The notes: generated by a model from the sequence alone, not told the origin. Counted from the first letter of the stretch, positions 1 through 64,000 are shown. The stretch is DNA of 64,000 nucleotides from a virus (IMGVR_UViG_3300045988_004573:33869-97868); one strand, 5' to 3'. A program made the numbers and translations.

Positions 1-1
1 C

Positions 2-472
2 GTAAGGCATCTGATAAGAGACAAGAAACTCAAGTTCAACTTCATCAGAGGAAGCTATGGCTTTGCAATGTCCTACCTTGACTATAGAATACTCATTAGT
101 AATGAGTTCATCAAGTGGTACAACCTGAGATATAACTTAGGAACTTCTACTGCAAGTTATAATAACTTAGTTAGTAGGGGAATACTGAAAGAATGTATCA
201 TCAACAATGGTAAGATACAGTATTTCAGGAACACAGGGAGAAGTGGTGAGGACTATGGCAGGTATGAGGGTGCTGAGGTGTGTGTATTCAAAGGCAGACC
301 TATCACCATACATATAGTGGATAGTTCTACTGATACACTTAATAAAACAGTATTAGTCAGTGCAGGTATTGCTGAGGAAATAGCTAAAGCAGTGCTTACA
401 ATAGTAAATTACAAGTATGGAAGAGAACAAAGAGAAGAAGCTGGAATTAGTACACCAGCAATCTATCTATAA
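2..472 (+). CDS. hypothetical protein, probably the 3' part of a gene starting left of the window
   Basis: The frame of ORF 68..472 has no stop back to nt 2, so ATG 68 may be internal. Stop TAA 470..472 abuts ATG 474. No motif recognised. Confidence 0.45.
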   Translation, partial: VRHLIRDKKLKFNFIRGSYGFAMSYLDYRILISNEFIKWYNLRYNLGTSTASYNNLVSRGILKECIINNGKIQYFRNTGRSGEDYGRYEGAEVCVFKGRPITIHIVDSSTDTLNKTVLVSAGIAEEIAKAVLTIVNYKYGREQREEAGISTPAIYL

Positions 473-473
473 G

Positions 474-1619
474 ATGGTAATCCCTCAGGAGGTTGAGAAG
501 AAGATAAGACTTCTGTGTAGGGAGATACACAATGTGGAATGGTCTGGAGTACTGTTCTACAAGGTAAGTGGTTCATTTGAGGATAAGTCTTTGACAATCA
601 CTTGTGTAGACTTGTTCCAGATGGATGAAGGTACTGGAGGATATACTGAATATGATATGTCCCCAGATGTCATGGGTTATATGGTAGACCATCCTGAGCT
701 GCTTGATGCAGGTGTATATCAGGGACTTATCCATAGTCATAACAACATGGCTACATTCTTTAGTGGTACTGATACAGCTACCTTGCAGTCAGAAGGCAGT
801 GATATGAACCACTTTGTATCACTGATTGTGAACAATGCTGGTAAATATACAGCAGGAGTGACTAGGAAGGCTAAGCTCAAACAGACAGTCAATGAGGAGT
901 TCACCTATCCCACATGGGGTGATGAGAGAGTATCTGGCAATAGAACCTTTACAGTAGAGAAGGAGTATATCCAATGGTTTAACCTTGACATTGAGATTGA
1001 AGGAGTCAGTAATGACTTTGAAGAGGAAATGCTTGCAAGGATTAAGGAGATTAGGGCAACTAAGTCTAGTAAGAGGAACATTGAGAATGTCAGAAGTCCT
1101 TACTATGGCGGAGGCTATAAGAAAGAGGAATATGGCAAGCACCCAATAGGTTCTTATGGTAATCCTAAGGGATATACAGTACCTGCTGGACCAGCTAATA
1201 CTCCTATCAAGAGAGAGGTTAAGCAACCTACACTCTTTGATGATACTAATGAGGAGTTTATGATTGACTATGAGAAGTTCAAACTCAATGAGGAGATAGT
1301 GGACTGGGTGGTTAAGCAGACCATCACTTGTAGTGTAATCATTCCTAACTCCAGTAACATTGATGTAGAGAAGTGGGCTAGGTCTATGGATTCTCTGTAT
1401 AAGAAGAGATTTGCAGATAAGAAGGAGTTTGAAGCCTTTGCATCAAACTTTGTAGACTTTGTGGTTAACTATACAGAAGACCCAGAGGCTGCTGCTTTCT
1501 TGGATGCTACAGAGATGGCTGCTGTATTGGCTTATCAGGTAAGAGAGAAACTGAACACCCTGCCTAAGAATGAATGGCTGGATGCTTGGATGGAATTGTA
1601 TGATGATTATATACTGTAA
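474..1619 (+). CDS. JAB/MPN+ (JAMM) metalloprotease-domain protein with a long C-terminal extension
   Basis: JAMM signature HSH-x7-S-xx-D (HSHNNMATFFSGTD, nt 732..773) with an upstream Glu context (NVEWSGVLFYK). Start set at ATG 474 right after the upstream stop, not the track start 417. Confidence 0.7.
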   Translation: MVIPQEVEKKIRLLCREIHNVEWSGVLFYKVSGSFEDKSLTITCVDLFQMDEGTGGYTEYDMSPDVMGYMVDHPELLDAGVYQGLIHSHNNMATFFSGTDTATLQSEGSDMNHFVSLIVNNAGKYTAGVTRKAKLKQTVNEEFTYPTWGDERVSGNRTFTVEKEYIQWFNLDIEIEGVSNDFEEEMLARIKEIRATKSSKRNIENVRSPYYGGGYKKEEYGKHPIGSYGNPKGYTVPAGPANTPIKREVKQPTLFDDTNEEFMIDYEKFKLNEEIVDWVVKQTITCSVIIPNSSNIDVEKWARSMDSLYKKRFADKKEFEAFASNFVDFVVNYTEDPEAAAFLDATEMAAVLAYQVREKLNTLPKNEWLDAWMELYDDYIL

Positions 1620-1621
1620 GT

Positions 1622-2794
1622 ATGGAAGATATAGTAAGTGAAGTAACTGCTCAGGCTCTTAATCAGTTAGCTGATAGAAGCGTAGAGCAGGCTCGTCAAG
1701 AGTTTGAAAGAGCTATGGAGGAAGATACCAATGCACTTCCTATCAATGCCTTTGGTGGAACTCTGTCTCCTGTAGGTTCTGCTGGAGAGTTACACTATAT
1801 ATGTACTCTTCTTAGAGACCATAGGGCAGAGCTGTCAGTTGATGAATTGATAGATAGAGACAATCTTGTCTATAATGTGCAGATAAATGAGGAGAATGGT
1901 CAGCACCATGACTATTGGGTCAATGACTATTGGCACAATCAGTTACTCATAGCTGCTGGAGTTATGGATGAGGTAATGCCTGAGGAGGCTCAGTTGAGTC
2001 CAGAAGAGGAAGCAATGTTAGCAGCAGCATTGGAGAGTGAGCATCAAGAGATACCTGTAAATTCACAGACAATCACTGTAGATGAGACTACAAGTAGATT
2101 CAGTGGTGCTATATGGTATGAGCAAATACAACAGCAGACTGTCACTTTGGCAGGTGTTGGAGGTATTGGCAGTTATGTAGGTTTCCTGTTAGGTAGATTG
2201 AAGCCTCAGAGACTTATCATATATGACCCTGACAGGGTTGAGACTGTCAATATGTCAGGTCAGTTGTATGGTCAGACAGATGTTGGTAATTATAAGAGTT
2301 TAGCCCTTGCCAATATGGTCAGAAACTATGCTAACTATAACAATATAGTGGCATTGAATGACAGGTTTGAGGCTAACTCTGAGGCTACTGACATTATGAT
2401 ATGTGGCTTTGACAATATGACAGCCAGAAGGACATTCTATGAGAAGTGGAAGCAGAAGGTACTGTCCTATCCTGCTGGTAGTGATAACAGGAAGAAGTGT
2501 TTGTTCATAGATGGAAGATTGGCAGCAGAAGAGTTCCAAGTACTGTCCATTCAAGGAGATGATGAAAGAGCTATGGTGGAGTATGAGGATAAGTGGCTGT
2601 TCAGTGATGCAGAAGCTGAGGAGACTATATGCTCCTATAAGCAGACTACTTTCATGGCTAACATGATAGCATCAGTGATGGTCAATGTCTTTGTGAACTT
2701 CGTGGCTAACCAGTGTGGTCCTATCATAGACAGGGATGTTCCTTTCTTCATATCCTATGATGCAAGTACAATGTTTACTAAAGTTGAAATGTAA
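1622..2794 (+). CDS. ThiF/MoeB/E1-like adenylyltransferase-fold protein
   Basis: Rossmann glycine loop LAGVGGIGSYVG, then RLIIYDPDRVETVNMSGQ and ICGFDNMTARR, which are typical ThiF/E1 signatures. About 165 aa of unknown acidic N-terminal region. Starts 2 nt after the JAB stop. Confidence 0.75.
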   Translation: MEDIVSEVTAQALNQLADRSVEQARQEFERAMEEDTNALPINAFGGTLSPVGSAGELHYICTLLRDHRAELSVDELIDRDNLVYNVQINEENGQHHDYWVNDYWHNQLLIAAGVMDEVMPEEAQLSPEEEAMLAAALESEHQEIPVNSQTITVDETTSRFSGAIWYEQIQQQTVTLAGVGGIGSYVGFLLGRLKPQRLIIYDPDRVETVNMSGQLYGQTDVGNYKSLALANMVRNYANYNNIVALNDRFEANSEATDIMICGFDNMTARRTFYEKWKQKVLSYPAGSDNRKKCLFIDGRLAAEEFQVLSIQGDDERAMVEYEDKWLFSDAEAEETICSYKQTTFMANMIASVMVNVFVNFVANQCGPIIDRDVPFFISYDASTMFTKVEM

Positions 2795-3594
2795 TGCAAA
2801 GAGTGAGTAGTAGAATGAGTTATACTATTGAGCATATGTATAACTCAAGGGGAGATATAGCTCCCTATAGCAGTCCAGATGCTAGACTAGTCAATTACTC
2901 TATGCACACTGTGTTCCCATCATTCTTTAGGGTTTCCTTACAAGGAGATAAGATTGAGCTTCCTATATTTGCCAAGGAGTATGTGCAAGGCAAGCTCCTT
3001 GAAAGGTTGGAAAATAGAGGAAACCCTATGAGAAGAAGTGACATTATCATACACTTCCACATTGTAGAGAGTAACTATGCTCCCTATAGGACAGCAGATG
3101 CTTTAATCAGGAATCTGGTGGAGTTCAACTCCAGTAGAAGAGGTATGTATCTAACTGCCAGTACCAATAAAGGAGAGACATATCATGGATGTAATGGTAC
3201 TATATTCAATAAGGATATGGTTCCACTTATTTTCAATGTCATAGAATGTGAGATTGTGGATAATACTCTTGTATATAAGAGAGTCAAGAGTTACATACAT
3301 CCATCAGTATTCTATTCTGATGGTACTGTGGAGAAGTGTATAGCCAACAAGATTATCCCATTTGTCATGCAGAATGGTATAGAGATAAGACCCTATGACT
3401 CAAGGGTAGTTGATAACATCAGCTATGTGGGTACAGGAAGAATCAGGAAGACTATACCAGAACTGTCAGTTGCCAATGTAGCTGACAGGTTCTTCTGTAA
3501 GCCTATTCTTCCCAGTGTGGCATATAGTGATGATGACATCAATGATATGCTGAACAGGAACATTGATGATGTATTCAATATCATTGGGTTATGA
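2794..3594 (+). CDS. hypothetical protein coupled to the JAB/E1 pair
   Basis: The ATG overlaps the upstream stop (TAATG) and the stop overlaps the next ATG (ATGA). No family recognised. HPSVFYSDGTVEKC only loosely recalls a UBC HPN..C flap. Confidence 0.5.
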   Translation: MQRVSSRMSYTIEHMYNSRGDIAPYSSPDARLVNYSMHTVFPSFFRVSLQGDKIELPIFAKEYVQGKLLERLENRGNPMRRSDIIIHFHIVESNYAPYRTADALIRNLVEFNSSRRGMYLTASTNKGETYHGCNGTIFNKDMVPLIFNVIECEIVDNTLVYKRVKSYIHPSVFYSDGTVEKCIANKIIPFVMQNGIEIRPYDSRVVDNISYVGTGRIRKTIPELSVANVADRFFCKPILPSVAYSDDDINDMLNRNIDDVFNIIGL

Positions 3595-4301
3595 CACTTG
3601 AGGAATACTTTGGTGATTGGCTTAGAGTGATTGACAGAGCAGAGTTGGATAAGGTATTGACACTCCTTAACAGGATGTATAGGGTAAAACCTATATGTCC
3701 TGCACAGGAGAATGTATTCAAGGCATTCAACTTGTGTAAGTACCGTGACTGTAAGGTGGTATTCATAGGTCAAGACCCATACCCTCAGAAGGGTGTGGCT
3801 ACTGGCATATTGTTTGGGAATGATGCAAGTACTAGAGAAGATGACTGGTCTCCTTCATTAAAAATTGTTAGAGATTCAGTTATAGACTTGCGCAGACCAC
3901 ATAATTTGATTACCTTTGACCCCACCTTAGAGTCATGGGCTAAGCAAGGCATCCTTATGATTAACTCTGCTTTGACCGCGGAGATGAATAAGGTAGGCTC
4001 ACACACTATGTTGTGGAGACCTTTCATCTCAAAGCTGCTAAAGAAGATGTCTGAGTATGACACTGGTATGATATATGTGTTGTTTGGTGGTACTGCCCGT
4101 ACCTTCAAGCCATATATAGGAAAGTATAATGATGTGATAGAGATAGAGCATCCTGCATGCTTTGCAAGAATCAACCAAGACATGCCCTCAGATATATTCT
4201 ATGAGATTAACAAACTATTAAAAGCAAGGTATAACACCACTATTAAATGGTATGATGAGGAACAGTGCAATGGAGATATGGAAGAGTATAACAGGCTATG
4301 A
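3591..4301 (+). CDS. ung: uracil-DNA glycosylase (family 1-like)
   Basis: VVFIGQDPYP (GQDPY motif), GILMINSALT, and the His-Pro of IEHPACF near the C-terminus. Confidence 0.8.
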   Translation: MTLEEYFGDWLRVIDRAELDKVLTLLNRMYRVKPICPAQENVFKAFNLCKYRDCKVVFIGQDPYPQKGVATGILFGNDASTREDDWSPSLKIVRDSVIDLRRPHNLITFDPTLESWAKQGILMINSALTAEMNKVGSHTMLWRPFISKLLKKMSEYDTGMIYVLFGGTARTFKPYIGKYNDVIEIEHPACFARINQDMPSDIFYEINKLLKARYNTTIKWYDEEQCNGDMEEYNRL

Positions 4302-4767
4302 TAACTTATATGAAGTAAGTAACCTTGGTAGAGTAAAGTCTCTTAAGAGAGTACCTAATACTATCTTGAAACCGTCTAGTAATGGTAGGTATTTGCAACT
4401 AGTACTGCACAAGGATGGCAGTAAGAGTAAGAAATACATACACAGACTAGTGGCAGAGGCTTTTATATCTAACCCTTATGGCTTTTCAGAGGTAAATCAT
4501 AAGGATGAGGACAAAACCAACAATAATGTATCTAACTTGGAATGGTGTGATAGCACATACAATAACACATATAATCAGAGACATATCAAATCAAGAGAGT
4601 CTTTGAAGAAACCAATTATAGTTAGAGATATTAGTGGGGAGATTATAGCGGAGTATTCTTCAATATCCCAAGCATCTATTGCTCTTAATATGGACAAGAG
4701 CAATATATCAAAATGCTGTAGAGGTGTTATGTGTTCCTATAAAAGTTTAACATTTTCCTATAAATAG
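4270..4767 (+). CDS. HNH homing endonuclease (NUMOD4 + HNH + C-terminal HTH)
   Basis: WKSITGYDNLYEVSNLGRVKS (NUMOD4-like), HRLVAEAF..VNHKDEDKTNNNVSNLEW (HNH core) and SISQASIALNMDKSNISKCC (NUMOD1/IENR-like). Start at ATG 4270, overlapping the UDG 3' end. Confidence 0.75.
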   Translation: MEIWKSITGYDNLYEVSNLGRVKSLKRVPNTILKPSSNGRYLQLVLHKDGSKSKKYIHRLVAEAFISNPYGFSEVNHKDEDKTNNNVSNLEWCDSTYNNTYNQRHIKSRESLKKPIIVRDISGEIIAEYSSISQASIALNMDKSNISKCCRGVMCSYKSLTFSYK

Positions 4768-4781
4768 AAGAAAAAAAAAAT

Positions 4782-5315
4782 ATGAACAAGTTGAAACTGA
4801 AAGAGACTGGTAAAGAAGTCAAGATGGGTGAGAAGCTCATCAAAGTTGTGGAATTGTTTGGCGTTCCTGTACCTGTAGCACAAGTAGAGGTCAATGAAAC
4901 TACTCTTCCTGACCTTATCAAGCATGGTATAGTAGTAGCGGAGGGTTCTGATAGTGACATTGATGTTACTATTGAGAGTGCAGTACAGCATCTGGCTAAT
5001 AGGATTGGCTGGAACAAAGAGAACCTTGAGAAGTACTTCAACAACCTCTATAAGATTAGCCCTGCTGCTGTCTTTGAGATTGTATTGAAGGAAGTGGCTA
5101 TCCTGCTTGATGAGAGATACCCTGACCACATCAGCAACAGTAAGGAGATTTGGGTAATCAATAAGGTCAATGGAGAGATTCAGAAACTCAAAGACCTGAG
5201 CAAAATCAAGAGCTTCCAGCACTTTGCAGCATTCAGAAGCCTTGAGGATGCTCTTGTAGCCAAGAGAGTGATGGCTCCTGCATTGAAGGACTTGTATGGA
5301 AAACAGAAGAATTAA
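4782..5315 (+). CDS. hypothetical protein
   Basis: 177-aa ORF co-oriented with its neighbours, preceded by an A10 run. No motif recognised. Confidence 0.5.
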   Translation: MNKLKLKETGKEVKMGEKLIKVVELFGVPVPVAQVEVNETTLPDLIKHGIVVAEGSDSDIDVTIESAVQHLANRIGWNKENLEKYFNNLYKISPAAVFEIVLKEVAILLDERYPDHISNSKEIWVINKVNGEIQKLKDLSKIKSFQHFAAFRSLEDALVAKRVMAPALKDLYGKQKN

Positions 5316-5748
5316 AGGTGCTACGCCTTTAGTTGTTGATGACATCAAGTTTAAGTCCAAGATTGAGGCAAGTGTATATAAGCACTTGCTTCAAGCTGGA
5401 TTTAACCCAGTGTATGAGGGTATGAAGTTCACTATATGGAGTGGCTTCAAGCCTACAGTCCCATTCTATACAAGGATAGGGCGAAGCAATGGGCTTAATA
5501 TGAAGAAAACTATAGACATCACCTATACCCCAGACTTTACATTCATGTATAATGGTAAGCTAATTATCATAGAGGTCAAAGGGTTACAGAATGATGTCTT
5601 TCCATATAAGTTTAAGATGTTCAGAGGTATGCTTGAGAGAGAACCTTATGTAGGCAATACCCTACTGTTTGAGATATTCAGCATCAAGCAACTAAAGGAG
5701 TGTATAGAAATCATAAAATCTTATGACTCCAATACAAAGGCTAAATAG
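5296..5748 (+). CDS. T7 endonuclease I-like Holliday junction resolvase
   Basis: FKSKIEASVYKHLLQAGF..YE, YTPDF and IIIEVKG match the PD-(D/E)XK core of T7 gene 3 protein (..YTPDF..ETKG). Confidence 0.65.
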   Translation: MENRRIKGATPLVVDDIKFKSKIEASVYKHLLQAGFNPVYEGMKFTIWSGFKPTVPFYTRIGRSNGLNMKKTIDITYTPDFTFMYNGKLIIIEVKGLQNDVFPYKFKMFRGMLEREPYVGNTLLFEIFSIKQLKECIEIIKSYDSNTKAK

Positions 5749-6007
5749 TTTGGTAAAGTCATTCCCAGAGAAGGATAGGGAATTGATGCAGAAGATGTTA
5801 GATGAAAGGAAGTTTGAAGACTTGTGGGAACTTGTGAAGTCCTCTATCTATATGGTGAGGAAGTACAAGGACAAGTATGAGGCTGACCTTACTGACATGA
5901 CTGTGTTCAAGTCTGAACTATCCTCCTATATGGACCAGTTAGGTCTGGGGGATGATGAGGAGTTTGAGGATGAGGAAGAAATGATTGACACTTATGAAGA
6001 GTATTAG
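5723..6007 (+). CDS. hypothetical acidic protein
   Basis: 94-aa ORF with an acidic C-terminus (DDEEFEDEEEMID). Overlaps both neighbours. Confidence 0.4.
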   Translation: MTPIQRLNSLVKSFPEKDRELMQKMLDERKFEDLWELVKSSIYMVRKYKDKYEADLTDMTVFKSELSSYMDQLGLGDDEEFEDEEEMIDTYEEY

Positions 6008-7031
6008 AGAACTGGCATGGAATGTGGATGAACCAACCTATAGGGCTGATAGTGCTATAAGCTACTCAACTCTAAGCAGGTTTGAGAGGGAAGGATGGAG
6101 AAAGCTTGGCTCACTCTTTGATAAGATTGAGACACCTTCACTCACATTTGGAAGTGCTGTTGATACTAAGCTGACTGATGGGGATGAGGCATTCAATGAA
6201 AGGTTCATTGTATGTGACTTCCCACCATTGTCAGATACATTGATAAGCATTACAAAGTTCCTCCACAAGAACTTCCATGAGAACCATAGGAAACTCAGCA
6301 TGATAGATGATGCTGAGATAAGCAGGGCTGCACTGATGTTCAACTATTATGCTAATCCCAAGTATGAGAACTTTAGGGTAAAGAGTATTAAGGAGAGCTG
6401 TGATGAGTATTACTCATTACTCACATTAGCAGGAGACAAGACTGTGCTATCACAGAATGACTATGCTGATGTAATGGCTTGTGTGGATGAGTTAAAGACC
6501 AATCCAGCAACCAAGTACTTCTTTAGCTCAAATCCCTTTGAGACTCACATTGAGAAGGTGTTCCAGTTGAAGTTCAGGGCAGAGTTCCAAGGCATACCTG
6601 TCAGATGTATGTTTGATGAGATTATTGTAGACCATGAGAAGAAGATGATATACCCTATAGACTTAAAGACCACAGGTCATCCTGAGGAAGAGTTTGAAGG
6701 GTCTTTCTCTCAATGGAGATATGATATTCAAGCCAAGTTATATACCTATATATTACAGGAGTGTATCAAGAATGATGAGTACTTCAAGGATTTCAAGATA
6801 CAGCCCTATCAGTTTGTGGTTATAAACAGAAGGACTGTAGCTCCTATTGTATGGGTGTATGAAGGGAACTTTGGACAGGTAGACCTTAGAGATGAGAAAG
6901 GTAATATATTGAGGGATTGGAGGAAGATACTCGATGAACTCCATTATTACCTGAGATATGCTGGCAAGTACAGTATAAGGGCAATAGCAAATAACTGTGT
7001 ATTAAAGATAAGTAATTTGACACCATGTTGA
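5994..7031 (+). CDS. PD-(D/E)XK (Cas4/RecB-like) exonuclease
   Basis: FDEIIVD.., PIDLKTT (D-x-K) and RYDIQAKLY (QxxxY) are arranged as in RecB/Cas4-type nucleases. ATG 5994 preferred over the TTG track start 5985. Confidence 0.6.
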   Translation: MKSIRELAWNVDEPTYRADSAISYSTLSRFEREGWRKLGSLFDKIETPSLTFGSAVDTKLTDGDEAFNERFIVCDFPPLSDTLISITKFLHKNFHENHRKLSMIDDAEISRAALMFNYYANPKYENFRVKSIKESCDEYYSLLTLAGDKTVLSQNDYADVMACVDELKTNPATKYFFSSNPFETHIEKVFQLKFRAEFQGIPVRCMFDEIIVDHEKKMIYPIDLKTTGHPEEEFEGSFSQWRYDIQAKLYTYILQECIKNDEYFKDFKIQPYQFVVINRRTVAPIVWVYEGNFGQVDLRDEKGNILRDWRKILDELHYYLRYAGKYSIRAIANNCVLKISNLTPC

Positions 7032-9184
7032 AAGTAGTTAAGAGAGACGGAAGTATTGAGGACTTTAATGTCCAGAAGGTAGTCAATGCAGTCCAGAAGG
7101 CATTTGCATCAGTAGGGTGTGAGCTACCTGAGTATCTGAACACAATGATACCTGCCTTATTTGAAGAGGGAGATGTCATTGGTGTAGAGGATATACAGGA
7201 TAGAGTAGAGCAACTACTGATGAATGACAAGCACTTCAAGGCTGCTAAGTCATATATCCTGTATAGAGAGAAGCACAAGCAGGCTAGGTTTATCAAGGAG
7301 AGGATTGACTATATGGATAAGTACAGTCAGTCCAATGAGAATGCAGCCACTTCATCAGAGACAGATGCCAATGCAAATGTCACTATGAAGAATGTAGCTA
7401 ACCTTGAGGGAGAGGTCTATAAGACCACTAATAGAGTAGTGCAGAGACAAAGGATGAAGGATGAGCTGAATAAGTTATATCCAGAGGTAGCCAAGCAGTA
7501 TGAGGAGGATTTGAACCATCATATCATATACACACATGATGAGGCTACTACTCCTGTGTTGAAGCAGTATTGTATGGCAGTCTCACTATATCCTCTTATG
7601 ACAGAGGGTGTAGGTAATATAGATGGAATAACTCCTTCTGCTCCTAATGACCTACAGTCATTCAGTGGGCAAATCACCAATCTTATATTCTTACTCTCAT
7701 CACAGTGTAAGGGTGCAGTTGCAGTAGGTGAATACTTTATTGCACTGAACTATTATATTGTGCAGGAGTTTGGTACTAACTGGTATGAGAAGCTGGATGT
7801 AGTAACTGCCACAGAGCATTGCAGTAAGCAGAGAACTGTAAGGGATGCTATCTATAAGGCATTCAAGCAGTTCATCTATGGTGTAAATCAACCTGCTGGT
7901 AATAGGTCTTATCAGAGTCCATTCACCAATGTGTCATACTATGACCATACCTACTTCAACTCTTTGTTCAGTGACTTCTGCTATCCTGATGGTACTAAAC
8001 CACAGTGGGAAGCTATAGACTGCCTGCAAAGACTGTTTATGAAGTTCTTCAATAAGCTGAGAACCAAGCAGATACTTACCTTCCCTGTAGAAACTATGGC
8101 TATGGTGTATGACCCTAAGACCAATGATATTATAGATAAGGACTATAAGGACTTCACTGCTGAGATGTATGCAGAAGGTCATAGCTTCTTCACCTATATA
8201 TCAGATAGTGCTGATAGTCTTGCATCATGTTGTAGATTGAGGAATGAGCTTGCAGAGAATACTTTCAATCCTACATCAGGTCTTACTGGTGTAATGACTG
8301 GTAGCTGTAATGTTATCACTCTTAACATCAATAGGATTGTACAGGACTGGTTCAAGTCTATAGGAGGTGTTTATCCTATGGATAGATTATCTACTGACTT
8401 TAAGTCTTATCTTACATCTATACTTGAAAGAGTCTATAAGTATCACATTGCCTTCAAGACAATGCTGTATGACCTTGAGGATAGAGGTATGTTTGCTGCT
8501 TCTAATGGTGGATATATCAGAGTATCAAAGCTATACAGTACCATAGGTATCAATGGCTTGAATGAAGCTGCTAGGTTCTTGTGTCTTGAGGTATCTAACA
8601 ATAAGGACTATATTGAGTTCTTGCAGTTGGTTCTTGGTACTATTAAGGAACAGAACAAGTTACACTCTATCCATGACAGGAAGAGACCATTCCTGTTCAA
8701 TTCTGAGGTAGTTCCTGCTGAGGGATTAGGTGGTAAGAACTATAGATGGGATAAGGAAGATGGATATGTAGTTCCAGAAGATGAGAATCTGTATAACTCA
8801 TACTTCTATAATGCACATGATGATACCTCGGTGCTTGATAAGTTCATACTTCATGGAAGGCAGACTTACCAATATACTGATGGAGGTTCAGCAGCTCATA
8901 TCAATCTTGAAGACCATCTGAGTAAAGAGCAGTATCTCAAGTTGATAGACTTTGCCATAGTCAATGGAACTAATTACTTCACATTTAATATTCCTAATAG
9001 TAAGTGTGATGAATGTGGTTACATTACTAAGCATCCTATCACTGAGTGTCCTAAGTGCCATAGTAAGAACATTACCCAATATACCAGAGTGATAGGTTAT
9101 CTCAGACCTATCAAGTCATTTGGTAAGGATAGACAAATAGAAGCTAACAAAAGAGTTTACAGTAAGGATGTTGAAGTATGTTGA
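7025..9184 (+). CDS. nrdD: anaerobic ribonucleoside-triphosphate reductase
   Basis: N-terminal ATP-cone (VVKRDGSIEDFNVQKVVNAV), C-terminal zinc ribbon CDECGY..CPKC and glycyl-radical loop TRVIGYLRP. Confidence 0.9.
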   Translation: MLKVVKRDGSIEDFNVQKVVNAVQKAFASVGCELPEYLNTMIPALFEEGDVIGVEDIQDRVEQLLMNDKHFKAAKSYILYREKHKQARFIKERIDYMDKYSQSNENAATSSETDANANVTMKNVANLEGEVYKTTNRVVQRQRMKDELNKLYPEVAKQYEEDLNHHIIYTHDEATTPVLKQYCMAVSLYPLMTEGVGNIDGITPSAPNDLQSFSGQITNLIFLLSSQCKGAVAVGEYFIALNYYIVQEFGTNWYEKLDVVTATEHCSKQRTVRDAIYKAFKQFIYGVNQPAGNRSYQSPFTNVSYYDHTYFNSLFSDFCYPDGTKPQWEAIDCLQRLFMKFFNKLRTKQILTFPVETMAMVYDPKTNDIIDKDYKDFTAEMYAEGHSFFTYISDSADSLASCCRLRNELAENTFNPTSGLTGVMTGSCNVITLNINRIVQDWFKSIGGVYPMDRLSTDFKSYLTSILERVYKYHIAFKTMLYDLEDRGMFAASNGGYIRVSKLYSTIGINGLNEAARFLCLEVSNNKDYIEFLQLVLGTIKEQNKLHSIHDRKRPFLFNSEVVPAEGLGGKNYRWDKEDGYVVPEDENLYNSYFYNAHDDTSVLDKFILHGRQTYQYTDGGSAAHINLEDHLSKEQYLKLIDFAIVNGTNYFTFNIPNSKCDECGYITKHPITECPKCHSKNITQYTRVIGYLRPIKSFGKDRQIEANKRVYSKDVEVC

Positions 9185-9623
9185 TACTAAGGTAGTCTTT
9201 GCAGAGATACCTGATGAGATAACTCTTGCCATCAATATATCTAATTGTCCATGCCATTGTAAGGGCTGTCATAGTCCTTACTTGGCAGAGGATATAGGTA
9301 CTGAACTTACTTTCAATGAGTTAAGAAGGTTAATCAGGAATAACAGCGGTATTAGCTGTATAGCTTTTATGGGTGGTGATTCTGAGCCAGAGAGAATAGA
9401 TGCTTTGGCTTCTTTTGTAACCAACCATTATCAATTGAAGGTAGCTTGGTATAGTGGTAGACAAGAGCTTAGTAAGGATATTGAGCTTAGGAACTTTGAC
9501 TACATTAAACTTGGTCCATATATAGAGGAACTGGGTCCATTGAGTAGTAGGACTACCAACCAAAGACTCTATAGAGTAGAGAAAGAAGTGTTAATAGATA
9601 TAACAAATAAGTTTTGGAAATGA
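9168..9623 (+). CDS. nrdG: anaerobic RNR activating radical-SAM protein
   Basis: CPCHCKGC (CxxxCxxC), FMGGD and a C-terminal NQRLY as in T4 NrdG. Overlaps the nrdD end. Confidence 0.85.
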   Translation: MLKYVDTKVVFAEIPDEITLAINISNCPCHCKGCHSPYLAEDIGTELTFNELRRLIRNNSGISCIAFMGGDSEPERIDALASFVTNHYQLKVAWYSGRQELSKDIELRNFDYIKLGPYIEELGPLSSRTTNQRLYRVEKEVLIDITNKFWK

Positions 9624-10087
9624 AGATAAAAGTAAAAGAAATAACTGAGGGGTGCTTCCCTGTAAGGTCTAATGGTTCAGCATCAGATTGCTATGACCTG
9701 TTCCTTGCAGAGGATGTAACACTCAAGAAAGGTGAAATATATGTAGCCAAGCTGGGAGTAGCTATGGAGATGCCTAAGGGTATCATAGCTAGAGTATATA
9801 GCAGAAGCAGCTCTCCCAGTAAGTTAGGTATAGGAGTAGCCAATGGGTTAGGATTCATTGATACTGTCTATTGTGGAGACAATGACGAGTGGAAATGTCC
9901 TATCATAGCATATAAGGCTGTAACTATACCCAAAGGCACAAGAGTATGCCAGTTTGAGGTAGCTCCCTCACAGTTTGCCAAATGGCATCAGAAACTGAGA
10001 TGGCTATTAACTACTCCTCTTCTGGAGCAGGTTGACCACCTTGGTAATGTAGATAGAGGGGGTATTGGGACTACTGGTACTAATTAA
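9620..10087 (+). CDS. dut: dUTP diphosphatase (trimeric dUTPase)
   Basis: SASDCYDL, YSRSSSPSKLGI, GFIDTVYCGD, RVCQFEV and C-terminal RGGIGTTG correspond to dUTPase motifs I-V. ATG 9620 (ATGA overlap) preferred over TTG 9614. Confidence 0.85.
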   Translation: MKIKVKEITEGCFPVRSNGSASDCYDLFLAEDVTLKKGEIYVAKLGVAMEMPKGIIARVYSRSSSPSKLGIGVANGLGFIDTVYCGDNDEWKCPIIAYKAVTIPKGTRVCQFEVAPSQFAKWHQKLRWLLTTPLLEQVDHLGNVDRGGIGTTGTN

Positions 10088-10101
10088 AACAAGTATGGAA
10101 C

Positions 10102-10602
10102 ATGGAATTTGTATTGAAAATAGTGTTTGTGTTGCTACTAGTAGGCATTGCTGCCATAGTAGCACATTTCGTTGATTTGGCTAGGAAGAAGATTTCCTAT
10201 GATAGGATGTCATTCAGAGAGACTATGGACTTATGTGAGCTTCCCATAGTAACATTTATGAATAATGGAAAGAAATTGAATTTCCTCTTGGACACTGGTG
10301 CAAGTAAATCTGTTATTCATAGTGGGGCTTTGGATGGGCTTACTTATAAGAGCCTCAATAAGTCTGGTGATGTATATGGTATAGATGGGAAAAGGCAAGA
10401 TGCCTCATTTATCAGTATGTCTATAGGATATAGAGGTAAGGATTATAGTGAGGAGTTCCAATCTATTGATATGAGCATCCCATTCAGTAATCTAAAGTCT
10501 GACTTTGGTGTTAATCTGCATGGCATTCTGTCAAGTACTTTCTTTCAGAAGTATAGGTATGTACTGAACTTTGATGAACTGGTAGCTTATTCTATGGTAT
10601 GA
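10102..10602 (+). CDS. membrane-anchored retropepsin-like aspartic protease
   Basis: N-terminal hydrophobic helix (IVFVLLLVGIAAIVAHFV), catalytic FLLDTGASKSVIH, and a late GILSSTFFQKY resembling the retropepsin GILG.DFL element. Confidence 0.6.
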   Translation: MEFVLKIVFVLLLVGIAAIVAHFVDLARKKISYDRMSFRETMDLCELPIVTFMNNGKKLNFLLDTGASKSVIHSGALDGLTYKSLNKSGDVYGIDGKRQDASFISMSIGYRGKDYSEEFQSIDMSIPFSNLKSDFGVNLHGILSSTFFQKYRYVLNFDELVAYSMV

Positions 10603-10868
10603 AAGACTTGATTAAACTTAAGTCAAGAGGCTATGAGGAGAACTACTTGAAGAAGCTAAAGAAACCTGATGGTTCAGAGTCAAAGACTTATGTACTCAAG
10701 GTATCTACTCCCTATCTTAGATGTGGGGAAGTGGAAGGAGGCAGAAAGTTCATTGACCTATCAGGGGGTCCTATGATTGTAGTAGGTGCTTATCTTGAGG
10801 AAGCTGAGGCAGTAGTCAAATCAATAGACTTCACTGTAGGTTATGGCTACACTATAACATTTGAGTAA
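10599..10868 (+). CDS. hypothetical protein
   Basis: 89-aa ORF coupled at both ends (ATGA and TAATG overlaps). Confidence 0.45.
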   Translation: MKDLIKLKSRGYEENYLKKLKKPDGSESKTYVLKVSTPYLRCGEVEGGRKFIDLSGGPMIVVGAYLEEAEAVVKSIDFTVGYGYTITFE

Positions 10869-12989
10869 TGGATGAGTGGTTTGAAGAAGGAAAGCATGAA
10901 GCTATCAAGTACTATGGTGAGCAGATATACTATGTGTCTGGAGTTGCAAACTTATTTAGTGATGCAGAGATAGGATGTCCTTATAAGAATATATCAGTAA
11001 GGGAATCACTGGAGCTTCTCAGTACACTAAAGGTTGTAGGATTGGATAGTGAGACTAGAGGTACAGAGATATGGCAAGGTCAGCTGCTGTTACTTCAATT
11101 AGGTAACAAGCACTTTCAAGTAGTCATTGACTGTACCACTGTAGATGTCAAGCTATACAAGGAGTTCCTTGAGAGTGATAGGCTTTTCATAATTCATAAT
11201 GCCAAGTTTGACCTAAGATGGTTATATAAGGAGGGTATTGTAATCAGAAATGTATTTGATACTTTCCTTGCAGAGAAGATACTGTTCCTGGGATTTCCAC
11301 CAGGAATAGTGTCACTCAGCTTGCAGGCTTGTTGTGACAGGTATCTTAATGTCTACCTTGACAAGACAGTCAGAGGTAAGATTAACTATGGTGTCACTGA
11401 TGAGGTAATAATCTATTCAGCCAATGATGTTGTGTTCCTTGAAGATGTCATGGAAGCACAGTTAAAGCAGATAGAGGCTAGAGGTCAGAGAGTCGCCTTA
11501 GAGATAGAGAACAGGTTTGTGAGAGTATTGGCTTATATTGAGTTCTGTGGTATAAGGCTTGACATTGAAAGGTGGAAAGCCAAGATGGTTAAGGATGCTG
11601 AAAGGCTGAGAGTAGCAGAGCAGAAACTCAATGATTGGGTTGTAGAGTATGTGATGTCCAAAGGAGACACAGATGCTATAGCCTATGATGTTCAGACTAA
11701 GAGAGGAAAGGTAAAGAGAGCTAAGGGTACTATAGGTAAGTATGTAGCTATAGACCCACAGCAGAACCTCTTTGAGGAGAACAAGCCAAGATGTATCATC
11801 AACTGGAACAGTAACAAGCAGGTTATACCATTGTTTGAGGAGTTAGGGTTCAATGTATGGGCTAAAGACAAGAAGACTGGAAAGATGAAGAAGTCAGTAG
11901 ACTCAAAGCTGCTTAAACAGCAGTTGGATAAGAGTCCTCTGGCTAAGTTATATCTTGATTACTCTGGTGAGTTCAAGGTAGTTACTTCATTTGGTCAGAA
12001 CTTCTTGGATGCAGTCAATCCTGTTACAGGGAGAATACACCCTACATTCAATCAGATGATGGACACTGGCAGGTTGAGTTGTGGTAAAGGAGGAAAGAAA
12101 GGTGGAGGTAAGACTAAGGATGATGACTTTGCTGAGGAAGAGCAGACTGAGCAGGATGCTGATGTTATCATAGCAGTAGATAAGAGTGTGAATGTTCAGC
12201 AGTTGCCATCTGATGCAGAGACTAGAGCTTGCTTCATACCTGATAAAGACCACATGCTAGTTGATTGTGATTATGGAGACCAAGAAGGTCATGTCTTTAC
12301 TGAGTTAAGTCAGGATAAGGCATGGATTGATTTCTATAATGACCCCAATGAGAGAGATGGTCACTCCTTTGTAGCCAAGATGATATTCTCTGATGAGCTA
12401 AAGGATATACCAGAGAAGGAAGTAAAGAAGAAGAGGAAAGACTTGAGGGATGCTGCAAAGCCAGCAAGGTTTACCTTTAATTATAATGGGACAGCCAATG
12501 CCTTAGCAGCTAACACAGGTAAGTCTCTTGAGTTCTGTGAGTTGTGCTTTAAGAAGTACTTCTCAGCATTCAAAGGTATAGCCAGCTACTTTAGAGTGAG
12601 TAAGGCTAATATGTGGAAAAGAGGTTATATCCTAATCTCAAAGTACACTGGACTGAGGGCTTACATCTATGACTATCCTATACTGAAAGGCATAGAGAGA
12701 AGAATCAAGAGAATGGGTCAGGAGTTCTGGGATTCCTATAGGAAAGCCAGAGACTCTGGTCAAGTCATTGATGATGTCCCTGCTGTGGTTCTTCAACAGA
12801 TGGCAAGGAAGTTTGCCAATGGAGAACCTATGGAGGCTATTGCTATAAGGTATGAGTATAAGGTCAAGAAGGGTAAGAAGATTGAGACAAAGTATATTGA
12901 TATTAACAGGGAAACTGTATTGATTAAACTCTGGAAGCATCTGGCAAAGAGAAGGTCATCATCTGAGAACCAGTCCTGTAACTATCCCT
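10868..12989 (+). CDS. family A DNA polymerase with 3'-5' exonuclease, exon 1
   Basis: Exo motifs VGLDSET, IIHNAKFDLRWL and YSANDVVFL. Pol motif A VDCDYGDQEGHVF and motif B RDAAKPARFTFNYNG. Conservation stops right after NYP of the N-x-P-x-QGTAAD motif. The exon end is inferred. Confidence 0.85.
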
Positions 12990-13046
12990 TAATTGTGGGG
13001 GCATATAGTGGTGACATTATATGAAAACTCAGTGAATTGCTGGAAG

Positions 13047-13066
13047 GCTAAGGAGAAATCTATGCT
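13047..13066 (+). repeat. 20-bp perfect direct repeat, copy 1 (gctaaggagaaatctatgct)
   Basis: Identical to 13124..13143. Lies between intron elements P and Q (P5 region). Confidence 0.9.
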
Positions 13067-13123
13067 AATCAGCAGCCAAGACTTGTAGAAATGCAAGTAA
13101 GGTTCAGAGACTAATCAAAGTAA

Positions 13124-13143
13124 GCTAAGGAGAAATCTATGCT
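13124..13143 (+). repeat. 20-bp perfect direct repeat, copy 2
   Basis: Identical to 13047..13066. Lies just 3' of element R (P3'/P8 region). Confidence 0.9.
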
Positions 13144-13190
13144 GAAATGGGCAAGAGTGCTGAGTATCTCTTAATTATTTATTTACCCTA

Positions 13191-13221
13191 TTGGATAATT
13201 AAGAAATAATTTGTATCTTTG
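13191..13221 (+). promoter_or_regulatory. Bacteroides-type promoter TTG-N20-TATCTTTG inside the intron
   Basis: TTG 13191..13193, a 20-nt spacer, TAnnTTTG 13214..13221. The HNH ATG is 25 nt downstream. Confidence 0.55.
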
Positions 13222-13246
13222 TACTATAAATTAAAGATAACAAATT

Positions 13247-13822
13247 ATGAAGAGATGTTCAAGTTGTGGTAAGTTAAAGGATGAATCAGAGTTTTATCAT
13301 TATAAGTCATCAAAGGATGGCTTGACTCACCAGTGTAAGCAATGTATGTCTGAATATAGGGCTTCTAAAAGAGAGCATTATAAAGAGTATATGGCTTATA
13401 GGAGAGAGGTGGATAATGAAACTATAAAAGCTAATAGGAGAAAGCATTATAGGAATCATCCTGAGAGTAGAATGTTAATGGCAGCCAAGCAAAGAGCTAA
13501 GAATCAAGGATTAGAATTTAACTTGACTATAGATGATATAGTCATCCCTGATAAATGCCCTTTGTTAGAAGTTCCTTTTGTTGCTGGAGAAAAAGGTAAT
13601 TATGAATATACACCCTCCCTTGATAGAATAGACCCTACTAAGGGATATATTAAAGGGAATGTATGGGTAATTACTAAAAGAGCAAATACAATGAAGAATA
13701 ATGCAACAAGGGAGGAATTATTAAAGTTTGCTGATAACATCTATAAATATTTTGGAGATAATGATATAGTCCAACCTATTGAGAAATCAATAGAACTACA
13801 GGATAAAGAGCCTGTAGGGTAA
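13247..13822 (+). CDS. intron-encoded HNH endonuclease
   Basis: N-terminal Cys pairs (CSSCGK..CKQC). C-terminal CPLLEVPF..SLDRIDPTKGYIKGNVWVITKRANTMKNN. Paralog of ORF 18702..19247. Its 3' end overlaps intron element S and the P9 hairpins. Confidence 0.8.
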   Translation: MKRCSSCGKLKDESEFYHYKSSKDGLTHQCKQCMSEYRASKREHYKEYMAYRREVDNETIKANRRKHYRNHPESRMLMAAKQRAKNQGLEFNLTIDDIVIPDKCPLLEVPFVAGEKGNYEYTPSLDRIDPTKGYIKGNVWVITKRANTMKNNATREELLKFADNIYKYFGDNDIVQPIEKSIELQDKEPVG

Positions 13823-13831
13823 TAAATATTG

Positions 13832-14085
13832 CACAAGGTACAGCAGCAGCTATGACTAAGATTGCTGGTATAATGTACTTTGACTACTTGGTAGAGTCAG
13901 GACTTATATTCAAGGTATTGATACCTAATGATGTCCATGATGAGTATCTGATAGAACCACCTACTGATATAGCTGAACAGGAAGCTAGGAAACTTAGTGA
14001 ATGTATGGAAGCATCAGCAGCTATGTTCTGTCAGTCAGTCAAGATTAAGGCAGTTCCTGAAATTGCAGACCATTGGGTGCATTAA
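13832..14085 (+). CDS. family A DNA polymerase, exon 2
   Basis: Reads QGTAAAMTK.. and contains motif C (VHDEYL). Joining 12989 to 13832 gives NYP-S-QGTAAA in frame (2376 nt, 791 codons plus stop). Confidence 0.8.
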
Positions 14086-14088
14086 ACT

Positions 14089-14418
14089 ATGGAAGCTTGG
14101 AGAATAGCTATTCCTATAGCAGTATTCATATTATGTACTATAGGTGCATGGTATGCAATAAAGCTAAGGTGGAAAGAGCTGAGAGACAGAATGTATGTAT
14201 ATCCTAAGAATGGTCATCAATATATGCCACTTTATAGATGCAGGATGAAATGTCCTGCATCTGGTGAGTGGTTTGATGCACTAATCTATCAGGATTGCAA
14301 GACTGAGAACCTGTATGTTAGGGATAGGAAGGACTTCCTTGACAAGTTTGTTAAACTAACTGAATGGGAAAATGACAAGGGAAGAGGCAGTAATGGGCTT
14401 GATACTCATAGTGATTAG
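14089..14418 (+). CDS. hypothetical protein with an N-terminal TM helix
   Basis: IAIPIAVFILCTIGAWYAI hydrophobic segment. No other motif. Confidence 0.5.
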   Translation: MEAWRIAIPIAVFILCTIGAWYAIKLRWKELRDRMYVYPKNGHQYMPLYRCRMKCPASGEWFDALIYQDCKTENLYVRDRKDFLDKFVKLTEWENDKGRGSNGLDTHSD

Positions 14419-14474
14419 TACATTATATGGAGTGGCAAGCTATTACTATAGTAAACAGTTAAATAAGTATAAGA

Positions 14475-14900
14475 ATGGAAACAACAGTAAACAAGGAGTA
14501 TCAGAAACTGATTGATATTGTCAAGTCAGTGAGGGATATGGCTAGCCTTAGTCCTGAAATGTGTACTAGGCTCAAGACAGTAGAGCAGGGTCTTATGAAC
14601 TTAGGCTCAAGACCTATGCTATCTGATAATGTGCAGTCCTTTATGGACATAGCCACTAATATGGCTAAGACTTATGCAGCTAAGAACCATGACTATGGTA
14701 ACTCATTTGAGCAGTCCTGCAATAAGTTTGGCATCATAGCATCAGTGGTAAGACTAGGAGACAAGATGAATAGGATTGAGTCTTTAGCTGTCAAGAAAGC
14801 TGAGGTTAAAGATGAGTCTATCAAAGATACTCTTCTGGACCTTGCTAACTATGCTATTATGACTGTAATGTGGTTAAATCAGCAACCTAAAGAGGAATAA
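14475..14900 (+). CDS. all-alpha NTP-pyrophosphohydrolase-like protein (MazG/DUF1599-like), tentative
   Basis: KNHDYGNSFEQS and RLGDKMNRIESL resemble the helices of MazG-like/DUF1599 proteins. Recognised from memory only. Confidence 0.4.
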   Translation: METTVNKEYQKLIDIVKSVRDMASLSPEMCTRLKTVEQGLMNLGSRPMLSDNVQSFMDIATNMAKTYAAKNHDYGNSFEQSCNKFGIIASVVRLGDKMNRIESLAVKKAEVKDESIKDTLLDLANYAIMTVMWLNQQPKEE

Positions 14901-14902
14901 GC

Positions 14903-15328
14903 ATGGTAATAGCAGTAGACTTTGATGGAACTTGTGTAACACATGAGTTCCCCAATGTGGGTAAAGATATAGGTGCAGTACCTGTATTGAAGAGACTTGT
15001 AGAGAAGGGTCATCATATCATCCTCCATACTATGAGAAGTCATAGCAATGGGGAGATTGGCAACTTTGACAAGAATGGCAATCCTATTGAGAGAGATACT
15101 TTACAGGATGCTATTGACTGGTTCAAGAAGAATGATATTCCTTTGCTTGGAGTCAATGAGAACCCTACTCAGAAGAGATGGACTTCCTCACCCAAGATAT
15201 TTGCTCATCTGTATATAGATGATGCAGCTCTTGGAGTACCACTTAAGAGAGACCCTCAGCTAAGTGACAGGCTCTATGTGGATTGGGAGAAAGTGTTGAA
15301 CTGGTTAGTAATAAGCGGAATGTTATGA
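14903..15328 (+). CDS. HAD-superfamily phosphatase-like protein
   Basis: Motif I DxDxT (IAVDFDGTCV), HTMRS, and a late YIDD. Confidence 0.6.
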   Translation: MVIAVDFDGTCVTHEFPNVGKDIGAVPVLKRLVEKGHHIILHTMRSHSNGEIGNFDKNGNPIERDTLQDAIDWFKKNDIPLLGVNENPTQKRWTSSPKIFAHLYIDDAALGVPLKRDPQLSDRLYVDWEKVLNWLVISGML

Positions 15329-15636
15329 CACAGAGAGGAATTTATGCAGCACCTTGTCAGACTGCCCCTAACAGAGATAGGGTAGATACAAGTGTAGTTG
15401 CTTGTAAAGAGATGAGACTCTGGATTGTAGAGTTCAGTATTAAGGATATAGGTAATGGATGTGCAGTTGTAAAGGCTGATAATCCTAAGCAAGCTGAGGT
15501 ACTATTGAAGACTCAAGGTACATTCAATGGCTTGCCCCACCTGTATAGTATCACTCGTATAGAGGAGATTATACCTTCACCTGACTCTATGTTAATCTGT
15601 GAGCAGTTAGCAACCAATGTAAAAGATTTGAATTGA
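15325..15636 (+). CDS. hypothetical protein
   Basis: ATG 15325 gives an ATGA overlap with the upstream stop. The track start 15283 is a TTG. Confidence 0.4.
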   Translation: MTQRGIYAAPCQTAPNRDRVDTSVVACKEMRLWIVEFSIKDIGNGCAVVKADNPKQAEVLLKTQGTFNGLPHLYSITRIEEIIPSPDSMLICEQLATNVKDLN

Positions 15637-15637
15637 C

Positions 15638-16177
15638 ATGAACAAGAAGTTAAGATTACTCTTAACTACTAGGTGTCCTAATAAATGTCCCATGTGTTGT
15701 AATAACTCATGGGACTTTTCACGACTGCCAGTAGTTGAGAGATGGGACTATGAGCAGATAATGTTCACTGGAGGTGAGCCTCTGCTCTATCTTGATAAGC
15801 TATGTGGATTAGCAGACTCAATAAGAGCTATCACTTCTGCTATGGGTACAGAACCAAAGCTCTATGTATATACAGCTTTGTGTGACTGGATGAAACTCAA
15901 CAGGGTGATTGACCATGTAGATGGTATAGTACTCACTCCTCATAGTAAAGAGAGTGCAGAAGCATTCAAGAAGTTCAATGACTTGGTTAATGCCAGCACC
16001 ATCCTAATCAATAATCCATTGGAGAGTAAATCACTCAGGCTTAACTTGTTTCCTGATATTAAGGAGTATCTTAAAGATGAAGACCTCTCAGGATGGCAAG
16101 TGAAGGATATGCAGTGGATTAAAGACTGCCCAGTGCCTGAGGGAGAGGACTTTAGGAGGGTTGCATTACTTTGGTAG
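15638..16177 (+). CDS. small radical-SAM protein (NrdG/QueE-like size class)
   Basis: CPNKCPMC (CxxxCxxC) at residues 13-20 and FTGGEPLL (SAM-binding GGE motif). Confidence 0.65.
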   Translation: MNKKLRLLLTTRCPNKCPMCCNNSWDFSRLPVVERWDYEQIMFTGGEPLLYLDKLCGLADSIRAITSAMGTEPKLYVYTALCDWMKLNRVIDHVDGIVLTPHSKESAEAFKKFNDLVNASTILINNPLESKSLRLNLFPDIKEYLKDEDLSGWQVKDMQWIKDCPVPEGEDFRRVALLW

Positions 16178-16179
16178 GT

Positions 16180-16620
16180 ATGAGGCAATATACACAGAGA
16201 GAGTTTATCAAGATATGTATAGCTAATGGTTTCTATTATAGTAGACATAATGGAGACCATGCTATATATGTCAATGATAAAGGAAGGCATATCAGCATCC
16301 CATTAAAACTTGAAAGTGTTATTGCAAGAAGATTAATCAAAGAGAATAATTTAGAGATAGATATTAAGAAACTTAAAAAGGAAAAGAGGATGAATAATGT
16401 ACCATTAGGGGCTAATGAAGACCCCAGAGCACCTTGGAATGCACCTCTTGATGTAAAATATAAGAGGTTTGTGAGTGTAACCATATCATATTATGATGAG
16501 GTTGAATTACCTCCAGATGCAGAGGAGGAACAGATTAATGAAGCCTTTCATAAAAAGGTAGAAGATGCTGAGTTTCCTAAAGAGTTTGATATTGATGAAG
16601 TTGTAGTAATAGATGATTAA
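16180..16620 (+). CDS. HicA-like domain protein with an acidic C-terminal extension
   Basis: The N-terminal ~58 aa (REFIKICIANGFYYSRHNGDHAIYVNDKGRHISIPLK..IARRLIKENNL) follow the HicA pattern (G-[SD]-H, ..ipl..). About 85 aa of extra C-terminus follow. ATG 16180. Confidence 0.55.
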   Translation: MRQYTQREFIKICIANGFYYSRHNGDHAIYVNDKGRHISIPLKLESVIARRLIKENNLEIDIKKLKKEKRMNNVPLGANEDPRAPWNAPLDVKYKRFVSVTISYYDEVELPPDAEEEQINEAFHKKVEDAEFPKEFDIDEVVVIDD

Positions 16621-16623
16621 AAT

Positions 16624-17847
16624 ATGAGATTAATTAAACCAAGTTTTTCTATTTGGGACCAACAAGAAGGTCTTGAAGGAATTTACAAACAGATTGAGAG
16701 AGCAGGAAGAGTATGTTATAAATCTGAGGATAAGATAACAGAAGATTCTGCTAAGGACTTTGTAGATAGAATGATTAAATTGGGACATGGTGCTATGTTA
16801 GAGCATGGCACTATATACCTCATAATTGATTGCTCTGGAAGACTGCTCGATGTTGCAAATAAATATGTCAATAACAAGTATTCCGAATGGACTTTACATC
16901 CTGACGGAGTACATTACTGCATTACGACTAACTATAGAGTACTACTTCAGAATGGTTGGCTTGATGATTTGCAATATTTATGTGAACCTACAGAATATCA
17001 TGAAAAGAGAGTTACTATACACTTTGTATGTGATAGAGGAGTATCCCATGAGTTTGTAAGGCATAGAGTAATGTCTTTTGCTCAAGAGAGTACAAGGTAT
17101 TGTAACTACTCCAAGGATAAGTTTGGTAATGAACTTACCTTTATTATTCCTTGTTGGACTAATTTACCTGAACAAGAATATGGTGATAGAGTTAATCCCA
17201 AAGTATTTAATAGAGGAAATACTAATGGTGTAGAAACAAGTTATGTAGATTCTTTAAGACAGACTGAATATAACTACTTTAACTTACTAAATCAAGGATG
17301 GAAGCCTCAACAAGCTAGAGCAGTATTACCTAATGCCTTAAAGACAGAGTTAGTAATGACTGGCTTTGTTGATGACTGGTGGGGTGAATATCTTGTTATT
17401 GATAAGGCTACAGGTCTTATTGACCAGAGAATACATGGCAAGTTCTATGATGAGCTTAACAATATTGATAGGGATAAGTATAGGGTAGTTGAGAAAGGCT
17501 TCTTCCCTCTTAGGTGTTCTAGTGGAGCACATCCTCAAGCACAGGAGCTTGCAATACCATTGAGACAGGAATTTATTAACAAAAAAAGATTTGGTAATAT
17601 GGGAATATTTGGAACTAAAGTAACAACAGAAACAGTAGCAAAGCCTACTTTTGCTGAGCAGAAGGCTGCTATTAAGTCAGCCTTCAAGACTGCACATGAG
17701 AATGCAAATAATCTTCACTCCCAAATGGAGGAGGAAATTAAGAGTAAGGAAGCTCAGATAGCTACACTTCAGAGTGATATTGAAACTATCAATGTAACTA
17801 AGAAGGAAGCTGAAACTTTCATGGAGAACATCTCTAAACTCATTTAA
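16624..17847 (+). CDS. thyX: flavin-dependent thymidylate synthase
   Basis: ThyX signature RHRVMSFAQESTRY. C-terminal coiled-coil-like extension. Confidence 0.9.
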   Translation: MRLIKPSFSIWDQQEGLEGIYKQIERAGRVCYKSEDKITEDSAKDFVDRMIKLGHGAMLEHGTIYLIIDCSGRLLDVANKYVNNKYSEWTLHPDGVHYCITTNYRVLLQNGWLDDLQYLCEPTEYHEKRVTIHFVCDRGVSHEFVRHRVMSFAQESTRYCNYSKDKFGNELTFIIPCWTNLPEQEYGDRVNPKVFNRGNTNGVETSYVDSLRQTEYNYFNLLNQGWKPQQARAVLPNALKTELVMTGFVDDWWGEYLVIDKATGLIDQRIHGKFYDELNNIDRDKYRVVEKGFFPLRCSSGAHPQAQELAIPLRQEFINKKRFGNMGIFGTKVTTETVAKPTFAEQKAAIKSAFKTAHENANNLHSQMEEEIKSKEAQIATLQSDIETINVTKKEAETFMENISKLI

Positions 17848-17848
17848 T

Positions 17849-18034
17849 ATGGATGAAGTCATAGATGAAACAAACTTACACTTAGAAGTCCAAAAGAGAT
17901 GCCACAGAGTTCCTTTATATGATACTATTGAGGAACTAAAAAACCCAACTGGAATACTTGCTGAGGAATATTCAAGAATTATGAAACAATTAAAAGAGAA
18001 TAAACAATATGAAAACAGGAATTGCAGTAAATGA
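17849..18034 (+). CDS. hypothetical small protein
   Basis: 61-aa ORF that overlaps the next gene. Confidence 0.35.
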   Translation: MDEVIDETNLHLEVQKRCHRVPLYDTIEELKNPTGILAEEYSRIMKQLKENKQYENRNCSK

Positions 18035-18629
18035 TGTACTGAGTGAAGTCAGTCACTACAGAGTGATTGGAATCAATGCTGATGATAGTATCAGAGTAGT
18101 ACATACAGAAAGTGGTGATGTAGTTAATATAGGCAGAACCTATGTACAGAACTACATCAAGTCAGGTGATAACTTTGTTGAAGAGGTGAAGGTTACTAAA
18201 GAGGACAAGAAGGATGGTACTTTAGGGATACGAAGCATCTTTGAAGGCATCCATTCTGGTCAGGTATTCACCGTGTGCTTTAAGAAGCAGAATAAGCCTA
18301 AGAGCAAGAAGAAACTGCAAGAAGAGATTAATACTATCATAGAGCAGTTCTCTAATAGTATTGACTCTATAAAGAACAGTAAGAAGGGGGTTGCAAATGC
18401 AGCTAAGAATCTTGTTACTGAACTTGTAGAGAATCCTATCCTGCCTTATGAGGAAGGAGAGGAAAGAGTGCTTAGAGGCTATAAGATTCAGTTTGAATCT
18501 AGAGATGGCAGGTATGATTGTGTTGATATGGATATTACCAAGACTGATAAAGAGTCTGGTATCAGACCAGTTAACATCCTGACTATTAAGTGGCTTATTT
18601 ATAATGGTATAAAATATATTGTGGAATAA
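18009..18629 (+). CDS. hypothetical protein
   Basis: 206-aa ORF, Lys-rich in the centre. No motif recognised. Confidence 0.5.
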   Translation: MKTGIAVNDVLSEVSHYRVIGINADDSIRVVHTESGDVVNIGRTYVQNYIKSGDNFVEEVKVTKEDKKDGTLGIRSIFEGIHSGQVFTVCFKKQNKPKSKKKLQEEINTIIEQFSNSIDSIKNSKKGVANAAKNLVTELVENPILPYEEGEERVLRGYKIQFESRDGRYDCVDMDITKTDKESGIRPVNILTIKWLIYNGIKYIVE

Positions 18630-18665
18630 GACCTACAATTTCACTATAAATTTGCTGGTCTTATT
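18625..18665 (+). terminator. hairpin after gene 18009..18629 (9-bp stem, 23-nt loop)
   Basis: aataagacc 18625..18633 pairs with ggtcttatt 18657..18665 and is followed by a T-rich tract. The loop holds the -33 TTTG of the next promoter. Confidence 0.35.
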
Positions 18666-18682
18666 TATTTTATGTATTTTTG
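18651..18682 (+). promoter_or_regulatory. Bacteroides-type promoter TTTG-N20-TATTTTTG
   Basis: TTTG 18651..18654, a 20-nt spacer, TAnnTTTG 18675..18682. ATG 18702 is 19 nt downstream. Confidence 0.55.
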
Positions 18683-18701
18683 CATTATAAATAAAACTAG
18701 T

Positions 18702-19247
18702 ATGAAAAAGAGTGAGATTATAGAATGTAACGGAGTCAGCTATAAGAATTGTCCTCATTGTGGTAGAGTACTTCCAGTAAATTGTTTCTCTAAGAGTAAT
18801 ACTTCAGCTTCTGGTTATAGAAGCTGGTGCAAGGAGTGTATAAACACTTCTAGAAATACTGAAGAGAATAAAGCTAAGTGTAGAAACTACTATAATTCAA
18901 GAGGTAGAGAGCTTAGCAGAATAGCTAAAGAGCATAATATTCAAAAGTATCTATATACATCAGCTAAGGCTAGAGCTAGACAGAGAGGAGAAACTTTTAC
19001 TATAGATATAGAGGATATTGTAGTTCCAGAGGTCTGTCCTATACTTGGAATACCACTTAAATATAATAGGGGTATGAAAGGGGATGACTCATATTCTCTT
19101 GATAGAATAGACTCTAGCAGGGGATATGTTAAAGGCAATATATGGGTCATCTCTCTTAGAGCCAATAGGATAAAGAATGACTCTACTGTGGAGGAATTAA
19201 GACTTATAGCTGACAAAGTTGAACAAAAACTTAAAGAAGCAAGATAA
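18702..19247 (+). CDS. free-standing HNH endonuclease (paralog of the intron HNH)
   Basis: CPHCGR..CKEC, then CPILGIPL..SLDRIDSSRGYVKGNIWVISLRANRIKND. Start moved to ATG 18702 because the promoter motif overlaps the track start 18672. Confidence 0.75.
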   Translation: MKKSEIIECNGVSYKNCPHCGRVLPVNCFSKSNTSASGYRSWCKECINTSRNTEENKAKCRNYYNSRGRELSRIAKEHNIQKYLYTSAKARARQRGETFTIDIEDIVVPEVCPILGIPLKYNRGMKGDDSYSLDRIDSSRGYVKGNIWVISLRANRIKNDSTVEELRLIADKVEQKLKEAR

Positions 19248-19426
19248 TGAGTTTGAAGGAACAATGGCAGCAGGAGTCCAGACATGTAAGGAGATTTAAG
19301 AATATTTTTGCATTTATGGATTTCTGCTACAGATGTAAGATAACTCCTGATAATAGTGAAACATACTATGATGAGGAGGAAGGCTATATGTATTTGAAAT
19401 ATCCTAATGTAACTCAACTATGGTAA
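19247..19426 (+). CDS. possible small ORF (59 aa) not in the ORF track
   Basis: The ATG overlaps the HNH stop (TAATG). Open to TAA 19424..19426, overlapping the next ATG 19420. Reads ..FCYRCKITPDNSETYYDEEEGYMY.. Confidence 0.25.
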   Translation: MSLKEQWQQESRHVRRFKNIFAFMDFCYRCKITPDNSETYYDEEEGYMYLKYPNVTQLW

Positions 19427-20013
19427 GTATAACTAAAGAAGATTTGATTGGTCAGATTGCCAACTTCCCGTTGAAGATAGTGGAAGCTATGGTGGCAAAT
19501 CAAGTGAGACAAGGTAATCCAGCCAATGTAAAAGTATTCCAAGAAAAGGTAGATGCCTCCTTTGTTGAAGGTGGTTTCAGTTGGAATAAGTCAGCGGAAG
19601 GTCAGTTCTTCTGGAGTAAGGTAATCAATGGTAAGCAATTTCCTAAAGAGATTGTTCCTCCTGATAAGTCCATTGAGCCTGTCAAACCAGAAGAGCCTGT
19701 CAATGAGAGTCCAGAAGAGGTTGTTGGAGAAGCTAAGGAATCATCTGCTTATAAGGTAGGTGATGTCATTAGAGTTAAGGTAGGAAGTAATACAAGGTCA
19801 AGGGTAATTATAGGATATTTTCCTGAGATGCCTAATCCTTATCTTACAATAACTGAGGAATCATTCAAAGACCTTATGAAGGGTAAGACAAGCTGTCATA
19901 TCAATGTGACTGCTATTGAAGAGCCTAAGAAGTATGTATATCTGACTCTCAAAGATATATCTGAGGGTAAGGGTGTGGGTATAGACCCAGACCTTATCAA
20001 GATAGTACAGTAA
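19420..20013 (+). CDS. hypothetical protein
   Basis: 197-aa ORF. The segment EGGFSWNKSAEGQFFWSKV is distinctive but not assigned to a family. Confidence 0.5.
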   Translation: MVSITKEDLIGQIANFPLKIVEAMVANQVRQGNPANVKVFQEKVDASFVEGGFSWNKSAEGQFFWSKVINGKQFPKEIVPPDKSIEPVKPEEPVNESPEEVVGEAKESSAYKVGDVIRVKVGSNTRSRVIIGYFPEMPNPYLTITEESFKDLMKGKTSCHINVTAIEEPKKYVYLTLKDISEGKGVGIDPDLIKIVQ

Positions 20014-20017
20014 GACA

Positions 20018-20049
20018 TAGGGTAGGGTGTAGTAATACATCCTACCTTA
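20018..20049 (+). terminator. hairpin after gene 19420..20013
   Basis: tagggtagg 20018..20026 pairs with cctacctta 20041..20049 (9 bp, one G-U) around a 14-nt loop, followed by a T-rich tract. Confidence 0.4.
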
Positions 20050-20100
20050 CTGTTATATTATTAAAGGTGTTAGGGGTGGAGTAAAAACAGCCTTAATACC

Positions 20101-20131
20101 TTGCACAACTACAATTAAATTACTACTTTTG
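20101..20131 (+). promoter_or_regulatory. Bacteroides-type promoter TTG-N20-TACTTTTG in front of the RNAP gene
   Basis: TTG 20101..20103, a 20-nt spacer, TAnnTTTG 20124..20131. ATG 20153 is 21 nt downstream. Confidence 0.55.
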
Positions 20132-20152
20132 CACAAACTAATTAAAGAAATT

Positions 20153-23100
20153 ATGAGTAAGACAACTTGTTATACTCCACTCAAAGGAGTAGATGATGTT
20201 ATAGCAGCTCAAGTACCTTCATGGAATAGTCATTATGTAGCTAACCTTAGAGGTATGTATGAAGAAGCTAAAGGCAAGTCTACTACAGATGTGAATGAGT
20301 TACTGGCATTTAGAAGGAGCTTAAATGCTAAAGATGCCAAAGCTCTTACAGATGCTATCACAAACCCAATAGCAGCATATGACCAGCTAAAAGAAGCCTT
20401 CTCTACTCAAGAGAGAGTAGACAGGGTGAATATGATAGCCAATACATTCTCAGATGTTGTTGATGCTATACAGGAGAGTAATCCTAGTCTTAGCAGAGAG
20501 GACATTATTATGGGCTATAAAGACCAGAATGGTAAGTTTCAGGGTGGTCCAGCATTCATATACAGTGAGGTTTATAAGACCCTTAAAGCTGAGATGGATG
20601 AATATGCTGAGAATGGCTATGAGGAAGAGGTAGAGAAGTACAGACAGGTGTTCAAAAACTGGGGAGCTTTAGTGACTTATGCTAACACCACTCTTAGAGA
20701 TACAGAAGGTCTTAAGATAGGTACTAAGCTGACTTTTGCTGATTCCTCTACTATTGCTGACTATGATGAGAATACTGCTGTAGAGTCATTTGTAGCTGAG
20801 GAAGCACCTAGAGAGTCATGGCAGGAAGTGTCAGAGTCTGTAAGTCCTTTTGGAAGTACCTCTATACTAGTAAGAAGATTGCTAGGAAGATTATCTGGCT
20901 ATACTTCTGAGAATGAGGAAGATTATGATGACCTTGGTCATCTTAGGAGATTACCTGCTGTGCAAGTGCATCAAGCACTCATGGAGACCCTTAGAGGTAT
21001 GCAGAGCGAGAGCGACATGGTAGCTATCCTAAAACAGAATATGGATAGTAAGCCATATATTAGCTCTATACTTGAAGAGTTTGCTAAAGACCCTATACTT
21101 AGAACTCAGTTCTTTGTAGACTTTAGTAAGGTCTTTCAGCTATACTCAATGCAGAATGAAACAAGGAAGGGAGGTATTACTACATATAAGAATAGTGTAC
21201 TCAATATCCTCTCAAGGAAGAGTGCCTATAAGAGGTATTCAGCAGCACTGGCAACTAGAACTCTTAAGGCTGATAATGCAGTCTTTAGATATGAGGATGA
21301 AGGTACTCTAGTGAATGAAGCTAGAGCAAAGCAGTTAGCTGACTTCATAGAGAAGTACTTAGGTACTGACCAAGACATCTTCAATAAGTTCAATGAGCAG
21401 GGATTCTCTAATCAGGATAGGATAGACTTCTATAAAGCTGTACTGCCTGTACTTGGTATTAACCTTACTGAATCTGACTATGATGTCCTTGTAAAGGATA
21501 ATAAGAGGGTTATGTCTCTCAACAGAACTCTTAAAGACCTTCCTACTATTCTTAGAAAGGCTAAGGATGGTATGAAGTTCCAAGACTTAATTGACTTAAA
21601 GATAGGTCAAGGAGCTAGTGAGGGTTATCTAAAAGAGAAGATAGGTAAGATATTCCAAGTCACAGAGAGCTTAGACAGCAGTAAGAAAGTATTGAGCAGA
21701 GTAAGGTTTCAAGATAATACTTACTACAGTGATATACAATCCTCCTATCTTGGCAGATTCAGAGATACTATAGATGCTCTGGCAAGAAAGGGCAATAAGG
21801 CAAAGCTACAGTCTTACTTAGATGAGCATTTCTTGAGAAATGATTTCTTTAGAAGCTCTGATGGTAAGATATATAATAAGTGGCTCCAAGACCTTTACTA
21901 TAGCAACCTTCAAGACCAGAAGAGCTTTGCTAATATGTTCACTTACAAGAAGTTCTTAGGCGATGACAATCAGAAATTTGAGGACTTTACAGGTAAGAAG
22001 CAAGCTATAACCCTGATAAATGAGTACTTTGCAGAGTCTAAGGATTATGCTTGGTATCCAGTATTCATATTAGGTGATAGTGGTGCTTCAAAGTGGATTA
22101 GAGCTAAGAGATACTCATCAGACCAGATAGTAACAGGTCTCTATAATGTATATCTTCAAGAGAAGATATTCCAGAGAGAGATTAAAGAACTCAAGGAAGG
22201 ACTTAAGAGAGATGGTAAATCTCTTGGAAGTCTTGCTAAGATAGATGAGACTAAGTTTGGTCTACTGCCATTCCTAAATGAGAAGAAGTACAGTGATATG
22301 ATAGACATGACAAATATTGAACAGTCTGTCAAAGCTGCTATTAAAGCTCATCTAAGAGATGCCTTCAATGAGTATATGGTCAAGTTGAATAGGGCAGGTG
22401 TCTTAGGTAAGACTCAGAAAGGTGACTATAAGTACCTGAGTAAGCTAACTAAGTTCACAACTAAAGATAAGCAGAAGTTGACTGGTGATGAGGCAGTTAG
22501 AGCTAACCTTATGGATTACTTCTACAATAGTAAGTTTGCTACTGTAATGCAGATGCAGCTTATGACTGTCAATCCTATATTCTATAAGAATGGGGATAGC
22601 ACAGATGCCCAGAAGAGATATAAGGAAATTCATGCCTCAGGTAATAGAGTAAGTGTAGAAGCTGTAAATCCCTTCACAGGTGAGAGATTCAGTAATAGAG
22701 ACTATCAGACTACTGTATATTTTGATGATGTTGAAGTAAACCCAGAAGATACTAATCCTGAGTTTATGGAGGTCATTGCTAAGGTATATGGTAAGGATAG
22801 TGATGTCTATAAGACCTATAGGGATAAGACATCCTTCACTGATGGTCAAGGTTATAGAACTCTTAAGTCTTATAGAGCTGTGATGGGAATGGCTGGCAAG
22901 TGGAATAAGAAATGTGAAGATGCTTATAATGAGATTGAAAGCATCAGAGCAGATATTAGGTCACAAGGTGGAGAGATAACTGATGAGCAGGCTCAGAGAA
23001 TAGCTAGCTTAATGGTTACATTCCAACCTATCAAGCCATTCACTTATACACTTGAAAGATGGACATTAGGTAATAGTGTGTTCCAGATACCTGTACAGAT

Positions 23101-26100
23101 GAAGTATGCTGAGACAGTTATGATACCTGAGTTGATGCAGAAGGGCAGTAAGCTGAGAGATATGCTTGAATGGGCTGAACAGAAGGATGTAGATGTGATT
23201 GCAGCTACTACTGCTGTAAAGGTAGGCTCATTTGGTGCTGTGAATGTGAAGGATGCTACTAATAAGGATGAGCTGAATGCCTCTTTAGATAATGCTATTG
23301 TTCACAATCTGAGCTATAATGACTATGTTATTCAGAATAACATTCCTGAGCATATTCAAGGCTCACAGCTATTTGCCACTCAGAGTAGAAAGCTGATATT
23401 TGCTGGTTTACAGCAGGTTGATGCTAATGGTAACACTATGTACTATGACCACTACACTGATGGCAATAGGGTTAACTTGGGTAATGGCATGGTCAGACTC
23501 AATGCTTACAACCTCAACAGGTTCTATATAAGTCTTATAGCAGCTAACATACTTGAGGACTTTGAAGAATTTTCTTCTACTATAAAGAATCCTGAGAAAG
23601 TAAGGCAAGCCTTGGTTCAGATGACTGTTAATAACAGCAGGGAGACTAGGGATAACCTTAGAGGTTATGGTAAAGGCTTAGAGCATGACTTCCTTCTAGC
23701 ATTATTTGAAGGTGGTATTGAACATGATACAGCAGCATTGTTACTGAGTATGTTCAAGAAGCAAGTCAACAAACAGAAGATAAATGGAGGAAGTGCAGTT
23801 CAGGTATCAGCATTTGGTATAACTGGCTATACTGAGGACAATAATCTTAGGTTTATCAAAGACCCTAACAATGATGCTAACATTCTATATGCTGAGTGTG
23901 AGCTTCCTTGGGACTTAAGCTATACTGATAGTAATGGTAACAAGGTTGAGCTACAATTCAGTGACTGGTGTAATGCTGATGGTACACTTAAAATAGGTAA
24001 GAATGGGGTTTCTCTACTAGAGACTAAATTCCCAGGAATCACCTCTTTCATAGCATATAGAATACCTACAGAGGATAAGTACTCTATGTTGAACCTAAGA
24101 GTAAAGAGATTTACTCAGAAGGTCAATGGTGGTGGTACTATTAAAGTTCCTGCTCAAGGTACTACTATTGCTGGATTTGACTTTGATATTGACAAGCTCT
24201 ACTTTATGAGAAGGGAATATAAGGTCAAGAAGAGTGATAAAGATGGTGAGCTTGGAAGCCAGATAATCAAAGCACTGTTTGGTGAGTCTGAACATACAGA
24301 TGTAGCTGATGTGTTTGATATACATGACTTCGAGGAGTTTGATTATTCTAAGCCTGCTTGGGATAAGAGTCAGAGCAGAGTGGCTAGAAACAATATGCTA
24401 ATCACTCTTATGCAGAAGAGACTTGAAGACCCTCAGACTATAAAGGATAGGACTACTCCTGGTGGATTTACTCATGCAAGTGCTGCTGCTAAGTATATCA
24501 GAACTCTTATGGGTATAGATAATCTGAATTATGATTATTCTGACCCTTGGACTATGGTAGTATATAACCAGCAAAACCAAGTAGCTGGAAAGCTGATTGG
24601 TATATTTGCTAATCAGAATACCAATAATGCCATTGCTTCCTTGATGAAGGAGTTCAGCTTGGTACAACCTATAGCATTTGGTAATCATCCTAATGGACTA
24701 AGTAACCTTCTCAACCCTAATGCTCTGACTAAGGAGCTGTTGGCAGCATCTGTGGATGCTGTTAAAGACCCTGTGCTTAACTTCCTGAACTTGAATACTA
24801 TTACAGCAGATAGTGCAGGTATGTTATGTAGATTAGGGTATAGCTTTGAGGAGATTGGTCTGTTAATGAACCAACCTATAATAAGAGAACTATGTGATTA
24901 CTGTATGGATAGTAACATGTCTGATATAGATACTGCAATAGATAACTTGTTACAGGATTATGGTGCTAGAGGTGATTACGCTGATATTCCATCCTCAAGA
25001 CTGACTGTAGATGTACTTGCTAAGAATATAACTGACTTTAGGGATAACCCAGACATTATGAACAATAGTAACTATGTGTTCAATCAAGCTCAGGTGTTGG
25101 AACTATTCAGAAGTATCTATGCTACAGCTAAAGAGGTAGGAGCTTTTGTTACTAATACTAAGTTCACTGCATCAAATGCAGTTAAATCTACCTTTGGTGG
25201 TATGTATGCTCAGCAGGACAGAGTGATTAGGTATGTGAATAACCTTAAGACCTCAAAGAACCCTAGACTAAGTATTATAGTGAGTGACTTTGTTGATAGT
25301 CCTATTACACTAGGTCTTAATATAGGTAATGTTGAGGAATATATAGCACAGATACTCAATAATCCTTTTGGATATGAGCAAGTGATGTATGATGCTAATG
25401 TCCAAGCTGTAAAGGAACTTGGCAAGTATTATCCTTATGGTAATTCAACATACACTAACATTAGGAGCTTTATGACTGACCTGACTAAATCAGGGCTTGA
25501 TGAAGCTACTATAGACCAGATACATGAGTATATGCTAAGGTATATGATTGGTCTGGATGAACACAGTAAGTTCAATCCTGAATATCCCATCAACCTTGAT
25601 AATGGGGAGACAGTAAGAGCAGAAGACTACTATACCAAGTATGTTCCTTTGAAGGTAAGTAACCTTTTAAGAGCAAATAAGGAGTTGAAGAGTCTGCCTA
25701 TCTTTAGTCTACTCACATTTGAGGAAGGTAGTGATGGTAATGTACAAATGAAGATTGCTGATAGTGGTGCTTTAACACCTACCCAGAAAGATGAAGTAAG
25801 GGATAGCTGGGAAGTACTATTAACTAACCCTGAGTTATCTCAGGTGGCTAAAGACCTTTATATGTACTCCTACTATCAATCAGGATTTGGATTTGGAGTT
25901 ATAGGATTCAATCACTTAGCTCCATTAGAGTTGAAGCTGCAATTAGACCTTAACGGTGAGACTAGTTATACTAGTTTCTTGGATAATGTGTTGGATAACA
26001 ACATACCAGTTGATGAGGTCAAGTTTGCTCAGATGTTTCTTAATACCCACAGAGATAACAATAGGCTAGTATATGAGCCTAAGTCCAAGCAATATAATTA

Positions 26101-26632
26101 CATTAAGAGTTATGTGTACCAGAATGGTATGCCAGTAGATAGCTTCATATTAGATGTTACTACTGACAAGAATAAGGTTAAACCCTTCATACTGAGGTCT
26201 ACCAAAGAAGAGGTACATTACAGACCTGCCATACTAGTAGATGGACTCTTATATGTTGCCAATGGCAGTGCATTCAACAGAAGCACTTCTGGAGCTATGG
26301 AGTATAGGCTTGTCAAAGGCAAGGACAATAAAAAGGTAAGTTTATCTGATATAGGAGTTCAAGATGACAAATCAAGTACTGCTATTGATGGTGAACCTAT
26401 TGTTGATATTGACACTATGTCTATTGATAATCTAGTGGATGAATTAGTTAAGAGTCAAGTTAAGACTGGCACTTTGATGGCTGAGGAAGCAGAAGAGGCT
26501 TCTAGAGGTATAAGAAGTAACATCTTACAGACTACTAAGGAAGATGCAAGAGAGCAACTGATTGGAGCTTTACTTGAGGAGTATAAGAAACTTGGTGTAT
26601 CATGTAAGTTAAATGGTGAAAAGATTTGTTAA
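20153..26632 (+). CDS. giant virion-type RNA polymerase (crAss-like DxDxD two-barrel RNAP)
   Basis: About 2159 aa. It contains AGFDFDIDKLYF (DFDID at nt 24179..24193), the metal-binding DxDxD motif reported for crAss-like phage giant RNAPs. ATG 20153 preferred over the TTG track start. Confidence 0.75.
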   Translation: MSKTTCYTPLKGVDDVIAAQVPSWNSHYVANLRGMYEEAKGKSTTDVNELLAFRRSLNAKDAKALTDAITNPIAAYDQLKEAFSTQERVDRVNMIANTFSDVVDAIQESNPSLSREDIIMGYKDQNGKFQGGPAFIYSEVYKTLKAEMDEYAENGYEEEVEKYRQVFKNWGALVTYANTTLRDTEGLKIGTKLTFADSSTIADYDENTAVESFVAEEAPRESWQEVSESVSPFGSTSILVRRLLGRLSGYTSENEEDYDDLGHLRRLPAVQVHQALMETLRGMQSESDMVAILKQNMDSKPYISSILEEFAKDPILRTQFFVDFSKVFQLYSMQNETRKGGITTYKNSVLNILSRKSAYKRYSAALATRTLKADNAVFRYEDEGTLVNEARAKQLADFIEKYLGTDQDIFNKFNEQGFSNQDRIDFYKAVLPVLGINLTESDYDVLVKDNKRVMSLNRTLKDLPTILRKAKDGMKFQDLIDLKIGQGASEGYLKEKIGKIFQVTESLDSSKKVLSRVRFQDNTYYSDIQSSYLGRFRDTIDALARKGNKAKLQSYLDEHFLRNDFFRSSDGKIYNKWLQDLYYSNLQDQKSFANMFTYKKFLGDDNQKFEDFTGKKQAITLINEYFAESKDYAWYPVFILGDSGASKWIRAKRYSSDQIVTGLYNVYLQEKIFQREIKELKEGLKRDGKSLGSLAKIDETKFGLLPFLNEKKYSDMIDMTNIEQSVKAAIKAHLRDAFNEYMVKLNRAGVLGKTQKGDYKYLSKLTKFTTKDKQKLTGDEAVRANLMDYFYNSKFATVMQMQLMTVNPIFYKNGDSTDAQKRYKEIHASGNRVSVEAVNPFTGERFSNRDYQTTVYFDDVEVNPEDTNPEFMEVIAKVYGKDSDVYKTYRDKTSFTDGQGYRTLKSYRAVMGMAGKWNKKCEDAYNEIESIRADIRSQGGEITDEQAQRIASLMVTFQPIKPFTYTLERWTLGNSVFQIPVQMKYAETVMIPELMQKGSKLRDMLEWAEQKDVDVIAATTAVKVGSFGAVNVKDATNKDELNASLDNAIVHNLSYNDYVIQNNIPEHIQGSQLFATQSRKLIFAGLQQVDANGNTMYYDHYTDGNRVNLGNGMVRLNAYNLNRFYISLIAANILEDFEEFSSTIKNPEKVRQALVQMTVNNSRETRDNLRGYGKGLEHDFLLALFEGGIEHDTAALLLSMFKKQVNKQKINGGSAVQVSAFGITGYTEDNNLRFIKDPNNDANILYAECELPWDLSYTDSNGNKVELQFSDWCNADGTLKIGKNGVSLLETKFPGITSFIAYRIPTEDKYSMLNLRVKRFTQKVNGGGTIKVPAQGTTIAGFDFDIDKLYFMRREYKVKKSDKDGELGSQIIKALFGESEHTDVADVFDIHDFEEFDYSKPAWDKSQSRVARNNMLITLMQKRLEDPQTIKDRTTPGGFTHASAAAKYIRTLMGIDNLNYDYSDPWTMVVYNQQNQVAGKLIGIFANQNTNNAIASLMKEFSLVQPIAFGNHPNGLSNLLNPNALTKELLAASVDAVKDPVLNFLNLNTITADSAGMLCRLGYSFEEIGLLMNQPIIRELCDYCMDSNMSDIDTAIDNLLQDYGARGDYADIPSSRLTVDVLAKNITDFRDNPDIMNNSNYVFNQAQVLELFRSIYATAKEVGAFVTNTKFTASNAVKSTFGGMYAQQDRVIRYVNNLKTSKNPRLSIIVSDFVDSPITLGLNIGNVEEYIAQILNNPFGYEQVMYDANVQAVKELGKYYPYGNSTYTNIRSFMTDLTKSGLDEATIDQIHEYMLRYMIGLDEHSKFNPEYPINLDNGETVRAEDYYTKYVPLKVSNLLRANKELKSLPIFSLLTFEEGSDGNVQMKIADSGALTPTQKDEVRDSWEVLLTNPELSQVAKDLYMYSYYQSGFGFGVIGFNHLAPLELKLQLDLNGETSYTSFLDNVLDNNIPVDEVKFAQMFLNTHRDNNRLVYEPKSKQYNYIKSYVYQNGMPVDSFILDVTTDKNKVKPFILRSTKEEVHYRPAILVDGLLYVANGSAFNRSTSGAMEYRLVKGKDNKKVSLSDIGVQDDKSSTAIDGEPIVDIDTMSIDNLVDELVKSQVKTGTLMAEEAEEASRGIRSNILQTTKEDAREQLIGALLEEYKKLGVSCKLNGEKIC

Positions 26633-26634
26633 GT

Positions 26635-29600
26635 ATGGCAGAGAGTTGTGTATTTAAGCCAACTGTCAGAAACAAAGAAGGTAAGGAAGTGAATAGTAGG
26701 TTGTTTGACAACCTACTTCACTTCTCTTCCAATGACAGGGAGTTTGCTAAAAAGTATTATTTCATAGGTACTAATGATGAGTTCCTAAGAACCAATGCTA
26801 GGCATGTAGAGTATGATGAGAATGGTGAGATTACATTCAAGTCACTTAAGAACCTAGTATCACTGGATATATCTTCTGAGAAGATTATTGACCAGTTAAA
26901 CAAAGACATAAGCTCTGGAGAGCATGAGTATGGAGAAGCAGTATCACTGATGACTAGCTTCAACAATAATAGCCCATATAACGATGAGTATATGGCTACT
27001 ATAAGTACAGTTGAGGGAGGTAAGGCAAATCTACAGGTTGTTAGAAAGACTACAGCTAATCAGACAGCTCTTGAAGAGACATTGACTAACAAAAGCTTGT
27101 TTGATAGAATAAAGCAAGCTGTTGAAAGAGTAGGAGGAAGTATAGACTTTATAGATGAAAGCTATAGCAAGTATGATACTATCAATGCTAAGAAAGCAGA
27201 GTCTGGTCTATATAATGTGATATTCCTCTCAAAGAAAGGCAATCTTACTGCTGATATGGCAGAAGAGGCAGGTCACTTTGCTGTAGGGGCATTAGGTAAT
27301 AACCCCCTAGTAAAGAGATTGGAAGCACTTTGTACTCCAGAAGTACAAGAGGGAATACTAGGTGAGCATTACAGAGATGTGCAGGGAAGAAAGAACCCTA
27401 GGAGAGAGACTGCTGGTTTCCTAGTTGGTCAATATATAATGAATGAGGTAGACCAAGAGTCTACACTTAGCAGACTTGCAGGAAGAATAGTAAATCTAGC
27501 TAAGAGAATGTTCTACAGACTCACTCTAGATGATGTAGGTAGAATGAGAGAAGAGGCTAAGGCTATAGCTAAGAATATAGCTAGGGGATTTATGTCTGGT
27601 GATAATGCTGGTAGTATTGAGAATGCTTTAGAGAATAGGGAAGTCCTGTATTCATCTGTAGATTCTGTACCAGTTAGTTCCTTCAAGGATGTTATTCAGC
27701 AGCTAAACTTACTAGCTTCTGAAATGTCAGCAGTAGATAAGACATTATATAGGAAGTGGAAGGATATTGAAGCTAATACTGCTATAGGCAGGTTATTTGA
27801 AAACCCCTCATTCTTTGCTGATATGGCTGCTATAGATGGCTTATCTGTAGCACTAACACAGCTAGCAGATAGTGTTCCTGAAATGATTGACATGTTGGAC
27901 TCTGTTAACTATAATCCTGATGAAGTTCCTGCTAATGCTAAGAAGCTGAGACAAGTAAGCCTATTTGTTCAGGAGTCCATTGCTATCATGGGTATTATAG
28001 ATAATATGCTTACCAGTGATGAGGTACAGTTGAAGGAGGATGCCAGAGATGCTCTTGATAAAGCATATAAGAACTTAAGCTCTCTTATTAAGGGAGCAGA
28101 TAAGCTAGAGGTAAACCTACTAAAGAAAGAGAGGAAGCTATATCTATCCTTCTTAAAAGATATGTATGGGGGTGAGTATGTTGAAAGGGCAGCTAGAGTT
28201 GTCTTTAACTTTAACAAGAGAAAGCTTGAAAGAGTAGCTGAGAGTAGGGAATATCTATCAAAAGCTATGGAATCTCTTGATAGAGATGATAACTTTATGA
28301 ATAGATACATAGCATCTATGGCTAACAGTAGTGATATAATCAACCAGTTAGCTTATAAAACCAAAGCTTCTGCCAACAAGTTTGCTGATGACAATACTAT
28401 TAAAGCGTGGAATGACATAAGAGCTTTGGAACAGAGAGTCAAGAAGGCTAAGGTTGATACAAGGAGGCTGTTAGAAGTATCTGCTAGAGATGGTAAGCTG
28501 ACTGGTAACTATATATCCAAGTATAATTGGGGTGATTGGGAGAATGACTGGTATGAGTTTAAGAACAAGTGTAAGGAAGATTTCCTCAGTGACCCATCTA
28601 TTGAGAGTAAGACTCAGATAGAAAGGGAATACTTATGGGATGTCTACTTTAGACCTCTAGCTAAGGACTGGCATAAATCCCACTCCACATATGACCAAAC
28701 CACTCAAAGACCTATGCCTAATGATGGCTATAGAAACCATAACTATGATAGATTGACAGATACTGAGAAGGCAGCTCTAGATGACATATTGGAGTTGAAG
28801 GGGAGTCTTGATGACCTCCTAATCTATCAGTCTTATAATGGTGAAATGGTTGAAGCAGCTCATACTCATCTTTATAGAATGCCTCAGTTCAGAGGAAGTA
28901 CTCAGAATAGAATTGAGAACTTAAAGATGACTAACCCTCTAGGTAAAGCTGTAAGTGGTGCTATAAGGCAAAACTTAATCAATACTTTTACTATTACCAG
29001 TGAAGATAGAGACTATGGTAGTGCTATGACACATAATACTATAGATGAGGATGTATTCTCAGATAGGCTTGACTTCGAGAAGGAGAAAGTGAAGAGAGTT
29101 CCTTTATATGGTATAAACAAGCTGAAAGATATGTCAGAGTTAAGCACTGATATATTCAATGGTTTGTTACAGTATGCAGCTATGGCTAATACTTATGTAG
29201 CTACATCCAGTGTAGTAGATATATTGGAGACAGGTAGGGATGTATTAGCTAATAGAAGAGTGAAAGGTCTAAAGAGAGAAGTAGAGAGGGATAAGAAGTC
29301 AAGAGTATTTGGAAGATATTGTGACTTTCTTGATGCTCAGGTATATAACCTATATGCAAATAGCAGGTTGAAGTTTGGTCAAATAGCTCTTACTAAGGTG
29401 ATAGGCTTCTTTGGAGGTTTGGCATCTAAGGTGTTCTTGGGTGGTAATGTCGCTGGTGGTATGGTCAATGTTATGACTGGCTTTAATGAAATCACTAAGG
29501 AAGCTATAGCAGGAGAAGTATATACATTAGCTGACCTTACTAAGGCTAATGCCCTTTACTTTAAGTACTTACCAGAGAACTGGTTAGAGGCAGGTATGGG

Positions 29601-30741
29601 TGTGAAGAACAATAAAGTGTCACTCTTTATGAAGAGGTTCAATGTTCAGAACAACCTAGATACTGAGACTAGAAACTGGAGTACTAGAGAAAGCAGACTC
29701 ACTAGGCTTAACCCATTTGGTAATAACCTAATGTTGCCCTATAAGAGTGGAGACCATTATATGCAGTCTATGTCCTACTTGGCAGCAGCTAACCATTATA
29801 AGTTCTTAGACACTAATGGAGAGACTATATCACTATGGGATGCCCTAGAAGTGAAGAACATAGATGATAGTAACCCTAAAGCTGGTAGGACATTAGAGCT
29901 TAAAGAAGGAGTACTATATATAGACCCTGAAACTAACCAGACTAGAGAATGGAATCTTGATGATGAGGTTAAATTCCAGAACCTATGTAGAGAGACCAAC
30001 AATAGAATGCACGGTATCTATAACAGAATGGATAAGACAGCCTTCCATAACACTTGGTATGGTCAAGCTGCTTTAGCCATGAGAGGTTATGCACTTGGTC
30101 TATTATATAGAAGATTCTCTTCTAACCACTACAGTGTGTCTTTAGGTAGAGAGTCCGAGGGAAGCTTAGTTACAGCATCAAAGGTATTTGTCAATATGTT
30201 TGGAGGTACTAAGAACTTCATTCCATCCCTCAGAGCATTGCTATGCCCCTTTGGTGATAGTGTAAAGAACTCATTACTTGAGATGGGCTTCTCAGTGGAG
30301 CAGTATAGGAATATGAGAAGAAACTGGGCTGACTTTGCTCTTATAGGTATGTTATGGGTACTCAAAGCACTCACAGCTAAGTCTGAGGATGACGATGATG
30401 ATGACGATGATACAACATCAGGACTCATATATTACTTTGCAAGTAGGTTGTACATGGAACAGAATGCCTACAATACTCCTTGGGGTATATGGCAGGAGCA
30501 AAAGAGTGTGTTAGACTGGATGCCTAGTGGTGTATCAGTAGCAGGTCAAATACTTGATATAAGTAGACTTATGATTACTCAAGAGGAGTATAAGACTAGT
30601 TCAGCTACCCATGAGAAAGGAGATAAGAAGTGGGAATATAAGATTGGCTCATATATACCTTACTACAGGAGTACAAGGGTATTAGAGCATCCTTATGAAG
30701 CAGCTAAGTCATATGAATATGGTAGAGCTACTTATAAGTAA
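26635..30741 (+). CDS. giant protein downstream of the RNAP (putative virion/ejected protein)
   Basis: About 1368 aa. Gly-rich hydrophobic segment VIGFFGGLASKVFLGGNVAGGMVNVMTGF and a D8 tract (nt 30388..30411). ATG 26635 lies 3 nt after the RNAP stop. Confidence 0.55.
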   Translation: MAESCVFKPTVRNKEGKEVNSRLFDNLLHFSSNDREFAKKYYFIGTNDEFLRTNARHVEYDENGEITFKSLKNLVSLDISSEKIIDQLNKDISSGEHEYGEAVSLMTSFNNNSPYNDEYMATISTVEGGKANLQVVRKTTANQTALEETLTNKSLFDRIKQAVERVGGSIDFIDESYSKYDTINAKKAESGLYNVIFLSKKGNLTADMAEEAGHFAVGALGNNPLVKRLEALCTPEVQEGILGEHYRDVQGRKNPRRETAGFLVGQYIMNEVDQESTLSRLAGRIVNLAKRMFYRLTLDDVGRMREEAKAIAKNIARGFMSGDNAGSIENALENREVLYSSVDSVPVSSFKDVIQQLNLLASEMSAVDKTLYRKWKDIEANTAIGRLFENPSFFADMAAIDGLSVALTQLADSVPEMIDMLDSVNYNPDEVPANAKKLRQVSLFVQESIAIMGIIDNMLTSDEVQLKEDARDALDKAYKNLSSLIKGADKLEVNLLKKERKLYLSFLKDMYGGEYVERAARVVFNFNKRKLERVAESREYLSKAMESLDRDDNFMNRYIASMANSSDIINQLAYKTKASANKFADDNTIKAWNDIRALEQRVKKAKVDTRRLLEVSARDGKLTGNYISKYNWGDWENDWYEFKNKCKEDFLSDPSIESKTQIEREYLWDVYFRPLAKDWHKSHSTYDQTTQRPMPNDGYRNHNYDRLTDTEKAALDDILELKGSLDDLLIYQSYNGEMVEAAHTHLYRMPQFRGSTQNRIENLKMTNPLGKAVSGAIRQNLINTFTITSEDRDYGSAMTHNTIDEDVFSDRLDFEKEKVKRVPLYGINKLKDMSELSTDIFNGLLQYAAMANTYVATSSVVDILETGRDVLANRRVKGLKREVERDKKSRVFGRYCDFLDAQVYNLYANSRLKFGQIALTKVIGFFGGLASKVFLGGNVAGGMVNVMTGFNEITKEAIAGEVYTLADLTKANALYFKYLPENWLEAGMGVKNNKVSLFMKRFNVQNNLDTETRNWSTRESRLTRLNPFGNNLMLPYKSGDHYMQSMSYLAAANHYKFLDTNGETISLWDALEVKNIDDSNPKAGRTLELKEGVLYIDPETNQTREWNLDDEVKFQNLCRETNNRMHGIYNRMDKTAFHNTWYGQAALAMRGYALGLLYRRFSSNHYSVSLGRESEGSLVTASKVFVNMFGGTKNFIPSLRALLCPFGDSVKNSLLEMGFSVEQYRNMRRNWADFALIGMLWVLKALTAKSEDDDDDDDDTTSGLIYYFASRLYMEQNAYNTPWGIWQEQKSVLDWMPSGVSVAGQILDISRLMITQEEYKTSSATHEKGDKKWEYKIGSYIPYYRSTRVLEHPYEAAKSYEYGRATYK

Positions 30742-30756
30742 TCCCTATAAAACAGT

Positions 30757-30788
30757 AAAGGCAAGAGAGGTTATCCTCCCTTGCCTTT
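30757..30788. terminator. bidirectional intrinsic terminator between the convergent modules
   Basis: aaaggcaagagagg 30757..30770 pairs with cctcccttgccttt 30775..30788 (14 bp, one mismatch, loop ttat). A T9 run follows on + and an A-rich tract precedes it, giving a T-rich tract on -. Confidence 0.75.
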
Positions 30789-30792
30789 TTTT

Positions 30793-33700
30793 TTATCCTA
30801 AGCAGTCAAGCTCATGTTGCTTCTCCTGTTTAGTCCAACTATTGAAGAACTCTTCAATGTCTATTGTCTCACTATACTTAGTTCTAAGTGCTTCCTGCTG
30901 TTCAGGTGATAAACTACTAAAGCTTATACCTGTTGGGTTACTTTCAACCTTTATAGGTTTAGCTCCAGCTTTCCTAACTATAGGCTTTCTCTTAGTTCTA
31001 ACCTTACCTACAGTAAGCTCACCATCTCTCTTTACTTGAGGCTCTGGCTTAGTTTCTGCACTTTCAACCTTACTCTCTGTAGGAGTAATCTCTCCTATCA
31101 GTGCTTTCTCAGACGCAGACAACTTATCATACTGTATTGATATAGGGGATTCAGGTATCTGTCCTACTTCTCCTAGAACAGGGTTAGCCTGCTTATACTC
31201 CTTATCATTTAACAGTAGTTGATTACCTTTGGCTACTGAGTAGGTATTATTGTCGTTAGGTGCAGGATATTCTACATGTATAGGTATGATATTTAATGAC
31301 TTAACCTTAATACCATACTTGCCTTCCAAGAACTGCTTATATAGTGATAGCTGTCTTGAGTATTTAGCTGCTTTTTCCTCACTTATATTCTTAGCTCTGT
31401 GGGTCTTCATATCAAAGATATAGAAGTTACCCTCCCTATCATAAGCTAGTAAGTCAAGTGTTCCAGCAACTGCTATCTCATGTACTCCACCATTACTGTC
31501 AGTAACCTGTAGAGTACCTGTAGCTACTATATCTCTAGGTATAACTGTCAATCCCTGAGCATCAAGGTAATTCTTGAACTTCTGTAACTGTTCAGCAAAC
31601 CTATTAAGAGCCTCTTTAGAAGTATTAGGATAAGTCATCTCTACTGACCTACCATCTTTTAACCAACCTTCTGGACTAGAAGTGATAAGTCCATTAAAGA
31701 AATCCCTTACAAACTCATCAATACCAGTACCTATGTTGGTAGATGGTGTAACCCAAGGACTATTAGGGTCAAATCTTTCACCAGCCTGCTCATCAGCTTG
31801 TATGATTGAAGTAACTCTGGCATATGTTTTACCTGTCCTTGTATTAACATAGGTAAGACCATCTTCTGATAGTTGTATCTCCCTAGAATCTGCTTCTATC
31901 CTTTCACTAACTTTTTGAGCCTCTTCCATAGCAGTAGTAATTTCATTCCTAACTTCTTTACCTTGCTCAGTGAGACCAGTGTCAGTATCTACCTTTTCAC
32001 CTGATTGAGTAGTAGCTGTTCCTGTATCTTGACTACTAGTAGGAGTAGAGTTATCTGCATTAACTACTGTAGGAGTAGGATTAGCAGGTACAGGCTCTCT
32101 TAGGGCTACTGGGCTTGATACCTCAACCCCACTAATAACTCTTTCAAGTCTGTCAATTCCTACTCTTAAGATGTTGTCATATATAAGGTTAGTTACATTT
32201 TCCTCCTTATAGTGCTTAGTATTAGGAGTATAGTAGCTGGGGTCTTTATCAACTTGCCAGTTAACACCTTGTCTGAAAGAACCACTAGGCATAAGCAGAT
32301 TAGATAGTATTACTGCCATATTTTCAGCAGTTACTTCTTTCTCTGTTACACTATTTACTATTCTTCCTAAGTTCTCATCACCCAAGTATAGGTCTAATCC
32401 AAGACTACCATCTACATTAGCAGGTCTTATAGAGTACTCAGCACTTGTTGAGTATATATGTCTCCTCAACATATTGTTGATTCCCTCTATTATAGATAGA
32501 GCCTTACTTTCACCAGTGAAGTTAGTACCATCAGAAGTTAGTTCTGTTAGGTCATTATTCTTAACAAGACTGTTAAGTACTCTTATGAAGTCTCTAGTTC
32601 TGCTGTTAAAGTAAACTATATCAGTAGCATTACCTGTTGATAGTACCTCTGCAAGTGACTTTCCATTTCTAGGGCTGGTAGTCTCATCCAGAGTCTTAGT
32701 CAAGACTGGTATCTCAGATACAGACTCATCTCCTTTCATAGTAGGCAACCTATAGTATAGTGTAGGTTTACCAGCCTTATCCTTTTTAGCAAAGAGTCTA
32801 CTTGCAACCTTTCTAACATACTTGTTATATGCTGCATTCCTTCTTATAGGGTCTTGAGTAGTGTCCTCAATTATAGCTCTGTCTTCTGGAGAGAGGTCTT
32901 CACTTATAAGTGAAGCAAAGTCTCTGTCAGTTTCTCTTGATGTACTTATATTAAGAGGAGGACTAGCCACTATTACACTTGAAGTTACTTTTCTGTTACC
33001 TGCTGATATAATCTTGTTAGGTTGCTCAATAGCAAGTTGTCTTATCTGCCCTGCTCTGCTATCTAGTTCAGTTCTTGGCAGTACTCCAATAGGTTGGTAT
33101 CTCTTATTGCCAATCACAATAGGACCATCACCATCCTCAACTATAGCTAGTACTGGTAGATGTTGCTCATCAGTATAAGCAGTAGAGCTGTTCTTCATAC
33201 TCTCCTTGACTCCTGTAGTTATATCATCAAGAGCAGCATAGAATACTACTGACCTATTTCCTGACTTTCTACTAAGCTTACCACTTCTAAGATATTCATC
33301 AACTTTCCACTCCCTGAACTTCCTACTTAAGAAACCACTAAGATTGCTGTTTATTCTAGCTAATGATATGGTAGGCTTCTGCTGTGGAACTTCTGTAGGT
33401 GAAGTAACCTTTTCAGCTTCTTTCTTCTCTACTTTAATAGCATGACTCGCTTGTTGCAGTAGAGAACCAGACCTCTCATTTATATCACCCCCCTGAGTGG
33501 CACTACCTAATAACTTTACTGCTTCTTTAGCTATAGCCTCCTGTAGTTCTTCTGTAGAGTTATAGTGTTTACTTCCCAGTTTGTTTATTGCACTTATAGC
33601 AGCTTGCTTAGCATCCTCATCATATATAGCACTGGCATTCCTAACTGCATTTATAGCTTGCTCTGCTGCTGTAAGTACTTCTCCATCATTATTATTGATG

Positions 33701-36700
33701 AAATCATCTGATAGTACAGTAACTCCTTCACCCTCAGTTTCACTAGGTTGAGTAGGTGTAGTAACAGTTTCAGGAGCTTTCTCAGCTTCCTTCTCAGCAG
33801 CTATCTGCTTACCAGACTCTTCAAGATTTGAAGTAGCATCATCAGATGCAAATATACCTGTCAGAGGTGCTGGTTTATCAGCAGCTACTGGTTTCTCCTC
33901 AGCTTCTCTTGTAACTTCCTCTCTTACTTCCTCATTCTTCTTGTAACTTTCCAAAGCTCTCTTATATGAGTCTACCACAGTTCCTATATTCTCCAAAGAG
34001 ATTTTCATATTGTCTGGTAGCTTCTGGTTGAGTGCTTCAATCCAAGTTACTAAGTTTGATTTGCCACTCTCATCTGCTGATGTTAAAGCAGCTACAGCAT
34101 TATCATAGTTGCTTATATCTACATTCTTTCTAGCTAAGAACTTAGTCATTGCAGCTACTAAGTCCTTATCTTGCTCTGAAATATCACTGAAAGCATCATT
34201 CTTGAGTAACTGATTGTATATTCCCTCAGTAACCTCATCATCTTTCTTGTATCTCTGATATAGGGGATTATCCTTTAGAGTTTGGTCAAGCACTACTGCC
34301 TCATAATCATCAGCTTCAAACAGAGCATTATCTACAGCTTCTGCAAATGCAGAGTAGTCCTGTATCTCATTGAGCTTCTTATAGGACTTCTCAGCACCCT
34401 CAAGCCTCTTAGTCAGCCTCAACCTATTCTCTATATTAGATAGTATGTTTGGGTTCTTAAGAGCTGCATTGTACTGACCTAAGAATGTCATCTGAGCATC
34501 ATTTATTCTAGCAGCATCCTCTACTTTATTCATAAAGTCAGATGTAGCTGCTGTACCTTTCTCTACTAGTCTTGCAATAACATCCTGCTGCTCTTGACTA
34601 TACTTTCCCCTATTCTTTGGGTTAAGCATTCTATATCTATCAACAGGACTAAGTGACATAATATCTGACTCACTCAATACAGGTGTAGTTCCTTCTTCAA
34701 GTCCCTTAGATACTCTCTTGTAAGCTGCCATAGCTTTCTTCTTACTGTCTTGAAGGGTCTTTAGTTGCTTATTGAGGACAGACAGCTTACTCTTTTGTTC
34801 ATCTGATAGTATTGACTTATTCTTCTCTAAGTTACTTATCTTAGTCTGGTAAGCCTCAATATCCTTATCAAATGCAGTAGGTTCTGATATAGAGCCATGT
34901 CTAGCTATATACTTCTTCTGCTCATCTGTCAATGTAGAAGCAATACCTCCACCATAGCCAGAGAGTAATTCATTTTCAAGCTGAGTAGCTCTTTCTCTCC
35001 AGTCATCCATACTAAGTTTGCCATATATAAGAGCTTCCTTAGTCTCTTGTGGAATACTATTACCTAAGCTCTTCTCAAGGTCAGCAGTAGCTACTTGAAC
35101 TTTCTGCATAACATCAAGCATACTCTGAGCATCTTTCTTGATGTCTTCAAGAGGTCTATCATCATATTGGGCTATCTGCTGAGCCATCTCATCACCCTCC
35201 TGAGCATTAAGTATATCCATATACCTTTGCATATAAGCATCATATAATGGAGTACCCTTCAATTGCTCAAGCATGAAGTAGTCCTGTACTTGCTTACCTA
35301 GTCTACTATTTCTATAGCTAAACTCATCACCCTCATCAGAAGCCTGTTGCATACTTCTAGCCCATCCTAATGAACCTCTTAAAGAAGTAAGCCTCTCTCT
35401 GTTATTGCCTTGAGCTAGCCACTCATTGAGTGCCTTAGCTGACTCTCTTCTATCCTGATTCTCCTGCTTGTCATTATAATAACTCTCTATGAATGGGTTT
35501 CTCCAAAGGTTTCTAGCTACAGCACCTACCTTGCCTAGAGTACTCTTACCTTCTAATGATACCCTATCACCTTTAGATAGCAAAGCATTGACATTAGGAG
35601 TACCCATAGCTTGACCTAATGCACCATATATACCAGATTGAATAGCATCTTTACTTATAGCTTTCCTACCTGCTGCTGCAAAGGCTGCACCTAGGTTATC
35701 AGACATACTATCTACTATGGCATCATCTGCTACACCATCATATCTTTGTGCTATATAATTAGCTAAGTCATTCTCAGCAGCACCTCTAGAGAAAGCATCA
35801 GATACATCTTGGCTATACTCTTCAAGACCTTCACCAATCATTTCTTTAGCCATATTCCAAGCCATTTGCTTCTTGGTGAGTTCTCTAGCTACTACATTAC
35901 CAGCATCATCAAGAGAATATCTATTTCCTGCAAATAGCTTTCCTACCTTACTTCTACTAAGTGCCTCTCTTGTCTTACCATTAAACATAGTAGCCTTTAG
36001 AGTCATATTAGCAGTTCCATTGATAAAGGAGTTAATAGTAAAGTTAGTTAAGGCTGCTTTATCTGCATCCTCTTCTGCTCTCTTTAGAGCATCCTCATAC
36101 ATTGGTTGGAACTCATCCCATACCTGTTGTCTTATTCTTTGATAAGCACCCTTGGCATCTCTTGAGTAGACTCCTTCACCAGTTCTTGATAATGGAGTAA
36201 CATCCAGCCAGTGTTGGAATCTCTTCTGAACCTCTTCCTCCATTCTCTTGACTTGCTCCTCTCCTATCATCTTCTTAGCATCCTCAAGATAGTCCTGCTT
36301 TGTATTAAGAGCATTCAAAGCACCTTCACCCTGACCTACCAGTGCAGGAACTACATAAGCATTATATCTTCTTTGCCAAGTATTTATGCCTTGTAGAGCT
36401 TTATTGACATTACTAGCAGTCTCTGCTGTAGCAGCTAACTTACTACCCATAGTAGCATACTTCATAGTATTGAAGACCCTATTACCTATAGCAGTAAGAC
36501 CATAACCTTCAAGCATTGAAGCAACTGTGAAGCCAGACTGCTGCATAAGCTCTGGGATAGTATTTACACTAAAGATATTATCCCATAGGTTCTCCTGTTC
36601 CTCAGTAGTTCTTATGACTTCAAGTCTGTTATATGCCTTCTCTGGGTCACCCTCTGTAAACATAGTTCCTTGCTTCATCACTTGGTCTCCATATCTAATC

Positions 36701-37434
36701 CAAGAATTATCTATGAACTGAGACCACAGGTTATCTAGATAACCCTCTTTCTGGTTCTCTCCAAGTAATCTATCAAGACCTGTCAAGGCACTAAGACCTC
36801 CAGTGATATTACCAGCGAATGATATAGTACCTCCAACTATATTAGCACTCATACCAGCTAGACCATTCCATATCTTATCTGCTAGTGGCTGATTCTCAGA
36901 TACTTCATCATGTATTCTAGCAGCCATCTTCTTAGCTGCTGTCTCTGGACCAAAAGCTTCTGACTCAGTTTGGTAAATGGACATAAGCTCTACCTTCTTA
37001 TTACCATCCAGAGGGAAGTACTCAGTACCTTTGAATCTCTTATAGTATGGTGAGACTTCATCCAACATCTTGTCAAAGTCTTCCCATTGCCTTCTAGTGC
37101 TTCCTATAAGAGTACCATTGTTAGCAACACCAGTATTGTATTCCTCCTCATAGGTCTGCTTAGTATTCTGATATACTTGCAGGTTCTCTATGTCATCATC
37201 TGGGGAAGAGAGATATATACTATCTCTCTTCTCAGGTGACATACCTTTTAGGATGTTATAGTCTTCCCTATTCCCAAACTTATTCTTAAAGGAGCTATTT
37301 CTAAAGTACCTATCCTTTCTGTTATCATCCCAGTTAGTGTACCCTAACTTATTAAGTTCCTCTATATTATCCTTCTCCCACTGTGCCCTATCTTGAGCTG
37401 TGAGACCTTTAACATTAAATACAAAGTCTGACAT
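30793..37434 (-). CDS. giant virion-module protein (2213 aa) with a C-terminal PD-(D/E)XK nuclease-like domain
   Basis: Long coiled-coil and low-complexity regions. C-terminal GTLDLLAYD..FYIFDMKT..SRQLSLYK (D, D-x-K, QxxxY) at roughly nt 31330..31460. Confidence 0.6.
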   Translation of the reverse strand: MSDFVFNVKGLTAQDRAQWEKDNIEELNKLGYTNWDDNRKDRYFRNSSFKNKFGNREDYNILKGMSPEKRDSIYLSSPDDDIENLQVYQNTKQTYEEEYNTGVANNGTLIGSTRRQWEDFDKMLDEVSPYYKRFKGTEYFPLDGNKKVELMSIYQTESEAFGPETAAKKMAARIHDEVSENQPLADKIWNGLAGMSANIVGGTISFAGNITGGLSALTGLDRLLGENQKEGYLDNLWSQFIDNSWIRYGDQVMKQGTMFTEGDPEKAYNRLEVIRTTEEQENLWDNIFSVNTIPELMQQSGFTVASMLEGYGLTAIGNRVFNTMKYATMGSKLAATAETASNVNKALQGINTWQRRYNAYVVPALVGQGEGALNALNTKQDYLEDAKKMIGEEQVKRMEEEVQKRFQHWLDVTPLSRTGEGVYSRDAKGAYQRIRQQVWDEFQPMYEDALKRAEEDADKAALTNFTINSFINGTANMTLKATMFNGKTREALSRSKVGKLFAGNRYSLDDAGNVVARELTKKQMAWNMAKEMIGEGLEEYSQDVSDAFSRGAAENDLANYIAQRYDGVADDAIVDSMSDNLGAAFAAAGRKAISKDAIQSGIYGALGQAMGTPNVNALLSKGDRVSLEGKSTLGKVGAVARNLWRNPFIESYYNDKQENQDRRESAKALNEWLAQGNNRERLTSLRGSLGWARSMQQASDEGDEFSYRNSRLGKQVQDYFMLEQLKGTPLYDAYMQRYMDILNAQEGDEMAQQIAQYDDRPLEDIKKDAQSMLDVMQKVQVATADLEKSLGNSIPQETKEALIYGKLSMDDWRERATQLENELLSGYGGGIASTLTDEQKKYIARHGSISEPTAFDKDIEAYQTKISNLEKNKSILSDEQKSKLSVLNKQLKTLQDSKKKAMAAYKRVSKGLEEGTTPVLSESDIMSLSPVDRYRMLNPKNRGKYSQEQQDVIARLVEKGTAATSDFMNKVEDAARINDAQMTFLGQYNAALKNPNILSNIENRLRLTKRLEGAEKSYKKLNEIQDYSAFAEAVDNALFEADDYEAVVLDQTLKDNPLYQRYKKDDEVTEGIYNQLLKNDAFSDISEQDKDLVAAMTKFLARKNVDISNYDNAVAALTSADESGKSNLVTWIEALNQKLPDNMKISLENIGTVVDSYKRALESYKKNEEVREEVTREAEEKPVAADKPAPLTGIFASDDATSNLEESGKQIAAEKEAEKAPETVTTPTQPSETEGEGVTVLSDDFINNNDGEVLTAAEQAINAVRNASAIYDEDAKQAAISAINKLGSKHYNSTEELQEAIAKEAVKLLGSATQGGDINERSGSLLQQASHAIKVEKKEAEKVTSPTEVPQQKPTISLARINSNLSGFLSRKFREWKVDEYLRSGKLSRKSGNRSVVFYAALDDITTGVKESMKNSSTAYTDEQHLPVLAIVEDGDGPIVIGNKRYQPIGVLPRTELDSRAGQIRQLAIEQPNKIISAGNRKVTSSVIVASPPLNISTSRETDRDFASLISEDLSPEDRAIIEDTTQDPIRRNAAYNKYVRKVASRLFAKKDKAGKPTLYYRLPTMKGDESVSEIPVLTKTLDETTSPRNGKSLAEVLSTGNATDIVYFNSRTRDFIRVLNSLVKNNDLTELTSDGTNFTGESKALSIIEGINNMLRRHIYSTSAEYSIRPANVDGSLGLDLYLGDENLGRIVNSVTEKEVTAENMAVILSNLLMPSGSFRQGVNWQVDKDPSYYTPNTKHYKEENVTNLIYDNILRVGIDRLERVISGVEVSSPVALREPVPANPTPTVVNADNSTPTSSQDTGTATTQSGEKVDTDTGLTEQGKEVRNEITTAMEEAQKVSERIEADSREIQLSEDGLTYVNTRTGKTYARVTSIIQADEQAGERFDPNSPWVTPSTNIGTGIDEFVRDFFNGLITSSPEGWLKDGRSVEMTYPNTSKEALNRFAEQLQKFKNYLDAQGLTVIPRDIVATGTLQVTDSNGGVHEIAVAGTLDLLAYDREGNFYIFDMKTHRAKNISEEKAAKYSRQLSLYKQFLEGKYGIKVKSLNIIPIHVEYPAPNDNNTYSVAKGNQLLLNDKEYKQANPVLGEVGQIPESPISIQYDKLSASEKALIGEITPTESKVESAETKPEPQVKRDGELTVGKVRTKRKPIVRKAGAKPIKVESNPTGISFSSLSPEQQEALRTKYSETIDIEEFFNSWTKQEKQHELDCLG

Positions 37435-38771
37435 TATAATCCCTCATTTTGTTGTTGTTCTGGAGCAGTTACATCTATTCCAGCTACTCCTGTACCTTTC
37501 CTTACTACTCTATAGTGGTTCTTTGAGAAGTAATCTTGGTCTTCATATATATCTACATCAGCTACAGATAAGCCATTCTCCTTCAAGTCATCCTGTAACT
37601 TCTTTCTGGCTTTAGGACTTAACTTACTAAAGTCTATCAACTTAGCATCACTTTCACTGAAATCATCACTCCACCCTGGGGTATCAAAGCTACCTCCAGT
37701 ATATTCCAATGTTGTGAATGTAGATTGCTTTTCAGCAGTACTCCTAGACACTCCTCCTGCTGTAGTAGAACTAGATGGGAATGCTACAGGCTTATAAGTA
37801 CCATCAGGTGCTATTTCAACAGCTCTTCCAGCACCTATAACCTTTAGTCTATTTCCATTAGGAAGTAATATACCCTTTGTAGATTCCTCCTTCTGTTCTC
37901 TAGCCAATTGTTGCTGCTCTTTAGCCATTTCAAGTCTATCCTTCTCCATATTCAACCTCTCTCTTTCTGCTGGACTTATATAGCCTCTGTTATTCATAAC
38001 ATCATACTTAGCTGTACCTATACCTTCATATAGACCAGAGTTAATGAATCCTCTAGCTCTGTCTTGAATATCTTGGCTGTACTTGCTTAACCCTGCCTCG
38101 TTGAATACTGTCTCTGCTATCTGCCTTAATTCAGCAGGAGCATTATCATCATTAAGTATGGTTTGCATTATCTGAGCAGGAGTGTAACCCATTTGTGTCA
38201 TCTGTTGGAAGTATTGACCTCCAAGTATAGATTGGTACTTAGGATTGCCTTGAACTACCTTAGCAAGATTACTTGCCATTTGAGCTGCTCTTTTGGTTAA
38301 CTCATTACCACTTATAGGATTATAGGTAGCATTAGGATTGTCCAGAAGGTAATCTAATTGGGTCTTTGAATAATCGACATCAAACATGAGTGATGGGTCT
38401 CTTAGCAGAGCCTCTCTCTGTTCTTTAGTAAGAGCTTCTCTTCTAGCTACAGCAGTCTCTATTGGAACTACCTCAGAATTATATCTTCTCTTCATGTTAA
38501 GAAGCCCTTGCCTACTTGCAGGTGTAAGACCATGCTTAGCTAACATACTAGCTTGCTTCTCCAAGTCTTTAGCATAGGAGTTATACATATTAGCTGTCTT
38601 ACTGTCAGGTACTTCATTAGCATACATCTTCATTAAGTCAGCCTTAGCTCCTAGTTCCTCTATACCACTTTGTACAGTATTATAAGCATCTGCTGCCATA
38701 GCAAGAGGCTTAAGCATCTCATCAAAGGTGTATGGGTTGAATTTTGCATTATTAGTTAATACTATCTTCAT
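37434..38771 (-). CDS. virion-module protein, function unknown
   Basis: 445-aa ORF, coupled to both neighbours by 1-nt and 4-nt overlaps. Confidence 0.5.
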   Translation of the reverse strand: MKIVLTNNAKFNPYTFDEMLKPLAMAADAYNTVQSGIEELGAKADLMKMYANEVPDSKTANMYNSYAKDLEKQASMLAKHGLTPASRQGLLNMKRRYNSEVVPIETAVARREALTKEQREALLRDPSLMFDVDYSKTQLDYLLDNPNATYNPISGNELTKRAAQMASNLAKVVQGNPKYQSILGGQYFQQMTQMGYTPAQIMQTILNDDNAPAELRQIAETVFNEAGLSKYSQDIQDRARGFINSGLYEGIGTAKYDVMNNRGYISPAERERLNMEKDRLEMAKEQQQLAREQKEESTKGILLPNGNRLKVIGAGRAVEIAPDGTYKPVAFPSSSTTAGGVSRSTAEKQSTFTTLEYTGGSFDTPGWSDDFSESDAKLIDFSKLSPKARKKLQDDLKENGLSVADVDIYEDQDYFSKNHYRVVRKGTGVAGIDVTAPEQQQNEGL

Positions 38772-41452
38772 ATTGTGTACCCTTTCCTTTTGTTTCTCTT
38801 AATCTTACCACCTTTGCTTCTCTTAGGAGCAGCAGTATTATTACCCCCAGTATATTGACCCCTAGTATTATATGGTAATGCCCCTATATCAGCAAGCCAT
38901 CTTAGGGTATCTCTATCAGTAAGCTCTCTTCCTAGGTCTCCTAATCCCTGAATGAAATTAGTAAGGTTAGCACTCTTCTCGGCTCTATTACCTTCCAGTA
39001 TTCTTTGCCTCATATTAGCTAGCTGACCATATAGACTAGCTTGCTTACCAAGTAGCTCTGAGTTGAACATATCAACTTTAGTACCTTGTTCAGAGTTGAA
39101 CATATTGGTCTGTCTGTTGAACCCAGTAACTCTTTCTTTGAGTGCTTGGTTATACTCCTCAGCCTGTCTAGACATCTGACCTAAGTTCTCACCATAGTTA
39201 TAGTCTGCCGCCAATATGCCAGCTAGAGCTGCTGCTCTATTACCACCAGATGTATTCTGAACAGCTCTTCTACCAGCAGCAGCATTCTTATTCAACTGGT
39301 TGATATAGAACATCCTATCCAAAGGCTTGTATGCCAAGTATTCTCCTATAGGTCTAGTACCTACTGGTCTATTAGCCCCTCTAACGGCATTAGCAAATAT
39401 ATCTATATTTGAATAGTCAGGGTCATTACCACCAAATATATCATTCAATACAGCTATACCTGAACCTATAAGAGGTGCATACCTTAAAGGATTCTGTCTT
39501 ATTCCTTTAACCTCAGTAACATTATCCCCAGCAACATTAGAGATAACTGGAGTTCTTAATGTTAAAGGAGTTTTAGCAATATCTGCAACATCAGGGAGGA
39601 GCGAGGTTAGATTAGGAATTTCTGGAGATACACTAAGTTTATCCATTAATGCTTTTACATTATTACTTGGTCTTGTTAGTATATGTCCTTGACCTAGCTT
39701 CCTATCATTAGTTATTCTCTTAAAGTCATCAAGAGTAAACTTAGACAAATCCATATCACCATTAATCTTTGATAAAGCACTAATATAGGCATCTCTATAT
39801 TTTCTAAAGTTAGGATTATCCCAGTTCTGTATATAGAAGTTCCTTAACTTACTAAATTCAGAGTCAGGTGAATATGTTTTATCCCAATTTATAGTAGCTG
39901 TAAATGGACTTATATATGGGTCACTAGTATCAAATGCTACTCCAGATTGGGCATAGATAGGAAAGGCATGATTGTCATCTTTATTATCAGCACTGAAAGC
40001 ACTATTATCATACCATAACCAATCCGGTATTAGTGTGTTAGGGTCTGGTCCTGGACCCTCAAATCTCTTACCTAGCTTTCCACCTTTAGCATATCTATTC
40101 ATTCTCCTATCCTCATTCTTAATTCTTACCTCTTCCTGACTCTCAGCCAAAGCACTCATAAATGCCTCAAGCCCTCTCTGACTAATTGAGTCATTAGGTC
40201 TTTCCTCACTTTCTTTGCTTAGTTCCTTAGCTGCATCAGCAAAGGTCTCACCTTTAATACTGTACTTCTCCTTGAGCTTCTTAGGTAACTTCATTCTATC
40301 ACTGAATACATAGTCATTGAAGATTACCTCTCCTTCCTCTACTAAGTTAGGTACTCCTTGTGGGTCAATACCCATCTGTACTCCCTCAAATGGATTAGCT
40401 TCATGTGAGCCACCATTATCAATGAATGTAACTCCATTGGTAAAGTCTCCACCTTGTGAGTTCAACCATCCACCGAATGAGTGCCACTTTCTAGCATTTC
40501 TAGCAAAGTTAGCTCTCTTCCTTGTAGTAGGGTTACTAGAGTGAAGTCCTCTCTGAATACATTCTGATGTTACCTTGCCACCACAGTAGTCAGTAAACTT
40601 ACCTCTATTCTTTTTCTTGATATGAATACCACCACCCTTACTGAATGTATTGATTGTACTGACATCAGGCATAGCATTGAATGAATTAGGAAGACTAGTC
40701 AGTCTCATATCACCCAGTGCTTTCATCTGCTTGTTATTAAGGTCTCTTGTAGCCAAGTCATACCCAATAGCACCAGTGCTGAATATTGGTCCACCATAAG
40801 CAGAGAAGTTAGCCATTGCCAAGAAGTCATTGTTAGTATCTACATTACTTGCAGTATTACTTAATGAGTGCCAAGCTCTTAGGTTAGCCTCATCAATAGC
40901 CCTATTGAGTGCCTTTGTTTTATTCTTGGCTTTATTGCTGAACCATCCATCAGAACCTACTTGACTCTTCTTAACATGAGCCATATCAGTATATGAAGCC
41001 CAATCACTTAGCAGTGAGGCATTATCCTTAGCTGATGATGTATAACCAGCTTGTTGCTTGGTCTTATCCTCTGTCTGAGCAATGAACTCCTCATTAAGAT
41101 TACTACCAAAGGCTGCATTGACGAGACCACCAACAAGGTTGACTCCAGCACCAATAACTCCACCAATACCAGGGATGTTTGAAGCTATAGAACCAATACC
41201 TTGTAGAGCATTACCAACACCTGTACTATTACCACTAGGGTTGATAAGACCACTTACAGTAGAAGCAGCAGCATTGGCTATACCTCCAAGACCAGAGCCT
41301 GATACTCCTAATTTACCCAAGGCTCCTCCAACACCAGAACCCATGAACTTATTGGTAGCTGCCTCATTCCAGTTGGCAAACTTACCTATAAGCCCACCAT
41401 CATCATAGGTGTTGAAGTATCTATCATTTCTCTTAATTCTTTTCTTAGCCAT
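38768..41452 (-). CDS. virion-module protein with a glycine-rich N-terminal region
   Basis: 894 aa. The N-terminus reads GSGVGGALGKLGVSGSGLGGIANAA..GIGGVIGAGVNLVGGLVNAAFG. Preceded by a promoter motif. Confidence 0.5.
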   Translation of the reverse strand: MAKKRIKRNDRYFNTYDDGGLIGKFANWNEAATNKFMGSGVGGALGKLGVSGSGLGGIANAAASTVSGLINPSGNSTGVGNALQGIGSIASNIPGIGGVIGAGVNLVGGLVNAAFGSNLNEEFIAQTEDKTKQQAGYTSSAKDNASLLSDWASYTDMAHVKKSQVGSDGWFSNKAKNKTKALNRAIDEANLRAWHSLSNTASNVDTNNDFLAMANFSAYGGPIFSTGAIGYDLATRDLNNKQMKALGDMRLTSLPNSFNAMPDVSTINTFSKGGGIHIKKKNRGKFTDYCGGKVTSECIQRGLHSSNPTTRKRANFARNARKWHSFGGWLNSQGGDFTNGVTFIDNGGSHEANPFEGVQMGIDPQGVPNLVEEGEVIFNDYVFSDRMKLPKKLKEKYSIKGETFADAAKELSKESEERPNDSISQRGLEAFMSALAESQEEVRIKNEDRRMNRYAKGGKLGKRFEGPGPDPNTLIPDWLWYDNSAFSADNKDDNHAFPIYAQSGVAFDTSDPYISPFTATINWDKTYSPDSEFSKLRNFYIQNWDNPNFRKYRDAYISALSKINGDMDLSKFTLDDFKRITNDRKLGQGHILTRPSNNVKALMDKLSVSPEIPNLTSLLPDVADIAKTPLTLRTPVISNVAGDNVTEVKGIRQNPLRYAPLIGSGIAVLNDIFGGNDPDYSNIDIFANAVRGANRPVGTRPIGEYLAYKPLDRMFYINQLNKNAAAGRRAVQNTSGGNRAAALAGILAADYNYGENLGQMSRQAEEYNQALKERVTGFNRQTNMFNSEQGTKVDMFNSELLGKQASLYGQLANMRQRILEGNRAEKSANLTNFIQGLGDLGRELTDRDTLRWLADIGALPYNTRGQYTGGNNTAAPKRSKGGKIKRNKRKGYTI

Positions 41453-41474
41453 AGTATAAATTCTATATTTGTTG

Positions 41475-41505
41475 CAAAGGTAGCTAATCTACTTAATATA
41501 GACAA
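41475..41505 (-). promoter_or_regulatory. Bacteroides-type promoter TTG-N20-TACCTTTG
   Basis: On the minus strand: TTG (41505..41503), a 20-nt spacer, TACCTTTG (41482..41475). ATG 41452 is 22 nt downstream. Confidence 0.55.
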
Positions 41506-41523
41506 GCTTATAATTAAAAAAGA

Positions 41524-41558
41524 AAGGTCAGCCTAATTGAATTAGTTAGGCTGACCTT
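41524..41558 (-). terminator. intrinsic terminator after the 1437-aa gene
   Basis: aaggtcagcctaa 41524..41536 pairs with ttaggctgacctt 41546..41558 (13 bp, 9-nt loop). A T6 run follows on the minus strand (A6 41516..41521). Confidence 0.75.
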
Positions 41559-41563
41559 ATATG

Positions 41564-44500
41564 TTAGACAAAGTAGTGTACTATCATATCATGGAACTCC
41601 ATTCTATCAGTATTCTCCTTGTTCATGGATAGCTTGACATAAGCCCAAGTGTTCCTTATTCTATCCATCTTGTTGGCTTTAACACCATTCCAATCTGTAT
41701 TAGCTCTAGGAACATTAGCTCTCCATACCCTGAACTTCTTCTTTAATGGTGATGGTCTAGCTGCAAGATTAGTTAAGCTAGATACACCCTTCTGATATTC
41801 ATTCCATACTTCAAGAGTATCAAAGGTATGACCACTTGCAAGTACTTCATTACCTGAGTTATCCTTAGTCCAACAGTCAGCTCTGAACTCTACAGTGTTG
41901 AATATCTTATCATAAGGTTCATCTGCATTAGACACAAAGGTTACACTATATGGATAGTAGTGACCAAAGAACATATTGTAGTCTCCTGCAAACTGTTCCC
42001 ACATCTTACCATATTGTATAGCATAGAAGTCACTATTGATATTGAACATTGCTGGTACTTGACCATAACTCATAAATGATGTAAATTGACCTAGCAACTC
42101 TGAGTAGACTAATGCTGTCTCATTGTTTACAAAGTACACATCACCATTGTTCTTGTCATAGTAAGTCACAAAGTTCTTGAACCCTACTGGGTCCCATTTC
42201 TCAAGACTATTATTCTCACTAGTCCATTGTCTAAAGCCTAGCTTATCCGACAGAGAACCTATCTGACCATTGAACAGATAGATGCTATTAGTGATGTTGT
42301 CTATGAAGTATAGTCCAGAAGGAGATTCTACTATTGACCACTTGTTATTGCATCCTATAGTGTTGCTGATATATCTCTTTCCATCTACCTTGAGACCATT
42401 GGAAATCTCAATAGGCATACCATCAGAGGTAGGTATCTGAACCCTAGAGTTAAACAGGATATTACTAAAGCCTTGTTTCTGGAAACAGAATACTTCATTG
42501 TTAAAGGTATTCAGTGATACTACTTCTCCCTTATCACCATCTAAGTCAAGTGTAGATGCCATAGTGATATTAGTCCAAGTATCTACTATAGCCCCTGCTT
42601 GCTTCTCCTTAGTCCATGTGATAGTATTAGGGAAGTAATCAAGACTGTACTTATTATAGTTCAATGCTCTAGAGCTAAAGAAGTTATTCCTCTGACTATA
42701 TACAGGATTGATAAGATTGAAGTTAGTAGGAGTCATAATAAGGTTACTTGTCTGACCTCTGTTCCTATCATATCTTCCATCTATGTTAACCCTAGTCTCA
42801 CAGTAGAATGACATTATCTCAACTACACTGTTCTGGTCTTCCATAGTATAGGGATAAGTCTTAAGGCAGTCATATCTCTGGAAGTATGTATCACCCTCTG
42901 TATATGTTACACTCAAGTAACTCTTTGGTATAGGACTACCATCAGTGTCATAACCATCTATAAGTGATATAGGCTCACCTGCTGGAAGCCATATATTATT
43001 CTCCAGAGCTTCTGGTGTATCACCACCAAACCTGTTCTCTACATTGTCATTGTAAAGCTCAGCCAGCCATAGGAAGCCAAATCCATTTAAGTCATTACCA
43101 GAGGTAAATCTGATTACATCCTGATATACACCAACACAACTATCATCCCAAGGCATCTTGGCATCACCAAGCACCTTGTCTACCTTGTTTACAATAGTAC
43201 CTGTATAGCCCCAAGTTGTTGCAGGCAGTATAACCTGCTTTCTATCAGAAGTATAGTTGAATGCTATGACTGCATGAGGGGTTGACTTATACTTCATACT
43301 AACAGGGTCTACACCATAGTTAGTGCTTGAAGCTGTCTTTCCTCCACTATCTCTTGCAAGTTGCAGAGGGTGAGGACCACCTATAGACATGGCATGGGCA
43401 TTCTCACTATCATTTCCCCACTCTCCTATAATAATAGGATAACCATTCTTTCTATTTAACTCCTCTCCTTGTACCCAGTACCTATCATCTACTCTTGAAG
43501 GTGCTATTACTTTATCTATATTACCATAGTAGTTTATATCTCCAAGACCTGAATGACTAGGTGCAGGAAGTCTTACAAGACTCTGCTCCTCAGAGTTGAA
43601 TATAGCTACTCCTGATATTCCAGTATGGTTATTGTCTCCCTCTACATAGGCATTCCAAGGGTTAGAGAAGTATTCAGTATATGCAGCAAACTTTAAGTTT
43701 GACATCTTCTTCTGACTAAGCATAGCTGTCCTTGTGATCTCATTGTCAACAAGAGTACTCTGGTTGTTAAGAGAACCATTTCTATGCCAAGGGTATATGT
43801 AGAATGGGAATGTCCAATCATTTTCACCTGCATCCTTAACTTGATAGTTATAAGGCTTGTCGAAGTAGAAGCCCCCTGATATTAGACTTCTAGAGCCAAA
43901 GGCACTTACATTCTCAACACCCACAAACTCCTTATAGAATCCTCTCTTATATGTCTTGTTCTGGGGTGTACTAGTTTGTATATCTATATCAGAAGCATTT
44001 GCAGTGAATGGTACTCTACCTACTATTCTCAGCTTCAATGAAGAGGTATCAAGGTTAGCCACAGCATCATCAAACTCAAACTCTGGTGAGTGCATTGTAA
44101 CTATGGATTGGTCTATAAAGAAGAACTCACTTCTGTCTGCTATCCAAGAGTTCATATTCTCAACTCCAGTGGCATAAGGCTCTGATGGAGCATTAGCAAT
44201 ACATTGTATCTCAGCATTTCTATGCCAGTTACTAGGTATAGGATAGTTATGTCTGAACTCTGCCCATACTCCTTTACTTACAAGGGTCTGACCTTGGTAG
44301 GTAACATAAGCAGCTCCTCTATTCTCTCCTTCATCATTCTCTATCAATACCTTACCAGGGACATAATCCCTATCTGAATACATACTATCAGCATTGGCAA
44401 TATCCACACCTAAGTAGGGTCTTGAGAACCATGATGCCTGTGCATAAGGAGAATTGGTAAACCTATCACTTAGGTTATATACTGTAGGGCATAGAATACC

Positions 44501-45877
44501 CTGTGCAACTACTTCTCTATCAGTAGCACTTGGATATACAACCACTCCTCTTACTCTTACAAAACCTTGAGATACTGCCAGCTTTATTATCTCCTGAGAC
44601 ATTGATGTACTGGCTTGTACTCCTTGTATTGAGTCAGACCCATATACTCCCCAGTTTACAGAAGGATAGTAGTTGACCTTGGCATCTCTTATAAATACTG
44701 GCTCTGACCACTTACCTGTCTTATATTGGAACTGCAATCCAAACCTATAATACTCATTAGAGTGGAATGATAATATATTAGAGCCTTTACTCAAGTGATT
44801 CTTATAGGAGTAATATCCTTTTGCTGGGCTAGAGTCTATATACTTAGAACCAAAGCCTATATACATAGTAGCTACATTCTCCCTAAGCTCTCCACCTACT
44901 ACCTTATTATTAAGGAGTATGTTACCTAGAAACAGTGTATTATCCTTATGAGCCATAGTCTGAGGTACTATACTCTCACCACCTACATACAGTAATTCAG
45001 TTGGGTCTACTGTAGTACCTGTAGAGCCATTATCAACATATATCAAGTCATCAGTACCATTAACAGCTATATCAACTACATTAAGTACTGTAGGAGTAGC
45101 ATCTATACTGGTTCTATGTATAGAGTATATCCTTATATAATCAAACCTAGGGTCAGGGTTCTTTATAGTAATAGTAAAGCTATTGCTTACTTTCTCCTCA
45201 GGACTAGCTCCCCTACTACTGAATGATATGTACTGCAAGGGAGTAGTATAGAATATATTACTCTCCTGACCATACATGTTATAGTAAGTAAAGGCATACT
45301 GGATTACTCCTGATGCAAATGCTCCATTAGAGTCATCATTCCTAGATACAGTAATAGTCTCATTAAGATTCAGCTCCTGTACGAAGTCAAATGAGCCATC
45401 ATTCCAATCCAGCTTTACCTCATCAGATGCAGTAATGTTAATCACTCTAGCTTGATTCCTTCCATCAATCCAATATACCTTCTGGATATTCTCATTCTCA
45501 TATACTCCAATACTCTCAATAGGATAAGAGGTATTGAAGTTAAGTGAGCCTGTGTATAGAGTGATGCACTCAAAGTAACTACCCTTTCTCTCAAGTCTGT
45601 ATATTCTGTCTGTTGTGTTATCAGTTGTAAAGAGAGTGAGGTAGTTATTAAGCACATTATATCCAATCACAGTACCTTGAAGAGTAACTACAGAGTTATT
45701 CTTATCCTTTAAGATAATCTCCTTGTTACCCTTCTCATTAGTTATAGACAAGAGAGTATTATGGTCTCTTGCAGTTATTCTGATGTTCTGAGCATCAAAG
45801 GCAAACTCAGAGTTGAACTTACTTACTGTAAGGTCTCTCTGGATTCCTTTAATGGCATGTGCTTCTTGCTTTATCAT
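41564..45877 (-). CDS. large virion (tail-type) structural protein
   Basis: 1437 aa, rich in aromatic and Gly residues, looks beta-rich. Its position between small virion genes and giant internal proteins resembles the crAss-like tail region. No motif assigned. Confidence 0.45.
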   Translation of the reverse strand: MIKQEAHAIKGIQRDLTVSKFNSEFAFDAQNIRITARDHNTLLSITNEKGNKEIILKDKNNSVVTLQGTVIGYNVLNNYLTLFTTDNTTDRIYRLERKGSYFECITLYTGSLNFNTSYPIESIGVYENENIQKVYWIDGRNQARVINITASDEVKLDWNDGSFDFVQELNLNETITVSRNDDSNGAFASGVIQYAFTYYNMYGQESNIFYTTPLQYISFSSRGASPEEKVSNSFTITIKNPDPRFDYIRIYSIHRTSIDATPTVLNVVDIAVNGTDDLIYVDNGSTGTTVDPTELLYVGGESIVPQTMAHKDNTLFLGNILLNNKVVGGELRENVATMYIGFGSKYIDSSPAKGYYSYKNHLSKGSNILSFHSNEYYRFGLQFQYKTGKWSEPVFIRDAKVNYYPSVNWGVYGSDSIQGVQASTSMSQEIIKLAVSQGFVRVRGVVVYPSATDREVVAQGILCPTVYNLSDRFTNSPYAQASWFSRPYLGVDIANADSMYSDRDYVPGKVLIENDEGENRGAAYVTYQGQTLVSKGVWAEFRHNYPIPSNWHRNAEIQCIANAPSEPYATGVENMNSWIADRSEFFFIDQSIVTMHSPEFEFDDAVANLDTSSLKLRIVGRVPFTANASDIDIQTSTPQNKTYKRGFYKEFVGVENVSAFGSRSLISGGFYFDKPYNYQVKDAGENDWTFPFYIYPWHRNGSLNNQSTLVDNEITRTAMLSQKKMSNLKFAAYTEYFSNPWNAYVEGDNNHTGISGVAIFNSEEQSLVRLPAPSHSGLGDINYYGNIDKVIAPSRVDDRYWVQGEELNRKNGYPIIIGEWGNDSENAHAMSIGGPHPLQLARDSGGKTASSTNYGVDPVSMKYKSTPHAVIAFNYTSDRKQVILPATTWGYTGTIVNKVDKVLGDAKMPWDDSCVGVYQDVIRFTSGNDLNGFGFLWLAELYNDNVENRFGGDTPEALENNIWLPAGEPISLIDGYDTDGSPIPKSYLSVTYTEGDTYFQRYDCLKTYPYTMEDQNSVVEIMSFYCETRVNIDGRYDRNRGQTSNLIMTPTNFNLINPVYSQRNNFFSSRALNYNKYSLDYFPNTITWTKEKQAGAIVDTWTNITMASTLDLDGDKGEVVSLNTFNNEVFCFQKQGFSNILFNSRVQIPTSDGMPIEISNGLKVDGKRYISNTIGCNNKWSIVESPSGLYFIDNITNSIYLFNGQIGSLSDKLGFRQWTSENNSLEKWDPVGFKNFVTYYDKNNGDVYFVNNETALVYSELLGQFTSFMSYGQVPAMFNINSDFYAIQYGKMWEQFAGDYNMFFGHYYPYSVTFVSNADEPYDKIFNTVEFRADCWTKDNSGNEVLASGHTFDTLEVWNEYQKGVSSLTNLAARPSPLKKKFRVWRANVPRANTDWNGVKANKMDRIRNTWAYVKLSMNKENTDRMEFHDMIVHYFV

Positions 45878-45878
45878 A

Positions 45879-46565
45879 TCATTGCAACTTTATATATTCC
45901 CTATCTCCCATGTGTCTGAATGACTTGCTGAACTCATTGACTCTAGGTATAAGGGTATTATACATTCTTGTAAATGCCTCCATCTCTGATACACTAGGTA
46001 TCATAAACTCATTGTTACATTGACCAGCCTTGAAAGCATACTCCTGCTGGGTATTCTGTAGTACAGCAGGACTAACCTTTCCCATATCAAATAGGATAGT
46101 AAACCACTCCTTCTTTATGTACAGCTCCAGAGTCTTTAGGAACACTGGATTATCTGGAAGTAGAGGTAATCCATCATCGTCAGTAGGGATAGCCTTATAA
46201 CTAAGCTCTATGTCTCCTGTCTTGAAGGAGGTGAATATTACAGAGCCTTGGGTTTTGAATGATAGCTCTCCCTTATCTTCTGGGTGAGTACCATTGAAGC
46301 TATCAGTCATAGCTCTCAAACATACACCATTCCTGGCTAATCTTACCTGGTTTATAGCAATCAGGTCACAAGGTAGTTGTCCTCTATAGTTGTCTATACA
46401 TATAGTAGTTACCTTATCTGCATAGATATTAGGTAATCCCATAACAGCTATGAAGTCTAAAGTATATTGTATAGCACTCTCCAGATTGAGGTCAGTAAGC
46501 AATGGATGCCTCATTACTCTAGACAATACCTCAGGCAATTTAACATATTGATACTCACTCCACAT
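45879..46565 (-). CDS. virion-module protein, function unknown
   Basis: 228-aa ORF that ends 1 nt before the next start. Confidence 0.5.
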   Translation of the reverse strand: MWSEYQYVKLPEVLSRVMRHPLLTDLNLESAIQYTLDFIAVMGLPNIYADKVTTICIDNYRGQLPCDLIAINQVRLARNGVCLRAMTDSFNGTHPEDKGELSFKTQGSVIFTSFKTGDIELSYKAIPTDDDGLPLLPDNPVFLKTLELYIKKEWFTILFDMGKVSPAVLQNTQQEYAFKAGQCNNEFMIPSVSEMEAFTRMYNTLIPRVNEFSKSFRHMGDREYIKLQ

Positions 46566-47331
46566 TTTTATACCTCCATTTATGATTTAATGTTTTACTT
46601 CTACTCCCTCTGCAACATTCTGTTATCTTGGAAGCAGCACTCTTACCTTTCCCATAATATCTTGCAGCATCAGTGGCAGACCTAAAGCAAGCTATTATAT
46701 TATTATCAAGGTCTAGCTGCTCTACTGCTTTGCAGTAATTATCTCTCCCTTTAGACCTCTTTTCAAAGGAAACATTATTACCAAGCTTAATTCCTGTGTG
46801 GGAGTTACTTATCTTTGTTCTATGTTCAATAGTTAGGTGCTTTCCATAGAAAGGGTGATTAGTCCCAGACATTGCAATACTTATCTTACTTCTAATATCT
46901 TCTGATACTTTCCTACCAAGACTCTTTTTTCTTAAAATCAACTTAGTAGAGTTCTTCATTGGCTTTCCTTTATTTGGAGAAGTCCTCCCCTTTAAGGATT
47001 TTCTTATTTTTATTAGAGTTTCTTCTGTTGGAGTATATCCAGACATCCCATCACCTCCATTGGTTATATTATAAGATAACCCCAAACTTTTATAATGTCT
47101 TATCAGCTCTATCTCTAATCTTTTAGCTCTACTCTCTTCTAAGTTAGTAAATAATACTTCATGCCTTATATTATCCCAACCATACTTGAGAATAGCTCTA
47201 AAGAATAGTTTACATGCTTTATATCCAAAGCCCTTAGACCATCTTTTGTCTGCATCTCTAGAGGTTATACCTATATATACTTTACCAGATGGAGAGATAT
47301 GTCTATATAATAGCCATCTTTTATGTTCCAT
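46555..47331 (-). CDS. GIY-YIG homing endonuclease with NUMOD3-like repeats
   Basis: LLYRHISPSGKVYIGIT (GIY..YIG), RWSKG, LEIELIRHY, YNITNGGDG. Repeats GRKVSEDIRSKIS and GKHLTIEHRTKIS. C-terminal HTH-like AARYYGKGKSAASKITECC. Confidence 0.85.
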   Translation of the reverse strand: MEHKRWLLYRHISPSGKVYIGITSRDADKRWSKGFGYKACKLFFRAILKYGWDNIRHEVLFTNLEESRAKRLEIELIRHYKSLGLSYNITNGGDGMSGYTPTEETLIKIRKSLKGRTSPNKGKPMKNSTKLILRKKSLGRKVSEDIRSKISIAMSGTNHPFYGKHLTIEHRTKISNSHTGIKLGNNVSFEKRSKGRDNYCKAVEQLDLDNNIIACFRSATDAARYYGKGKSAASKITECCRGSRSKTLNHKWRYKNVE

Positions 47332-47881
47332 ATTTGTTTCTCTTTCCTATAAGAAGAGCATCTATGATGCCCTGTTTAATGTTATGCTTAAGTCTTAGCT
47401 TTAGGTCTTTATTAAAGACCAACTCATAGAAAGACCTGTTATTGAAGTTAACATCCTCCTTATTGTAGAGTACCTTATATATCTCCTGTTCATCAAGTCT
47501 TAATAGAGTCTTGTCTCTATATGCTTCCTCATCCTCATACCATAGCTTAAGGGTATTGTCCCAGTCTATAGGAAGGTTAGTCTTAACCTTACCATTCTCA
47601 TCTATTCTGACTGACTTCTCATACTTCCTTACTTCTATAGTACCCATCCTGTGAGGTAACTTAACCTCATTGCCTATCACTATATCATCAACAAGCAGGT
47701 TGTTTATCTGTCTGATAATAGCAAAGTACTGTGACTCTGACAGTACATACTTCTTATCATCAGGCTTGTTCTTTCTATAGTATTTATAGCCATCATACAC
47801 ACCAAGACTATTCCTTATCTTGTGTTCTCTAGGCATACTGGCTCTTCTTACCCTTTTCTTAAACTCTATAAGACTCTCCAT
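47321..47881 (-). CDS. HU/IHF-like DNA-binding protein
   Basis: LSESQYFAIIRQINNLLVDDIVIGNEVKLPHRMGTIEVRKYE follows the HU/IHF pattern (G..V.L...G.f.v+). An IHF-like gene is conserved in the crAss-like virion module. Confidence 0.55.
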   Translation of the reverse strand: MESLIEFKKRVRRASMPREHKIRNSLGVYDGYKYYRKNKPDDKKYVLSESQYFAIIRQINNLLVDDIVIGNEVKLPHRMGTIEVRKYEKSVRIDENGKVKTNLPIDWDNTLKLWYEDEEAYRDKTLLRLDEQEIYKVLYNKEDVNFNNRSFYELVFNKDLKLRLKHNIKQGIIDALLIGKRNKYGT

Positions 47882-48570
47882 TATCTCTTAGTGTTAGCTT
47901 CATCAAGGTCATCATCTGCATTATTGTTCTCATCTGATGGAGCATATTCAGCCTTTCTCAGCTCATTGACTACAAGCTCAATCAGAGGTGGTACAAGAGC
48001 CTCCTCAATAGGGAATGTCCTGTCCAGAAGGTCACATGCAGTACCTTCATCACCATCACAGGTAAGTCCAGATACTTCATCTGCATCCTCAAATATAGCG
48101 GTGAACTTGACTTTCTCCAAGTATAGGAACTGTGGATTCCATGACTTGAAATACAGATAACCATCAGGTGCTATTGAACAGTAGATGATATTCTTCATCC
48201 ACTTGTTATAGCCTACATATCTCATCCTGTCCCTACTGATATAAGCTATCTCACCTTGATAGTAATCTATAGGATATACCCTAGGATTGCCTATCATCAG
48301 AGTAACAGGTATCTTATCCTTGCTCCTCAAGTATGAGCCACCTTCACATACTTCACCACTAATAGCTGGAACCTCTATAAGGTCTAAGCATATAGTCTGG
48401 TAGTTACTCTCAGAGATAGCCTTCTTAATATCAGTATAGTATCTCTGCTTTAACAGGAATGACCTATACTTGCCACATAGGAAGGCTATATGGTCTTCTG
48501 TGAATGTGAAGTCATCAGACATACCTTTAAGCTCATCAAGAACCATATATACAATTTCTCTGTATGTCAT
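47881..48570 (-). CDS. virion-module protein, function unknown
   Basis: 229-aa ORF, the first gene after promoter 48608..48638. Confidence 0.5.
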   Translation of the reverse strand: MTYREIVYMVLDELKGMSDDFTFTEDHIAFLCGKYRSFLLKQRYYTDIKKAISESNYQTICLDLIEVPAISGEVCEGGSYLRSKDKIPVTLMIGNPRVYPIDYYQGEIAYISRDRMRYVGYNKWMKNIIYCSIAPDGYLYFKSWNPQFLYLEKVKFTAIFEDADEVSGLTCDGDEGTACDLLDRTFPIEEALVPPLIELVVNELRKAEYAPSDENNNADDDLDEANTKR

Positions 48571-48598
48571 ATCAATTAGCTTATTTATTATATAATTA

Positions 48599-48644
48599 AA
48601 CCTCTTGCAAAGGTAAGAATTATATCTTATCTCTACAAGAGGTT
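48599..48644 (-). terminator. hairpin enclosing a promoter (9-bp stem, 28-nt loop)
   Basis: aacctcttg 48599..48607 pairs with caagaggtt 48636..48644. It lies 11 nt after the stop of gene 48655..48999. The large loop makes terminator function uncertain. Confidence 0.35.
48608..48638 (-). promoter_or_regulatory. Bacteroides-type promoter TTG-N20-TACCTTTG
   Basis: On the minus strand: TTG (48638..48636), a 20-nt spacer, TACCTTTG (48615..48608). ATG 48570 is 37 nt downstream. Confidence 0.55.
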
Positions 48645-48654
48645 AAGTGATTTA

Positions 48655-48999
48655 TTACTCATTTACTAACCTAAGTAGTTCATCCTCACTGAATCTTAGT
48701 ATATCATTCTCAGTTATTCTAGGAGTGACATCATTCAGTGCTTGGACTAATGAGGTATTCACTGCAAACTCTGGGTATGGTATAAGACAGGTAGAGCCAA
48801 ACAAGCAGTATAACACATTGGTTATAGTCTTATAATCCTCCTCATCTATATACAAGCTGAAAGAACTCCTCAGTAAGTCCTCTATGAACAGTAGAACCAG
48901 CAGCTTATTTACTTCTTTATATCCTTTATATCCGAAGGTTGACAAAGCTTGAAAATAATTGCTGACCCCAGTATAAGCCATATTATCAAGTCCATCCAT
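48655..48999 (-). CDS. virion-module protein, function unknown
   Basis: 114-aa ORF that overlaps the upstream gene by 14 nt. Confidence 0.45.
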   Translation of the reverse strand: MDGLDNMAYTGVSNYFQALSTFGYKGYKEVNKLLVLLFIEDLLRSSFSLYIDEEDYKTITNVLYCLFGSTCLIPYPEFAVNTSLVQALNDVTPRITENDILRFSEDELLRLVNE

Positions 49000-49645
49000 G
49001 ACATCTGCATCCAGTATTTATAGTTTTACCTTTAACTCCCCTAAAGAACTTATTCCAGTACTCGATAGCCTGTGCATAGTGACCTGTCCTTATACTTAGC
49101 TCTAAAGCCTTGAACCTAAGTAAGGCATCTATGAAGTTCTTGGGTATCTCACACTCATCCTCTACCTCTTTCATATAGTTGACCATAGACCTATAGAAAG
49201 GGTACAGGTTAGCTACTACTCCCATAGTAGTCTGATTATCCATGCCACAAGGTGTATCTGCTGATGGTGTTCCTTTAGTGACCACATATACAAAGAACAG
49301 TGTATCACACAGAGATACTCCTAGTGCTGTACTGTTAAGCTCTAATCTTACTCTCTTTTCACCATCACCTTCTTGACCAGAGAAGCAGACCTCATCATCT
49401 TCCTTAGTCCTTATAGGACCACATCCATTACATTCAGGCAATGAGTAGATAGTCTCATTATCTGTAGCTACCTCATGGTAGAATATAGGCTTAGTGCTTG
49501 GACCATTAGCTACATAAGTGTCTTGAGTATCTATTATGATAGCATCAATATACACACCATTATAGTATTGCAGGTCTTTCACAGAAGCATCTATAATAAG
49601 TTTCTTACCATCAGGAGTTATTCTTAATTCATTAAACTGTACCAT
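48986..49645 (-). CDS. virion-module protein, function unknown (Cys-rich)
   Basis: 219-aa ORF with scattered Cys residues (PECNGCGP, CRCHG). Confidence 0.5.
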   Translation of the reverse strand: MVQFNELRITPDGKKLIIDASVKDLQYYNGVYIDAIIIDTQDTYVANGPSTKPIFYHEVATDNETIYSLPECNGCGPIRTKEDDEVCFSGQEGDGEKRVRLELNSTALGVSLCDTLFFVYVVTKGTPSADTPCGMDNQTTMGVVANLYPFYRSMVNYMKEVEDECEIPKNFIDALLRFKALELSIRTGHYAQAIEYWNKFFRGVKGKTINTGCRCHGWT

Positions 49646-49674
49646 AGCTTATCTATTAAGGGTTGATAATAAAA

Positions 49675-49698
49675 AAGGGGCATATAACTATGCCCCTT
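49675..49698 (-). terminator. intrinsic terminator after the 333-aa gene
   Basis: aaggggcata 49675..49684 pairs with tatgcccctt 49689..49698 (10 bp, loop taac). A T-run follows on the minus strand. Confidence 0.75.
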
Positions 49699-49712
49699 AT
49701 ACTTAAGCCCCT

Positions 49713-50714
49713 TTAAGCTAGGGCAGCTATTTGCTTGTCTGTTGGAAGTAGAGCATTGACAGCAGCAATCAGTGCCTTCATGTCAGTGTGACTACCATCA
49801 TCAACACATACTATTGTGATGTCCTTCTCAGACTTCTGTACACCCTCATTGCTATCAGTGAAAGCATAGTGAATGTCAAGAGTATCATACTTAGCTGTTG
49901 GGTCTACTAGGTAAGTAGTCTTGATAACATTAGGATAACCCATCATTCTGTAGTGGTCTCCTCTAGCACCCATACAGAAGTACTCAAGGTCTGCAATGTT
50001 ATGACCATCCTCTACTTGGTTAGTAGCCTCTTGAGCTTCAACTACACCCCAGATATACTCATCACCATCAACAATCACTGTAGTAGGTTGAACTGTGAAA
50101 GGAATGAATGCTTGTGGCATTGTTCCAAGTTCCCAAGCCTGTACAGCTTCCTCAAAGATGATACCTGTGTAAGTACCTGTAAGGTCAGCCTCCTTAGTCT
50201 TAGGAGCAACCAGTTCCTCATCATCAGCAGTCTTTAGGTAAACTGTTACAAGAGGAGTAGTGTCTCTTGACACATTGTCAGCTATAGAGATAGCCATCTT
50301 CTTGTAGAAGTCTGATGCTGTCATGTTGGCAGTAGCCTTAACATAACCATACTTCTGGTTAGTGTCCTCTTCTCCTAGACCAATGTACTGTCTGAAAGCA
50401 ATCCTTGTGATATACTCCTGACCTGCTACTGGTGTAGCATTTACATTAGCATCCAGAGTCAACAGCACTCTTGTAAGCTTATGAGCCAAGTCCCCAGAAC
50501 CTGTAGCCTTAGCATACATAATCTTATCAACAGCTATCAAGTCACTTCTTACAATGCCAGCAGGAGACATGTACTGGAAGTACATTTGAGTCTTAGCTGT
50601 GTCCCCCTTAGGCAGTATAGAACCTGCTGCATCAGTAGCTAGCAGATTAGCACCTGACTTAAGAGCTTTAGCGACATATAAATGTCTTACTTGATTGATA
50701 CTAAAATTAGCCAT
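49713..50714 (-). CDS. abundant-type virion protein (possibly an auxiliary capsid protein), identity uncertain
   Basis: 333-aa ORF followed by a strong terminator. Its position, four genes after the candidate MCP, is the only argument for the call. Confidence 0.3.
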   Translation of the reverse strand: MANFSINQVRHLYVAKALKSGANLLATDAAGSILPKGDTAKTQMYFQYMSPAGIVRSDLIAVDKIMYAKATGSGDLAHKLTRVLLTLDANVNATPVAGQEYITRIAFRQYIGLGEEDTNQKYGYVKATANMTASDFYKKMAISIADNVSRDTTPLVTVYLKTADDEELVAPKTKEADLTGTYTGIIFEEAVQAWELGTMPQAFIPFTVQPTTVIVDGDEYIWGVVEAQEATNQVEDGHNIADLEYFCMGARGDHYRMMGYPNVIKTTYLVDPTAKYDTLDIHYAFTDSNEGVQKSEKDITIVCVDDGSHTDMKALIAAVNALLPTDKQIAALA

Positions 50715-50743
50715 TTTGATAATTAGTTTAATTAAACAATTTC

Positions 50744-51451
50744 TTATTTGCTACCTGACACTTGAGTCTTACTTATTATAGCTAGTCTGACTGCTCTTTC
50801 AAGTATAGCTCTATGTATGACAGGATTTAATTCACACTCTGTTCTGACCTTTATACCATTAACTGATAACTCACTAAGGTCAACCAGAACTATAGGTTTA
50901 GGTCTTGAGAGGTATCTTACCAGATACTTGTCTATGTTATAATCTGAGATTATCTCAATAACTCCATCACCTATATCAAGTCTGACTGCTCTGCCTTTTG
51001 ATGGACCTCTGAAAGGATTCTTAGCTATCCTGTAGTACTCATCTTGAGTTACTGGAACTATAGTAGCCTCTTCTCCATCTAGACATCCTAGTCTCTCATC
51101 CTTTAATGTAGCTGACTCATAAGTAATGAACCATACATCCTCAGGAAGTTGGAAGAACATTGAAGTCTTTGACAATCCTACATGACCTGTCAGTTTGTCT
51201 GACAGTACTACTGTCTTAACCAAGTCACTTAAGTATCTCCTTATCTCCTCTGTTCTTTCAAAACTCTCTCCAAACTGATTCTTGCCTGTGTATGACTCTA
51301 CTACTATCTCTTCTTGAGCCTTAGTGAGAAACACTGACTTCTCATATTCATCAAGAGTGATGTCCAGCTTGTTCTCATCTCCATAAGGAGGAACAGTACT
51401 ATAGCTGTTCAGCAGAGTGTCAAATTCATTAGAGAACTCTTGTGTTGTCAT
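50744..51451 (-). CDS. virion-module protein, tandem paralog B
   Basis: Shares FSNEFD..EYEKSVFLTKAQEEI and YLSRPKPIVLVDL..ECELNPVIHRAILERAV with the upstream gene. Confidence 0.55.
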   Translation of the reverse strand: MTTQEFSNEFDTLLNSYSTVPPYGDENKLDITLDEYEKSVFLTKAQEEIVVESYTGKNQFGESFERTEEIRRYLSDLVKTVVLSDKLTGHVGLSKTSMFFQLPEDVWFITYESATLKDERLGCLDGEEATIVPVTQDEYYRIAKNPFRGPSKGRAVRLDIGDGVIEIISDYNIDKYLVRYLSRPKPIVLVDLSELSVNGIKVRTECELNPVIHRAILERAVRLAIISKTQVSGSK

Positions 51452-52164
51452 TATTCACTCCTTTGTCCTACTTGTAAAAGACCATTTGCATCTCCAGTAT
51501 AGACTATCTTAGCAAGCTCCACTGCTCTTTGCAGTATCTCCTCATGTATAAGAGGATTAAGTTCACACTCACTTATAGTGCTTACTCCATTGATACTTAC
51601 ATCACCATACTCTGATGCTAGGTCTACTAATACTATTGGTTTAGGTCTTCTGACATATCTGACAGTGTACTTGCTTACTGTTTCACCAGAGTGAGGTATA
51701 ACCTCAACAATTACATTCTCATTGCCAGAACCCTCTGTAACTAATCTCCAAGCCTGATACTTCAAAGGCTCTTTATAGAGCCTGGACATTAACCTAGAGT
51801 ACTCATCAAAGCTAATAGGAACTACCTGCTTTACTCCTGTATTAGTAGTAAGTGTCTCATTTATTATTAAGAACACATCCTCAGGCATCCTATATATCTT
51901 GGCTCTAAGGTCAAAGCCAGCTCCACTTTGTGATGTACAATCTGCAACTGATATAAGTCCAGAGAAGTCTATCTGCCTCTTGGCTGAACCATCAAAACCC
52001 TCCTGATACTTATTACCCTGAGGGTTAAAATAGTTCTTCAATATCTCATCTTGTGCCTTGGTCAATAAGACAGATTTCTCATACTCATTGATACCAGGAG
52101 CAGCATTGGACATAATATTATTATAAAGTATATCGAAACTATTGCTAAATTCAACTACATTCAT
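51451..52164 (-). CDS. virion-module protein, tandem paralog A
   Basis: FSNSFD..EYEKSVLLTKAQDEI and YVRRPKPIVLVDL..ECELNPLIHEEILQRAV. There is a 1-nt overlap with paralog B. Confidence 0.55.
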   Translation of the reverse strand: MNVVEFSNSFDILYNNIMSNAAPGINEYEKSVLLTKAQDEILKNYFNPQGNKYQEGFDGSAKRQIDFSGLISVADCTSQSGAGFDLRAKIYRMPEDVFLIINETLTTNTGVKQVVPISFDEYSRLMSRLYKEPLKYQAWRLVTEGSGNENVIVEVIPHSGETVSKYTVRYVRRPKPIVLVDLASEYGDVSINGVSTISECELNPLIHEEILQRAVELAKIVYTGDANGLLQVGQRSE

Positions 52165-52753
52165 AATATCTAAATTTTATTTTACCAGCAGTCTTTCTTA
52201 GTCCTCTACACACAGCAGATATGTTTCTTTGTTCTATACCTAATACTATAGAAGCTTCTTTGATAGAATTAAACTTTACCCACTTATTACCTATATAAGC
52301 CTCTATCTTCACATAATGAGATTTGACTCTTTTAGCTACCCAGCTCGAAGTTTGACCTCTACCTTTTCTGCTTTTGGACATTTTAGCTTTAGTCTCATCA
52401 GAGTGTTTTAGACCTATATGAGCTTTGGATATTTTATCTCTACAGGAATTACTTAGTTTCACATGGTACCCTAGTCTTCCTTCTCCTCCATCTGTTATAT
52501 TATAACTCAAGTTAAGACTTTTGTAATGAGATATTAGAGATTTCTCAACAGTTTCTGCTTCTTCCTTAGTCAGGTTATCAGCTAATATAGTATGTTCTAT
52601 ATTATCCCATCCATACTTTAGAATAGCATTAAAGAATTTGATACACCCTTTATATCCTTTACCTTTATTCCATCTACTCTGAGGATTCTGACTGGTAATT
52701 CCTATATAAACTTTTCCTGATGGAGAGGTATGTTTATATACTAACCACCTCAT
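52151..52753 (-). CDS. GIY-YIG homing endonuclease (paralog of 46555..47331)
   Basis: WLVYKHTSPSGKVYIGIT, RWNKGKGY, YNITDGGEG, NUMOD3-like HSDETKAKMS, and a C-terminal HTH-like ASIVLGIEQRNISAVC. Overlaps both flanking genes. Confidence 0.85.
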   Translation of the reverse strand: MRWLVYKHTSPSGKVYIGITSQNPQSRWNKGKGYKGCIKFFNAILKYGWDNIEHTILADNLTKEEAETVEKSLISHYKSLNLSYNITDGGEGRLGYHVKLSNSCRDKISKAHIGLKHSDETKAKMSKSRKGRGQTSSWVAKRVKSHYVKIEAYIGNKWVKFNSIKEASIVLGIEQRNISAVCRGLRKTAGKIKFRYYECS

Positions 52754-53733
52754 TCTTTAAGTTTAGCCTGTAGAGAAAAGAGTAGTTCCTGATGCTTAGG
52801 CATGTTCAGATACTTGGCTGCAATGTTAAGAGTAGGCTCTTCATTATCCCCACATAGAGGAGTACCATCAGCCTTTAAGTATAACATACCACCTCTGTTG
52901 CTGATAAGACCACCTTCAATAGCCTTCTTGATAAGAACCTTAGTACTTAATAGAGGGTCAGTTGCTACTCTTACAAAGAGCCTTGCATCAGCTTGAATGA
53001 GCTTACCAACCTTCTCTTGCAGGAACTCAATCTTAGAGTTCTTAGATGTAGGTCTACCATCAATAGTCTCAATGATAGTTCTAAGTATATCTGCATTCTC
53101 CTGTATCTTACCAAACTCCATATAAGCCTGCATAGTTGCATTCATCTTCTTCTTAGAAGCCTGTGACTCCTCATTCTCATGGATGATTACAAACTGATAG
53201 GTAGCTTTAGGGTGGTCCTCAAGGTCTTGAAGGGATGGTGCTATCAGGTCTCTGTTGGCTAAAAGCACCTTATATTTGATATAATCATCTGGGTCAGCTA
53301 GGTTAAGGAAGTTGTCTTGCTTAGTCAGCCTTACCTGATAATTATCCCAGAAATTGTCTACCTTATTATATATTGACAGTGCATTGTACTCAAGTCCCAT
53401 CACCTCCTCTAGGCAAGCCTTCTCAGCATTGGTAAGTACATTTACATACATACCAGATGTAAGTCTAGGAACAGTAAGCCATCTTACTGCACCCTCTGCC
53501 ATACCTCCATATAGGATATGCTTAGGGTCTCTTACTATACCTGTCTCTTTAGGTACATGCTTTACAATGACTCTCTCATTTCTCAAGCAGTTGACTATAG
53601 GTTCATCTACAGCAGCAGGTTGCTTAGCCTGTCTTCTTCTTGGTTGTTTAACTGGTGCCTCAACTACCTCCTGCATAGGAGTCTCATCCATTATAGTATC
53701 ATCATCCAGCATTACTTCTACTTCTTTAGCCAT
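52750..53733 (-). CDS. virion-module protein, function unknown
   Basis: 327-aa ORF with an acidic, Pro-rich N-terminus. Confidence 0.5.
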   Translation of the reverse strand: MAKEVEVMLDDDTIMDETPMQEVVEAPVKQPRRRQAKQPAAVDEPIVNCLRNERVIVKHVPKETGIVRDPKHILYGGMAEGAVRWLTVPRLTSGMYVNVLTNAEKACLEEVMGLEYNALSIYNKVDNFWDNYQVRLTKQDNFLNLADPDDYIKYKVLLANRDLIAPSLQDLEDHPKATYQFVIIHENEESQASKKKMNATMQAYMEFGKIQENADILRTIIETIDGRPTSKNSKIEFLQEKVGKLIQADARLFVRVATDPLLSTKVLIKKAIEGGLISNRGGMLYLKADGTPLCGDNEEPTLNIAAKYLNMPKHQELLFSLQAKLKE

Positions 53734-53766
53734 TACTCTTCTCCTTATAGTTAGTTTATAGAAAGA

Positions 53767-53795
53767 AGGGGGACAAGGGATTACCTCATCCCCCT
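53767..53795 (-). terminator. G/C-rich hairpin after the 503-aa gene
   Basis: aggggga 53767..53773 pairs with tccccct 53789..53795 (7 bp, 15-nt loop). A T-rich tract follows on the minus strand. Confidence 0.45.
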
Positions 53796-53801
53796 AATAC
53801 C

Positions 53802-55313
53802 TTATCCTTGCAGTATTGCAGGAATCAATGACAATGTTCTAGTTGGGTCAAGCACACATACACCAAGTGTTGCCATCTTGTGTATAGTAGCACTATCCTC
53901 ATCATAAGACATATGTGGATTACCCATCTGTCCTGTGAATGGGTTTCTTAGACCCCACTGATAGCTTCTCAGCTCATTATCACCCTTAATCTTACACTTG
54001 AAGATATTAGGTTGGTCCATAGAACCAATGTACCAGATGTCAAATCTGTATGACATTGCCACACCTCCCATTGGGTGAAGAACCTTGTTTCTTACTGGGT
54101 CATCATAGAATGGGTCTACATCAAGTCTTACCCTTACTCCATTAGGAGCTTTGTACTCTACAAATTGGAAACCAGCAGATAGAGCATTGCTGTGGAGCTT
54201 GGATTGAGTCTTCTCAACTACCTTAGTTGAGTTGTTATCCATAACAAATGTAGTCCAACCACTAACTGTTTGAAGAACTGCCTTGTGGAATAGGATAGCA
54301 CCTCTTTCACCTGTCTTGATGACAAATAGTCTGTCATTCATACCAAGCTTAGCAGCACTCAGCTCATATAGAGCATCCTCAAGAAGCTTCAATGAGAAGT
54401 TGTTGTAGTACATTACATTAGCTACCTCAGTCTGCTCAAAGATACCAGCACCAGTCTTGATAACATTACCAGACTTACCGAAGTTCATGTACTCACCATT
54501 GGCATTTCTGTTAGAAGTACCAAAAGCCATTACATTGTTCTTGTACTCAGAGAATTGGCACTCAAGCTCCCAGTCTACATAGTGCATCCACATATTAGCT
54601 GTGTCCTTAACTTGCTTACCATCTACATTCCTTACCATAGGAATACCAAAGGCAAGCTTTCTACCCAGCTTATTACCCCATACCTTGTGGTGGATTCTAA
54701 TAGTAGACCACTCATTTCTCATAGATACGGGAGTGCTGAATCTGATGTCACCAACCTTTCTTGAACCCTCTCTTTCTACAGGAGCATACTCAATAGAGAA
54801 TCTCTCTCCAGCTAGCAGTCTCTCAGCAGGAATACCTTGAGTAAGACCACCCATAGTCTCACACTTATAGACTGCATTTGTACCCTCCATTCTAGCATCA
54901 CCAAGGATTCTAATAGGATATACTTGGTTCAGATTACCTACGATAACCTCACCATCAGCAAACCAATCCTCTGGGAATACCAGATAGAAAGGTGATGTAC
55001 CAATACCTACATTACCACTCTCCTCAGTAACTACTGTACCATTCTCATCTCTTGCCTCAACCAGAGGTATATTCCTTCTTGATGAGCCAATAACATCCCA
55101 GTAGTACTCATCATCAGTCTCAAACTCTCTTACAGGGAATTGATTAAGGAATGTGTCCAGAGTCTTACCTCTATAGAATGCAAGCAACTGAACCATAAGG
55201 TTAGTTGCCTTCTGAGGTTGCAACTGGAAGATTGAGCCAAGGTGATTGTCACTTGTCAGACCCTTCCAGTGCTGGAAGCCTAACATTTGAAATTTACCTA
55301 ATTTACCAGCCAT
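53802..55313 (-). CDS. candidate major capsid protein
   Basis: 503 aa, which as I recall is the size class of crAss-like MCPs. It lies directly downstream of an acidic coiled-coil (scaffold-like) gene, in a unit bounded by a promoter (56555..56585) and a hairpin (53767..53795). No diagnostic motif. Confidence 0.45.
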   Translation of the reverse strand: MAGKLGKFQMLGFQHWKGLTSDNHLGSIFQLQPQKATNLMVQLLAFYRGKTLDTFLNQFPVREFETDDEYYWDVIGSSRRNIPLVEARDENGTVVTEESGNVGIGTSPFYLVFPEDWFADGEVIVGNLNQVYPIRILGDARMEGTNAVYKCETMGGLTQGIPAERLLAGERFSIEYAPVEREGSRKVGDIRFSTPVSMRNEWSTIRIHHKVWGNKLGRKLAFGIPMVRNVDGKQVKDTANMWMHYVDWELECQFSEYKNNVMAFGTSNRNANGEYMNFGKSGNVIKTGAGIFEQTEVANVMYYNNFSLKLLEDALYELSAAKLGMNDRLFVIKTGERGAILFHKAVLQTVSGWTTFVMDNNSTKVVEKTQSKLHSNALSAGFQFVEYKAPNGVRVRLDVDPFYDDPVRNKVLHPMGGVAMSYRFDIWYIGSMDQPNIFKCKIKGDNELRSYQWGLRNPFTGQMGNPHMSYDEDSATIHKMATLGVCVLDPTRTLSLIPAILQG

Positions 55314-55345
55314 AAAAACTTAATTTATTAGTTAATCAATTTATA

Positions 55346-56524
55346 TCATACATCAAGTGACCAGCCTTGTCCTATATAAGACTCTGGGTCCTCTTGAACA
55401 CCACCTACAAATTGGGGATTACCTTTAGGTCTATTGGTATTCCTTAGTGTATGTTCCAACTCTCTGAGGCTGTTCTTGACTTCTTTCTTTACTTTACCTT
55501 TGACAAGCATATCAAGGTTCTTGAAACCATCAGTAAGAGTAAAGATAACTCCCAGCTTCTTTCTGAACTCAACTGGGTTCTCTGTCTCATACTTCTGGAT
55601 AGCTGTCAGATACTCACCATCCTCAGTCTTATAGACTGGCTTGGCAATGTTATCATAAGCCTTTTGCCTTGTTGCCTTATCCATAGTGATACCCTCAAAT
55701 ATCTCCTTATCTTCAAGCATCTGCTTCTTGAGGTCTTGAGCTTCTTTCTTAACTCTCTTCTTCTCATTCTCAGCCTCTTCCTGACCTTCCTTAATAAGGT
55801 CATCATATTGCTGCTTGAAGTAGGACTTGTTACTCTCTAGGGCATCCTTAGCATCCTCTATGTCTGAGCCACTATCAAATGACTTCTTCACTTCTCTAGC
55901 TGCTCTTTCCTTTGAGAAGCCTCTGTTGATAAGGTCTTGGAATATGAGCTGCTTTCTAAGGTTCTCACCTTTATCTGATTCATCCTTGATGGCATCCTCA
56001 GTAATCTTCTCAAGATTACCTAAGACAGCTTCATACTGTCTAATCTCATCAGGCTCTAGTTCAGCATTAAGTGCAGCACTAATTCTCTTCTGTGTCTCAT
56101 CAAGTCTGGCATTAACCTGCTTGTCTATGGCTTCTGCCAAGTCCTCTGGAGACTTAATACCTTTAACAAACTCTTCATCAAGGTCAGGGAGGACACCATC
56201 TTCTACTAAGGCACTGGCAATGGAATAGTAGAAGTTAGAATTGGGAGAAGAACCATTATCCTTATTAGAGTCAGGTGTCTCTCCTTCCTTGTCTTTCTTA
56301 TCTTCTTTATCCTCACTACCTACGCTCTCTGGTTCAAATAAATCATCAGGATTTACTTCTTCCTCAGTAGTTGGTTTATCTTTGTCCTTGTCACCCTCCT
56401 CTGCATCTGGCTTCTCTTCTCCAGTAGCAGGAGGTGTCTCTTGTGTTTCATCACTATCATCAAAGAGGTTCAGTGTATCAATCTCTTCTCCAGATAGTAT
56501 AAAGCTATCATTCAAACCATCCAT
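55346..56524 (-). CDS. acidic coiled-coil protein (scaffold-like)
   Basis: D/E/K-rich N-terminus (EEGDKDKDKPTTEEE..) and long heptad-like stretches. ATG 56524 (MDGLND) preferred over the TTG track start 56557, which lies inside the promoter motif. Confidence 0.4.
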   Translation of the reverse strand: MDGLNDSFILSGEEIDTLNLFDDSDETQETPPATGEEKPDAEEGDKDKDKPTTEEEVNPDDLFEPESVGSEDKEDKKDKEGETPDSNKDNGSSPNSNFYYSIASALVEDGVLPDLDEEFVKGIKSPEDLAEAIDKQVNARLDETQKRISAALNAELEPDEIRQYEAVLGNLEKITEDAIKDESDKGENLRKQLIFQDLINRGFSKERAAREVKKSFDSGSDIEDAKDALESNKSYFKQQYDDLIKEGQEEAENEKKRVKKEAQDLKKQMLEDKEIFEGITMDKATRQKAYDNIAKPVYKTEDGEYLTAIQKYETENPVEFRKKLGVIFTLTDGFKNLDMLVKGKVKKEVKNSLRELEHTLRNTNRPKGNPQFVGGVQEDPESYIGQGWSLDV

Positions 56525-56554
56525 ATTTTCTTCTCCTTTGGTTATTAAACTATG

Positions 56555-56585
56555 CAAAGGTATTAACTATTCCGCAAGTAGGCAA
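56555..56585 (-). promoter_or_regulatory. Bacteroides-type promoter TTG-N20-TACCTTTG
   Basis: On the minus strand: TTG (56585..56583), a 20-nt spacer, TACCTTTG (56562..56555). ATG 56524 is 30 nt downstream. Confidence 0.55.
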
Positions 56586-56648
56586 GTATCTAATACAGAT
56601 AGTTGTTAAACTATAAATGAAATCCTTATTTACTGGTACAAAAAGAGA

Positions 56649-56670
56649 GGTGTAGTATCACTACTACACC
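56649..56670 (-). terminator. intrinsic terminator after the 95-aa gene
   Basis: ggtgtagta 56649..56657 pairs with tactacacc 56662..56670 (9 bp, loop tcac). ctcttttt follows on the minus strand. Confidence 0.6.
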
Positions 56671-56682
56671 CCTCCGAGCTTA

Positions 56683-56970
56683 TTATGCTTCCCTAAAGTA
56701 CTTATATACTTTACTGCCACCACTCTTGTAGTCATCATCCTTAAACCAGAAGTTGATTGCAGACTCAACTACTTTAGTGTCAATGTTATCACCAAACCAT
56801 GCCTTAAGTAGCTCACAGTAGTCATGGTACTGTGCATTAAGTGCTACATAAACATCGGCATAAGTTGCACTTTGTGGTATGATACCCCTATATCTCTCAG
56901 CTACTTCCTTAGCTTTAGACATATCATACTTCTCACCTACAAACTTTCTTACCACCACCTTTACAACCAC
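56683..56970 (-). CDS. hypothetical protein (start uncertain: GTG 56970 or ATG 56922)
   Basis: 95-aa ORF from a GTG start. An internal ATG gives MSKAKEVAERY.. (79 aa). Confidence 0.45.
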   Translation of the reverse strand: MVVKVVVRKFVGEKYDMSKAKEVAERYRGIIPQSATYADVYVALNAQYHDYCELLKAWFGDNIDTKVVESAINFWFKDDDYKSGGSKVYKYFREA

Positions 56971-57006
56971 AAGCCATAATCTTAAGTTTTATAAGTTAAA
57001 CAATAA

Positions 57007-57555
57007 TTACGTCGATGGTAGAGTAGGTACCTCCATACTATCAAACTCATCCTTTGTGATTGGCTCTAGTGCCTTGCTAAGGTCTACCTCTATACCTAAT
57101 AGCTTCATAGTATTCTGTAAGTCATCAAGGGTATTAAGCTTGATAAACTTACTACCATCCTCAGAAGCAGCTAGGTCAGCCTTCTGTATTCTGATAGCCT
57201 TAACCTTACTATATCTGTTAGTACCTTCTCCATTAGTATATTTGATAATGTCAAATGGAGCATAGATATTACTAAATAGTAAGAAGTTCACTAAAGATGA
57301 GCTAATGAGTGGACCAATATACTCTCCAAGAGACAATAGAGATACCTTTTGTCCATTAGTTAAGTCAGTTGTCCAAGACTTAACTCTACAATATATGTAG
57401 TCATCTGGAATAAGTTCTTCTAGAGAACCATCGCTCCCTCTCTCTCTAATGCTCTTAACCTTACCAGTTGAGTTATCTCTTACTAGTAGTATCTCATTCT
57501 TGTCAACCTCATTAGGGTCTCCCTCTACTACTCTAAAGTTAAGTACTCTCTTCAT
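57007..57555 (-). CDS. hypothetical protein
   Basis: 182-aa ORF downstream of the membrane-protein cassette. No motif recognised. Confidence 0.5.
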   Translation of the reverse strand: MKRVLNFRVVEGDPNEVDKNEILLVRDNSTGKVKSIRERGSDGSLEELIPDDYIYCRVKSWTTDLTNGQKVSLLSLGEYIGPLISSSLVNFLLFSNIYAPFDIIKYTNGEGTNRYSKVKAIRIQKADLAASEDGSKFIKLNTLDDLQNTMKLLGIEVDLSKALEPITKDEFDSMEVPTLPST

Positions 57556-57883
57556 TTGTAGTCTTTATCAAATTAAAACTAGTTTGTCTGAGTTTACAGG
57601 TAAGGTCTTTACAAGTGAGTAACATAAGCTCCGATACCTGCTTTCTCAACTCTTTTATCTCATCCTCTAATTCATCATTCCTCTTAATCATCTCATCAAG
57701 CCTCTCCTTATTATCATCAGAGAGCTGCTTGTAGAACTCTAGTGATTCTTTCATATTGTGAATGACAGTCTGGTCTACTTCACTATTATACTTCTTCCTT
57801 GTGAAGAACCATGAAGTCCAACCTGAGGCAAAGGTAGTTACTATACCTATTAGTGCTGTTATAAGTACCCCAGTATCAATCAT
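57539..57883 (-). CDS. type II membrane protein with a coiled coil (holin/antiholin or i-spanin-like)
   Basis: N-terminal TM helix (GVLITALIGIVTTFASGWTSWFF), then a charged coiled-coil-like segment (NKERLDEMIKRNDELEDEIKELRKQV). Confidence 0.45.
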   Translation of the reverse strand: MIDTGVLITALIGIVTTFASGWTSWFFTRKKYNSEVDQTVIHNMKESLEFYKQLSDDNKERLDEMIKRNDELEDEIKELRKQVSELMLLTCKDLTCKLRQTSFNLIKTTNEEST

Positions 57884-57891
57884 AGCTGCTT

Positions 57892-58191
57892 TTAATTAGA
57901 TAGTGTGTAGAATAGCACACCTAGAGCTGTAGCTATAAATACAGGAACTGCTCCTAGTACACTTGCCAGAATATCCATCCAGCTAAACTCATCATCAATC
58001 ACTGCCTCTTTGAACCATGAAAACATGGCTACTGGAATAAGCCCTATGAAGGGGAATGCTATAGTAGTAGCATCAATAACACCTTCTTGAAGAGTGGCAA
58101 CTATGGTAAACAGTGCTACTATAAACCCTCCAATAGAGAAGTGTAGTATCTTGTCTACCCCAATCTTTGTAATTAGTTCATTAAATGTCAT
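57892..58191 (-). CDS. small protein with three predicted TM helices (holin-like)
   Basis: Hydrophobic segments ILHFSIGGFIVALFTIVATL, TIAFPFIGLIPVAMFSWF and ILASVLGAVPVFIATALGVLFYTL. ATGA overlap with the upstream lipoprotein gene. Confidence 0.45.
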   Translation of the reverse strand: MTFNELITKIGVDKILHFSIGGFIVALFTIVATLQEGVIDATTIAFPFIGLIPVAMFSWFKEAVIDDEFSWMDILASVLGAVPVFIATALGVLFYTLSN

Positions 58192-58565
58192 ACCTTAATA
58201 AATTTAATAAGTTTGTAACCTCCAAGTGCAATAGCTGCTCCTCCCAAAACCATTAGACCTACTTGCCAGTTATGTAGTTTATTCACTTCCTTAGTGACTT
58301 CTACAGTATTGACTACTGTTATAGTATCAGTCACATTAACAGTATCTCTAAGCTCCTTAACCCTATATATGTACTTGTACTTCTCTAAGAATACAGTATC
58401 ACCCTTCTCTCTTATGATAGTACTGTCATTCCTATATAGAGTATCAACAGACACCCTATCCCTGTATTCAATCTTAACTTTATCTACAGGAACTTCCACA
58501 TACTTAGTTGCAGCACAACCACTTAACAGGATGCCTAGCAGTATAGCTAACAATAACTTCTTCAT
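58188..58565 (-). CDS. lipoprotein with a C-terminal TM helix (unimolecular-spanin architecture)
   Basis: MKKLLLAILLGILLSGC provides a signal peptide and lipobox. C-terminal WQVGLMVLGGAAIALGGYKLI. ATG 58565 preferred because the GTG track start lies upstream of the promoter motif. Confidence 0.55.
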   Translation of the reverse strand: MKKLLLAILLGILLSGCAATKYVEVPVDKVKIEYRDRVSVDTLYRNDSTIIREKGDTVFLEKYKYIYRVKELRDTVNVTDTITVVNTVEVTKEVNKLHNWQVGLMVLGGAAIALGGYKLIKFIKV

Positions 58566-58572
58566 AATGCTG

Positions 58573-58603
58573 CAAAGGTAAGAAAAATAAATCACCTATG
58601 TAA
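58573..58603 (-). promoter_or_regulatory. promoter-like TACCTTTG with an imperfect -33 (TTA)
   Basis: TACCTTTG (58580..58573) lies only 7 nt upstream of ATG 58565. At N20 the -33 position reads TTA, not TTG. Confidence 0.4.
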
Positions 58604-58622
58604 GAGCATAAGTGATTTATTT
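58585..58622 (-). terminator. AT-rich hairpin after gene 58643..59191
   Basis: aaataaatcac 58585..58595 pairs with gtgatttattt 58612..58622 (11 bp, 16-nt loop). It overlaps the promoter spacer. Confidence 0.3.
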
Positions 58623-58642
58623 ATATTTAATATAATCTTGAT

Positions 58643-59191
58643 TTATAGTGAGGTCCCATCCATGTTTGTCCAAGAATCCCCATTCCAACAGATATATTTT
58701 TTTAAAGTACTATCATAATAAAGATAGCCAATATCCTCTATACTAAGAGAAGGTCTACTATCAGAACTTCCTACAAAGTTTTTGTAATTGGTATATAGGG
58801 CAAAAGTTACCCCCTTTTGGCTAATAACAGCATTCTCATCTTCACCCAGTTCCTGAACTACTGGCATATTTGAACCTAATCTCCAGTTCTTGCCATCTTG
58901 CCAAGAAACATCATCTACAGCATCAATTCCATACCATTCTGTAATAGTATTTCCATCAAGTACATAGGTTATCCATAATCCTTGCTTCCTAATTGACATA
59001 GGAACTTCAAGTCTTGTAGTTTCCCTACTTTCTGTATATGAAAGGAAGTACATATTAAAACTTGACAGAATGTCTGTAAGTGTAATGCCACTTTCTCTAT
59101 CTGTAATAGCATCAATGAAAGTCTTAGGGAAGATGTCTTTATATCCTCCCCCAAGATTATCTCTTTTAATTAATTGTTGTATATCTTTCAT
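58643..59191 (-). CDS. short tail-fiber-like protein
   Basis: C-terminal SRPSLSIEDIGYLYYDSTLKKYICWNGDSWTNMDG matches the C-terminal motif of both large fibers. The N-terminal part (IRKQGLWITYVLD..W..W) resembles the N-terminus of the 818-aa fiber. Confidence 0.5.
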   Translation of the reverse strand: MKDIQQLIKRDNLGGGYKDIFPKTFIDAITDRESGITLTDILSSFNMYFLSYTESRETTRLEVPMSIRKQGLWITYVLDGNTITEWYGIDAVDDVSWQDGKNWRLGSNMPVVQELGEDENAVISQKGVTFALYTNYKNFVGSSDSRPSLSIEDIGYLYYDSTLKKYICWNGDSWTNMDGTSL

Positions 59192-59211
59192 AAACTATAT
59201 TGTTTTTTTTT

Positions 59212-61158
59212 TTATACAGTTGTACCAGTTGCATTCACCCAAGCTGAACCATTTCCCCAGATAGGTTTATTTAAGGTAGTATCAAAATAAAAGATACCAG
59301 CTTGTGGGGCTGCTGGTCTTGAGCTTGAAGGACCAACAGTAGGAGTAGGGTTTAAGGAGCTTGTGGCTACATGTAACCATTCACTCCATGTATTATTATC
59401 CATCCTTTTCCTGATAAAAAGATAAGCATAAGGTTGTTCTCCTCTTACAAACATAGGAAAGAACAACTGTTTTGTCAGACCTTTATAATATCCATTTGTA
59501 GGATGGATACTTAAAAGTAGGCCACCTTCAGCATTAAGAGGTGATTTATAAATACTGTCTGCTCCGATAACAGTACTAACTATTCCAATCGGTAAACTAT
59601 CTGGAAGTGTATCTAAGTTAAATGGACTTGATGCAACAGAACTCAAATCATCATATTCACCAATATCAGAAGGAGCACCACACAAATTGTTTTTGAATAT
59701 GTATCTATCAAGATTAGCATTTTCTGCTAATTCTACAAACTTAACATTAGAAGCCTCCCAAGCATTTACTCTATTATTAACAATGATGGCTGACCCTATT
59801 GTTCCTCCCAACTTAAATGCAGAATCAGTATTAATTCTCTGATGAAAGTTTCCATCAATAAGAACTGCTCCGCAATTATCAAAAGTAACAGCAGGATTAT
59901 TCCATAACTCCATTCCAACTTGGTCTCCTGTTATATTGTTGCAATAATTTGCTTTTACACTATTACTAATAGCATTGCCATACTTTAACTGTCCACCAAT
60001 ATTATTTGTAATAATTACATCTGAAATTTTGTCTACTGAAAAATATACTTTAGACTTAATAAATGTGTTTTTGGTAATAATCAGACTACATGTTGTCTGA
60101 GATTCCATTTTTATATATATATCATGAGAATTGCTGCTTACAAATGTATTATTTTCTATTATGAATCTATCAGCAGTAATAGAATTTTTCATAGGATTAA
60201 CAAATGCTATAGTCCCAACAACACCTTTAATATTTTCAAAGTGATTGTTGATAATCTTAACATTCTTAATTTCAACATCTGCTTCTGGCTCAAAATCTAT
60301 AGCTCCTGGCATTACACCACCAGAGCTATTTTTAAAAAGATTATTATCAATTGTAAAATTGTTACATACATAAACAGATATACCCTGCCTACTAACTATA
60401 TTTTTACCATCAAAAATACAATCTCTTACTGTAACATCATTAACAAAAGAAGTCATCCATCTTCCCTCATCCGGGGATAGCAGTGCTCCAGCAGTTATTC
60501 CATCCCCACAATAGCTTAAAAATTTACATCCTTCAATAATACAATTATCTATATTTCCAAGATTAATAAGTGCTGAGAATTGAAAAATTTCAGCATGAGT
60601 GTGTATCAATTCGAGATTATAGAATCTAACATTTTTTATTTTTGGAGCAGTCAAATCTGCATCTTCTGGAGGAGTTGTGAAAATATTACAGCACCAGCCA
60701 TCAGCAATTATTTGAGCACCTGCTAATCCATTAAATTGTACACCGCTCTTTATATGGATACCATCTTCTCTTCTATTAAATGACTCATTATTTACCCCAA
60801 ATATTTTATATTTATTAGTAAAAATAATCTGTGCATTATATGGAGCTATATCAACCGCAGTTTGTATTGCTTTTAGGTCATTAGTAATACCATCCCCTTC
60901 TGCACCAAACCACTCTGGATATAAGGTTGAAGTACTTGTGTTTCCTGTTATAGTAACAGTATTAGCTATTTTTATAGTTCCTATAAGAGCTGTATTATTA
61001 AGAACTAATGTTCCATTATTAATACCTCCTCCTTGAAAGTCTAAGGTACACCCTTCTGGAATAGTAAGAGTTCCTCCTACAAGGTCTATAACCTTAGTTA
61101 TTTTATATATAACATTAGGCTTATTAAATTTATCTTGAACTGCCATATTTATTATCAT
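59212..61158 (-). CDS. tail fiber/tailspike with a pectate-lyase-like beta-helix
   Basis: WFGAEGDGITNDLKAIQTAV (pectate lyase superfamily motif), many short beta-helix-like repeats, and C-terminal RPAAPQAGIFYFDTTLNKPIWGNGSAWVNATG. Confidence 0.7.
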   Translation of the reverse strand: MIINMAVQDKFNKPNVIYKITKVIDLVGGTLTIPEGCTLDFQGGGINNGTLVLNNTALIGTIKIANTVTITGNTSTSTLYPEWFGAEGDGITNDLKAIQTAVDIAPYNAQIIFTNKYKIFGVNNESFNRREDGIHIKSGVQFNGLAGAQIIADGWCCNIFTTPPEDADLTAPKIKNVRFYNLELIHTHAEIFQFSALINLGNIDNCIIEGCKFLSYCGDGITAGALLSPDEGRWMTSFVNDVTVRDCIFDGKNIVSRQGISVYVCNNFTIDNNLFKNSSGGVMPGAIDFEPEADVEIKNVKIINNHFENIKGVVGTIAFVNPMKNSITADRFIIENNTFVSSNSHDIYIKMESQTTCSLIITKNTFIKSKVYFSVDKISDVIITNNIGGQLKYGNAISNSVKANYCNNITGDQVGMELWNNPAVTFDNCGAVLIDGNFHQRINTDSAFKLGGTIGSAIIVNNRVNAWEASNVKFVELAENANLDRYIFKNNLCGAPSDIGEYDDLSSVASSPFNLDTLPDSLPIGIVSTVIGADSIYKSPLNAEGGLLLSIHPTNGYYKGLTKQLFFPMFVRGEQPYAYLFIRKRMDNNTWSEWLHVATSSLNPTPTVGPSSSRPAAPQAGIFYFDTTLNKPIWGNGSAWVNATGTTV

Positions 61159-61172
61159 TTTTTAATTTGCTG

Positions 61173-61203
61173 CAAATATAAGTAAAAGTTCTTATATATG
61201 CAA
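61173..61203 (-). promoter_or_regulatory. Bacteroides-type promoter TTG-N20-TATATTTG
   Basis: On the minus strand: TTG (61203..61201), a 20-nt spacer, TATATTTG (61180..61173). ATG 61158 is 14 nt downstream. Confidence 0.55.
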
Positions 61204-61206
61204 GTA

Positions 61207-61242
61207 AAAGTAGTACTTGATTTATATATCAAATACTACTTT
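61207..61242 (-). terminator. hairpin after the 818-aa fiber gene
   Basis: aaagtagtacttgat 61207..61221 pairs with atcaaatactacttt 61228..61242 (15 bp, one mismatch, 6-nt loop). It lies immediately upstream of the next promoter. Confidence 0.55.
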
Positions 61243-61248
61243 ATTTAG

Positions 61249-63705
61249 TTAGACTATTACCACTCTTGTTATAAGAGTACCATCTTCATTCATCCAAAGA
61301 TTGTTCTCACTATCATAGATAATCCATTGCATTAAATCCACATCAAAGTATCTGTATCCAGTAGAAGGATGTTCAGGTCTTTGAGCTGTAGTACCTGCTT
61401 TTCTATTGGACTTAAATCCATCTCCATCTACCCATACATTGTGGTTCCACCATACAGGGTGATTTAATGTACTATCAAAATAAGCCTTACCATTATCATA
61501 AGTGAGGTCTTGTAGCACAGGAAGATCAGTTGTAGCAAAAGCCTTAACTAAGCTATCCTTAGAAACCATTTCTTCTGTAAAGAAGTGGGATAATGTATAG
61601 CTTCCTGTACTTGGTAAGTCACTTCCACCACCCAAGTAAACTATATTATTATCATAATCACAGCTTCTTACATAGGCTTGTATTCCATTTAGAATAACCA
61701 AATCACCCCCATTGAAGTTAGCAGAAGCTCCTGCATTAGTCATATTACATATACCATAACCATTCATAGTACATGGTATATTAGTAGCAGGATTAGTTGG
61801 ATTCAAGAAAGCTTTTGCATTTGAATACTGAGTACTGTTACCATACCAGTCATAGAATTTCTGATTAGGAGACACTCTTGTACAAGCTCTGTTATTCTGT
61901 ACTAATGCCTCAAAGTCCAGCTTATAATTAGCTAATCTTGGTAATACCTCAGCTAAAGTTACTGAATTGATACCTGTGTGAATTTCTGGGTATGATGAAT
62001 GTCTGTTTACATTTATGTTACCTGTATATTCAACTCTGCCATCAACAGCTACATATAAGTTATTATATGTGAGTTCTCTAAATACACACTTAGTAACAGC
62101 TAATCCATCAATAATCTTGTAGGTCTTTATACCATAATCACCCCCTCTTATGTAGCTGTTTCTAATCTCACAATTAACTAACAGATTGTCAGCAACCTTA
62201 TTAAGCTCAATACATTTCTTATTCCTTGGGTTCTCAACATAACAGTTATCAACTGTAATATTACATACATTGTTGATAAGTAGTGTACCTCCATCCCAAG
62301 AGAATCCTTGCAGCATTATTCTAGCTGCTTGATAATCATCAAGCACTGCATCACTAAAGTCAGTATCACCAACAATAACTGAATATTCTCCTGTAGGAGA
62401 ACTATAGTTACCACCAGTAATATTTATATCATTAGCCATGCAAGCATTGCTATAAATACTCAGGTTCTTGGTATTATAGTTAGACATACAATTAAGGATA
62501 TTAATTGTATATTTCTTAGCAAGAATACCTATCTTACAATATTTTACCTTTACATTATCAAGAACTACATAAGGAGCATCTACATCTATACCAGTAATAG
62601 TTGAAGTAGTGACCATTCCAGTTCCCAAATCATTACCTTCTACATATAAATCCTTAATAGTAGTTACAAAAGGAAAGCTCCTTTGGTTGATATGTATCAA
62701 AGAGTAAGCCATCTGTACTTCTCTATTCTTGATTCTACTACTATTACCTATAATATCATTATATACTTCAAGTGTAGAATTAACAACATAAGTCAAGTTA
62801 GTAGCTAAGATAAGGGGGGCTTTTAATGCTAAAGCTCTCTTAATTGCAAGTGTATCATCTGTAAGTCCATCTCCTTTAGCACCAAACCATCCTACTTCAA
62901 CATTAGCATTAGCTACAGTGCCTGTTACATCTGCTGTTATATTAGGATTTCCAGCTAAAACAGTATTATTAAGCTGTAGAGTACCATTATTTATGCTACC
63001 TCCTTCAAATAAAAGAATACTTCCACTTGGAACAAATAATGTTTGTCTGTTCAAGTTATAATCATATTGTAATATATAGATAGTATTCTCTTTGGAAATC
63101 ATTGACTGGTTAAGCCAATTCATAGTAATCATACTATCAGTTATAGAGTCTTTAACAGTTACAATATTCTTTCTAAGATATATTCTTCCTAAACCAGAAT
63201 AATCGGCAGTATTATAAACTTTATCTGCAAACTTTAGAGATACTTGATTTGCACTGTTTACCTCAGTTACAATATCCTCACTATCTATAATAGCTATATC
63301 CTCCATAATAAGGCTTGAAAGTTCAGTCCATAAAGATAAAATATTCCATTGATTCTTTCTTGAACCTTGAAACTGATATATTGACCACCTACCTCTATCA
63401 TCCAAGAAAGTAATTACTTGACCAATCTTTCTACTTCTGCAAGGAATTAATCCTATAGCTTGAGATAGTGAAATATAACTCTCATTATACTTGTCAGTGA
63501 TATTCACAAAGTCAGATACACCAAGAAGAAATAGTTGTTTAACTATATCTTTCACTGATGCCTTTACATTCTTACCATTCTGTACAAGAACTACAGTTTC
63601 ATTTCCTTTAAGAGGAGTTTCAGCTCCTGCAAAGTCAGTATCTTTCTTACTGTTTGCAAGGAGCCACTTCTCTATCTTTCTATAATCTTCTTGTGTAAAA
63701 AACAT
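61249..63705 (-). CDS. tail fiber/tailspike with a pectate-lyase-like beta-helix
   Basis: WFGAKGDGLTDDTLAIKRALA, LFVPSGSILLFEGGSINNGTLQLNNTVLAG (paralogous to the 648-aa protein), and two C-terminal copies of the YFD..L..W..W..DG motif. Confidence 0.7.
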   Translation of the reverse strand: MFFTQEDYRKIEKWLLANSKKDTDFAGAETPLKGNETVVLVQNGKNVKASVKDIVKQLFLLGVSDFVNITDKYNESYISLSQAIGLIPCRSRKIGQVITFLDDRGRWSIYQFQGSRKNQWNILSLWTELSSLIMEDIAIIDSEDIVTEVNSANQVSLKFADKVYNTADYSGLGRIYLRKNIVTVKDSITDSMITMNWLNQSMISKENTIYILQYDYNLNRQTLFVPSGSILLFEGGSINNGTLQLNNTVLAGNPNITADVTGTVANANVEVGWFGAKGDGLTDDTLAIKRALALKAPLILATNLTYVVNSTLEVYNDIIGNSSRIKNREVQMAYSLIHINQRSFPFVTTIKDLYVEGNDLGTGMVTTSTITGIDVDAPYVVLDNVKVKYCKIGILAKKYTINILNCMSNYNTKNLSIYSNACMANDINITGGNYSSPTGEYSVIVGDTDFSDAVLDDYQAARIMLQGFSWDGGTLLINNVCNITVDNCYVENPRNKKCIELNKVADNLLVNCEIRNSYIRGGDYGIKTYKIIDGLAVTKCVFRELTYNNLYVAVDGRVEYTGNINVNRHSSYPEIHTGINSVTLAEVLPRLANYKLDFEALVQNNRACTRVSPNQKFYDWYGNSTQYSNAKAFLNPTNPATNIPCTMNGYGICNMTNAGASANFNGGDLVILNGIQAYVRSCDYDNNIVYLGGGSDLPSTGSYTLSHFFTEEMVSKDSLVKAFATTDLPVLQDLTYDNGKAYFDSTLNHPVWWNHNVWVDGDGFKSNRKAGTTAQRPEHPSTGYRYFDVDLMQWIIYDSENNLWMNEDGTLITRVVIV

Positions 63706-63715
63706 AGTATTTAGT

Positions 63716-64000
63716 TTAATCCTTAACCATTATATCTGCCACCTTTAATGCAGACAGAATTGCATTTACCTTAGTAACCACTGTTGCAAGTTCAGCTCCA
63801 GTAGCCAAATCACCTACATTAGTAGCTTGTTTTACACCACCTATTTCAATTGTAGTAGCCTTAGGGAGTACATAAGGTTCTGAATCACCTCCTACAGTCT
63901 CCCATTCCCCATTGTTAAAGTACTTCATTGTACCTTTATACAGCCATACTGAGTTAGTGTTAGGGGCATTAGGACTTATTACTAAAGTTCTTATTGTCTT
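63716..64000 (-). CDS. tail-fiber-associated protein, C-terminal part (gene continues beyond the right edge)
   Basis: The frame of ORF 63716..63928 has no stop up to nt 64000, so ATG 63928 may be internal. It contains LPKATTIEIGGVKQA, a P-x-AT..G.VK.A element common in phage fibers. Confidence 0.45.
   Translation of the reverse strand, partial: KTIRTLVISPNAPNTNSVWLYKGTMKYFNNGEWETVGGDSEPYVLPKATTIEIGGVKQATNVGDLATGAELATVVTKVNAILSALKVADIMVKD

Follow-up and report, generated by a model that had tools for sequence, protein, structure and literature searches.

A conserved four-gene module in crAss-like gut phages, including a ubiquitin-like protein, a JAMM peptidase and an E1-like enzyme, appears to form a ubiquitin-like tagging kit

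Adjoining phage genes for a JAMM/JAB peptidase and a ThiF/E1-like enzyme raise the question of what such a pair could process and activate. Both lie at the start of the stretch of viral DNA analyzed here (the window; 64,000 nucleotides, IMGVR_UViG_3300045988_004573:33869-97868), which derives from a crAss001-like (Steigviridae-type) gut phage, and they belong to three closely coupled ORFs, all on the plus strand: 417..1619 (JAMM/JAB), 1622..2794 (ThiF/E1-like) and 2794..3594. The tight coupling described in the initial annotation was observed again, with a 2-nt spacer between the first two ORFs (1619/1622), a TAATG overlap at 2794 and, in addition, an ATGA overlap at 3591, where a Family-1-like uracil-DNA glycosylase gene (UDG; 3591..4301, plus strand) begins. 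The surroundings are, as had been proposed, a replication and nucleotide-metabolism block containing UDG, NrdD and dUTPase genes. That annotation had reported no visible ubiquitin-like substrate for the trio. In fact, a beta-grasp ubiquitin-like protein (Ubl) with an invariant Gly is encoded two genes upstream, and it had seemed absent because the window edge cuts it off. The original observation was therefore real and its interpretation partly right: crAss-like phages appear to carry their own, hitherto undescribed, ubiquitin-like tagging kit. No literature on this phage module was found, and in the GenBank record of crAss001 the proteins are labelled 'metalloprotease domain containing protein' (Gp77), 'thiamine biosynthesis protein ThiF' (Gp76) or hypothetical (the rest).

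The conserved core comprised four genes in fixed order, pro-Ubl (Gp79 family), Gp78 family, JAB and E1, followed in this lineage by 2794..3594 as a lineage-specific fifth gene. Within the window the core is represented by the 3' end of the Gp78-family gene (2..472), JAB and E1, and the pro-Ubl gene lies outside. Conservation in related phages, which the initial annotation had set out as a point to check, was evident from a neighbourhood survey in which gene order was the same in all of the approximately 95 fetched loci covering the region. The same gene set was carried by 447 IMG/VR contigs and 74 GenBank phage records; these genes are far beyond chance. JAB matches by tblastn were exactly the 74 phage records which form the module-type E1 matches, and Ubl and Gp78 queries returned an identical set of 45 crAss-type records; Ubl and Gp78 homologues were also detected in FpV4 by blastp. 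Among 50,697 phage records, none was found with one core gene but without the others.

The Ubl gene is located 0.9-1.6 kb outside the window and encodes a product of 228 aa, in which a beta-grasp domain of approximately 85 aa is followed by a flexible basic tail, K-K-[VI]-K-S-G, and a helical C-terminal domain. P0001 has the same sequence as the protein of this phage (100% identity), and its AF2 model gave a pLDDT of 86-92 for residues 1-82 and a strand order of b-b-a-b-b-b-b-b, which fits a beta-grasp; tail residues 86-90 were floppy and the C-terminal domain was all-helical with no UBC fold. Of the 50 best Foldseek matches in the PDB, nearly all were of ubiquitin fold or contained a ubiquitin-like domain, and these included DIX, the TINCR Ubl, SUMO1, ubiquitin and UBX. 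Probability was 1.0 for most of them and target-normalised TM was <=0.74, with E-values (4e-3 to 2e-2) which exceeded 1e-3 because the query was the whole 228-aa model. Across 37 sequences with identity down to 21%, Gly90 never varied and Ser89 hardly did, a pattern repeated in 7 more divergent loci. In at least two related phage lineages, HNH homing-endonuclease genes interrupt the Ubl gene two codons past the Gly, so that the split gene ends with ..KSGKF and a stop in cr106_1 and in L045/L052 (L052 keeps only a remnant of the insert), and with ..RSGIC and a stop in L085. One distant phage encodes a stand-alone Ubl of 77 aa (P0166) which ends ..KSGK, and the Gp78-like and JAB genes come directly after it. 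Split and stand-alone forms stop 1-2 residues beyond the Gly, and the tail terminates in Ser-Gly, not Gly-Gly. The locus encodes a beta-grasp modifier with a C-terminal-type Gly open to activation, as is characteristic of a Ubl cascade.

The product of 417..1619, a 400-aa homologue of crAss001 Gp77, has a JAB domain at approximately residues 1-220 and a C-terminal region of approximately 180 aa of unknown fold, ending DDYIL. Its motifs predict a JAMM/MPN+ metallopeptidase. The zinc/catalytic motif HSHNNMATFFSGTD (732..773; H106, H108, S116, D119) is an exact HxH-x7-S-xx-D, the conserved upstream catalytic Glu41 lies in EWSG (537-548), and all five residues were invariant across 12 diverse JAB homologues. 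While the intact motif of the initial annotation was upheld, its start codon at 474 was not: translation probably begins at ATG 417, since the additional N-terminal segment (..LELVH..) is kept in crAss001, cr106_1 and FpV4 and since GenBank and metagenome gene calls take the longer form. The Pfam match to Prok-JAB (E=3.3e-4, 21 bits) was under the 25-bit cutoff, and that to Rpn11 was weak (E=0.81).

For 1622..2794, the ThiF/E1 signatures reported previously were in place, and profile matches and motifs assign an E1/ThiF-type adenylation domain to 2069..2794. The Arg motif RFSG (2096-2107; invariant R-F), the Gly-rich ATP loop GVGGIGS (2153-2173; invariant GxGGxxS), YDPD (2222-2233; invariant D), the catalytic-type Asp in FDNMTAR (2408-2428; invariant DNM..R) and Cys337 in ICSYKQT (Cys at 2630-2632; motif C-[ST]-x-x-[QA]-T) were retained in diverse homologues and point to a domain with both the ATP-binding and the catalytic motifs of adenylation. 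The ORF matched Pfam ThiF (1.1e-16) and, in a PDB profile search, UBA5 (3.3e-12), MccB (2.5e-10), PaaA (5.7e-10) and TcdA (6e-10 to 2e-9). The proposed likeness to Cap2/Cap3 and Bil-type sets was reflected in PADLOC matches to Cap2 E1-E2 models (best 2.3e-11), confined to the Rossmann part (model positions approximately 310-460, the E1 part), and, weakly, to BilD (2.2e-5); the match to BubCD was also weak (4.8e-5). The best NCBIfam matches were ThiS adenylyltransferase ThiF models (8.7e-16 and 1.4e-15), with equivalog cutoffs missed (58.2 vs 159 bits and 57.7 vs 152 bits). The profile comparison with Cap2, BilD, MoeB/ThiF and TcdA thus produced matches but an ambiguous clade assignment: because the sequence scores about equally near UBA5, MccB, PaaA, TcdA, MoeB and ThiF, its clade alone does not say 'conjugating'.

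Cys337 was invariant in 11/11 diverse module E1s, 73 residues past the DNM Asp and before a hydrophobic helix, and a Cys and a Thr were the only crossover-region residues common to these sequences, with no Tyr. From its spacing and from the MoeB and UBA5 sequences, Cys337 is a candidate for the crossover-loop Cys (UBA5 C250); sequence alignment of the C-terminal half to solved E1s gave no match. Homologue alignment showed that the acidic N-terminal extension (1622..2068) is hypervariable, being approximately 150 aa here, from 0 to approximately 200 aa among relatives, and entirely missing in FpV4, Dulem virus 41, L098 and L099. Residues approximately 34-112 (approximately nt 1721-1957), which include Cys61 of GELHYICTLL, are absent from the nearest relatives, themselves 90-98% identical in the E1 domain. 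The Cys-containing N-terminal region singled out in the initial annotation is accordingly not an E2 or Cys domain.

The remaining core gene contributes the last 156 of 437 codons of a Gp78-family protein to the window (2..472, plus strand; full gene L003:7538-8851). Members of this family are 370-460 aa in size and share the invariants E..HSH..C, within a conserved core encoded 5' of the window (invariant T-N-E, Y-x-H-S-H and C-x-G-x-G-P); the part inside the window has an invariant F-K-G (nt 287-295) and a conserved C-terminal tail, ..AIYL (nt 458-469). An AF2 model (mean pLDDT 71) of the homologue P0207, which shares approximately 36% identity with the protein of this phage, had no PDB neighbour and no E2 among its matches (best E 1.1). 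None of 39 family members had a Pfam, PADLOC or NCBIfam match, including Prok-E2, BilB and Cap2-E2, and hhalign against UBE2D2 gave 0.8% probability. A UBC-like HP...C stretch had been loosely suggested for 2794..3594, a gene in translational coupling with E1; its 266-aa product (crAss001 Gp75 family) is of unknown fold. In 150 representatives of this family, His169 was kept in 44% and Cys182 in 10%, and in YHGCNG the His was replaced by Tyr in 85% and the Cys kept in 11%; with these candidate residues poorly kept and no match in Pfam or PDB searches, assignment as a UBC-like protein or E2 was rejected. The Gp75 family is fast-evolving, lineage-restricted and without conserved Cys or His, was not present in FpV4, Dulem virus 41, L098 or L099, and is accessory, outside the universal core. 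A UBC-fold E2 with a catalytic Cys was not detected in the Gp78 family, in 2794..3594 or in the Gp79 C-terminal domain.

Comparison with known systems placed the module in none of them. In type I Bub (6E.1/DUF6527), which has a BubAB Ubl-E2 fusion, a BubCD JAB-E1 fusion and BubE, the JAB domain cuts the Ubl fusion right past a conserved Gly, prior to E1 activation (PMC11601596). The phage module likewise has an N-terminal Ubl fusion with a junction Gly and a JAB encoded beside a minimal UBA5/ThiF-like E1. However, the partner domain of the phage Ubl is helical, not UBC, and wholly missing in one lineage, the JAB and E1 are not fused to each other, an invariant Cys is kept in the E1 where Bub relies on Tyr and Ser oxyesters, and the module includes the 370-460-aa orphan and belongs to a phage replication block, not to a defence island of a bacterium. 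Pfam and profile searches found no DUF6527/BubE near the module, and with neither fusion, no DUF6527 and no conserved Tyr, membership of type I Bub was ruled out. Its plan has four parts, as in BilABCD (Ubl, JAB peptidase of deubiquitinase type, E1 and one further transfer protein), but no UBC-fold equivalent of BilB was detected, the module is phage-encoded, and its E1 is a single adenylation domain of approximately 240 aa in place of the IAD-AAD-CYS arrangement of BilD (PMC11601596). In type II CBASS a JAB also stands beside an E1-like enzyme, and Cap2 models were the best PADLOC matches; the phage E1 nevertheless has no fused E2 and a hypervariable or absent N-terminal extension, the module has a dedicated Ubl whereas Cap2 activates the CD-NTase C-terminus, and no CD-NTase or effector gene was among its neighbours. 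Membership was ruled out on the missing E2, CD-NTase and effector, the match being to the E1 part only. The only earlier-described phage Ubl and JAB pair found was TAPI (Ubl) and TAPK (JAB and NlpC) of lambdoid and T1 phages, where the TAPI Ubl, likewise with a conserved Gly at its end and a linker and C-terminal domain beyond, was predicted by Iyer et al. to be released by the TAPK JAB past that Gly (PMC1779556). This pair is without an E1, lies in a tail-assembly cluster and has an NlpC/P60 fusion, in contrast to the motif-intact E1 and replication block of the phage module. The PRTRC (ParB-related, ThiF-related cassette) was ruled out by a TIGR03736 score of 38.5 bits against a cutoff of 144.75, with no PRTRC or ParB match for the other module proteins.

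On balance we lean slightly towards a pathway in which the JAB frees the Ubl at its Gly, the E1 adenylates the Ubl and acts via invariant Cys337, and the Ubl is then transferred to a protein target. The Ubl would be made as the 228-aa precursor, and the JAMM peptidase would cleave directly past Gly90, baring its carboxylate. To judge from its conserved motifs, the E1-like enzyme would bind ATP and adenylate Gly90, after which Cys337 could accept the Ubl as a thioester. The activated Ubl may then be transferred to a lysine on a protein of the phage or of its host, either directly or via the Gp78-family protein in place of an E2, and the JAB could also undo the attachment.

The main rival to Ubl conjugation is a sulfur-carrier role, which we regard as unlikely. 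CysO/Mec+ and QbsE/QbsD are JAMM-trimmed sulfur carriers with a trio of Ubl, JAB and E1-like enzyme. By analogy, the trimmed Ubl would be adenylated by the ThiF-like enzyme and converted to a C-terminal thiocarboxylate, which would donate sulfur to the Gp78-family protein, acting through its invariant His and Cys as an enzyme that yields a nucleotide, DNA base, tRNA base or cofactor with a thio modification. Such systems (CysO-Mec+-MoeZ, QbsE-QbsD-QbsC; ThiS-ThiF, MoaD-MoeB) resemble the module in a small beta-grasp protein with a JAMM-uncovered Gly, ThiF/MoeB-type adenylation of that Gly and a partner enzyme encoded alongside. The trio is common to JAMM-trimmed carriers (Iyer 2006, PMC1779556), and the ThiF models as best NCBIfam matches, the nucleotide-metabolism neighbours, the constant presence of an enzyme-like orphan whose E, HSH and C are invariant, and the failure to detect an E2 (PDB neighbours of the Gp78 model; Pfam/PADLOC) would all suit such a role. 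Against this, the ThiF scores are far under equivalog cutoffs (58 vs 159 bits), the tail is Ser-Gly as opposed to the Gly-Gly of ThiS and MoaD, and the Ubl is usually fused to a long C-terminal domain of 140 aa, like conjugating Ubls, and not to a 1-2 residue cap. Neither a sulfur donor nor a known sulfur acceptor is encoded nearby: the 21-kb neighbourhood contained no rhodanese, cysteine desulfurase, PP-loop ATPase, ThiG/MoaE/CysM-like gene or CxxC zinc motif. The missed cutoffs, the Ser-Gly tail and the lack of thi/moa genes nearby also told against the ThiF/MoeB adenylyltransferase of the GenBank label.

Still less probable is a counter-defence function, in which the JAB removes conjugates of Ubl type made by the host (CD-NTases primed by Cap2 in type II CBASS, virion proteins modified by Bil) and the E1 and Ubl serve as decoys or competitors of host machinery. 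Among bacterial relatives, only anti-phage systems have been characterised (PMC11601596, PMC10557695), and the restriction to some crAss-like lineages (74 of the 50,697 phage records) is as an accessory function would predict; the E1 matches to many Cap2 models and to BilD point the same way, but the PADLOC matches span the generic Rossmann part only. The module moreover lies in a replication block, not a variable anti-defence region, and its order is kept across very distant phages. The JAB always occurs with its own Ubl, bearing the invariant processing-site Gly, and a motif-intact E1, and this constant pairing favours a self-contained pathway over a lone deconjugase. MccB and PaaA act in peptide modification and TcdA in RNA base cyclisation, and their profile scores nearly match that of UBA5; an adenylating enzyme of this type, or a true thiamine ThiF as the 'thiamine biosynthesis protein' label would have it, with the JAB and neighbours unrelated, is nonetheless very improbable given the strict four-gene co-occurrence with no record found holding one gene alone, the presence in the operon of a beta-grasp protein whose terminal-type Gly is invariant, the intact JAMM adjoining, the lack of thiamine genes nearby and the wide margins by which every NCBIfam equivalog cutoff was missed.

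Ubl conjugation could take a more specific form, which we put forward tentatively and consider rather doubtful: a complete, self-contained system of crAss-like phages in which the non-UBC Gp78-like protein acts as E2/E3 and a phage replication protein, such as UDG, or a host protein is tagged during infection. If true, this would be the first ubiquitination system in a virus of bacteria, and would add a new class of Ubl-transfer enzyme. The UDG gene adjoined or lay near the module in every lineage seen, being 3' of it in this phage; in FpV4 and L100 it directly precedes the Ubl gene, and in L099 it lies 5' of that gene at a distance of approximately 0.7 kb.

The window comes from a crAss-like phage, closest in GenBank to cr106_1 and Bacteroides phage crAss001 (Steigviridae); protein identity to these was 55-70%, and part of the E1 gene aligned at about 72% DNA identity. 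ORF listing returned the genes set out in the initial annotation, namely the cut 3' end of an ORF at 2..472, a JAB gene running from 417 or 474 to 1619, an E1-like gene at 1622..2794, ORF4 at 2794..3594 and the UDG gene at 3591..4301. The genes are tightly coupled, by a 2-nt spacer and by TAATG and ATGA overlaps. By an exact-protein match the window was located on a 98.7-kb metagenomic contig, from which the DNA upstream of it was obtained (locus L003; window position = L003 position - 8379). On this contig the cut ORF was the end of a 437-aa homologue of crAss001 Gp78 (L003:7538-8851), preceded by a gene encoding a 228-aa Gp79 homologue. The initial annotation had reported no visible ubiquitin-like substrate; a ubiquitin-like protein (Ubl), the Gp79 homologue, was found outside the window, two genes upstream of JAB. 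The four genes encoding the Gp79-like, Gp78-like, JAB and E1 proteins were conserved in the same order in the five phages compared (the window phage, crAss001, cr106_1, Flavobacterium phage FpV4 and Dulem virus 41).

All Gp79 homologues begin with a domain of approximately 85-90 aa that ends in K-x-[VI]-[KRS]-S-G. Gly90 was invariant and Ser89 nearly so in an alignment of 37 sequences with identity to Gp79 of the window phage down to 21%, and the S-G was also kept at seven further divergent loci. The AlphaFold2 model of P0001, the phage's own Gp79 sequence, had a pLDDT of 86-92 over residues 1-82 in the order b-b-a-b-b-b-b-b, followed by a floppy tail (residues 86-90) and then helices and a disordered linker; this strand and helix order is consistent with a beta-grasp. 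Nearly all of the top 50 PDB matches obtained with Foldseek were ubiquitin-fold proteins or contained a ubiquitin-like domain, including DIX, the TINCR Ubl, SUMO1, ubiquitin, UBX and B. fragilis ubiquitin. Probability was 1.0 for most, with target-normalised TM up to 0.74; E-values were limited to 4e-3 to 2e-2, since the search used the complete 228-aa model. The Ubl profile had no significant similarity to the ubiquitin sequence, and the evidence for the predicted Ubl fold is structural only.

The Ubl gene of cr106_1 is interrupted two codons past the Gly by an annotated HNH endonuclease gene; it encodes a 92-aa product ending ..KSGKF, and its C-terminal half forms an ORF of its own. The same split with the same ..KSGKF ending was present at two further loci, L045 and L052, the latter retaining only a remnant of the insert, while at L085 the gene was also split with a different tail (..RSGIC). 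In a distant phage from a metagenome the Ubl (P0166) is a free-standing 77-aa protein that ends ..KSGK and lacks the C-terminal domain, and the Gp78-like and JAB genes follow directly after it. These split and stand-alone genes therefore mark the beta-grasp with its terminal Gly as the unit that functions; the helical domain at the Gp79 C-terminus is dispensable for the core. A BubB-like E2 in this domain was ruled out because its model was all-helical. Within residues ~91-228 (L003:7055-7465), a helix-loop-helix segment with the conserved sequence F-G-[RK]-N-[YF]-T-Q-x-S-T-x-x-L recalls SAP/HeH/Rho-N DNA-binding motifs; behind it come a low-complexity linker and a C-terminal helical portion.

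The likelier start of the JAB gene (417..1619) is ATG 417 rather than ATG 474, since the 19 N-terminal residues encoded from there are kept in homologues. Its JAMM signature was intact, as first noted, with Glu41 in EWSG and H106-S-H108-x7-S116-x2-D119, and these five residues were invariant in 12 homologues with identity down to 28%. The Pfam Prok-JAB match was sub-threshold (E=3.3e-4, 21 bits vs 25-bit cutoff). Short conserved tails with acidic and aromatic or hydrophobic residues were observed on three module proteins, JAB (..DDYIL, window 1602..1616), Gp78 (..AIYL, 458..469) and Gp79 (..EMFGFVER, L003:7430-7465); they recall C-terminal docking peptides and might tether these proteins to a common partner.

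With respect to the E1-like protein (1622..2794), the proposed ThiF/E1-type adenylation domain was recovered by Pfam (ThiF, 1.1e-16). The best match of a four-sequence profile was UBA5 (3.3e-12), followed by MccB, PaaA, TcdA, MoeB, ThiF, eukaryotic E1s, BubCD and Cap2. The PADLOC Cap2 and BilD models aligned over the Rossmann part only, and the protein fell far short of every NCBIfam equivalog cutoff, including those of ThiF and PRTRC-ThiF. Identity of the E1 domain between the window phage and the two distant phages FpV4 and Dulem virus 41 was 34-39%. The suggestion that the N-terminal region supplies an E2 or Cys domain did not hold, as this extension is hypervariable (0 to about 200 aa) or absent, and the closest relatives have no residues ~34-112 and hence lack the Cys that had been singled out. 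Invariant in 11 of 11 aligned divergent module E1s were R159-F, G178-x-G-G-x-x-S, D202, N210, Q214, D264-N-M-x-x-R and Cys337 (I-C-S-Y-K-Q-T). Cys337 is located 73 residues past the catalytic-type Asp and right ahead of a hydrophobic helix, a position which would correspond to the crossover-loop Cys site of MoeB, ThiF and UBA5. The Cys in UBA5 is C250 (PMC11601596). The C-terminal half of the E1-like protein aligned to no solved E1 in a profile search, so by its placement Cys337 is a candidate crossover-loop Cys.

The fourth core gene encodes an orphan, enzyme-like family. The Gp78 core motifs T-N-E, D, Y-x-H-S-H, C-x-G-x-G-P and E-S-x-x-G-x-P-Y were invariant, and the C-terminal part, which is the portion inside the window, carries a conserved F-K-G hairpin and a Y-[LI] tail. 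The AF2 model of P0207, a homologue that shares about 36% identity with Gp78 of the window phage (pLDDT 71, pTM 0.61), resembled no PDB structure (best E 1.1) and matched only uncharacterised crAss-like proteins in BFVD. Searches of 39 members against Pfam, PADLOC and NCBIfam gave zero matches, a profile search of PDB sequences returned nothing, and no UBC-fold E2 was detected by structure, family, profile or hhalign comparison. Foldseek matches of very low probability (GTP cyclohydrolase I, peptide deformylase and EndoG, <=0.07) and a 'ubiquitin variant' match of the C-terminal hairpin (E=0.46) were disregarded. The invariant Gp78 segment G-Y-[IM]-H-S-H-x-P-G (residues ~175-185 of the protein encoded at L003:7538-8851) resembles the JAMM segment G-W-Y-H-S-H-P-G (window 729-752), with an invariant Glu ~45 residues before the HSH strand and a Cys ~16 residues after it, and hhalign paired the two HSH motifs at just 3.6% probability. 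That the family may be a diverged JAB is offered as an idea rather than a claim.

Conservation of the cluster was assessed at 80 IMG/VR loci, examined from 447 positives, and at 11 loci in a genome collection found with the E1 alignment. The order Ubl, Gp78, JAB, E1 was present in both sets wherever a locus covered the region; the one exception was L099, whose gap yielded no detectable Gp78. ORF4 and UDG came next after E1 in most examined loci. Conservation in related phages was also evident by tblastn: JAB occurred in 74 of 50,697 GenBank phage records, which by organism coincide with the 74 module-type E1 matches. Ubl and Gp78 queries matched the same 45 crAss-type records; in the 29 Flavobacterium phages both have diverged beyond the reach of tblastn, and blastp detected both in FpV4. 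No record with one module gene and lacking the others was found among the 50,697 GenBank phage records. The Ubl, JAB, E1 and orphan enzyme-like protein are a fixed part of the crAss001-type replication block. The module was found in only some of the crAss-like phages examined, and the similarity of IAS virus and cr116_1 to the window's first 6 kb was confined to UDG.

Two bacterial contigs in the genome collection contained the entire module, L097 (640-kb 'Bacilli bacterium' MAG contig) and L098 (374-kb Puia sp. contig), which could reflect an integrated crAss-like element or chimeric assembly; the remaining matches there resembled mis-binned phage contigs of ~90-110 kb or short fragments. ThiF-like genes of jumbo Xanthomonas phages were not counted as module members, having no recognisable JAB or Ubl nearby. 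In these phages, such as PhiXhv-16 (L087, 3956-4639), a different short ThiF-like gene lies beside a 70-aa ORF and an 892-aa ORF. A match to 'Acinetobacter phage MD-2021a' (CAKLQF020000002.1, L088) was an ordinary bacterial moeB locus in a record filed as phage, and lies outside the module.

The closest worked-out precedent for the module is Type I Bub, in which the BubCD JAB domain cleaves the BubAB Ubl-E2 fusion directly behind a conserved Gly before the Ubl is activated by the UBA5/ThiF-like E1 domain (PMC11601596). The same processing was predicted by Iyer et al. 2006 for the phage tail-assembly Ubl TAPI by the TAPK JAB (PMC1779556). By analogy, JAB would cut the Ubl after Gly90, E1 would adenylate it and might then hold it as a thioester on Cys337, and the Ubl could be handed to a target lysine, possibly via the Gp78-family protein. 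The sequences show the parts list and its conservation only; each of these chemical steps is inferred from the precedents. As the chief alternative, the Ubl may be a sulfur carrier, JAMM-trimmed like CysO or QbsE, that supplies a thio-modification; this is favoured by the missing E2 and the nucleotide-metabolism context of the genes. Against it speak the length of the Ubl fusion, the Ser-Gly tail and the finding of zero sulfur-transfer genes within the 21-kb neighbourhood. Should the module conjugate, phages themselves would employ ubiquitin-like tagging and a non-UBC transfer enzyme may emerge, whereas a sulfur carrier would indicate a phage-made thio-modification of a new sort.

To our knowledge, the characterised prokaryotic Ubl/E1/JAB conjugation systems (CBASS Cap2/Cap3, Bil and Bub) are all bacterial anti-phage defences. 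The sole described phage Ubl/JAB pair found in the literature was lambda TAPI/TAPK, which has no E1, in contrast to the crAss module. Modules that combine Ubl, E1 and JAB are already known; the crAss module differs in being phage-encoded within a replication block, in its new Ubl architecture, in having no recognisable E2 and in a partner family that is new and obligatory. Its genes go by 'thiamine biosynthesis protein ThiF', 'metalloprotease domain containing protein' and 'hypothetical protein' in GenBank, and PHROGs lists every family of the module as of unknown function. The public 'thiamine biosynthesis protein' label is misleading whether the module conjugates or carries sulfur. No paper was found tying crAss-like phages to ThiF, JAB, ubiquitin-like proteins or metalloprotease in a search that covered subscription journals thinly, so an earlier mention is possible. 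Phages of the crAss001 type are among the commonest human-gut viruses, and crAss001 and the Flavobacterium FpV phages can be cultivated. With four small genes and a cultured phage, the pathway is directly testable.

ORF4 (2794..3594) had been considered as a UBC-like E2, a reading that its family contradicted. Among 264 representatives at 50% clustering, no Cys or His was found at well-conserved positions (70% or more); over 150 representatives, His169 was retained in 44%, Cys182 in 10%, and the YHGCNG His was replaced by Tyr in 85%. ORF4 had no match in Pfam or PDB, was missing from FpV4, Dulem 41, L098 and L099, and in the five-phage comparison was detectable in the crAss001-like group only. 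The adjacent UDG gene is intact in the window (3591..4301). At L047 (7690-8603), and also at L074, L075, L078, L085 and L092, it is broken within the GQDPY active-site motif by a ~0.9-kb insert encoding a LAGLIDADG-type ORF (LLIGSLLGDG ... WYMDDGY), apparently a homing element or group I intron. A NUMOD4/HNH_3 homing-endonuclease ORF on the + strand of the window (4252..4767) overlaps the UDG 3' end, and the endonuclease ORFs that split the Ubl gene (cr106_1, L045 and L085; annotated or unscanned) were similar to it in sequence motifs. There were no tRNA genes in the whole 64-kb window. Both GC skew and AT skew flip sign at ~30000, marking a coding-strand switch, and G+C drops from ~0.38-0.40 to 0.32-0.33 over the last 4 kb (60000-64000).
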